Positions 1 through 64,000 of a DNA stretch of 64,000 nucleotides are shown piece after piece. The number at the start of each line of letters is the position of its first letter. Position 1 is the first letter of the stretch. Source of the DNA: Hemiscyllium ocellatum. Taxonomy: Eukaryota. A program made the position numbers and the translations under genes. The stretch covers positions 131,375,740 to 131,439,739 of the forward strand of contig NC_083401.1 in the NCBI RefSeq assembly GCF_020745735.1. Reading direction: 5' to 3'. The notes beneath the pieces are model-generated. The model saw nothing but the letters and a program-made list of their open reading frames with translations. It was not told where the DNA came from and ran no database searches.

Positions 1-1374
1 AAACAAGCCATTTGCCCATCAAGTCTGTCCAGACAATCAGTGAGATCCTGATCTATCTGATAATTCTCAATACTTTCCCACCTTTTCCCTTTAACTCCTG
101 ATACCCTTACTGATTGAAAATCCATCTATTTCAGGTTGTTCATGTTTCGTGAGTTGACAAAGAAAAATGTTAATCATTACTCAATGCAAGAAGAGTTAGG
201 AACATTACACATATACATACATATTATAAACAAAGAAATGACTCCACAAAGACAAAAGACAAAAACAATCTCTGAATTGTTTGCAAAGATCAGGTAGTTG
301 AACATTGCAGCCAATACATTAGAGAATACTGTTCACACTGATATTGATAGTTGAACAGTTTTTCACAATCTTTTGTTTAGCAGATTGATTGAGGTTCTGT
401 CGTTCAGATGCCTTTGAAACATTATTAAGTTGCAGCACTCACATTTAGAGAGAACTCATTTGTCGACCTCTTCCCATTTGTCTAGCTGCCAGGTAGCTGA
501 CTTTTAATACTCAGAGTGGAAGACAGTCTTTACCTGCAACACAGGGGTCACTTGAGAATGGTTCTTTGGCTGTGACTTCAAATATTCATGTGCTGTGAAA
601 GTCACACCCAAAGAACCATTCTAGATTAAAGCTGGCTCTGTCCATGTCTTTCCTTCAAAGGGAAAATCACAGAGTGTGTCTCCAGTTTGGGACATACGCT
701 ACAGGCTTGCTGTTGAGCATGGAGTCATCAGCTCCATGTTATCTTTGTAGTCACAAGTGATCACCATCTAATCTGTTTTGACTTGCCTCTTCCCTCTTTG
801 AAGGGCTGCTATTTGAAGCTCTCTTTGTATCCATAGGAATGACGTGGGTCTCTCCCTTTAGCCACTTAACTTACATCTGTAGCCATTTTTGGCTGTATCA
901 GGCCTCTTTCAAAAATTACATTTTGGAACTAGAAGTTATGAAACTTTTAAGAAAACTAGGCTTCTATCAAGTGAGATAGTAGCCCTTTAGCACTGGTGTA
1001 TGATAAGTGCCCTTGACCAAAATGGCATCCATAGCGCATGCTTTTGAGATGAATTGCACTAAACGCCATGCCAATTCAGATGTTAGCATACACAGTGTGA
1101 ATGTACACAGAGGTAAACCAAGGTGACAGCTTATGGTGTCCATCCGTATGCAATTGCATGCAGAAGTACCTTTCCTTAATGACGGTCTGCCTTGTCCTAG
1201 TTTTCCAATGCAGTGCTACCCCAATGAATAGCAATTTTGGGCACAACGCTGCTTCACTCATTTGCAGCAGTATGAAGGACTACACACACTACCCCACCTG
1301 CCCTCCCCTCCAAACAATCCACCACCATCTGCGATCTGATTGTTGCTATGATTCCTGGTTTGCTACTATCTATA

Positions 1375-1602
1375 ATGAAAATAGGAAGTGCTGGAGAAAC
1401 TCAACAGACATAATAGCATCTGTGGAGAGAGTTATTTTGAGTTCAATATGATCTTCCTTAGGACTGAGGAATCAGTATTCTAAAGAAAAGTCATCCTCGA
1501 AGTATTAACTCTGTTTCTCTCTCCACAGATGTTGTCAGATCCAGGGTTTCTCCGGCACTTTCTGTTATTTCAGATTTCCAGCATTTGCAATATTTTGCTT
1601 TT
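1375..1602. mobile_element. Inverted pair of Penelope-like terminal repeats (family C)
   Basis: gtgctggagaaactc...gcatctgtggagaga faces tctctccacagatg...gtttctccggcac; degenerate hammerhead core between the arms. Confidence 0.6.
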
Positions 1603-2999
1603 ACTTGGTTCTATCTAGGATGTTCCAAGATGCAAAAGAATGATATAGCAGATGCTGAAAGACTTCAAAGCTTCTGTGTGAAGCCAGGCATTTGTGCAAT
1701 AGTAAGGAATCCCATATTCCTGGAAATGGAATGGAGGAGTGGTTGGATTAGACTCTCTCTAGCAAGAGGTAGCCAATTAACCTCATCAAAGGCCGACTTT
1801 GGCCTAGTGCTGTAAATTCTGCAGTTAGCCTCTGGGTCCCTGGGGGTCAGTGCCATGGAGGCTGCTTCCCAGCAGCAGACCTGGGTGGGGCCTACACTTT
1901 GGACAGGCAGAGGGAACAAAAAGAGTTCAAAAGCAGTACTGCTAGCCAGGACCGCTTTCTCTGGAGTTCCTTTTGCAGGCAGACAAGAATAGTTCTGACA
2001 TTTTTACTGCATCCGGTCATTTCCAGGTTGTGCGACTTTTCCCCTCTGATAGCAGCCATAGGTTATCCTACTGAGAGGTTCCACCATTACATTTTTGGTC
2101 CAGTTGCTGAAGCCATTTGCTGCATTTATATATAAGGAACATTGGCAGGACAGCGCCTCTATTTGACTAAAAAGGCGGCATGTAGTCTATTTTGATGCTT
2201 GAGGATTTTGCATTGATCCTCCAGCTTGTGAGCTGCCTTTATTTGGACAATGTGGATTCCTTCTTGCCACAAATTCATTAATTTGGGGAAAACCATAACC
2301 ACATAACTGTGTGAGCTACTGGCTTCCATTGGACCGTTCAGGCAGGATTCCCAACTTCACTGGGAAATTATCAAAATTGGGAAAGGTTAAGGATGTAACA
2401 GGTTTTGAGCAAGTGTGGAGTCAGCTAAGTAGGTGAAGGAGGGAAAGAAAACAAAAGATCTGTGCAGGGTGGGAGACAAAAGGGATTAAATGGCAGAAGA
2501 GACGAGGCGCAGCAGAGTGGTGGGACAAGGAAAGAGATAGAATATGGGTTGGAGGTGTGAGTGACAAAATCAGAAACAGCTTTCAACTGGAAACAAACAA
2601 ATGGAAAAGATAAACTGGAAGAAGAAAGGAAACAAAATGGGACAGAGATTATGGCCTGACGTTGTTGAACTTTGTACTGAATCGAAAAGGCTGAAAGTGT
2701 ATCATGGAAAGATGAGATTCTATTCCTCAAATTTCATTGGAACAATATTGGAAGTCAGACTGGGAGTGAAGCAGCAAGTTAGAATGACAGATCATGGCTC
2801 TGGGTCATGCTTGTGGTCTGGTCAGAGGTGTTCTGGAAAGCCAGTCCAGGTAAGGATGGTGGTTTTCCCTCCAGAAGAGACCTTAGTGAACCAAATACCA
2901 ATCAATAGCACTTACATGATTAGCATTAGACCAAATTAATAAATTACACGAAGTCCTGCTATCTAAGGGATTTTAGAGAGCACATGTCCTACCAACATT

Positions 3000-3375
3000 T
3001 CACCAAAGTTCAATGTCTGAGGCAACTAAGGAAGCTGTTACAGAACTGTGCCACTTCTTTCACCCTGGCATCAAGTCAAGGATGGCACAGCCAGTGACTG
3101 TAAAGGTCATAGTGGCACTAATTTACTGCATGTTTGGATCTTTCCAGGTAGGACTGGGCAACACTTCTAGCAACCCTTTGTATGTTGTCTGCCCCAACAA
3201 TGGGGATGCAGTGGCTGCTGCCGAGATAATAGACATTCCTCAATATGGAATATTGTGCATTTTCACACACTGCCTGCACATTGATAGAATGCTGGCCGTT
3301 GTGGTTTCTGCCAACCACAATCGTGTGGATGTCTTTGCCTGTCCCAGTGCTCCTCCGCAATGGTGCCTTCATTGA
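3000..3375. mobile_element. PIF/Harbinger transposase relics in opposite orientations
   Basis: Plus: AVTELCH...PVTVKVIVAL...GSFQ (HTH region). Minus: HSINVQAVC...GSSH (DDE region of HARBI1-type transposases). Confidence 0.55.
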
Positions 3376-4159
3376 TTAGAGCATTACTAGGGGGGTGGGG
3401 GGAAGACTTCCACTGGGGGACACTGCAGATAGTCTTGTAGGATGACTTTAAGCAACTCTGGCATTGGCATTGGACTGCACGTCTATGTTTAGCAGCAGTC
3501 GGAGTTGGCAGGCTGAGAGTCAACACCACAGGCTCTGGCAGAGTTGTTGTGATGGTAGCATAAGGCTGCTATTTTGAGTGAAGACAGATTGTTTCATACT
3601 CCAAGGAGCCACTGTCTCTTCCCCAGGGCAGTGTCTCTTAGCAACCACAATAATCTATTGCAAGATAAAAAGTGCACAGGCAGGAGTGCCAGCAAACAGC
3701 CTTGAGTATTGAATTTCACAGCCTTGAGAGGAGGAGACTAAACCTGCATGGGAACCAGCTTGGATTGGATAGACCCTGAGCTGCATTGCTGCACTCTGAT
3801 GTATGTGTGGCTTTAGTTTTTACTGTAATGGAAAGATGAAACAGTAGGCAACCAAGCAGGTCTGCTGCTGGCATGGAGTTAGGCACCATTGCCACCGTGG
3901 AAAGGATGGGCTGGAAATTCAGAGTGATGCCCTGTGCCATGTTAGAGTTGGACCTCTCCGTGATTTTTGACAGTAACAGGATGGTGTCTAGTAGGCTTGC
4001 CAATGTATCAAACAACTTACTGAGTCTGTTTAACCACATTATTCAGTGGGTCGCCTCACTGAAGTCCTCATCAAACTCATCTGTGACCTGACCCTCACAG
4101 GAGCTGGTAGGTGAACTGACCTTACCACTGACCTGGCTATAGTCCACTTGTACCCAGTG

Positions 4160-4520
4160 GATAAAACCATGAGGGGCATGGACAGGGTAAATAGGCAAGG
4201 TCTTTTCCCCAGGGTGGGGAGAGTCCAGAACTGGAGGGTATAGGTTTAGGGTGAGAGGGGAAAGTTTTAAAAGAGACCTACGGGGCAACTTTTTCATGCA
4301 GAGGGTGGTGTATGAATGGAATGAACTGCCAGAGAAAGTGATGGAGGCTGGTACAATTGCAACATTTAGAAGGCATCTGGACGGGTATATGGATAAGAAG
4401 GGTTTAGAGGGAAATGGGCCAAATGGGACTAAATTTATATATGATAGCTGGTCGACTTGGATAAGTTGGAGTAAAGGGTCTGTTTCTGTGCTGTATATCT
4501 CTATGACTATGACTGTATGA
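4160..4520 (+). mobile_element. CR1 LINE 3' fragment
   Basis: FFMQRVVYEWNELPEKVMEAGTIATFRRHLD; tail ctctatgactatgactgtatga. Confidence 0.88.
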
Positions 4521-5292
4521 CCCATGACAGCCAGTGCTGACTCTATAGGAATGTCTAACATTTGCACAGAGTCAGTGTCTGAGTCCTTCTTCCTCGGAGG
4601 CTTAGTGAAAATTTCTTCCTCCTAGTGTGGCTGTGACTAATCATACATCTGCCCTTGGAAGTCTGAAAGTACAATATCAGATATATGAGGTTGGATGGTT
4701 AGGGGCATGGGGTGGAAGTCAAGAATATATGCTGATGCCATGTCACCATGTTGATACCATGAACAATATTCATTCCCCATGCTCATTCCATATGGTATGA
4801 ATAGGATGAGGTGTGTTGAATTGGGGTGTGAGGCAGGAGCAAGCTGTGATGTTGAAGTCTCACTGATGCATTTGTATGGCTTCTGTTCAAACTAGTTCCA
4901 TGATGTGGAGCAGCATGACGTCATTTGGGCTCAGGGGTTAAAGGTGTGCCAAGACCTTGCCAATTGCCTGCTGCTTCCATGCATTTCATGCCATCTAGTC
5001 CTGCAGGAGAAAGTGAGGACCCTCCATCATTCTGTTCTGTTGGGTTGAGTGATATGTGTGCCATGAATGAGCAGCTGGATGCAATTGGAGGCTGCAAAAG
5101 CTGACACCCTTGGGAGACTAAGGATGTGAATATTAGGCACAAGTTCTGAATGCTAGGGAGCGCCCCTGGGTGAGTGGCAGAGGTTGGTGCATTGAGCAGC
5201 ATGACAATTTAGTGGGTCCTTTGAAGATTCATTCACTGATGATCTCTGGAAGATCATTCAATTACTTCTGGCATGACTATTAAGACCTTGAG

Positions 5293-5375
5293 CTGAAAAT
5301 GTGTTGCTGGAAAAGTGCAGCAGGTCAGGCAGCATCCAAGGAGCAGGAGAATCGATGTTTCGGGCATGAGCCCTG
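5293..5375 (-). mobile_element. Penelope-like terminal repeat fragment (family A) with 13-bp TSD
   Basis: TTAAGACCTTGAG at 5280-5292 and 5376-5388. Confidence 0.75.
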
Positions 5376-6679
5376 TTAAGACCTTGAGACCAGACTCCAG
5401 TTATTGAATTCTGTGATTATTTACTTCCACTTCCTTTTAGTGTGTCCTTATGTCCTGGTTCCATGGACAAATGGTGTATTTTTCCCTGTGGACTTTGATT
5501 GCTAAGGCTTTTAGTGCCACAATGCTTTTTCTCTCCATTTGCAATGTTGGTACCAAGTAGCTGCCTCCTGTGATTCAGCATAGATTCCCTTTAAGAGGAA
5601 CATACTGCCTTTAAGAGCAGGAAGATAGTTAGAAGCTAAGGTCTCAAGCTGTTGGGTCCCCTGTTGTGTATACAACCACCATGGGTCATGCTGGGCTGCA
5701 GTCAGACATCATGAATATGAGGAGGCAGCGAATCATTAGACTGTTGTCTGCCTTAAGGTGAAAAGGCACCAGAAAATTGTCAATCTTGATTCTCAACTCA
5801 AAACACTAACCCTAATGTGGTTCACTATTTTTTATAACTTGAACAATCAATAACCAAACAAATATTCCTAGAAAAAACCAGAAAGAAAGTTTGAATAATT
5901 TTGTTATACTAAATTCCCTGCTGTTGAGTGTATTTCTAACTATAAGGTGTTTGTATTGGAATTAAATGGCCTGCCCCTGTCCTCCCCCACTTCAGTTACT
6001 CCTGGTTGAGTGAATTATTTGTGATTAAAATTATTGTATCAAATTATAACAGGGCCTTTAGTTTTCAGTAACTCATATTGAATGACAATTTTTTAAAAAA
6101 TGTTAAATCTTAGACAAAATGTTTTATTTTTTCCATACCCTTCTTATGTAAGAGAATGGCTAATATCAGTCAGTGATTCAGCTTTTATGAGCTGGAACCC
6201 ATTCATTGCTGTCTTCATCCTATTTTCATGATTTATCTTCAAAGTGAATGTCTTGAATTGAGCTGTTCTGTATAGTTCATCATTTTATCCTGCTGTGTGG
6301 AGTCTCCTGTCAAGTTTCTTCTTTGGAGACCAAAAAGTCCAGGTGGTCTTCACCTTCCCTATTTGATTTGTTCCTTGTTGATTGTGAACGTGTTGAATAC
6401 AGAGCTCAGTACTATTCCTGGGTTTTGTTGAAAATCACCTGTAAATTTCATTACTATTCTTGGAGGTTATGTCACTCAATTCCTTTTACTTGTCTGCAAT
6501 GTTTTACTGTTGACCACATCTAGTTTATTCAGAAAATGCTTTCCCTAGCAAGTATGTTATCTAATTCATTCTGGAGACCCTCAAATAACATTTTCAAGTA
6601 TGACAATCTGCTTTCGCCGGCCTGTAATTAGGCAATTTTATGAATTTGACAGTTTCACTGAGCCATGGTATTATTGTCA

Positions 6680-6985
6680 ATTGAATCTTTTTCCCAGAGT
6701 TGAGATGTCTAATACTAGGGGTATGCATTAAAGGTGAGAGGGGGAAAGTTCAAAGGAGACATGAGGGGTGGGTATTTTACACAGAGAGTAGTAGGAGTCT
6801 GAATCACACTGTTGAGGCGGTGGTGATCGAGGTATTTAAGGGAATTTTAGATAAGCACGTGATTATGGAAAGAATAAAGGGATATAGTTCAAGGGCAGGC
6901 AGAAGGGATTAACTTCATTTGGCATCATGTTTGGCACAACACCTTGGGCAAAAGGGCCCATTCCTGGGCTGTACTGTTCTATGGA
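6680..6985 (+). mobile_element. Degraded CR1 3' fragment
   Basis: Similar to other CR1 3' ends in the window (aaggtgagaggggg...ttttacacagagagt...tgtactgttctatg). Confidence 0.7.
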
Positions 6986-7589
6986 TATTGTGTGGCATAG
7001 ATCAGCGGAACTGTCTTGTCTTTTACTGTGCCATAATTCTCTTACTTAGTACCTGCTACCCGTCTGTTATACATTCGTTCCTACATTCCCATCCTTTACT
7101 TTCAGTCAGCACTGCTTTAAGCCTTTCATTTGTTACTTTGCCAAGGATTTTGTGGCTGTTTTGTTAAGAAGCAGGAAATACTCATTGGTTGGGTTGGTTT
7201 GTGAAAACTTCACCTTCACAGTTTTCTGGAACCCGCTATAAAATTTTAGACCATGTTGTGCACCAATGTGTCAATGATAGAAATGGCTACAAAAGCCATG
7301 TATCAACATTGCTACTTGGATATCCCAGATTTGAGTGTGGTATAGCAGCTTGCACTATGTTATAATGGCCTGGAATCTCCTGAATATTTTGCCATTTCAT
7401 TAATGCAGTGATGAGAAAAGAAACTATTGCTTATCTAACAAATTGTGAACTTGCATGCTTGATAGCATTTCTGGGCATTTTTATCTTTCTGCTTGTTCCA
7501 CAATTTGTGTACACTATCAATTTGCAAGCATTCATGAATACATGCCAAATATCAACTGAGCATGGATTTGAGCACAACTCTTTCTTAAA

Positions 7590-8215
7590 ACATGGAACTT
7601 GCATTTATGTGTGATCTTTCATAAACCTAGATATACACACCTGGTGTTGTGTGATTTTTAACTAAATATACACAAAGTGCTTTAAAGCCCATTAATCATT
7701 TCAAAGTGTCATCACTGCTGCAACATTGGAAACAGCCAATCATCACGTAGCACCATGCCACAAACAATAGTGACCAGATAATCCATCTTAATGATGCTGG
7801 TTAAGAGATAAATATTGACCAGGATTCTAAGGAGAGCTTTCCCATTTGTCTTCAGATATGATTTGGGGATGCTGGTGTTGGACTGGGGTGAACAAAGTAA
7901 AAGATCACACAACACCAGGTTATAGCCGAAGAGGTTTAATTGGAAGCATTAGCTTTCGGAACGCTGCTCCTTTATCAGGTGGCTGACCTGTTGAACCTGA
8001 TGAAGGAGCAGTGCTCCAAAAGATAGTGTTTCCAAGTAAACGTGTTGGACTATAACCTGGTGTTGTGTGATTTTTAACTCTGTCTTCAGATATTCCATGT
8101 TCTCTTGTGGGGTTGAAGTGAAATGTCAGTTAGCATTATGTTAAGCGTATTCAGTGGGATACGAACCCTCAATCCTCTTAAGAGGTGAGAGTACTAGCAC
8201 AGAAGCAAAGCTAAC
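7590..8215 (-). mobile_element. Old DeuSINE-like copy interrupted by two Penelope-like inserts
   Basis: tgaccagataatc...taaatattgaccagga is the reverse complement of the family seen at 8335 and 53760. Confidence 0.6.
7860..8080. mobile_element. Inverted Penelope-like terminal repeats (family B) with 13-bp TSD
   Basis: TGTCTTCAGATAT at 7847-7859 and 8081-8093; two opposed ctgat(g/a)aaggagcag motifs. Confidence 0.78.
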
Positions 8216-8334
8216 ACCTTAATCTATCAACTCAGTCATTGTTTTACTTGCTTTACTAGACAATGGGGTGTAATGGTCAGTAACATTGATTTCTCTTTTC
8301 TGTTTTTTTTTCCCCTTTCAAGTTAGGAGGCCAT

Positions 8335-8745
8335 CTCAGCTATGATTCAGTTGATAGCACTTTTGCTTTGTAGTTAAAAGATGATAGGTTCAAGTTGGCC
8401 ACCTGGGATTGAAGCATGCAATTTAGATTAGCAAACCATTGCATTACTGAGGGGCGTTGTGTTGTATCTTAGATGAAATGTTAAATATGAGGCCTCACCT
8501 CTCCTCTTAAGTGGTTTGTGAGAGATTTCTGACACCTTTTTTCAAAGAAGTTATTCTCAGTGGTCTTGCTCATATTTGTCATTCAATCAACATCACTAAA
8601 AACAGATTGTAATATTGTTCTTTGAGGGGAATTTGTCATGAATAAATTAGCAGTTGCATTTCCTACATTAAAACAGTGGCTGTAGTTCAAAATTACTTGC
8701 TTGAGTGTTTTTGGATGTCAATAGTTCTGCAGACACTGTGTTATG
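8335..8745 (+). mobile_element. Old DeuSINE (SacSINE1/AmnSINE-like)
   Basis: Degenerate tRNA head, agatgaaatgttaaatatgaggcc, and caacatcactaaaaacagatt...tttcctacattaaaacagtg. Confidence 0.65.
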
Positions 8746-11700
8746 TTTTGTTTGAAATATATATCAACCAAAAAGGTGGATTTTTTTTATTTCAGAAATA
8801 TTTTAGAGATTGATACTTGTAAAACAAACTCTATTGACAATATTAAGAGGAGTTTGTTTAGTTTAGAAGAAGCTTTCTCAGAAAGACCTCACCACGTGAT
8901 TCGATTTGACAAATTAGATCTACCACTTTGTTTTTAGCACCTGGGCAATAATCTCACAGTGTGAAGCTTCCACTTATTACAAAACCCATCTGATCCTGAT
9001 TTCACTGCTTGCAATGCAATGAAAATCTGCTGTGTTCTAGCACAGAACTGCTCTGTCAGATTAGGCAAGTGACAAAGAAAGTTTACTCCAAAAAGGGTCT
9101 GGAATTATTTTTTAACTGAGATGTCTCTTCCATAAGTAATATCTGTCATTTATTACATCAGCTGTACTCCCATCCTCCTTTCTGAACAGTCCTTCAGAAA
9201 TTATTGGTAACCTTGCATACCAATTGTTCAAGTTTGACCACTCCAGCTATGTTATAGCCTGAAAAAAATATTGCTGCCTGGATATTTATCATAACTGATG
9301 ATTTATAGTTACTGTAATTATGATAAACTGCAAAGGACCTAGTAAAGCAATATAACAGATGACAACCTCAGCACGTCCTCTTCAACGATTGCTTGCATTA
9401 ACAGTAGAACCATCAAATACACATATAAATATAATGTGTTAAATAGAATAGTGAGATCTGGATAGCATCTGTAGCCATTTGAGTTACATTAATTAACCAA
9501 AGTAGTTTTCAAGCAAATGAAGATTCATCTATGCATTTATAGTTAACACATGAAAATAAAAATGTGTTATTGCAAAATGTATATTTATTGCCATATTTCT
9601 TTCATAACAATTATTAACCTTTTCTACTGTAAAGGTTTAAGTATTTCCACTGGTAACATAATTTCATTATTGCATATGCCTTAAAATAACATTTTGGCTG
9701 TTAAAAATCTTGAGTTATTCAATAGAGAAAACAAATTAATTTCTGACCCTTTTTTGTACAATCACACAAGTAAATCTTTTAACTTACCTTTTTTGAACAG
9801 CAGAGGGCAGCTGCAGCCAGTCAAGGAATATACAGTCTCTGTCTCTGCTCAGATTTTATTCACAAACGGTTAATGTTCACTGTCCATAATTTCTGTCAAT
9901 ATTTCAGTGGGAAAGACTGCTTGAACAATGTGGCTACAAATTAATTCTAACAATTTTGTCTTGTGTGTCAGGTGTTTGTAGAATTGGTCGAGATTATACA
10001 ATAGTGTTCTTCAATATCTGTCTATTTATCGATCTATCCATCTTTAGTTGTTTATGGAAGTCTATAACCTGGATTACCTTTCACCTTTTAAAATACGTTA
10101 AAGTTTAAGACACAAAAGGTGTTTGTTTTTAAAATGAATAATTCTGGTCCTTCCCTTACTGCATTCCTCACTTCTCACCGATATCATTTGAAACCTTCAG
10201 TTGGCAAAGTGCATTACAGCAGCAGGTGAATGAGAGGTTTCTTTCATCAACTTAATTTTGATTGCTAACATGTCTAGCTAATTCTCTGAACAGTGGAGTG
10301 ACTAGCAAACTGTTTCTGTATAACATACATCCTTGCTCATGGGAACAGTTCTTGAACTTGCTCATGGAGACAAATAAAAGATTGCTTCAGTTAAAAGGCA
10401 ATATAGTTGAAGTATTCAAACTGATTCTCAATATGATCCCATTATTACAGCAATTTGCAGACATGCCTACTATTTCCAGTAAAACTAATTTAAACTATTC
10501 TAGAATGATGTTTTAGAAAATACGGCATCAGATGTATGGTTAGCTGCAAGAGCCATTACCCCCACTTTTCTGCAGCAGAGCAATCTTTCATCTTTTTAGA
10601 TATTAAAACTGTAATGTAACATTTCAATTATTGTTCAGTGTTTGCAATGTCAGGTTTTGTTGCTCAAGCTTGTGCATTAACTGAAATAAAAACAAGATAA
10701 AGATAATTAATCCTCAAAAGTTAAACTGTACATTATAATCATTTTTGTTATTGAAAATGATTTAATTTGATGATTCATTATGAAAGTGAATACTGTATAT
10801 AATCTCAGCATTTAACTTCAAATATCACTATTACGCATTTGAAAGAGCATGGAAAAGTTAGAAGTGGTTAAAAGCTGTAATAACCTCTGGTCTGTGAAGC
10901 AAATATTCTGTAAATTTGTAGCATTTCAATTTAGACACTGCTCTGCCTTTCTTCTATATCTTAGTTCTGCCTGTGAATTACTGGGAATAAAGTTGTTAAA
11001 AGCTGATCACAACAAGTCACATTCTATAGTGATGTCTTCTCAAAGATGCAGAACTCAAGTGCCTAAAGTCACATATGTTATTAATTTTAGAATCGCATGG
11101 GGTCATTTTTGTTGTCCCAACACAGGACACATGTCTGCCAGTAGTGTATATTGGGACAAACCAATATAAACTTAAAGTGAAAATTGTAATTGCTGGAAAC
11201 ACTTAGCAAGCTGAGCAGCATCTGTGGAAAGAGAAACAGAATTAATATTTCAGGTTGATATCTTTTTATCAGAACCCAGATATTTAGATATTTGGATGTG
11301 CACTACCCATGATTTTCTTTCTATTAATGCATGGGTCCCCAAACTAGTCTGCAGACCCTGAAAGCTCAGGGACAAAGTAGGTTGTTGCTGCTTGCTGTTT
11401 GTTCCATTTTAGATTCTGAAAGTTCGAATATTGTAGGTGAATACATTCTAATCCAAATTAACATATCATTCTATTTGTCGTAGCATTTGGAAAATTGACA
11501 AAGAAATGAAAAGTTGAATTGAATTTTTTATGCAGGACCAAAGTCTCTATTGTAAAGGCTCATTAAAAACATAACCATTGCTGGGTCAGTGAACGGAAAA
11601 TCATGGGGCTGCCCCTGTGAGTTCTTGCTATCTGCTCCTAATCATAAAGTTTCATTATATACTTTCAACTCTGCTTCGCACGCCTGAGATACTTTAATGT

Positions 11701-11899
11701 CACTAAACATAAATTAAGGTACACCTTTTGGTTCCATGTAGTTGACTATTTGGGACCAATTTGGCAAAAACGTTTGTAAACATTTGAAGTGAAAAAGTTG
11801 TTTTTAAGAATTTGGCCAAAGATTAAAACAGAGTTTAAAATTTGTGAGAGAAACATGCTTTCGATTTTTTTCTAGAATTACGTAATTCGATTAATTAAA

Positions 11900-13590
11900 A
11901 TGAAATGTGGTTGAACCTTGTAACAGCTTTAATTATTTATCAAGACTTAAGGTGATAGCTGCCATCTCTTTGTTCCTCATTATAACTTCTGGGCTTCTGA
12001 TTATAAGGGAGCTACCTTTGTCTTCTCTAATCTTTTCCCCTTCACATATGTATAGAAGCTTTTACAATCAGTTTTTATGTTCCTCACAAACTTGCTCTCA
12101 TGTTCTATTTTCCCATCTTAATCAATCCCTTTGTTGAAATCTAAACTGTTCCCAGTTTTCAGGTCTGCTGGGTATTTTTGGCTGATTTGTATGGGCCTTC
12201 CTTTGATCTAATACTGTTCTTAATTTCCTTTGATAGCCATGGTCAGGTCACCTTTCCTATTTTACTTTTATGCTTGACAGGAATGAACAATTGTTGTAGT
12301 TGTTCTATGTGTTCTTTAAATGTTTGTGATTACTTATTCACTATCATATCTGTAAGATTAATTTCCCAATTTATCATAGCCAAATGGTGCCCCATACCAT
12401 TGTAGTTTCCTTTATTTAGATTCAGAACCTGAATCTCAGAATTAATGTTGCTACTCTCCATCTTTCTATGATAACGTGGTCTCTCATGGGGTATGCACAG
12501 CTAGATTGCAATTATTCCTTTCTCATTACACAGTACCCAGTCTTGTTAGTTCTTCAGTGTATTGAGCCAGAAAACCATCTTGAACACACCCCAGGAATTT
12601 CTCCTCTATGGCATTGTTGCTGATTACATTGATATGAAGAGATGGGGTTATGGATATTTACTGAAAAAGGTAGGATGTGTGGGAGGGGTGGTTTTCCTCA
12701 GTGATATGTCCACTCCTGTTCCCTACACATACAAATCACTCAGCTGAGGGAAAAAAGCCATATTTCTAACTTTGGTGACAACACTAATTTGGATGATACA
12801 GTAAATAGTGTAGACAGGTACAGCCTTATGTAAAGATCCACTTTTGGAGTAAATAAGTTGGAAAATATTGTGGCAAATGTGTTCAATCCAGAACTGTTCA
12901 CTCAGAGAGAGTTCATTTACTTTGGACCTAAGCAAGACAGATGGTCATATTTTCTAAACATTTGAATTGTAAATAAGCAGAAAGAATAAGGAGTTCAAGT
13001 ATAGAAATCCTTAAAAGCTAGCGAACAAACAAAAATAATTTCAAAGGCTAATGAAAAGTTGACCTTTATTTCAAAGGGATTGGAATACAGTGGAGTGAAA
13101 ATCATGTTACAGCTGCACAGAATTCTGGTTAAAGCACCATCTGGAGTATTGTGTTCAGTTCTGGTTGCCCCATTTCTGATAGGATAAATTAGGTTTGAGG
13201 GAGTGCAGTAAAGATTCACCAAATGATATTGGCCATAAGGGTTATATTGTAATCACTGAAATGTAGAAGATGAAGGGGTGATTCAGATGAACTGTTTCAA
13301 TAGATGAAAAGCTAAAATGGTGTAAGTAAACTATTCATTTTGCAGCAGAGACAAGGAAATGGGCATATATTAAAATTTGAGCTAGATCATTCAGAGATGC
13401 TGGCAGGAAGCTTGTCTCCATACAAATGGTAATGATAGTTTAGAATTCTAACCTGCAAAATGCTGGTCAGTTCAATTGCCAACTTCAAAACTGTTTTTTT
13501 CTCTGTCAAGTAACAAGCCAAAGTGATTGGATGGAATTAAGGTATTGCTCAACAGTGATCAATTAAGCAACAAATTCAAGGGGCCTCTTC
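11900..13590. mobile_element. Old degraded CR1 pieces (about 11900-12610 minus; about 12770-13590 plus)
   Basis: ctggagtattgtgttcagttctgg (LEYCVQFW) at about 13141. Minus-strand segment resembles the CR1 endonuclease-linker region. Confidence 0.55.
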
Positions 13591-14314
13591 CTATTTTCTG
13601 ATCTGCCTACGATCACAATTGGGATATATAATATTATTAACAAAAACATACAAAGGCAGGATGGCATTTAAATAAAAGCTCCAAACTGAAGTCTAGCCAT
13701 TTTAAAACCTTTATTAAACAATGGACTGTAAATGCAAAAGTCATAAAATCAGATTCAGGCACCAATTTCTCGATTAGAAATTATCATAAATTAGATGATC
13801 TGGACTTGAAAGCTACAAATTTCTGACACTGGGCTATATTCAAATGGAACACTTTCAATCTTTGTATACTTGGTGTGAAAAGCAGGAATAATTGATGAAC
13901 TAAATGCACTAGCAGCAGAGATTTTCTGGCTGATTGGACCAAGACCTTCACTTCAATCCAAATGTGCACTCTCTAGAGAGCACTGCATGCAGCATGTGTC
14001 TGGTCAGTAAACAAAATAATTGATTGCCTGTGAAGACCTTTGGAATCCTCTTTTCAAATGGTTATTTGTTTCACAGAATATTTGTAGGATACCACAAAAG
14101 CAATTAGTTGAATTACCTCAAACTCCCTCCTGAAGAATGACTAACTCCACTGGTTGTTCATAATACATTGAAACTGCAAAGTGGTTTTATTTCAGGGGAA
14201 ATGATCATTCATTTCTGTTTCCACTGTGAGTTCTTAAGATATGTCATAAATATGCAGAGCTTCTTAAAAAAAAGTGATAGTTTTCATTGGTTTTCTGTAT
14301 TGTGGTAGCTGTAG

Positions 14315-14467
<153 letters not shown>

Positions 14468-14652
14468 TGACCTCAAGCCATAGTTTCCTGACAGTAACAG
14501 TTGAATGTTCCACAAGAATGGTACTTTAAAATGCAATTATTTTCAACTCCTTGCATTTTCCGAGAATCTGCCCTCTTGTTGTGTATTTACTTTACAAGTG
14601 TATTAGTGGAAGCCACACTTGTTTAAAATTAAATCACCAATAATAATTATTG

Positions 14653-14860
14653 GGTAAAAAATGAGGTCTGCAGATGCTGGAGACCACAGTTGAAAATGTG
14701 TTGCTGGTTAAAGCACAGCCAGTCAGGCAGCATCCAAGGAATAGGAAATTCGACATTTCGGGCATAAGCACTGATGAAGGGCTTATGCCCGAAACGTCGA
14801 ATTTCCTATTCCTTGGATGTTGCCTGACCGGCTGTGCTTTAACCAGCAACACATTTTCAA
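14653..14860. mobile_element. Inverted Penelope-like terminal repeat (family A) with 15-bp TSD
   Basis: 81-bp arms at 14689-14769 and 14781-14861 (3 mismatches). CAATAATAATTATTG at 14638-14652 and 14861-14875. Confidence 0.85.
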
Positions 14861-16487
14861 CAATAATAATTATTGCTCAACTAAATACTTATAAAATGTT
14901 CATTCTTTGGTTATTTGATGAATTTTCACTCAGGCATCGTGATACACTGTTATTGTAGTGCCAATTGATCAGGAACAGAAACAATGCCATCTGTTATAAA
15001 GGGCAACAAAGCAGAAACGGCCATACCACAGACAGGCACATCTTACTTCAGGTAAAATAATGAAACTAATTCTCAGCCAAAAAGTTGAGGATAGTTTGTA
15101 AAATAATAATCCAGTCAACGGGTGCCAATGCAAATTCAGGAAGAACAGATTCTGCAAGTTTAACCCGCTTAGGCTTTTTTTAAGGAAGTGATAGCAAAGT
15201 GTCTGTGGAAAACTAGGAAGTCCTGTAAATTGTTAAGAGTACAACTTAACATTTGTCTGGGCAACAGCACAAAATAAGTGTTAATAAATCAGAAAACACT
15301 TTACTCTCTGTTTGCTTTTCAGTTTAAAAGAGACTGTTGTAAGACAGGCAGTTGATTCTCTATTAAATGCTTTGTATTATCATCCAAGGCCAATTGTAAT
15401 CACTGGACTTCCATTAAAAAAACATTTTCGCAAAGTTCCCAAGCAAAGAGAGATACTTGTTTTGTTAAAAAGTAGAGATTTAAAGTACATTTTGAGACCA
15501 TATTGAAAATAAATTGCTTGAACATAGTGCATCTTTAGTTTGAATTTTATGAGGTGCCATTGTCCCCCTGACCCTGTAAAACAGTAAGTGAGTGAGCGTG
15601 GCCATGATTACAGTGATTTAAAGATGAGAGCAATATTAACTGCCTTAAGGTGAGACTTCTTTGTTCTCCCTTTACTTACCCTCCCCAAGCCCCATTCCCT
15701 CCTCCCTCCGCTCTACCTTAGAAAGTGACAGCCCCATCAAATATCTGGCAGCTGTGCAGTACCAGTGCTGCCAAAGGGGTGTAGTAGCTACCAATTACAA
15801 ACAATCATGCCAAATGGAAGATCTGGTCCAGTCTGGAGTCTTGGTGAGGGGTTTGGGTCCATGTGCAAGAGGCCAAGGGAAGGAATAAAGTGGGTAGTGA
15901 CATGGCAGGTAGCACCTGAGAGCGTCCATTGTCTGACACTAATCAGCATAGCTAAAGCTCCCAGGCTTGCTGCGTGGCATGGTCCTTGCTACTGACAGAG
16001 TGGTGTCTAACCTCCAACATATTGTTACAGCAGTCACGTCAGAGTGGGAAAAGAGGTGGGTGCCGTGCCCAGCAAATGCTTGTTAGGACCACTCCTGTTC
16101 CAAGTCAAACTTTGCAATTGATATTAAACTACGTGATGGGACAGAAATAGGCAACTCCAAAACTACAACATGCATTAGACAAAAGATCCAAGGCAGTAGA
16201 GCAACGCTTAATGCGTGCTAATACAAGCATGTGTCAATGAAAGACAACAGTAAGGGAAACTTGCTGCCTTGTATGCTTCAGGATGGCAACTCAAATAGTT
16301 AAAGCTGTAATCAAATTAAGAGTTGACATTCAACAGCAATCAACAGAACAAATAGACAACTGAAATATATGGCCTAAACAATAGAGAACAAGCAAAAATA
16401 ATTTGGCCAAACTGTTTGGCATGCTCGCCAGCTCGCATTACTGAGCACCACATCCAGTTGCATGTAGATGTTCAAACAGTAAGACTT

Positions 16488-16620
16488 AGAGAAAGTGAGG
16501 ACTGCAGATGCAGGAGATCAGAATCAAAAAGTGTGGAGCTGGAAAAGCACAGCAGGTCGGGCAGCATCTGAGGAGCAGGAGAGTCAATATTTTGGGCATA
16601 AACCCTTCATCAGGAATGTG
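16488..16620 (-). mobile_element. Penelope-like terminal repeat (family A)
   Basis: gctggaaaagcacagcaggtc...cccttcatcaggaat. Confidence 0.72.
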
Positions 16621-16820
16621 TAGGGAAGAGTTACAAAGATGGTTCTTAATGATAGAGGTTGAAGTTAGAAATGATACTTGCAAAAGTTTGGCAATTTTAG
16701 CTTGAAAAGTGACAACTAATGGTAATCTTAGCGGTTTTTAAACAGTAAATGCTGCAGAAATGGTACATTGAGAGAATCATTTCATTTATTGTTAGAGAGA
16801 GATGACTGATAGTAGTTTAA

Positions 16821-16962
16821 ATCAACTAGGTAAAAACAAAGGCTGCAGATGCTGGAAACCAGATTCTAGATTAGAGTGGTGCTGGAAAAGCACAGCAGTT
16901 CAGGCAGCATCCAAGGAGCAGGAAAATCGTGTTTCGGGCAAAAGCCCTTCATCAGGAATAGG
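16821..16962 (-). mobile_element. Penelope-like terminal repeat (family A) with TSD
   Basis: TAGTAGTTTAA at 16810-16820 and 16963-16973. Minus strand reads attcCTGATGAagggcttttgcccGAAAc. Confidence 0.78.
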
Positions 16963-17733
16963 TAGTAGTTTAATCTGAGGGTCCCCACTGCCTCAGATGA
17001 GGAGAAAGTTTGAGAAGGAGAATTCCTTGTCGTACAGGAGTTGAATCTGTGCTATTGGTGTCAGTCTCTATCACAACCCACCCATCCAGCTAACTAATCT
17101 AACTGACCCCCTCCAAAATGTGAGAGTAGAGCATGGGGCCACACTCAAATGACTGAAGAACAAATGTAGGATTATTATCAGAAAAAATTAGACAAACCCT
17201 TAGATAGAATAGTGGAGGCAAAAACTACAAATCATTTCAAAATCAGTTATTGTTGGGATGGAAAACTTTAGAGTCTTTCTAGACAGATGAACTAGAGGAC
17301 CTGAGCTTGCTTTCTCAACTGAAATCATTTGTATTATCCTTGTAGCCATCAACTCAAGTCAGAACTGGTCTGAAACACAGTAGCATGACTGCAACAAAAT
17401 AAATACATTGAATAAGAAATAAACCATATTTGCTCAGTTTTCTACTGCTTTTTGGCTGTAAATGTAAATGGGTCAGAAGTGTGGAGATTTAAAAGGGACA
17501 TGATATCCTATAAAGATGATAGGAAAGCTATCTGCTTAGAATGTCCATGTCGAGTCATATGATACCTAAACATGGGATTCAAATAGCAGTAATTAATGCA
17601 GCGTTCCGCCATATGCTAATCAATCAGGCTGTTGTGGCTCAGTGTACTGTTCCTACCCAGGCTATGGGTGCTGGATTCAAGTTCCACCTGCTCCAGAGGT
17701 GTGTTATCACAGGTTGACTAGAAAATACCTAAG

Positions 17734-17879
17734 GCAAAAGTGGGTACTGCAGATGCTGGAGATTAGAGTCAAGGTTAGAGTGGTGCTGGAAACGCACAAC
17801 AGGTCAGGCAGCATCCGAGGAGCAGGAAAATCGATGTTTCGGGCAAAAGCCCTTCATCCTGATGAATCTAATCTTGTTG
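17734..17879 (-). mobile_element. Penelope-like terminal repeat (family A) with 13-bp TSD
   Basis: GAAAATACCTAAG at 17721-17733 and 17880-17892. Confidence 0.78.
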
Positions 17880-19364
17880 GAAAATACCTAAGCTAATCAA
17901 CAATGTTGTAGTGTAGTGAAAGTGTCCCTATCTGTGGTCCCAGGCAACCTTTTTCAAGTCCCAGGTCGTATGATATCATCAGGTTGATTGAGAATATTTA
18001 AGAGAATATTTGAGAATACTTGAAAGATGGAGAACCTGTATGACCTCCATCAGTTCCTACTTTCCAAACAAATATACAGCTATAGAGTTTGTTTTTTTTT
18101 AAACATCAGGAATTGGAGAACATGTGGCTTCCAGAAATTTTACTTTAGATGTAGCTCAGAAGTATATATAAGCTTATGGTCAATCTTTGTAGGATATAGT
18201 AGGTGCTGGGTGTGAATGCTTTGAATTCTGTTCTCAGAATGGAATGATTTATCAAAACATAGATGCTGGAACAAATACAGTGCAAGGAGATTGTTTGCCC
18301 AATTCAATTTATGGATTATTGTGTCGGCATTCAGACAGCCATCTGTGCTCATAGTTTTCAATACACTTTTGATGATATATATTAAAATAAAATACTGCTG
18401 ACTTGAAACTCTAGACTCAGTTATCAAGCATTTCCTCCCAGGCTGACCAGATTCCTTTGTCAGACTGGCATAAACTTTGTGCTTCATCACATGTTTTCTT
18501 GCTCCTGTGCACAATTCATGCACACATCATATCCAAAACCTCAAGTTTATTCTTTGCAATGTTTATTTCAATCTGAGTAAAGTAAGCCACAAAAATTTGA
18601 AGTTTTAATTATAATTTATTTCAGATACATACTAACTGATCCAGTCATAATCAGAGAACCACCTGCAATTGCTTTTTTCATCATTATCACACCACTACCT
18701 CTGTTGTGACCCAACAATCTGACTTTGGCCACTACAATTTCTTGCCTTTATGCTGCCCTTACCCAGATCTATCTTACCACCACTACCAATCTATATCGGC
18801 TCCAGAAGCGTTTCGAATTTCAAAGTTGTTCAAATCCCTCCATATCCTTGCCCCTCATTATCTTGGTATCGTCTTTCAATACCACAATGCTCTACATTAC
18901 TCCAACTCTGGATCCATTCCTTTCACAAGTTATTAGCTATGCGTCCAGTTATTTATACCCTGAATTCCACATTTCAACCCTTAATCTCCAAATCAGTCTC
19001 TCTTTCCTCTTTGAATACATTCCTTAAAACATACCTTTGAGCAAGCTTCTGGTCACCTGCTATGTCCCCTGATGAGTTTTAGTTGCATTTTTGTCTGATA
19101 ATGCTGCTATGCAGTGCCTCAACTCGGTTTTTGGTCTTCTTTGCAAGCTCTTTTTGTTGCATTCATTACAAACCTCACAACAGTCATTGGAGAATTTAAT
19201 TGCAGAATAATTTGACAGCTAAGAAGAACTTTTAACTTTTCAGCTTTCCTATTCTTATCATAATAACTTTGTCAGCCATTGAGTTTTACTTTCAACTCTA
19301 GAATTCTGTAACTCCTCAAGGAAAATTTGTTGCAAGTTTTTCTGAGGTTTGGTACACATGATCA

Positions 19365-19567
19365 TTGTAGAATCCCCCCAGTGTGGAAGCAGGGCATTCG
19401 GCCCATCAATTCTAATCTGACCCTCTGAAGAACATCCCATTCTCTACCAACCCCCTACCCTGTTCCTGTTACCCTTATTCGCCCATGGCTAATCCACCCA
19501 GCCTGCACATCCCTGGACACTATGGGTCAATTTATCATGGCCAATCCACCTAACCTGCACATCTTTG
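19365..19567 (-). mobile_element. V-SINE 3' half
   Basis: catggccaatccacctaacctgcacatcttt and the typical SINE 3' end. Confidence 0.75.
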
Positions 19568-20206
19568 CCCGATAATATGAAATTAGGAATAGGAATAGGC
19601 CATTCAGCCCCTCGGGCCTGCTCCACCATTCAATGAGATCCTGTTGATCTGTAACCTGACTCCATATATCTGTCTTTGGTCCCTAACCCTTAAAACCTTT
19701 TCATAAAATTAACAACTGATTCTGCATCCACTGCTTTTTCTAGAAGAGAGTCCCAAATATCTACCACTCTTTGTGTATAGAAGTACTTCTTAACATCTCT
19801 CCTCAGTTATCTTACCCTAATTCTCAGACTATGACCCCTATATCCAGAACCCCAAATCAGTGGAAATAGCTTCTCATTTTCTGTTACTTTGTTGAAGATT
19901 TTAATAAAATCACCCCTTAACTTTCTACATTCTAGTGAAAATATACAATTTTCATAATTTCTCCTCATGACTAATCTCCGAAATCTTCTTTGTAAACCTA
20001 CATTGTACTCCCTCCAGAGCCAATATAAACTTCCAAAGATGTAGTGCCCACATCTACTCACTGTACTCCAAATGGGGTCTAAACAGTGTTTTGTATAACA
20101 GCAGCAGAACTTCTGCATCCTTGTACTCCAGATTTCTGGATGTAAAGGCCAATATTCCATTAGCTTTCTTGACTGTTTTCTGCACCTGTTTGTGATATTT
20201 TAAAGG

Positions 20207-20462
20207 CCTTAGCAAGTTTTGAGAAGATTTATAGCTCAGGTTGAGGTTCTGGATGTAAGTTTGCTCACTGAGCTGGAAGGTTTGTTTTCAGACGTTCCGT
20301 CACCATACTTGGTATTTTAAAGGCTTCATTCCTGAGAAGGGCTTTTGCCCGAAACGTTGATTTTCCTGGTGTTCAGATGCTGCCTGACCTGCTGTGCTTT
20401 TCCAGCACCACACTAATCTTGATTCTAATCTCCAGCATCTGCAGTACCTGCTCCTACCTAAG
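20207..20462. mobile_element. Two adjacent short inserts (20207-20312 another Penelope-like family, minus; 20324-20462 family A, plus)
   Basis: TATT(T/G)TAAAGG occurs three times: 20196, 20313 and 20463. Confidence 0.7.
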
Positions 20463-21360
20463 TATTGTAAAGGTCTGTGCACCTAAATGCCTAAGTCTCT
20501 TTGGCCATCCACTGTATTTCCCTTCATACCTTTAGAATGTACCTTGTTGTTTTGTTCCAAAATCCATAACCTCTCACTTGCTTACATTGAACTCCATCTG
20601 CCAGAGTTTTCTCCATTCACTTTGTCTATTAATTTCCCTTTGTAGCTATATGCTACCATCTACATGGTCTTCAATGCCCTCTAACTTTGTGGCATCAGCA
20701 AATATAACTTTCAGTGCTAAGTTGTTCATAAATAATGTGAATAATTGAGGCCCTAACACCGATTCTTGTGGGACACCATTGTTCATATCTGCCAATTTGA
20801 GTACCTACCCATTATTCCAACTTTCTGTGCCCTGCCACACAACTAAGTTCCTAGCCATGTCAGTAAATTAGCCTCAATTCTGTGGGCATCTACCTTTGTT
20901 AAGATTCTCTCGTGTGGGACTTTATTAAGTACCTCTGGAAATCCACAGAAACAACATCCATTGACGTTAGTTACCTCTTCAAAACATTCAATGAGATTTG
21001 TCAGGCATGACTGACCTGTTATGAATTCATGCTGAGTCTCCTTAATTGGCTGGAAATATTCAATGTGTTCCATTACATCATCCTTGACTAGATTCCAACA
21101 AGTTCCACACCATAAATGTTAGGCTAACTAGTCTATAATTCCCTGGCTTTCCTCTTTTGCTCTTCTTAAAAAGCAGAGTGACATGTAATTTTCCAGTCCA
21201 AGGAAATGATTCATGTATTTAGGGAACTCTGAAAGATTACAGTTAGGGCATTTACGGTGTGCTCCTCTACTTCCTTTAACACTCTCGGATGGAAAGCATC
21301 ATGTCTTGGGAATTTGTCATTCTTTAATTCCATTAATTTCCACATTACTGATGTTTTAAT

Positions 21361-22570
21361 TAGATGTCATCTGCAAACTTATTAACTATACCTCCTACGT
21401 TCACATCCAAATCATTTATATAAATGATGAAAAGTAGTGGACCCAGCACCGATCCTTGTGGCACCCCATTTGTCACGGGCCTCCAGTCTGAAAAGCAACC
21501 CTCCATGACCACCCTCTTTCTGCTACCATAGAGCCAGTGCTGCATCCAGATGGCTAGTTGTCCCTGTTTTCCATAGATCTAACCTTGCTAACCAGTCTCC
21601 CATTAGGAACCTTGTCGAATGCCTTACTGAAGTCCTGTTTGATCACGTCCACTGCTCTTCCCTCATCAATCCTCTTTGTTGTTTCTTCAAAAAACTCAAT
21701 CAAGTTTGTGAGACATGATTTCCCATGCACAAAGCCATGCTAACTATCCCTGATCAGTCCTTGTCTTTGGGCTGAGGAGTAGCAAATGGATTTAGATAAA
21801 TTAGATAAATACAAGATGCTGCATTTTCGAAAAGCAAATCAAAGCAGGACTTATACACTTAATAAAAAGGTCCTGGGGGGTGTTGCTGAGCAAAGAGTGC
21901 ATGTTCATAGCTCCTTGCAAGTAGAGTCATAGGTAGGTAGGATAGTGAAGAAGCCATTTGGTATGCTTTTCTTTATTGGTCATAGCATTGAGTACAGGAG
22001 TTGGGAGGTCATGTTGTGGCTGTACAGGACTTTGGGTAGGCCACTGTTAGAATATTGCGTGCAATTCTGGTCTCCTTTCTATCGGAAAGATGGTGTGGAA
22101 CTTGAAAGGGTTCAGAAAAGGATGTTGCAAGGTTGGAGGATTTGAGCTATAGGGAGAGGCTGAACAGGCTGGGGCTGTTTTCTCTGGTGTGAGGGGTGAC
22201 CTTGTAGAGGTTTATAAAATCATGAGGAGCTTTGATAGGGACAAAGCATCTTCCGTGGGGTGGGGAAGTCCAGAACTAGAGGGTATAGGTTTAGGGTGAG
22301 AGGGGAAAGATACAAAGGGACCCAAAGGGCAACCTGTTCACGCAGAGAGTGGTGAGTGTATGGAATGAGCTGCCAGAGGAAGTGGTGGAGGCTGGTACAA
22401 TTACAGTACTTAAAAGGCATCTGGATGGGTATATGAATAGGAAGGGTTTAGAGGAATGTGGGCCAAGTGCTGGCAAATGGGGCTATATTAATTTAGCATA
22501 TCTGGTCGACGTGGATGAGTTGGACCAAAGGGGCTGTTTCCGTGCTGTACATCACTATGACTCTATGACT
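21361..22570. mobile_element. CR1 insertion with 5' inversion (21361-21767 minus; 21768-22570 plus)
   Basis: Minus part: [10 protein letters not shown]...FADD. Plus part starts at WAEE*QM and runs through LEYCVQFWSP and WNELPEEVVEAG to the tail actatgactctatgact. Confidence 0.85.
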
Positions 22571-25139
22571 AACATTTATTTAAAACAACCCCTATTCCTG
22601 ATCCACTATTAATTTCCTGGGACTTCCAGCAAGTTATCCTTTTCCTTTGTAAATACTGAGACAAAGTAATTATACAACGTGTGTACCATTTCCCGATGTC
22701 ATCACTTTCAGCCCTTTATCGGGCCAAGGGTGTCACTGGCTAGGCCAACAATATTCTGTTCAGGAGTCACATGTAAGGAGACCAGTTTCCTTTCCTGAAG
22801 GACAATAGTGAACCAGATGAGTTTTTCCAACACTCAACAATGGATTCATGGTCATCATTAGACTCCTAATTCTAGGTTTTGTTTTCCAATTCACGTTCCA
22901 TTATCTGCCATGGCAGGATTTAAACCCAAGTGCCCAGGTCATTACTTGTGTCTCTGGTACAGCAGTCCAGCGATAATGCCACCAGGCCATCATCTTCCCA
23001 GTGTTGACAAGCTGCTTTCTCTTACTGTATGAAATTCCTTTTTATTCTTTTTGATGTCCCTGGCCAGTTTCCTTTCATAATCACTTTCAGGAGCTCTTAT
23101 AAATTGCTCTGTGGTCGTTTAATGGTCCTTAGGTAGCCTTTGTATATTTCCCATTCAGCAGAATCTGTCCTTTTTCTTTGCATTGTTAAAAGCTTTTTAG
23201 TTTTATGCTGCCCCTTAACTCTTTAATTGTCCATAGATAGTTTTTCTGTGTAGTGCAGCTTTTCCGTCTCAGGGGTATAATTTGGTTTAGTATCGCACTA
23301 AATGTTACCGTAACCATCCTCCACTGTTCTTCAGTTGTTTCAGCCATCTGCCAGTTTACTGCGGGTCTTAATATCATGGTTGTTCTTAAATCCTGAATAG
23401 AAACAGTTTGAATTTGGTTTTAATGTTGTCATTTTAGTCTGTGTAAATTGTTCCAAATGCAGTGTTTAGCTGTTGTGCAGAATGTGCTACCACTTATCAC
23501 CTAGTTATTTCACTGATTAGAGATGCGAATGAGAAATGAGACAACTATTCAGTGTCACCTAATACCGTATGACAACTAAATGCTGCATTTGGAACTCAAG
23601 AGCTAAAAACGACAATTTGTTCATCTACATGCACAAAAAGTTTTTTTACTGTAGTAATTATTTATTTCTGAGATAGCATTGAATTTCACTGATGCACTGA
23701 ATTTCAACTCGACAAAAATCGACTGGTTGCTATTGATTTCCTTTTTTCATTAGTTCTCCTTTTGTAAGTTATGCGCATATTTCCTAAATTAGATTTCAAG
23801 ATTTTACCAAACCATTTGGGTTTAAATATTGCTTTCACATCTTGCACCTTGATATCACACCCATGCCAGTAGTATGTGAGTTGTGATATTTGTAAATTAA
23901 AAAGATGCACATCAGCGATGTTTGCTAGCACAAGATGTAACTTGCTATCGGTACATTAAATGACAGTGGGTAAATGTGGAGAAGAATCACAGGGAAGTCA
24001 GTCCTCAACGGGTACCACACGATTTGGAACTTTTTCACTTAGAGAATCATGGAGCGCTAGGGGTCCTTCCTATAGTCTCATGTAATTTCTGAACTCTAAC
24101 TAGTGACTATTTTCAATTTCCCAGTTGGCAAAGCTAATGAGGATAAGCTTAAAGATGAGACAGCTAATCAAGATAAAACTTGAGTGAAGAGCTTTTGAAC
24201 TCACTCACTGCTGAGACTGAACACCGTCAGCTAACCCCAATCGTTTAATGACCATTAATCTGATTTACTCTAATTCCCATGCATTTTGCAACTTCCACAC
24301 TCCACCTCAATGTTTAAAGCCTTGAATCTACAACATTGCTTGCTTCCCTGCATTGTGGATTACCCTGACCATCCTTGCTAACTAGCAACCTGAAAATAAG
24401 AAGTGGATGTACTGGGTTTACAGAGACCTGTGCCTGCTTGTGACTTCACAGACCCAGGCACTCAATTCTTTTCACCTGTCTGACACCATGGAGATAGATC
24501 ATTTATGCTTTTGTCATTTGGACATTGAGAAAGCTGCCTGCTCTGTCTGCCCAATGATGTTGATATGAGGCTCAATCAATATTGATGGTGAGTATGAACC
24601 ATCAGCGATAATTGCAGCATTTATAAATACAGTCAGTTCTGATAGAACGCGATAGTTCCATCCTCAGGTCATCTCATGTGATAAGAAAATCATGTAATAG
24701 CTGCACCATTTAAACTAATGGGGTCAGAATCATGTCACAGTCAATACAGGGAAGGAAAGTTCATGTTCTACAAATAACGGTCTGAATTCTTCAATCGCAT
24801 TAAAGCCAATTCACATTGAAGAAACACACATTGTAGCAGAACCGATTGTAGCCCACATTGGGGAGCCTGGGGCTTCTAGCTGGCTGATCTCTTACAGCCA
24901 GGCTGTATTTGTTAAAAGCAAGGGGGAGGTTTTATTGGTTGAGTCTGTAAGATACAATACACATGACACAAGTTTCCAGCACCCACTGAATTTCTGATAC
25001 TGCAGAGGTAGTACATATTCACAGAGCCAAGCGGGCTTTTCCCTCAGATAGTAGGTATGTACTCTGTTCTATTAATATGGTGTTGTAATTTTAGCCTTTG
25101 TAAATTGCTGGCTTTATCCTTTGCTTTGTTCCAAATGGT

Positions 25140-25475
25140 GAGGCCCATTGAGTTTGCTCTGCCATTCATTCATGGCTGATAAGGTCCACAACCTAATTCT
25201 CTTGCTTTTTCCCCGTCACCCTTGATACTCAAGAACCTATCTCAATCTTCAATATACTCAGTGACCTGGCCTCCACAGCCTTCTGTTGCAGTGAATTCCA
25301 AAGATTCACTGCTCTCTGGCTGAAGAAGTTTCTCCTTATCTCTATTCTAAAAGGTCTTCCCTTCACTCTAAAGCTGTGTCCTTGGGTCCTGGTCTCTCCC
25401 AACAAGGGAAACATCTTCCCAACGTCCACTCTGTCCAGGCCATTCAGGATTCTGGAAGTTTCAATTAGATTCACC
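25140..25475 (-). mobile_element. CR1 3' fragment
   Basis: GLDRVDVGKMFPL...RRNFFSQRAVNLWNSL. Confidence 0.85.
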
Positions 25476-27377
25476 TTTTCATGAAAGTGATGCTTACATT
25501 TTTGAACCCACTGTACTTCAGGCAGTATTATGCAGATAACTGCAAAGTAGGTCCGTGAGATTTGGACATTTTCCTCATGTATTGACTTCTGTTCTAACAT
25601 CTAACATGACAGCCGGCATTGTATTGTTTATCTCTTTCAGTTTTAGAAAGGATTCTTTTAATCATACAAACAGTCCCATAAAACACATCAGAAAAATTCA
25701 AATATTATACCTTCTTAATATTTAATTCTGGGAAATGTTCTGCCCTAGCATAACAGCAAGAAGATTCAATGATAATAGAAAGCTCGGCCTTTCTGCAGGA
25801 GTTAGGCAATTATGTCCGATGTCCAGTGGCCTATGCTGTAGCCGTACATGTCAAATACAGTGTAGTGAAAATTCTCTCTTGCTGTTACTGAAGGGACAGA
25901 ATTTTCCTTTCCCTAACCAGTGGGCTTGCTGGCAGGATGGAGAGGTCTGCCCTGACCACTCTGTGGTATTGCAGAGGAAGGAGTGAATCCTTCTCCAGCT
26001 GTACTTGCTAGATTGAGGCCCTTACATATTTTCTTTATTTTTTTCTTGGGATGAGTGTATTGCTGGATTTCACCCCCTCAGTACATTCCTCACGCCTCAC
26101 CTCCCCTTCTATCTGCAAGACCTCCCTCCTACACTTACTTGGCCATAGAATCCAGAACCTACCACCTGCAACTGCCTGTAGACTTAGTCCCATTCCTGTT
26201 CGCTGCAGCGTCTGGCACTGCTAGACTGGACAGCTGCCAGCCAATCTGATTGCTGGAGGTTCTATAGGAGCAAGTTACTGCAGATGCTGAATCTGTACAT
26301 CTGTACTGAAGACAACCAATGCTGGAGATCACAGCAGATCACATGGTATCCACAGAGGCACAGTAATCAGACCTGAGGGAGAGTCATCTAGACTCCCATA
26401 TACCTGCTGTACTCATCTTTCTAGCGGTCATAGGTTTAGAAAGTGTTGTCAAAGAAGATTGAGTGAGTTACTGTGGTGTATCTTGTAGATGGTACTCATT
26501 GCTGATACTGTGCCAATGGTGAAGGTATCGAATGTTGAAGATGGCGGATGTGGTGCCGTACAAGGGGGTTGCTTTCTCCTGGATTGTGTCAAATATCTGG
26601 AGTAGTATAAGAGATATTTTCATCCAAACAAATGGTCAGTATTCCATTACATCCTTGACTTACACATTGTAGATGATAGAAAAGCATTGAGTAGACAAGA
26701 AGTAAGTTACTCACTGCAGAATGCCTAGCCACAGTATTTATGGATAGTCCTGGTCTATTAGTTCCGGTCTCTCATGGATCTCAGATGTTGACAGTTGGGG
26801 ATTCAGAGATGTTACTCTCACTGAATGTCAAGGGACAATGGTTAGATTTTGTCTTGTTGGAGATGAGCATTGCCTGTCATATGTGTCGACATGAATGTTA
26901 CTTGCCACTTTTCAGCTCAACATTCTGCCCTGATTGGATTTGGATTTGCTCAGATTGCTAGAAGCTAGTTAGAAAAATAGCCATTTTCTTGCATGCAGAA
27001 TCTTCAATAGTGCCTTTCACAGCACACTAGTGCTCACATGAAAACATGAATTCCTCAACTCACCAGCAGCCTCGAGTACATCAGTCCACTAGCACACACA
27101 GATTAGGGTCAAATCTTGTTTTTATTTCCCGTGTCTGAACACTCTTTAAGAGTGAAAATACAATGACCTCTCACCCAGACTGTTGTTTTTTCTCCCATTG
27201 TGTTCATGGTCTCAATAACAGCAGGAGAGTACAGATTAGGTTGAAACACATTCCCCCCTTTGAAGCTTCTTTGACACCGTCAAGTATAGTTTTCGAGAAT
27301 TCCTCTACAGAGTGCTGCTGGATTTACATCCACAGTCATTTTTTTGGTTGTATCTCCATTATTAAAAGGAAACAAAG

Positions 27378-28012
27378 TTAGAGTCATAGAGTCATAGAAA
27401 TGTACAGCACGGAAACAGACCCTTCCGTCCAACCCCTCCATGCCGACCAGATATCCCAACCAATCTAGTCCCACCTGTCAGCACCCAGCCCATATCCCTC
27501 CAAACCCTTCCTATTCATATACCCATCCAAATGCCTCTTAAATGTTGCAATTGTACCAGCCTCCACCACTTCCTCTGGCAGCTCATTCCATACATGTACC
27601 ACCCTCTGTGTGAAAAAGTCACCCCTTAGGTCTCTTTTATATCTTTCCACTCTCACCCTAAACCTATGCCCTCTGGTTCTGGACTCCCTGACCCCAGGGA
27701 AAAGACTTTGTCTATTTATCCTATCCATGTCCCTCATAATTTTGTAAATCTTTATAAGGTCACCCCTCAGCCTCCGATGCTCCAACGAAAACAGCCCCAG
27801 CCTGTTCAGCCTCTCCCTATAGCTCAAATCCTCCAACCCTGGCAATATCATATAAATCTTTTCTGAACCCTTTCAAGTTTCACAACATCTTTCCAATAGG
27901 AAGGAGACCAGAATTGCATGCAATTTTCCAACAGTGGTCTAATCAATGTCCTGTACAGCCACAACATGACCTCCCAACTCCTGTACTCAATACTCTGACC
28001 AATAAAGGAAAA
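27378..28012 (-). mobile_element. CR1 3' fragment
   Basis: LSYRERLNRLGLFSLEHRRLRGDLI...WNELPEEVVEAG; (agagtcat)n tail at 27380-27398. Confidence 0.92.
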
Positions 28013-28639
28013 CATTGTAGTTAAAAGCTCTGTATATCCATAGGTAATCTAGGATGATGAAAGCTAGCTATGTGACTCCAAAAATGGAGAATTTGCCCAC
28101 TAATTGACTCCAGTTGTGCTAGGGCTCCTTGATGCTACACTCACTTGAATGCTGCCTTGATGTAAGGGCGATTTCTATGACCTCACCTCTCTGAGCGAGG
28201 TACTGAAGTCCCCTCTCTAGCCAGTTAACAAACACTCAAAATGGACTGGGATAGCAAGCAAATTCACCCCAAAATCCTGCAGGAACATTTGCTGATGGGA
28301 CGTTGTTTCCACAAGTTGAGCTGTCAGAATCTGAGAATAGCTGCTCCTCTGATTACAGGCCAGTTTTCTGTCAGATTTGTTGCTGATAGGCATATGTCAG
28401 CAGAAACCATGGGAAAGAAGCAGCCTATGATTGGGGCAACAGTGAGAAGATGATGCTACCAGTCAACTGAAGGTGGTGGAGGGCAGGGAACACGAATTGA
28501 AGCCACACTGGAGAATCAAAGCTGGTGGGGATGAAATTGTGAGGGATAGGATCTGCAATTCGGAATTGGGATTATGAAAGAGAAACTGAAAAGGCAGGGG
28601 ATGGAAGAGGGTCTGTAAGAGGGATAATGTGTGTACAAA

Positions 28640-28935
28640 GGGGTCAGTGGTTAGCACTGCTGTCTCACAGCGCCTGAGACCCGGGTTCAATTCCTGACTC
28701 AGGCGACTGTGTGGAGTTTGCACGTTCTCCCCGTGTCTGCGTGGGTTTCCTCCGGGTGCTCCGGTTTCCTCCCACAGTCCAAAGATGTGTGGGTTAGGTG
28801 AATTGGCCATGCTAAATTGCCCGTAGTGTTAGGTAAGGGGTAAATGTAGGGGTATGGGTGGGTTGCGCTTCGTCGGGTCGGTGTGGACTTGTTGGGCCGA
28901 AGGGCTTGTTTCCAAACTGTAAGTAATCTAATCTC
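28640..28935 (+). mobile_element. tRNA-derived V-SINE (HE1-like)
   Basis: A box (tcagtggttagc), B box (ggttcaattcc), V-domain gtgtggagtttgcacgttctccccgtgtctgcgtgggtttcctccgggtgctccggtttcctccc, taatcta tail. Confidence 0.88.
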
Positions 28936-28939
28936 TCTC

Positions 28940-30720
28940 TGAGGAGGTTTAAATGTTTCAACAAAGGAATACTCATTTATGTTAAGTTGATGGATTGTCT
29001 TGCATGGGGAGGTTAGAGAAGCTGGGCTTGTAACAGTTTAGCAAAGCAAAAGGTGAATTCATTGAAGCATGAGAACCTGAGGGATCTTGACAGAGTTGAC
29101 GTGGTGAGAATGTTTCCTCTTATGGGGGAATCTAGAACTAATGGTCACTGTTTAAAAGTAAAGACACCCATTTCAAACAGATGAGACAATTTTTTTTCAA
29201 AGTCCTGAGCTTTTGGAACTGTCTTCCTCAAAAAAGGTGGAAACAGAGCATTTGAGTATTCTCAAGGTTGAGGGGGATAAATTATCGGAAAGTAAAGGTG
29301 TGAAAAGCTATTAGAATAGATGGGAATGTGGATTTGAGTTTGCAATCAGATAACCCATGATCTGATCAAATGGTGGAGCAGGTGCATGGAGCAGAATGAT
29401 CTCCTTGTTTGTATGTAAGTGGGAATCAGAAAAATTGAAAATGAATGTGGAGTCTCTAGCTTAAGGCTAGCGAGTTTTGGGAACAAATGTGGAAATAAAG
29501 TAGTGGATACTACTACAATAATCACGCTGTATTCAATAACTTAATACTGATGAGTTTTATTAAACAGAAATTTGAATTTATGTGTTATCACATCAAAAGT
29601 ATCTCACATGCTAAGAATTACTTGATGTGCAGTGACTGTTTTGGAGACAAACATGCAATTTTCCAAAAGACATTTGATAAGGTATCAAACATAAAACTAG
29701 GATAAAAGGGACATTCTTAGGATGACAATCTGTTATGAATGGAGTGCTATAGAGATCAGTGCAAGGGCCACAATTATTTACAATACATAGTAGTGACTTG
29801 GATGACAGAAGTGAATGTACTGTCAGCAAGCTTAGAGATGTTCCAAAAATAGGTTGGAAGGCAAATAACAATGCTGACATGAAGAGTTTACAGAGAGTAT
29901 AGACAGTTTAAACGAGTGGACAAAAACTCGACAGATGGGATATAATGTGGGAAAATCTGTGAAGTTGCACTTTGGCAGAAGGAATAGAGGATATTATTTA
30001 AATGATATAAGACTGCAGAAAGTAACATCATGGGGATTTGGGGATCCTCATGCAAGAATGACAAAAGGTCAGCATCCAACTTCACTGCGTAATAGAGAAG
30101 ACAAAGGCACTTTTGGCCTTATGTCAAAGGGAATGGAGTATAAAAATAGATAGTTCTTACTAAAAGTGTACAAGGCAATAGGTAGACCATAGCTAGAATA
30201 CTGTGAACAGTTTTGTCCTCTTATCTAAGGACATATATGCTGCCATTGGCTCTTTTATCCTGGGTTTGTGGAGATTTTCTGATGGAGAGAGGTTGTGTAG
30301 GTTGAGCTTGTACTCATTGGAGTTTAGTAGAATGAGAGGAGAACTTACTGATGCATTTATAATGTTTGGGGTAGAGCTCAGTATGGTAGATGCTATGAGG
30401 TTGCTTCCCTTGTGGGAGGGTCTTGGACCCGAGGACATAATCTCAGAGTAAGGAGTCACCTATTTAAAACAGAGATGAGGAAGAATTTCTTCTTTCAGAC
30501 AGTAATGAATATTTGGAATTCTTTTCCACAGAGGGCTTTCAAGGCTGGGTCATTAACTATACTGAAGGCTGAGATAGACAGATTTTTAATGAGTAAGGCA
30601 ATCAAAGGTTATGTTGAAAAGGCATCAAAGTAGAGTTGAGGATTATTAAATCGGTCATTTTCATATTGAATGGCAGAACAGGAGCGATGGGCTGAATGGC
30701 CTACTTCTGTTCCAACATCA
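28940..30720 (+). mobile_element. Degraded CR1 fragments (about 28940-29400 and 29620-30720)
   Basis: YNVGKSVKLHFGR, LYSLEFSRMRGEL and MRKNFFFQTVMNIWNSFPQ remnants. Confidence 0.75.
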
Positions 30721-31105
30721 TATGGTCCTCTTGTCCTAGAGAAAATATCAAGACCAGCTCTTGTTGGGGGGAAGGGAGTTATATTGAACCTTACAAATAT
30801 GTCTCCCCGAAGGAGATGTGTTCACCACTTCAGATAATGAAGGAGACAACCCCACCGAAACAATCCTGGCCAATGTTTATATATACACTTTATTACAATA
30901 ACTGCCAAGTTTTTTTATGGAAACAAAATGAAATTCCTAAACATAAGCTCCATGTTTTATTGACTTAAAGGGTAAAGACATTTGCTTTAAAGGGAATTGT
31001 AAAACAGAAACATGACATGAATGTTGTTACTTTAATACATTTTGTGTGCTTTAATTTTTCTTTGGTCATGTCCTTCAACTGTAAATGTAGTTTGTCCTCT
31101 GGTAA

Positions 31106-31357
<252 letters not shown>

Positions 31358-31480
31358 TAAGAACAATTTTGTTTATAAACCATAGAAATACTTGAATGAA
31401 AGCTATATATATTGCAGAATTAAAATTTTGAAATGCAACCAGCATCTTTTAAAATTTGGTCTCCTGTAGTCACTAGTTTT

Positions 31481-31791
31481 AGATTAGATTCCCTACAGCA
31501 TGGAAACAGGCCCTTTGGCCCAACAATTCCACACCGACCCTCTGAAAAGCAACCCACCCCAACATTTACCTGCTGACTAATGTACCTAACACTACAGGCA
31601 ATTTAGCATGGCCAATTCACCTAACCTGCACATCTTTGGACTGTGGGAGGAAACCAGAACACCCGGAGGTAACCCACGCAGACACGGGGAGAATGTGCAA
31701 ACTCCACACAGACAGTCACCCAAGGCTGGAATCGAGCCTGGGACCCTGGTGCTGTGAGGCAGTAGTGCTAACCACTGAGCCACCATGCCAC
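31481..31791 (-). mobile_element. V-SINE (HE1-like)
   Basis: Full reverse-complement copy of the same SINE. Confidence 0.88.
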
Positions 31792-31976
31792 TCCAAAGTA
31801 ACTGAAGGAATGAAGCACCGGGCAGTGCCCATAGTTAACTGGACGTGAACATGCAACCAGACGAATTTCAAGGAAAAATCGAAGAAACTACTGAGCTAAA
31901 CCGGTGCCTTTCCCGTCACTTTTTGTGATGCACTACTTTTTAAATATTTGTTTATAAAATTGTTTGATAAGTTTAC

Positions 31977-32218
31977 ATTAGATTAGATTAGATTCCCTAC
32001 AGTGTGGAAACAGGCCCTTCAGCCCAACCAGTCCACACCGACCCTCCGAAGAGTAACCCACCCAGACCCATTTCTCTCTGAATGATGCACCTAACACTAT
32101 GGGCAATTTAGCATGGCCAATTCACCTAACCTGCACATCTTTGGACTGTGGGAGGAAACTGGAGCACCCGGAGGAAACCCACACAGACACAGGGAGAATG
32201 TGCAAGCTCTACACAGAC
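31977..32218 (-). mobile_element. V-SINE, 5'-truncated
   Basis: (ttaga)n tail and V-domain; tRNA head missing. Confidence 0.85.
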
Positions 32219-33194
32219 TACATACTGTTACATTTATTATTGATGTGAAAACTAAAACTATATAGAAAATGCTGAAAATAGGGGCAGTAGCATTAAAGTG
32301 CAGCAATGTGGTTTTGTGTCAGGGAAGTCCTAATTTCCAGGGGGCTAAAGTTGCAAATCTGTTGAAAGTCCGACAGCAGTGTGGCCTGGCCATTGGAGCA
32401 AGCAGACCCAACCCAGATACAACATTTTTCCCCCAAACCATAAGTTTCGCTGGGGTCTCATTTGGATGGATGTTCTGGTCACTCTAAAAGTGGTCTGTGA
32501 TGCTGCAGCAGCCATGAGTGAGGACAGATGAAAGGGTATTTCAACTTCATGATGGTGAATTACAGGGACCACTGAAGCCTCTGTTTATAAGATTGTTACC
32601 AGTGGGAAAACCTAGCCAGAGTTCAGCCCTCTATTATTGTTTGGTAAATTTGGCACTCACCTCTGAGGCCTGAGTCATGAGCTAGACTCCAGCCAAATGT
32701 CTGCCCATTGGAGCCTCCCCCGACAAAAGGGGCCATGGGGCCAATGTTTAAAAACAGTCATAGCCAATGGCACCAATTATAGAATCTCAAACCATTTAAT
32801 ACCTTTTTTTTGACAATATCTCCTTACCACCACACCTTCCCTTTCAGGTCCCCAAGATGCACCCTAAAAGGAATGGGTTAAGTTGGGGTCAACACTAGTG
32901 TGGTAGTTGGGTGACTCCAGCAGAGTCAGGGGCAGAGTTCACGCTCCCTGAGCCGTTCCCTTGCATTTCATTGGGATGGAGGATTTCCAGCTGTTATATC
33001 TGCTGAAACTACCAGACGCTTGAGGCATTGAGGCCATTGCAGAGGCAGCCAGCAATAAATGAAGCATGAAAGGATTTTCGGTTCCGGGGGTTTCACACTG
33101 GAACTTACATTCCAAATCATAGGAAGGCAAACAGCACTTGAAACAAATTGTGCACACAATGGAAATTGATCCAGGTTTTGGTAAAAAAACATGA

Positions 33195-33383
<189 letters not shown>

Positions 33384-34033
33384 TGACAGTGAAGATCATA
33401 ATAAATGCAACCAAGGAACTTAACTCATCATATCCTAAACATGCTGAGAGATAAACTCCAGTTGTCTGTTCACTGACACCATGGGCTTGATTTTCCTCAG
33501 CCCTCCTGAGCATAATATGGGAGTATTGTGGTAGAAGAGAAGGGAAAACAGATGGGAAAGCTTTTCCACTCCTCACCCCCTCCCAAATCCCACTCAATCT
33601 CTCTTCAATGCTACTATTTGTGCACTCAGCTGTGAGCCCAGCCCTGCATGTGCCCCGTGAATCTTTCCTACATGAAATAGTAGGGAAGATGAGGTAGACA
33701 AAGTTACCTTCCTGGTACAGTACAGTCAACCTCAGATAAAATCAGCAAAGGGATAGCAGCTTGGTGTTGAACAAACACATCACTTTGTCCTTTATAGGTT
33801 GGGGAAATCTTGGATTTTCTCTCCTCCATGGGGTTGATGAATGGAGGAGGGGTAGGGACAGTCAGAAGCAAGCATTTTCATATAGCTGATCAAATGGGCT
33901 GCTATCTGTTTCCTAACATCAACTAATCATTTTATGATTGTCATCCAGGAACTCACAATGAAAGCCCCAGCTGCACCAAGAAATGGTACCCATTTTGAGT
34001 AGGTTTGTCAACATGACTTTTTATGTCAAATGA

Positions 34034-34408
34034 AAAATCACACAACACCAGGTTATAGCCCAACAGATTTATTTGGAAGCACTAGCTTTGGGAGTGCCTA
34101 TTGTCAAAGTTCACTTGAGAATGCAACTTTAAGAAAGTTCTGGAATTTACATATGAAAGAACTGAGACCAAATTGCCCATTCTTAAAGATGAGAGACTTA
34201 ACAAAAAATCCAAGGCTTTTTCAATATATAATTTTAATTACATCACACTGCAAACTTTTGCTATAAATTTGCATGTCTTACAATCTTATACTCCACAACC
34301 ACCTGATGAAGGAGCAGTGTTCTGAAAGCTAGTGCTTCCAAGTAAACATGTTGGACTATAACCTGACTTTGTACACCACAGTCCAACAATGGCACCTCCA
34401 AATCATAA
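34034..34408 (+). mobile_element. Penelope-like terminal repeat (family B) with short inverted 5' part, TSD and hammerhead motif
   Basis: GTCAAATGA at 34025-34033 and 34409-34417; hammerhead motif at 34300-34334. Confidence 0.78.
34300..34334 (+). ncRNA. Minimal type I hammerhead ribozyme motif
   Basis: cac-CTGATGA-a-ggagc(agt)gttct-GAAA-gc-TA^-gtg. Stem I cac/gtg; stem II 5 bp with two G-U pairs; palindromic AGCU stem III. Confidence 0.6.
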
Positions 34409-35032
34409 GTCAAATGATGCCAAATAAAGGGGGCCAAATCAGATTTGGGAGAGCCAGTTTCGCTGATTAGAATTGGCCTACCAGTGAGAGACTGGGCAAT
34501 CAGCTCTCAAGATAGGCCCAACCTGTGGTAACAATGGGAAATATAAAACTTAATAGTGGGAACACATTGGTAGCATTAGTAAAAACTCACCTTGCTCACA
34601 AAACAGAATCACATCAGGAAGAATACAGTTACAATACAGAAAAGTTGGGTATACTGTAAAAAATGAATGAAGATAATCTATTATAGAGCCAGAATGAAAT
34701 GACAATCCAAGTGGCTTCATATACTCATTGAGCTTCATTCTTCGGCTTCCTAACACTTTCCTAGTCTCATACGACAAACCTAAATCCAGCATTTTTTCTT
34801 TTCCCTGGGGACTAAGTTTGATTGCTAAATTTGCCTTTGATAACCTAGACATTGTGTGGACATTAAATAAATGTTCAAGGAACTTTCAGATGAATTATTC
34901 TCCCCATTCACTGTGTATCAGAACTTGCAAACTGTCAATTTCTTCCTTTTATCATTGCTTAGCTTTCAGAGCAGTAGTAGAGATTTTAAGAAAATGGAAG
35001 ACGTTTTGTTAAGTGAGGCTTTAAAGTAAAAT

Positions 35033-35795
35033 CAGTCATAGGGATACAGCACAGAAACAGACCCTTCAGAACTACTCATCTGCTCTGACCAGGTATCCTA
35101 TATTAATCTAGTCCCATTCACCAGCATTTAGCCCATATCCCTTTAAATCCTTCCTATTCATTTACCCATCCAGATGCCTTTTTAAATTTTGTAATTGTAC
35201 CAGCCTCCACCACTTCCTCTGGTAGCTCATGTCATACACGAATCAACCCATGCATGCAAGCGTTACCACTCGGATCCCTTTTAAATCTTTACCATGGCAT
35301 CTTAAACATACGCCGTCTAGTTTCAGACTCCCATACCCTGGGATAAAGACCTTGGCTTTCACCATATCCATGCCCCTCATGATTTTATAAATCTCTATAA
35401 GGTCACCCCCTCAGCCTCTGACTCTCCAGCCCCAGCCTGTTCAGCCTCTCCCAATAGCTCAACCTCCAATCCCGGCAACAATCTTGAAAACCTTTTTTTG
35501 AACCCCTTCAAAGTTAATAGCATCCTTCCTATCGCAGGGCGACCAGAATTGTACACAGTACTCTAAAAGTAGCCTCACCCATGTCCCATACAGGTGCAAC
35601 ATGACCTCCCAACTCTTATACTCAATGCATTGATCAATGAAGGCAAGCATGCCAAACACCTTCTTCACTATCCTGTCTTCCTGTGACTCCACTTTCTAGT
35701 AACTATGAACCAACACTAGGTTTCTTTGTGTGGGAGCACTCCCCAGGGCCCTATCATTAACTGTCCTGACCTGGTTTGCCTTATCAAAATGCAGT
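35033..35795 (-). mobile_element. CR1 3' fragment
   Basis: KKVFGMLAFI...LLEYCVQFWSP; same 3' end as the 27378-28012 copy. Confidence 0.88.
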
Positions 35796-36049
35796 TTTTC
35801 AAGAAATCCTTAAAAACAATGGCATAAAGTTCAATCTTATAAATCAAGCAGGTAGCTGAGAGTCAAATGGAGCTGAGTCAATTTCAGATTGAGTTAGCCA
35901 ATCTTCGCTGCAGTTGGGATACTCTCATGTAGCCACAGAGCCCCTTGGACTCTCCACTGTTTGTGCTCAGTTGCTTCTCCTGTGGAACCTGCTACACAAT
36001 GCACTTGTGTGAAAGTTAGTCATTGCAGCACTCAAGGATGTGCACCTGT

Positions 36050-36070
36050 TCTCTCTCTCTCTCTCTCTCT
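36050..36070. repeat. (CT)n microsatellite
   Basis: About 10 CT units. Confidence 0.9.
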
Positions 36071-37532
36071 GTCTCCAGTCAGTCATATTTCAGCAAGTCA
36101 AGTGAGGATACGATTCAGCCTGGGAATTGTTGCCTCATTTGGAGCACTGATGCTTACACGTCCAAACGTTTGGTCATTTGGACAAAGTGTTGCTTAGAAA
36201 CCATGTCCCAAAAGAAGGCAATCCCTTCTCAAGAGAAGAATGAGAGTGAACTTCTTTCATATAGTCATAGAGTTTTCACAGCACAGAATGTTGGTGCCTG
36301 TCACCAAACATCCATGTATTCTAATTCCATTTTCCAGTTCTTGGCCTATGCTGTTGCATTTCAGGTGTTCATCTAAATTGCTCTTAAGTGACATGAGGGA
36401 ATATCAGAAAGTTTTCAAGATTCTTGTGTAGGTTCGGTCTGTTCATTTAAAGTGTTAATGGCTACTTTTGTCAGGGCACAAGGTCAAGTGGAATATTGTT
36501 GAAAAAACACATATTTTGTCCAAGCTTTTCATCTTGTACTCATCAGAACAATTCCCAAGAAATACCGAAGTAAAGGGAAAACAACATCAGTAGAATGTGA
36601 GGAGACTGTGCTGATTGATTGGCAAATGAACTCTGATTGATAGAGGTGTTACTGTGGACAATGCACCAGTTATTTATGACTGTTATACACAGTATAGTGC
36701 TAACAGCAGGCAAAGGCATCTTCTTTCTCACATATTATGCCTCTTAGATATTTTTAATCAAGACATTCAAATATATTATGGCAAATGTCCTTGGCAGATG
36801 GGACTTGACCCCAGAAGTAGGAGCACTGTCATTGTGCTACAAGAGCCCATGAGTAAACCTTCAATTAAGCCTCTGTATCCTTGCACAGTAAATATGGATC
36901 ACCTACCGTCCCAATCAATTTGGTATATTTTAACATATAAGATGAGTGACTGAAGCATTATTCACTTTCATCATCTTTCCTACTGAATAACAATGACGCA
37001 TTTCAATATCCAATACCTGCTGCGTTTCTCAACATTATTAAAATTCTGTCAGCATTACTGTTCTGATTCTGTGTGTTTCTGCAATAAAACTGTCAAAACC
37101 AAGCAGTTGAGAAAGATGTAGTCACTTTTGCTGCTGTTGATAATGTCATGGGTTCACATGGCTCTGAGAGAGTGGTTGCAGTAACTAAGCTGCCATTGTC
37201 ATTGACAGATCAGTTGTTTCTTATTTTCTTGCACATCGTTTGACATGATTAGAATTACAGTCAGCGAAACTCTAGTACTGGTCGTGGCATGGGAGACTCA
37301 TCGAAATTGGAAATGGGCTGGCAGTGGGGTCAAGTGGCATACACATAATCTCAAACCCTGCTGCTCCACTACATGAGGGCACACAGCCTGGTAATGACAG
37401 CAGATGTATTTCAAAGAAGGCTTCAATCTCTTTCAGAAAGATTACTGCATAATGAATAGCATGTCAATGACATTTAACTGTTGATGTGGCCTCAATTTTC
37501 ATACATTAGGTTGTTTCAAGATTAATAACAGA

Positions 37533-37795
37533 ATCATAGAATCCCTACAGTGCAGAAAGAGGCTGCATCGATTCTCTGAAGAGCATCCCATCCTATCCCT
37601 ATAACCCTTGCATTTACCATGGCTAATCCACCTAGCCTGTACATCTTTGGAGTCTGGGAGAAAAACTGGAACACCTGGTGGAAACCCACACAGACAATGT
37701 GCAAACCCCACAGCAACAGTCTCCCAAAGCTGGAATTGAACCAAAATCCCTGGTGCATATGAGACAGCAGTGTTAACCACTGAGCGACTGTACCA
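37533..37795 (-). mobile_element. V-SINE, diverged
   Basis: gagacagcagtgttaaccactgagc head and V-domain remnants. Confidence 0.8.
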
Positions 37796-38459
37796 CTCAG
37801 ACTTGTGGGGGAGTGTGTGCAGGTATCTAAAAATACACATACTTTCCCATGCACTTCAATCTCAACTCAAAAAACTGGAACAGCAAGTGTGATTCATAAG
37901 TCAATCTGGAAATTGCTTTCCAGGAGCTCTCGAGTCCTTTGTCAGTTCCAATAAGGGTCACTGCCAGAGAGGGCACGCAGAGTCCTACATCAGGGGATTT
38001 GGTGTTGTGACTTAGGACCAGATAAGGATAGCATTAGCAATCAGCACATCCAGCGAAGAGCAGTCTGCCGAAGAGTATTCCTGGATCCCTAAAATGGGAT
38101 CATGGTCTGGAAGCTCAATGTGTGGTCATTTAATAAAGCAGCTGATGTGAGAGCCTCCACAATTATGTAGGCTTGACCACAATGTTTCTCACCCTAACTG
38201 AGCCTATAATGTGGAAAATTAATGGGTCATTAACTTTGACATTCATAAGAAAACAGCGTCACTTTTGAAAGGCGTGAATCTTGTAAACATTGATATGCAG
38301 AGAGACTTTGATATGCTGTGATAAGGAATTAATTAATCAGGGCAGGTACAACAGTGAAAGCAAGTGGTGTGTTGCACTTTCTGGCAAGTGCATGGAAGCA
38401 GAAGGAATCCTTACTACAGTTGGCTTTGGTGAGACCACAGCTGGAGTACAGTGCATAGT

Positions 38460-38770
38460 TTTGTCTATACAGAAACCACACAGTGCAGAAAGAGGCCTTT
38501 TGTCCCAACCCTCTGAAGGGCATCCCACCTCTCCTTGTAACCCCACATTTTCCATGGCTAATCCACCTAGCCAACACTTCCCTATATGCTACAGGTCAAT
38601 TGAGCATGGTCAATCCATCTAATCTGCACATCTTTGGACTGTGAGATGAAACTAGAACACTCAGAGGAAACCCACATAAGCACAGGATGATTGTGCAAAC
38701 TCCACGCAGACAGTCAGCCAAGGCTGCAATCGAACCTAGGTCCCTGGCACTGTGAAGCAGCAATGCTTTA
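38460..38770 (-). mobile_element. V-SINE, diverged
   Basis: ctgcacatctttggactgtg...gtgcaaactccacgcagacagtc. Confidence 0.8.
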
Positions 38771-38809
38771 TTGTGCCAGTATGCTGTCCTCACTGTGCCA
38801 CAGTGTCAC

Positions 38810-39260
38810 CCTTTTATAGAAGGATATATATGTATTGGCGATAGTATAATTTAAGGTTCGCTAGATTGGTTCCTTTGATAAAAGAGTTGGCTTGTAAATC
38901 TGATTGAAACAAAAAGGATTCTGAAGGAACTTAACCAGGTTGGCCCTGAGGAGTGTTTTCCCATGTCTGGAGAATCTAGACACGGGCATACCTTCCTTAT
39001 ACAAAGTTGGTCATTTTGTACTGAGTTGAGAACTTCCTTCTCTAACGAGTTGTGAATCTTTGTAGTTCGTTTCTCCTGGGGTTTGTGGATTCTCCATCAT
39101 TAACTCTATTTATGGCTGGATCAGGTCTCGGGGAATTGACGCATATGGAAATTAGATGAGTAAGCGGAGTTGAGGCAAAAGATCAACTCAGCTCTGTCGA
39201 ACAGCAGAGCAGGTTCAGGGGACGATATGGTCTACACCCCCTTCTATTTGTTATGTTCTT
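38810..39260 (+). mobile_element. Degraded CR1 3' fragment
   Basis: ggagaatctagacacgggcata...gttgtgaatctttg...tatgttctta, similar to other CR1 3' ends. Confidence 0.6.
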
Positions 39261-39884
39261 ACAGAGCTTGATGATCAGAATGACAAAGTCTTAATAAAAT
39301 GACTAAAACTTTAACAATGTTACCACCAATGTAGCAAGGAGGAATGATGCATTGGCTATACATTTCACTCCCTTTATAAAAAATGTCACAGCTTTACTAT
39401 TTTGTAGCACTTCTGAAGTTGTACAAGAAAGATAATTCACTCACTTTATTCTTGCAACTTACCATTGAACTTGTTTGCTGTTTCCAATAACACTGATCTC
39501 AAATGTAAATACTGATCTCAGATGTCTCAATGTGACCTTTCTCTAAGTATCACCAGGAATAAAATAAATTAAAAGGAAGAAGATGCTAACTCTTCAATTG
39601 ACAAGTTGTTCATGGGATTAGTAGATAACTTGTAACTGATTGATAGTGTATGAAGACAGCTGTGATTGACATGAAACTTGATCTGCTGAACACTGGTACA
39701 ACTTCCCCACAGCAGTGCAGACTCACTGAGAGCTGATCACTGCACAAGCAGGAGAAAAAAATGAATTATTTCCATTTCAATGTCTTAGACGCATTCTCAA
39801 CATATCTTAGCAGAACAAGGGTCATTGTCTCTGAGGTCCTAGGGCATGCTTATTGACTGCTAAGCTAACAATTCCTCTGCTGAC

Positions 39885-40330
39885 TCCGACACATTCATCA
39901 GAACGATGGTGCCCATATTCCCAATGACCTTCTGTATGGAAAACTGGGCATTGGGTCCCAACCTCCTAGCAGTCCATACCTCAACGACAGGTACACCAGC
40001 AAGTGACATATCAAGATGCCATACATTGATAAGAACAACTGGGTGACAGTCCCTGATAACTGTGACAATTGGAGGCTGACCATTTGGAAAGGAATTGAAG
40101 GGTGAGCTGAAATTAAACGTTCAGCTGTCGAAAAAGGCAGCCCAGACAATAGAGAGGCCAGCAAACTGGCCACATTCTCTGGGCACTCCTGCAACAAGGG
40201 TCGCAGAGACTTCCATGTTAGAGTGGAATTCCTGAGTTACACCATTGTCTTCCACCAATAGCTGACTGCGTATCGCTGCACCCAACAACCAGTTTGTAGA
40301 TCTTAGTGACTTGTTATAGATCAGGGACAG
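39885..40330 (+). mobile_element. RTE-clade LINE 3' fragment
   Basis: gatggtgcccatattcccaatgaccttctgtatggaaaactg reads DGAHIPNDLLYGKL, like the RTE DGRIPKDLLYGEL motif. Confidence 0.65.
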
Positions 40331-40736
40331 GAAACCAATTCGCCTTATCGAAAAAATCATGCAGAGGACACTACTCTGAACTCAATGCATATAGTACAGG
40401 AGAGAATATCATTGATGGGAAAAAAATAAAACCGAGGTGCAAATCAAACATTTTCAGTTGTATATTGCCTTTTGAACTGGCTGAATTTCTCTGGAGCCAC
40501 ACAGACACTTTTGGAGTTATTTGTCACATTTTCCAAGTTTGTTGACATGTAGTAACTCACAGTTAAATCATTGATAATACTGAATCAGTGAGTTTGGACG
40601 TATGTTAATTAATAATGCAATAGTGGGATAATTGTGAAAAGTATATGATTCTAACTTTAAATGAGGAATAGAGAGATGGGCTGAAATGTAAATTTCCATG
40701 CCATTCTATGTAATATATATGACCTTTGTTTTATAG

Positions 40737-40832
<96 letters not shown>

Positions 40833-41169
40833 TGATCATATAAGTTTGATAATCTTACATAACATTTTTCCAAGTATGATGGTTATTGCCATATTCACTA
40901 AATTGTGAGAAATGACAGACAGATCTTCAAATGGCGTTCAGCATATAAATTGATTGAATTGAATATAAATCAATTCTAGATACTTTTGAGATGTTATTAC
41001 TCGCCTTGAACTTGGACCTCCTGGCTCCGAAGTAGAGGCACTACCACTGAACCACAAGAGGCCTCGGTCAGCAGATTCTAGAGTAGTCAAGTGATCTGTA
41101 ACTCCTGAGCAGAACATTGAAAATCTACCCTGCTGTATTTAAACAATGAATAGAGCTGAAGAATTTCAA

Positions 41170-41400
41170 ATCAAAGCAAAATACTGCAAATGCTGGAAAT
41201 CTGAAATAAAAACAGAATGTGCTGGAGAAACACATCAGGTGTGGCAGCATCCTTGGGGAGAGAGAAACAGAGTTAATGTTTTGTGTTCAACGTGACGTTT
41301 TTCAGAAATGACACTGCAGCACTTTAACTTTTATTACTGGAGAAACCCAGCAGCTCTGTCAGCATGTAAGAGAGAGAAACAATTAACATTTCATCTCAAA
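41170..41400 (-). mobile_element. Penelope-like terminal repeat (family C), about 1.5 copies
   Basis: aaagcaaaatactgcaaatgctggaaatctgaaataaaaacagaatgtgctggagaaac; same family as 1375-1602, 11180-11275 and 49055-49172. Confidence 0.65.
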
Positions 41401-42569
41401 ACTGATTCCATCCAAACTTAAAAATCAATATTTGTAAACATAAAGCAAGAAATAAAGGATATTTCTGTCAGTACCCAATATTCCAGTTAGTGATAGCAGC
41501 CACTAATAATTGAAACAACTTTACAATTGCCTACATTGAATTTCTCTTAAAGGAGCACATTAGAGTAAATATGAATAAGTTGTTAAGATTACTGAAGAAT
41601 CCCATGATTTCAGATTTTTAATATCAGAATGCTTATTCAAATCAATTTAAAATAAATGCACCTACATCTTTAGACAACTAAAGCCCTACCCTCCATTCAA
41701 ACACAATTATAGATGGGGAACAAGGCATAAACATCTGGGGACAAAGATGGAATTGAAATTCTACAGAAATAGTGAGAGAAGTAGTCCCATTATGATGGGT
41801 CACATGGGTTATGCCTGCCATTCTAAGCCTTCTCACTGTAATTCCAATCTCAAACCCAAGTACTCTTGTATCTGGCACAATAGTATCAGCTATCTCAGGG
41901 AGGAGATAAATACCAGATCATTCTGAGAGGTGATGGCTAAGGGCCAGATTGGACAAAGTATGTTGGATAGAATTTTGTCCTCAAGGAAGAAAGGAGCAAT
42001 TTTCTTCAAGAGTAAGTAATTTGCATTCTGCATTAATGGGACCTTTAATAGACTGACTACTGAGTCGATGCTGCCTCTGTACAGACCCTGTGCCAGCTGA
42101 ACTTCCTGGGATTAACTGGAAAGAATCCAAGCTGCAATCCCAGATTTGCTCACACTTGGAGTTCATTTGCTTCAAAACATTTAATGCAATGGGGTCTAAA
42201 CTTGGCTGATCTTCCCATCCCAAACAGCAGGCCTCTTGCTGAAATTGTGTCTCCTGATATATAGCACCCACCGTTTCTCATCAGATTTTCCTTGTAACAA
42301 GTCAGTTCCCTGTACTGAACCAAATGGAATTAAAACCCTTTTGTCTCCAGAGTAACTTTGCCCTAAACAGCAGTGAGTTACTGTTAAACCTTAAAGCAGC
42401 ATCAAATGACCTGATTCATAATAAGGCAATCCACATTCCAGAGATAATGTGTTACAACCTGCCAAGAGAAATATATATGTCAAAGAGATTGAGTGTCTTG
42501 GATACCAGTAAATGTGACTTCAGTGAGTACAGAGTGCCTGCTCAAAGATACATGTCACATGACACGAAG

Positions 42570-42710
42570 TTATAGTTCAACCGTTTTATTTGAAATCGCA
42601 AGCTTTTAGAGCGCTGTTTCACCTGATGAAAGATGTGTTGGCCTATAACCTGGTGTTGTGTGACTTCTGACTCCGTCCATCCTAGACCAACACCGGCACC
42701 TCCACATCAA
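42570..42710. mobile_element. Degenerate inverted family-B repeat
   Basis: cacctgatgaaag...ctataacctggtgttgtgtgact, preceded by its reverse-complement remnant. Confidence 0.6.
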
Positions 42711-42744
42711 AGTGTATATGATTGAGCAGGTCTGAGACTTAGTT

Positions 42745-43150
42745 GATAGAGTCATAGTATCTTACAGCATGAAAGTGGACCCTTTGGTCTGACTTGTCCC
42801 TGCCAACCAGGCATCCCAATCTGACCTAGTCCCATTTGCCAGCATTTGGCCCATATCCCTCCAAACCCTTCATATTCATATACCCATCCAGATTCCTTTT
42901 AAATGTTGTAATTGTGCCAGCCTCCACCACATCCTCTGGCAGTTCATTCCATACACATACCACTCTCTGTGTGATAACATTTCCCCTCAGGTTCCTTTTA
43001 ATTATTTCCCCTCTCACCCCATACCAAAGCTCATTAGTTTTGGATTCACCAACCCTAGGAAAAAGACCTTGGCTAATCATCCTATCCATGCCAGTCATGA
43101 TTCTATAAACGTCGATAAGGTCACCTCTTAGCCAACGACACTGCAGGGAA
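42745..43150 (-). mobile_element. CR1 LINE 3' fragment
   Basis: LRGDLIDVY...QRVVCVWNELPEDVVEAGTITTFKRNLD; tail repeat at the left end. Confidence 0.88.
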
Positions 43151-43154
43151 AAAG

Positions 43155-46100
43155 ATAGATAGAACATAGAACATAGAACAATACAGCACAGAACAGGCCC
43201 TTCGGCCTACGATGTTATGCCGAACATCTAATCTAGGTTAAGCACCCATCCATGTACCTATCCAATTGCCGCTTAAAGGTCGCCAATGATTCTGATTCTA
43301 CCACTCCCACGGGCAGCGCATTCCATGCCCCCACCACTCTCTGGGTAAAGAACCCACCCCTGACGTTTCCCCATACCTTCCACCCTTCACCTTAAATTTA
43401 TGTCCTCTTGTAACACTCTGTTGTACCCAGGGTAAAAGTTTATGACTGTCTACTCTATCTATTCCTCTGATCATCTTATAAACCTCTATCAAGTCACCCC
43501 TCATCCTTTGCCGTTCCAATGAGAAAAGGCCGAGAACTCTCAACCTATCCTCGTACAACCTATTCTCCATTCCAGACAACATCCTGGTAAATCTTCTCTG
43601 CAACCTCTCCAAAGCTTCCACATCTTTCCTATAGTGAGGCGACCAGAACTGCACACAGTACTCCAAATGTGGCCTAACCAAAGTCCTGTACAGCTGCAAC
43701 ATCACTTCACGACTCTTGAATTCAATCCCTCTGCTAATGAACGCTAATACACCATAGGCCTTCTTACAAGCTCTATCCACCTGAGTGGCAACTTTCAAAG
43801 ATCTATGTACATGGACCCCAAGATCCCTCTGTTCCTCCACCTGACTAAGAACCCTACCGTTAACCCTGTATTCCGCATTCTTATTTGTTCTTCCAAAATG
43901 GACAACCTCACATTTGGCAGGGTTGAACTCCATCTGCCACTCCTCAGTCCAGGTCTGCATCATATCTAAGTCCCTTTGCAGCCGACAACAGCCCTCCTCA
44001 CTGTCCACAACTCCACCAATCTTCGTATCATCTGCAAATTTACTGACCCACCCTTCGACTCCCTCATCCAAGTCATTAATAAAAATTACAAACAGCAGAG
44101 GACCCAGAACTGATCCCTGCGGAACTCCACCTGCAACTGGGCTCCCGGCTGAATATTTACCATCTACCACCACTCTCTGACTTCGACCGGTTAGCCAGTT
44201 TTCAATCCAATTGGCCAAATTTCCCTCTATCCCATGCCTCCTGACTTTCCGCATAAGCCTACCATGGGGAACCTTACCAAATGCCTTACTAAAATCCATG
44301 TACACTACATCCACTGCTCTACCCTCATCCACATGCTTGGTCACCTCCTCAAAGAATTCAATAAGACTTGTAAGGCAAGACCTACCCATCACAAATCCGT
44401 GCTGGCTGTCCCTAACCAAGCAGTGTCTTTCCAGATACTCATAAATCCTATCCCTCAGTACCCTTTCCATTACTTTGCCTACCACAGAAGTAAGACTAAC
44501 TGGCCTGTAATTCCCGGGGTTATCCCTATTCCCTTTTTTGAACAGGGGCACAACATTCGCTACTCTCCAGTCCCCTGGTACCACCCCCGTTGACAGTGAA
44601 GACGAAAAGATCATTGCCAACGGTACTGCAATTTCCTCTCTTGCTTCCCACATAATCCTAGGATATATCCCGTCAGGCCCGGGGGGACTTGTCTATCCTC
44701 AAGTTGTTCAAAATGTTCAACACATCTTCCTTCCTAACAAGTATCTCTTCTAGCTTACCAGTCCGTTTCACACTCTCCTCTTCAACAATACGGTCCCTCT
44801 CGTTCGTAAATACTGAAGAAAAGTACTCATTCAAGACCTCTCCTATCTCTTCCGACTCAATACACAATCTCCCACTACTGTCCTTGATCGGACCTACCCT
44901 CGTTCTCGTCATTCTCATGTTTCTCACATACGCATAAAATGCCTTGGGGTTATCCTTGATCCTATCCGCCAAGGATTTTTCATGCCATCTCTTAGCTCTC
45001 CTAATCCCTTACTTCAGGTCCCTTCTGGCTATCCTGTATCCCTCTACTGCTCTGTCTGAACCCTGTTTCCTCAACCTTATGTAAGCCTCCTTCTTCCTCT
45101 TTACTAGACGTTCAACCTCCCTTGTCAACCAAGGCTCCCTCACACGACCATTTCTTTCCTGCCTGATAGGTACATACATATCAAGGACACGTCGTAAATG
45201 CTCCTTGAAAAAGTTCCACATTTCCACCACATCCATCCCTGACAGCCTATGCTCCCAACTTATGCTCCTCAAATCCTGTCTTACAGCATCGTAATTTCCC
45301 TTCCCCCAATTGTAAAATCTACCCTGTTGTGCGCACCTATCTCTCTCCATAACCAAGGTGAAAGTCACAGAATTGTGGTCACCATCACCAAAATGTTCAC
45401 CCAGTAACAAGCCCATCACTTGTCCCAGTTCATTACCGAGTACCAAATCCAATATGGCATCCCCTCTGGTTGGACAATCTACATACTGAGTTAGATAAGC
45501 TTCCTGGACACACTGCACAAACACCGCCCCATCCAATCTACTTGATCTAAAGAGCTTCCAATCAATATTTGGGAATTGAAGTCGCCCATGATTACGACCC
45601 TGTGGCTTCTGCACCTTTCCAAAATCTGTTTCCCAATCTGTTTCTCCACATCTCTGCTGCTATTGGGGAGCCTATAGTAAGCACCCAACAAGGTGACTGC
45701 ACCTTTCCTATTTCTGACTTCAGCCCATACTACCTCCAAAGGCAGATCCCCCTCAAACTTCCTTTCTGCAGCCGTTATACCATTTCTAATTAGCAATGCC
45801 ACCCCCCCTCCTTTTTTACCACCCTCCCTAATCTTACTGAAACATCTGTAACCAGGAACCTCCAACAACCATTCCTGTTCCTCATCTATCCACGTTTCCG
45901 TGATGGCCACAACATCGTAGTCCCAGGTACCGATCCACGCCTTAAGTTCACCCACCTTATTTCTGATACTCCTTGCGTTGAAGTATACGCACTTGAGCCT
46001 ATCTCTGTGTCCGCAAGTATTCCCTGTCAGTGCTACCTTCTCCACAGCCTCCCTACATTCTTGGACATCCTGACAAACAGCTAGCTTACTTGCTGGACTA

Positions 46101-46476
46101 CAAGTCCGGATCCCATCTCCCTACCAAATTAGTTTAAACCGCCACCCGAAGAGTGCTAGCAAACCTACCCCCCAGGATATTGGTGCCCTTCTGGTTCAGG
46201 TGCAACCCGTCCTGTTTGTACAGGTCCCACCTTCCCCAGAATGCAGTCCAATTGTCCAAATACCTGAAGCCCTCCCTCCTACACCATCCTTGCAGCCACG
46301 TGTTCAACTGCACTCTCTCCCTATTCCTTGCCTCACTGTCACGTGGCACCGGCAACAACCCAGAGATGACGACTCTGTCTGTCCTAGCTTTTACTTTCCA
46401 GCCTAACTCCCTGAGCTCTTGAATGACCTCCCCACCCCTCTTCCTACCTATGTCGTTGGTGCCAATGTGTACCACG
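43155..46476 (-). mobile_element. Relatively young 5'-truncated CR1 LINE: end of ORF1 (SGNH esterase-like) plus frameshifted ORF2 (AP endonuclease and RT)
   Basis: ORF1 motifs VHIGTNDIG and DGLHLN (46134-46493). APE motifs YFNARSIRNK, AITETW, MGDFN, LDLVL, GDHN. RT motifs [25 protein letters not shown] (43298-44653). 3' (TTCTATG)n tail at about 43155-43180. Confidence 0.95.
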
Positions 46477-46623
46477 AAGATGCTGCTGTTCAATGTAGAT
46501 ACAGTCCGTGCAGATACTTTTCTGGTAATTTTGTTTCTGTGAATACTGCAAGAGCCATCACTGTGAGAATGAACTTACAAACATGGAATAGACATTGACT
46601 TGATTTTTGCTTTCATGTTACAG

Positions 46624-46701
46624 AATTAATCTACAAGGAGGTAATGGATTTTGAAGAGAAAACTAAAAACGGTGTTGTGAAGGGACAACCCTCTCCCTCA
46701 G
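46624..46701 (+). CDS. MAPK10: JNK3 penultimate coding exon: (E)[25 protein letters not shown]
   Basis: 78 nt. Acceptor tttcatgttacag; donor CAG|gtaaat. [16 protein letters not shown] is JNK3-type. Confidence 0.95.
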
Positions 46702-47409
46702 GTAAATCCAGTAACCCTGTACAGAGATTGTCACAACCCTCTCCCTCAGGTAAATCCAGTAACCCTGTACAGAGATAATCACAACCCTCTCCCTCAGGTA
46801 AATCCAGTAACCCTGTACAGAGATTGTCACAACCTTCTCCCTCAGGTAAATCCAGTAACCCTGTACAGAGATTGTCACAACCTTCTCCCTCAGGTAAATC
46901 CAGTAAACCTGTACAGAGATTGTCACAACCCTCTCCCTCAGGTAAATCCAGTAACCCTGTACAGAGATAATCACAACCTTCTCCGTCAGGTAAATCCAGT
47001 AACCCTGCACAGAGATATTCACAACCCTCTCCCTCAGGTAAATCCAGTAACCCTGTACAGACAGAATCACAACATTCTCCCTCAGGTAAATCCAGTAACC
47101 CTGTACAGAGATAATCACAACCTTCTCCCTCAGGTAAATCCAGTAACCCTGTACAGAGATAATCACAACCCTCTCCCTCAGGTAAATCCAGTAACCCTGT
47201 ACAGAGATAATCACAACCTTCTCCGTCAGGTAAATCCAGTAACCCTGCACAGAGATATTCACAACCCTCTCCCTCAGGTAAATCCAGTAACCCTGTACAG
47301 ACAGAATCACAACATTCTCCCTCAGGTAAATCCAGTAACCCTGTACAGTGATAATCACAACCCTCTCCCTCAGGTGAATCCAGTAACCCTGTACAGAGAT
47401 AATAACAAC
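46685..47409. repeat. 48-bp minisatellite, about 15 copies, seeded from the exon/intron junction
   Basis: Unit acaaccctctccctcaggtaaatccagtaaccctgtacagagat(aa/tg)tc. CAG|GT recurs every 48 nt from 46702 to 47374. Confidence 0.97.
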
Positions 47410-48059
47410 GTCTGACAATCAATCTTATTTTATCTTGTTCAGTTTTATTCCGTTATTCCTAATCCATTCCAGAAATGTGTTTAACCCATCATTTGAATAT
47501 ATTCTCCAGCTGAAAGTTTATATATTTTATTGTAAGTGTTCCGAAAAGTCTAAATCGTTTTGTTGGTCAATACATTAACAGAAAACAGTATTGGATTTAT
47601 TGAGTAGGGTTGTGCAGAAGCCTGAATGATGTATGCTATGCTGAGATTTAAGGCAGAACTACATGAGATGTCTGGGCAGGCATGTTCCAATGTCACCTTG
47701 CTCTATCTTTTATCTGTTTGCTGGGCAGCAAGACAAGGTTTCTCATTCGGCAATGGGGAGTTGCCAATTCAGAGGATTATTGTTTGCTAAACACTTAAGG
47801 TAATACTGCCGTTTGTCTCATTAATATTCACTTTTCTGTTTTGCCAAATGTGCAGAACAATCTTGATGTGGAGTAGTGTCATCATGGACTTCAGAATGGG
47901 CACCTGAAGAATTCAGCACTAAAGGACCTCCATATTAGACACTGGGCATCAACATCTCAGGATACTGGCTACATGAGCCCCATATTCACAGATATTGGTA
48001 TCTGACATGTATAACCTTCTGGGAATCCTTGTGGCATATGTCTGATTAGACTTTTTTTT

Positions 48060-48374
48060 AGAATAGACTCCCTACAGTGTGGAAACAGGCCATTCGGCCC
48101 AACAAATCCACAATGACCCTCCAAAGAGTATCCCACCCAGACCCATTTCTCTCTGGTTAATGCACCTAACACCATGAGCAATTTAGCAGGGCCAATTCAC
48201 CTGATCTGCACATCTTTGGACTGTGGGAGGAAACCAGAGGACCCAGAGGAAATCCACGCAGACACAAGGAGAATGTGCAAACTCCACACAGACAGTCGCC
48301 TGAGGCTGGAATCGAACTTGTGACAGTGGTGCTGTGAGACAGCAGTGCTAACCACTGAGCCACCATGCCGCCCA
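48060..48374 (-). mobile_element. V-SINE (HE1-like)
   Basis: Full copy, with the head gcagtgctaaccactgagccaccatgccgccc. Confidence 0.88.
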
Positions 48375-50480
48375 CTTACAGGATATTTCTGCACTTTAAC
48401 ACTACACCTCGGGTTTTACTAGCAACTCTCATTGTAACGGTGTAGCAGGGACACTGTGCACTCAGGGATGCACATCCAGTTCATGGACTGGACCAGGCTC
48501 TCTCTCCAGTCTGGCCATTTCCTGTCACAGTGTACACTCACTCTGAGTCTACTCAGAGCATCACTTGTCTTGGCTTGCTTTGCCTTTTGCCCCCTCAGCC
48601 ATGGATACCAGGCTGTATTGCCTTTCTGTTCAGCACAGATACAGGCTGAAAGCTTCTCATGGTTGTGAGCAGATCTCTGTCAAATCGAGGGAGATAGCCT
48701 TCAGGTGTGAGCATAGTAAGTCAGGAGCATTCTCTGAAACGAGTCCAGGGGGTTGTCCATGGTCAGTCAGCCCCTTGGGCATGGCCAGAGTCAGCAGTCC
48801 CTCCACGTGATGGCGAGGAGCTGAATGTCAGGCAGCTCACCACTCATTGTGACATTTTCTGGCCCATTGTGGGCTGTTTTCATCCTGGAATGGTTGGCGG
48901 TGGGGTGGGGGGGGGGGGAGGAGGCATGAAATAAGGGAGTCAAAAGTGGGTGGCATGTGCTGTTGTTGTTGGTGCAGGTAGTGAGGTGCCCTAAGCAAGT
49001 GACTGGGCAGCACAGAGGGCATGCAGGGTTAGTGCTGTCAAGGAGCAAATTACAGCAGATGCTAGAAACTGTACTAAAAACAAAAAATGCTGGAGATCAC
49101 AGCAGGTCAGGCAGCATCCATGGCGAGACAGCAAGCAAACATTTTGAGTCTGGATGATTCTTCATCAGAGCTGACGTTAGTGCTGTCGAGGGTTGTGGAT
49201 GACAATGAATGAAGGAAAATGTCATAGGCAATAGTGAGCCTTGGTGGCAGCTGGGTACAGTAGCAGAGTTAGAGTGAGTATTAGGTATCACTTACCCCGG
49301 CAGAGTGAGCAAAGTTATTTGACCTTCTTCCTTCATCATTGTGGATTCCTCCAGACGGCTAGAAGCAGTGATCCGGTCATCAATCTCGGACCAGACTGAG
49401 TAATCTGGAAACAGGCTGGTATGGTGTGGTGTATTGGGTGTTGGTCCTGGGGTAAGCAGACACCCTGCATTGGCACCACCCCATCCAGTAGGGCATCCAG
49501 TTTCAGCCCACAAAGAGGAATGTCAATTTCCCCTTGTCTGCCACATCTGGGGTAAATGTCATGAACTGCACAGGACTGCTAAGAACCAACAGCTTTTCCA
49601 GGTGCCCAACGGGCAATGCACCAGGGATGCGGTCAATTTCAGGATATCTGGTAAGTGGTGAATTGTTCTGGGAATGGCTGATGGTAAGATAAGGCTAGAA
49701 TTGGACAAGAAGGACACCACAGGGACAAGTTGATGAGGTGAGATTGTTAAAAATACACCTCTCTTTTACTTTGGTAAAAGTCTCCTCTCTGGATCATGGT
49801 TCTTTAAGTTTTGCTCTTCCTTTCCTGGTCACTAGGGGGCAGTAAATAATATAAAATGAAGTGAATTTGAAGGATTGAAATTGGGACAGAGAGCAGGATA
49901 ATCCGGTGTGACTGATTCCTGACAATATGCTTTTGCCAATGTGTTCTAAACATTTTTAGAGAAGTGGCATTTTCTGGTTGTTGTCACTAACGTGGTGACT
50001 GCTTCCTCATCAACATTTTGACTTTCTTCCTGTTTGGGCATCATTTGGAATGCTGGCCAATTATACTTTAGAGATGGAGTTAGTCACTAATCTTTGAGAA
50101 TATATTGACACATTCCTATCGGCTTTTTGTCTAAAGTTACAGGATGAAGGAAAATATCATTCCTAATGGCTTTTCTGATTTGGGACTTTGTCACGTGAGG
50201 AATATTTTCAGCCCTTTGCTCTGAAATGCCTTCTTGCCTTTCAAAACATTCTACAAATATACTTTACACAATCATATTTGATATGGAATACATTTTTACC
50301 TTGCCTTTAAAAACTTACTTTAAAATTGATTACAGTTTATATGAAGATTAATTATTGAGCTATCTTCTTAAGATGCTCTTTGCTCAAACATTTTACTAAC
50401 ACCGTCAGATCTAAAACTCTATTGCCCTATTAATTTTTTTTTGATTCATGCCTGAGAAGGTGGGGTGACTGAATTTAATA

Positions 50481-50830
50481 GCACATAATCCCTACAGTGT
50501 GGGAGCAGGCCATTCTGCCCATTGAGTCTACACCAATCCTCCAAAGAGCATCCCATCCACACCCACCCTGTCCCTGTAACCCTGCATTTCCCATGGCTAA
50601 TTCCACTGAGCCTACACATCCCTGAACACTGTGGGCAATTTAGCATGGCCAATCCACCTAACCTGCATGTCTTTGGACTGTGGGAGGAAACCGGAGCACC
50701 CGGAGGAAACCCACGCAGACACAGGGGCAATGTGCAAACTCCACACAGACAGAAGCCTGAGGCTGGAATCAATACTGTGTCCCTGGTACTGAGGCAACAG
50801 TGCTAACGACTGAGCCACCATGCCACCCCA
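50481..50830 (-). mobile_element. V-SINE (longer subfamily)
   Basis: Full copy with internal duplication (ccatggctaattccactgagcct / catggccaatccacctaacct). Confidence 0.86.
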
Positions 50831-51380
50831 CGGTATAAACTATGTGTTTTTATCATTTCCAATATTCAAGGAGCCTATTCTACACGTGCAAATGCCCTGC
50901 CCTCAGTTGACAGCAGAAGTTTGAGTGTTGCTGGTAGTGACTCTCCAGTTCTACCTCTATTGTAACAGTTGACAGAAACTCCTTATGTGAAGAATGGGGT
51001 AGGCTTTGACTCTGAGATAATATTTAATAGATGCTATTGAACTAGCAGATTATATTGCGTATGACCTTTATTTACATTGAAGTCAATGGAAATTAAATCT
51101 GGACGAGTTTGCTCTTTGGTATTGAATGGAATATGTCATTGAATTTGCCATGTATTGAATGGAAATGCTCAAGCTCTGTGGCTGCTGAAATCTGAACGAA
51201 TAAAATAAAACACAAATGAATGAAAAAAAAGGTAGAAAGGCAGGTATTCAGAGGGACACAAATGGTTTACAGTGAAATAGTGATAGGTAAGTGGGTAAGA
51301 AGTTGGCAAATGGAGTACAATTTGGGAAAACATGAAGTTATTCATTTTGGATGGGAGAGCAATAGAACAGGATATTAATT

Positions 51381-51677
51381 GGGGTAGCACGGTGGCTCAG
51401 TGGTTAGCACTGCTACCTCATAGCCCCAGGTTCGATTCCAGCTTCGGGCGACTGTCTGTGTGGAGTTTGCACATTCTCTGCATGGGCTTCCTCTGGGTGC
51501 TCTGGTTTCCTCCCACAGTCCAAAGATGTGCAGGTCAGGTGAATTGGCCATGCTAAATTGCCCATAGTGTTAGGTGCATTTGTCAGCGGGGAAGTGGGTC
51601 TGTTACTCTTCGGAGGGTCGGTGTGGATTGGTTAGGTCAAAGGGCCTGTTTCCACACTGTAGGGAATCTAATCTAAT
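51381..51677 (+). mobile_element. V-SINE inserted in a degraded CR1 fragment
   Basis: ggggtagcacggtggctcagtggttagc...ggttcgattcc...gggaatctaatcta; flanked by CR1 RT remnants (tggcaaatggagtacaat). Confidence 0.88.
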
Positions 51678-53385
51678 TTAATGGAGAAAAGCTGCAATAT
51701 AAAGGGACTTAGGAGGCTTTTTTTTTGTATTTTTTATTTAATGTTATTGCAGTAAAAGCATGTTACATTTCTATACTGCAAATGTATAATTGCAATGAAA
51801 AGTGATAGTTTTCAATGAGCTTACCTCTTATTCAGAAGTTCAAGCTCATACTACTTGGTCACTTCTCTTAGACCAGTGCTCCCAGCCCAGGAATTGACCT
51901 AGTCACCATGTTTGCTGCTTTTGTCCTGATGAATCCTTTCTGAGCTCAGTTTGCCATATTTCGCAGTGGTGATGTTGAGATCAGGTGGTCAATAAGGAGA
52001 TTTTTTTCCCTCTCTACCAGAACCTTGCATGGTGGAGTGTTGAACGACTATACCCCTTGAAGATTTTCACTCTCTTTTTGAATAACATTGACTGCTAAAA
52101 TGGGCACATGTATACCAGGTGCAATTGAATGAAGAGAATTGTGAGATGATGCATTTTTTCAGAAAAAATGATGAGTCAAAGTTATACCATTTAATTTATA
52201 TTAATAAGGATTCTGGATAAATCTTTGAAGGTCACGGGGACAAATTGATAAATTATTAAAATTATAAGTGATCGTGGATTTTATAAACAGACATATAGGA
52301 CATAAAAGCAAGGAAAGGTTGTGTTAAATCTTTATGAATCACTGATTAGATGCCAGCTACAGTACTGTATGCAATCTGGGCATCGCACTTTAGGAATGAT
52401 GTCAAGATTTTAAAATTGATTTATTGGTTAAAGAGTAATCTAGTAAAATTGATGAAAATTATATGAACTTGAACCTTGCTGAAAAAAAGACATATTTTGT
52501 CATCTTTCACACTCATCAGGATATTTCACAAGATTACAATTTCAAAGGGAAAAACAACATTTATAGTCCAGGAAAGGGGAGTGCTGATTGGTAAATGGAC
52601 TCTGCTTGGTTGAGATATTGCCACGAAAAATGCACCCATTAATGCTGATTGACAATTAACAGCCAGACTTTGTGTAACTTTTAAATTCTTGCAAACGGTG
52701 CAGGAAAGAACATTTTGACAAATTGTGTATTTTTTCAGCCATATGCAAAATTATTGGGTTTTTAATCTAGCTAATTAAAAAAGAAACTGTTTCTACTCAT
52801 AAGAGACTCACTAAGCAAGCAACATATATTTAAGGTTATGGCAAAAAAAATGTTGGGAAAATATTTTTACTCTGGGTTATTGTAAACTACAGTGTATTAT
52901 CTGGATAATCTGGTGATGAAAGCAAATTGCACACTAACTTTCTAAAATGAAGTGAATGCATAATTAATGAAGGGGGAATGTTGTCTGAATTTATAATCCT
53001 TTTTTTTAATTGTATCCACAGGGATTAATTGACAGATGTATTTTCTGATGCGATTGTAAATTTTTATCCCTCCTGTGGTCAAAGACAATGCACCACTATT
53101 TTTACGATGGTTGAGCTTGTGCTTGGACCAATGCTAGTTAAGGATGAAAGTAGTTTGGTCCTGATCCCTGGAGACCAGTTTGTTCCAGAAACAAGGAGGT
53201 ACTGTTATCAGTGGTTCCACTTGTTTAAGGTCACTGCACTGAAAATGCAAATCGGGAGAAATAAAGAAAGAGCAGATTGCTGATTTGCTGTTGCCTGCTT
53301 TACACTTACACCCACAAAGTCAATATAATCCTCAAGGTTCCAAAGTAGGAGATGCAAGAAAGAGCCTATTGTTTATGAGGGAATA

Positions 53386-54455
53386 CCCCAGCTCCATTTT
53401 TGGTTGGTCTTGATTTGGTTTCCCCTCAGGTAAGAACTGCAGTAATGGGAGTTTTTCTAATAGTTGTTTCTAGCTCCACTAACAGTTTGCGAGATGACCT
53501 ATGGTGTTAGTTAATATTATAAATTTATGGCCTGACCTGTAATATAGGTTGATTATGTTCTTGAGAATCAGATTAATCAGATTTCCAGTCCACTTAGCTG
53601 TACATTGGCTCTCCGACTGACGTAAATAAAATGTATAACTGTACACCTGATTTAACCATTCAACATTTGATATTTTCAACAGTGTGTATTTAATTTCTAT
53701 CAGGCATTTCCAGTGTATTGCGATGTCCAATTTAGAACAAATTTCCTAGTGTTACTCTGTCTGCTGTGATCCAGTGGTTGCGCTCTTGCCTCTGAATCCG
53801 AAGACTGTGGCTTCAATTCCCACCACATCAGAGACTCGAAGTTGAAATTGAGGTTGACCCTTTAATATTGAGAGAGTGTTACATTGTTGGTCCCATTTGC
53901 TCTTCACTGGAGGCAAAAGATCCCATGCCATGATTTGAAGAAGACCAGGACAGCTCTTCCCTGAGCCTGGCCAACATATATCCCTACTGAAAAAAAACCT
54001 CCAATAATCAGTTCATTACCTGCTGATGGCAGCTTGCTATGTATGCATTAGCTGCTTTATTTTCTTCATTACTTTAAGAATAATTCACTGACCACAAATT
54101 ATTTTGGGATGTTCTGCAGTTATGAGAGAGACTATATACCTTTCTTGTTTTCTCTTTGTTTTTCAAGAAATTGATGATTTATAATTTCAAAAATGGATGA
54201 ATTTCATTGCTTGTTTCTACTTGTGGAGGTAAGTCCCCAGCTCCACTTTCAGATACTCTTGGTCTTTCGAATAATAGCTTTGGTTTCCCCTCAGGTAATA
54301 ACAGCAGTGATGGGAATTTTTAATATTTTGTTTTTTCTAATAATGATTTGTAGCTTCACTACCAGTTTGCAAGGCGATCTTTGGTATTAGTTAATATTAT
54401 AAATTTGTGCCCGACCGTAGAATAGGATTGTAATGTTCTCAAGAGTCAGATTTTG
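53386..54455. repeat. Diverged local duplication (about 53386-53575 and 54236-54455)
   Basis: Shared blocks ccccagctcca, tttggtttcccctcaggtaa and ttagttaatattataaattt. Confidence 0.8.
53760..54160 (+). mobile_element. Old DeuSINE-like copy
   Basis: cagtggttgcgctcttgcctctgaatccgaagactgtggcttcaattcc head; aaaagatcccatg...gaagaagaccagga...cctggccaacatata. Confidence 0.65.
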
Positions 54456-54479
54456 AATCACTTAGTTATACTAAATGAC

Positions 54480-64000: not shown

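Follow-up and report, generated by a model that had tools for sequence, protein, structure and literature searches.

A minisatellite across the penultimate coding exon-intron boundary of shark MAPK10 (JNK3) reiterates the 5' splice site in frame

When an exon is followed by a long row of copies of its own 5' splice site, which of them is used by the spliceosome, and do the others have any consequence for the gene? This question is raised by MAPK10, the gene for the neuronal kinase JNK3, in the epaulette shark Hemiscyllium ocellatum. The window analysed here is a stretch of 64,000 nucleotides of contig NC_083401.1, and all coordinates below are positions in this window, on the + strand unless the minus strand is named. 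Within it, a minisatellite with a 48-bp unit starts inside the penultimate coding exon of MAPK10. Repeat unit 1 is made of the final 17 nt of this exon and the opening 31 nt of the following intron. As this unit lies across the boundary, the 5' splice site recurs in all the units that follow.

Host gene, array anatomy and donor phase

The host gene was identified as MAPK10/JNK3 by the source names of matching proteins and by the best PDB matches, and tblastn with JNK3 proteins located five MAPK10 exons on the + strand. Three upstream exons (31137-31319, 33208-33332 and 40737-40800), found by tblastn with exact boundaries and also matched in PDB, fixed the identity of the gene and its frame. 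They are followed by the penultimate coding exon of 78 nt (46624-46701), which encodes (E)+25 residues and whose last 17 nt are the start of unit 1. Beyond an intron of about 14 kb, which carries the array, lies the last coding exon (60846-60990, up to the TGA stop), encoding a JNK3-type C-terminus that ends in PLCCR. When the five exons are joined, the last one being taken from 60851 to 60990, they give 195 residues, and these match, at 195 of 195 positions, the C-terminal end (195 residues) of MAPK10 isoform X1 from Chiloscyllium, a bamboo shark belonging to the same family. The product of the first donor is thus that of annotated shark MAPK10.

Three tandem acceptors (60844-60856) allow the last coding exon to start at 60846, 60851 or 60857. 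The start at 60846 leads to a short form ending in AQVQQ, that at 60851 to the long form GAAVNSS...PLCCR, and that at 60857 to a form beginning with AVNSS. The acceptors before 60846 and 60851 are the classic pair, 5 nt apart, and a junction of the 60857 type (GQPSPSAVNSS) is annotated in tetrapods. The end of JNK3 reads GPLCCR in sharks and a ray, with one Gly less than the GPLGCCR of the chimaera, bony fishes and tetrapods. Read past the TGA, the frame (60988-61032) gives LTVCLRDPFFFRK before the next stop, and LTVCLRDPFFFRK resembles ...CCRWLAACLRNPAFFRRW in genomic ORF translations of other vertebrates, where W occupies the position of the stop. Far upstream, a weak tblastn match of 26 residues was obtained at 14372-14449. 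It resembles an exon of the kinase domain of JNK, from the set that is used in a mutually exclusive manner, and the window would therefore hold roughly the 3' half of MAPK10. The range of the orthologous gene is about 205 kb.

Tandem Repeats Finder detected a single array at 46685-47409, with a period of 48, 15.1 copies, 93% matches, 0 indels and a score of 1233, and this is the sole minisatellite in the 64-kb window. In an in-register table of the units, it resolves into 15 full units plus 5 nt, the latter being a partial 16th unit, ACAAC (47405-47409), after which the sequence leaves the consensus. The consensus unit opens with ACAACCCTCTCCCTCAG|GTAAATCC. A 33-nt core containing the donor matched 15 times at exact steps of 48 nt, against 0 matches in 100 dinucleotide-preserving shuffles. 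The pentamer ACAAC that closes the array also opens unit 1 (46685-46689); it forms a 5-bp direct repeat with a spacing of 48 bp, which was likely the seed of the first slippage duplication. A matrix of pairwise differences among the units uncovered a higher-order duplication (46925-47356), in which units 6-9 (46925-47116) and units 11-14 (47165-47356) show 1 difference in 192 nt at a period of 240 bp. To judge from the sequence, these near-identical blocks indicate that part of the array was probably duplicated recently and that turnover is ongoing; the terminal ACAAC pentamers and the single-difference block duplication can together be regarded as signs of ongoing slippage or unequal exchange.

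Around the array, neither other repeats nor inverted repeats were found, and comparison with Rfam gave zero matches. The exon bearing the array is surrounded by the longest + strand stretch of the window that is free of AATAAA and ATTAAA (44078-51092; 7.0 kb, about 5 expected by composition), and the GC content of this stretch is 45.5% vs 40.6% in the window. On the minus strand, the whole array is crossed by two ORFs free of stops, with lengths of 263 aa (46631-47422) and 251 aa (46663-47418). They consist of repeated 16-aa units and are by-products of the repeat period, and they could be miscalled as genes.

The authentic 5' splice site, CAG|GTAAAT (donor 1; 46699-46707, the exon ending at 46701), fits the consensus at 8 of 9 positions, the sole mismatch being at +5; consensus values of donors are approximate and served for ranking only. 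It is followed by 14 reiterated donors at 48-nt steps (46747-47379), all in the same phase as donor 1. The G of their GT lies at 46750 ... 47326 in 13 copies of CAG|GTAAAT and at 47374 in CAG|GTGAAT. In the whole array, CAG|GTAAAT is consequently intact and identical in the 14 units from 1 to 14, CAG|GTGAAT is present in unit 15, and all 15 GTs are preserved. The single change in a donor is A to G at +3, with which the donor remains valid. By hand count in the unit table, about 13 mutation events are distributed over the 48 unit positions, and the donor 9-mer has 1 of them against an expectation of 2.4, so that no signal of selection is seen on the donors, which are neither protected nor degraded.

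Two further splice-site motifs are copied along with the donor. A second, weak GT (CCA|GTAACC, GT at 46711-46712), situated 9 nt into the intron, is present in every unit. Each unit also contains a look-alike of a 3' splice site, consisting of a 10-nt pyrimidine run and CAG|G, fused to the donor as CCCTCTCCCTCAG|GTAAAT. This look-alike arises because the copied exon tail codes for QPSPS, and its combination with a donor in every unit means that the array offers 48-nt pseudo-exons as well as motifs resembling recursive splice sites.

The predicted consequences of using a later donor follow from the phase. Donor 2 would enlarge the exon to 126 nt, adding 16 residues in frame, and donor 3 would enlarge it to 174 nt. 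The first in-frame TAA (46776-46778), located in unit 2, ends the frame of transcripts in which donor 3 or a later donor is used or the intron is retained. Its distance upstream of the last junction would be 19 nt with donor 3, 67 nt with donor 4 and up to 595 nt with donor 15. The TTG that keeps unit 1 open is also found in units 3-5, and the open frame is not peculiar to unit 1. A previous sequence-only reading of this stretch had claimed a unit of 17 exon and 31 intron nt, 15 in-phase donors at 46702, 46750 ... 47326 and 47374, normal JNK3 from donor 1, a 16-aa addition from donor 2, the TAA at 46776-46778 for donors 3 onward, and distances from it to the last junction of 19 nt for donor 3 and at least 67 nt from donor 4 onward. 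The unit was reproduced by Tandem Repeats Finder and the in-register table, every donor was found by motif and unit-table checks, the three products came out as claimed on translation, and recalculation of the distances returned the same values. That reading had no mention of the 3' splice-site look-alikes, the acceptor at 60857, the second GT, the bounding ACAAC pentamers or the block duplication.

Search for products of the later donors

The donor-1 junction, GQPSPS|GAAV, is present in the MAPK10 models of Chiloscyllium, Scyliorhinus and Heterodontus, comparison sharks that are known here from proteins alone. In the shark MAPK10 proteins retrieved (Chiloscyllium, Scyliorhinus, Heterodontus, Narcine and one isoform of Hemiscyllium), the junctions are normal except for a form with GKST, discussed below. 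The peptide of the exon plus the array was compared with a collection of 5.8 billion proteins, and neither an array peptide nor GKSSNPVQR, the end predicted from the TAA in unit 2, was found among proteins of 27-87 aa. This search returned only exon/intron read-through ORFs of other vertebrates, and the collection thus holds comparable ORFs. GKSSNPVQR occurs in 0 of the 318 MAPK10 proteins retrieved. A query with the last exon against a representative library of 1.84 billion sequences yielded JNK3 fragments, which were used for exon mapping, and no shark array products.

At the RNA level, the predicted fold of the exon with four units was no more stable than those of shuffles (z = -1.1), so that no special structure would hide or expose the donors. 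A scan of the + strand detected no AATAAA or ATTAAA within 4.4 kb downstream, and a read-through isoform made by intronic polyadenylation was dropped as a candidate for lack of such a hexamer in this range.

The GKST junction is found in MAPK10 isoform X4 of H. ocellatum (XP_060688045.1), which is identical to isoform X5 of Heterodontus. As derived by hand, it requires a 9-nt extension of the exon to CCA|GTAACC (46710|46711) joined to 60857. Teleosts, coelacanth and a frog have an equivalent +9/+6 junction (GTxT), which in them is confined to the 350/351-aa isoform; this isoform, in sharks as in the other three groups, combines an exon longer by 9 nt with an acceptor that lies 6 nt within the last exon. 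Moreover, wherever GKST or GTxT has been seen, there is exon skipping far upstream as well. The GKST isoform was at one point considered transcript evidence for the +9 donor and was downgraded, because GTxT recurs across taxa only in one exon-skipping isoform. The pattern suggests that a single template protein has been projected by annotation pipelines and that it does not represent independent RNA support; a conserved +9 alternative donor is a possible other reading.

Minisatellites at exon-intron boundaries of human genes

The sequence-only reading presented the arrangement as unusual, a view that has to be given up, since a class of minisatellites with the first monomer across an exon-intron boundary has already been described in human F7, IFI6 (6-16), CBS, LMNB2 and PDGFA (PMC1557585). 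The array of shark MAPK10 belongs to this class: units of minisatellite size are arranged head to tail, the first monomer lies across a genuine and conserved exon boundary, and the authentic donor is reiterated in the intron. Two patterns of donor usage are known among the human genes. In F7, LMNB2 and PDGFA, the authentic, most upstream donor alone is used (PMC1557585). In IFI6 and CBS, the first three donors, i.e. also the two nearest copies, are reported to be used (PMC1557585, PMC4526556, PMC2630376).

F7 is the best-studied case. Its intron 7 contains a minisatellite of 37 bp in 5-9 copies (Borensztajn et al., 2006, PMC1557585), and, as in shark MAPK10, the first monomer spans the boundary and identical pseudo-donors come after the authentic donor. 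Every copy proved to be functional in a set of 50 minigene constructs, and the most upstream intact copy was always chosen, in three cell types (PMC1557585). Downstream copies raised to a consensus value of 91 fail to compete with it, and only perfect-consensus copies do so (PMC1557585). When the first copy is mutated, the next copy takes over, and usage drops with distance from the exon while exon skipping rises (PMC1557585). The same report describes the repeat as having no autonomous regulatory element (PMC1557585). The F7 and shark arrays differ in that the F7 unit comprises 4 nt of exon and 33 nt of intron (17 and 31 nt in the shark), in that its period of 37 is no multiple of 3 whereas that of 48 keeps the frame, in donor strength, that of F7 being weak (UGG|gugggu) and that of the shark agreeing with 8 of 9 consensus positions, and in copy number (5-9 against 15).

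In IFI6, intron 2 contains 25 pseudo-sites, and the first three donors are reportedly used constitutively to produce three mRNAs and protein isoforms (Turri et al., 1995, cited in PMC1557585 and PMC4526556). IFI6 resembles the shark gene in having an authentic donor and then many copies of it, and it provides a precedent for the use of donor 2; on the other hand, IFI6 is an interferon-induced gene and the shark host gene is a conserved kinase. The VNTR of CBS at exon 13/intron 13 (c.1444_1467+7) has a unit of 31 bp in 15-21 copies, or 15-20 as listed in PMC1557585, and two of its pseudo-donors are reported to be used (Yang, 2000; Lievers, 2001; cited through PMC1557585 and PMC2630376). It is similar to the shark array in that the unit lies across the exon/intron border and in copy number, but its period of 31 bp is out of frame in contrast to the in-frame 48, and a disabling change of the kind reported for the CBS VNTR is absent from the shark array. 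The junction repeat of LMNB2 (100 bp in 10-15 copies) and that in intron 4 of PDGFA (81 bp in 16-18 copies) (PMC1557585) also reiterate an exon/intron junction with copy numbers similar to that of the shark; their units are longer than 48 bp, and in both genes the authentic donor alone is used.

A different comparison is that with recursive splice sites, the AG|GT ratchet points. The shark units share their motif, a pyrimidine tract followed by CAG|GTAAAT in which 3' and 5' splice-site motifs are juxtaposed. However, recursive sites are single, conserved and situated deep in very long introns, whereas the motif of the shark is a by-product of copying the exon end that codes for QPSPS.

Neutral array or functional donors

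Judging from the sequence and from the human analogues, we consider it probable that the array is a neutral intronic minisatellite that was born by slippage and is spliced out whole with the use of donor 1, the donor usage being inferred from annotation and precedent. The array would have been founded by slippage during replication, or by unequal exchange, at a pair of ACAAC pentamers spaced 48 bp; one of the pair was located in the penultimate coding exon, 17 nt from its end, and the other 31 nt into the intron. The spliceosome would then use the first copy of the donor, which may have the advantages of being transcribed first, of closing the 78-nt exon together with the upstream acceptor, and of adjoining the purine-rich segment of the exon (purines make up 69% of the unique part of the exon vs 44% of the repeat unit). 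The other 14 copies would leave with the 14-kb intron without any trace in mRNA, and donors 2 and 3 would be used at a low level at most, as in human IFI6/CBS. Three points tell against this neutral reading: the shark donors are stronger than that of F7 (8/9 vs UGG|gugggu), where perfect-consensus copies did shift usage; IFI6/CBS show that constitutive use of the second and third copies is possible; and low-level use of donors 2 and 3 would not be purged, because the exons made with them would be of normal size and their products immune to NMD. As a whole, the array is most likely neutral, and its copy number is probably variable.

The sequence-only reading had left the choice between such a neutral expansion and a copy-number-dependent dial on JNK3. 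The anatomy on which both alternatives were built stands. The neutral alternative is favoured by human precedent, by the donor-1 junctions, by the lack of an array peptide in the proteins searched and by the lack of selection on the donors, and the dial finds no support.

Among the other explanations, the one that survives best supposes that donors 2 and/or 3 are used constitutively, as in IFI6/CBS. Shark-specific JNK3 would then exist with a 16-aa insert before either C-terminus, together with a truncated form ending in ...GKSSNPVQR. Donors 2-14 are indeed 9-mers identical to donor 1 and share its flanks (17 nt on the upstream side, 31 nt on the downstream side), and no structure masks them. 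The frame is open through unit 1, and the stop reached with donor 3 would lie only 19 nt from the junction. IFI6, in which use of the first three donors reportedly yields three mRNA species, and CBS are precedents. Against this, the insert peptide is absent from the proteins retrieved, including the one epaulette shark isoform (X4), usage in F7, LMNB2 and PDGFA is restricted to the first donor (PMC1557585), and the open frame of unit 1 is nothing special in view of the TTG shared with units 3-5. Constitutive use of donors 2 and 3 appears unlikely, yet it is plausible in that the copies are near-consensus and their products would escape NMD.

A broader proposition is that copies beyond the first are used to a measurable extent, either as alternative donors or as 48-nt cassettes delimited by the acceptor-like and donor motifs within the array. 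This is conceivable given the strength, identity and common phase of the donor copies. The outcome would be C-terminal variants of JNK3 specific to the lineage, or a drain through NMD dependent on the length of the array. The variants may carry an insert of 16 aa that contains an additional Ser-Pro motif, or may end in ...GKSSNPVQR and lack both canonical tails. We regard this outcome, in either version, as quite unlikely.

It is improbable that the array, while absent from mRNA, has a role at the level of pre-mRNA as a platform for U1, as a set of recursive sites or as a store of back-up donors. Such a role could take the form of better definition of the 78-nt exon, less premature cleavage in the 14-kb intron, stepwise removal of the intron, or an in-frame back-up for donor 1. 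Each unit has the pyrimidine run and CAG|GTAAAT, and if donor 1 were spliced to an AG of this kind, an identical donor would be formed again. Intronic enhancers that bind U1 are a concept in the literature, the + strand is devoid of AATAAA and ATTAAA over 44078-51092, and in F7 the next copy replaces a mutated first one (PMC1557585). Nevertheless, other vertebrates splice the penultimate exon without an array, according to annotated junctions, and conservation gives the idea no support; there is no excess conservation of the donors within the array; and the F7 repeat is reported to be without an autonomous regulatory element (PMC1557585).

The copy-number dial, in which many donors are used and the length of the array sets the fraction of transcripts subjected to NMD and hence the dosage of JNK3, is very improbable. 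Its arithmetic holds, in that with donors 4-15 the distance from the TAA to the last junction downstream of it would be 67-595 nt. The nearest precedent is the 31-bp VNTR of CBS, which is reportedly tied to reduced enzyme activity, as the title of a paper by Lievers from 2001 has it. The dial is unsupported because it needs donors 4-15, whose use is without precedent: copies beyond the third are used in no studied case, and in F7 usage falls with distance and exon skipping occurs instead (PMC1557585). Exons of 222-750 nt, as these donors would make, are increasingly disfavoured. Selection should also act against a drain on the dosage of a highly conserved neuronal kinase, but all 15 GTs have been preserved. 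Nothing available suggests that the array regulates JNK3.

The notion that the length or structure of the array is an assembly artefact, produced by collapse or expansion of a shorter repeat, is the least credible, for although tandem repeats are error-prone and this one is known here from one assembly, the array is only 725 bp long and has unit-specific substitutions, an orderly higher-order pattern and no indels.

Returning to the neutral reading, in which the array is silent, the locus would be a natural demonstration that position, not sequence, selects among identical 5' splice sites. In this respect the shark array is a stricter test than human F7, because its copies are near-consensus and in frame. 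There is also a practical risk, in that junctions within arrays of this kind can be placed wrongly by gene predictors and by RNA-seq aligners. If, on the other hand, copies beyond the first were used, shark MAPK10 would be a rare case in which a deeply conserved kinase of neurons acquires new C-terminal isoforms from a tandem repeat.
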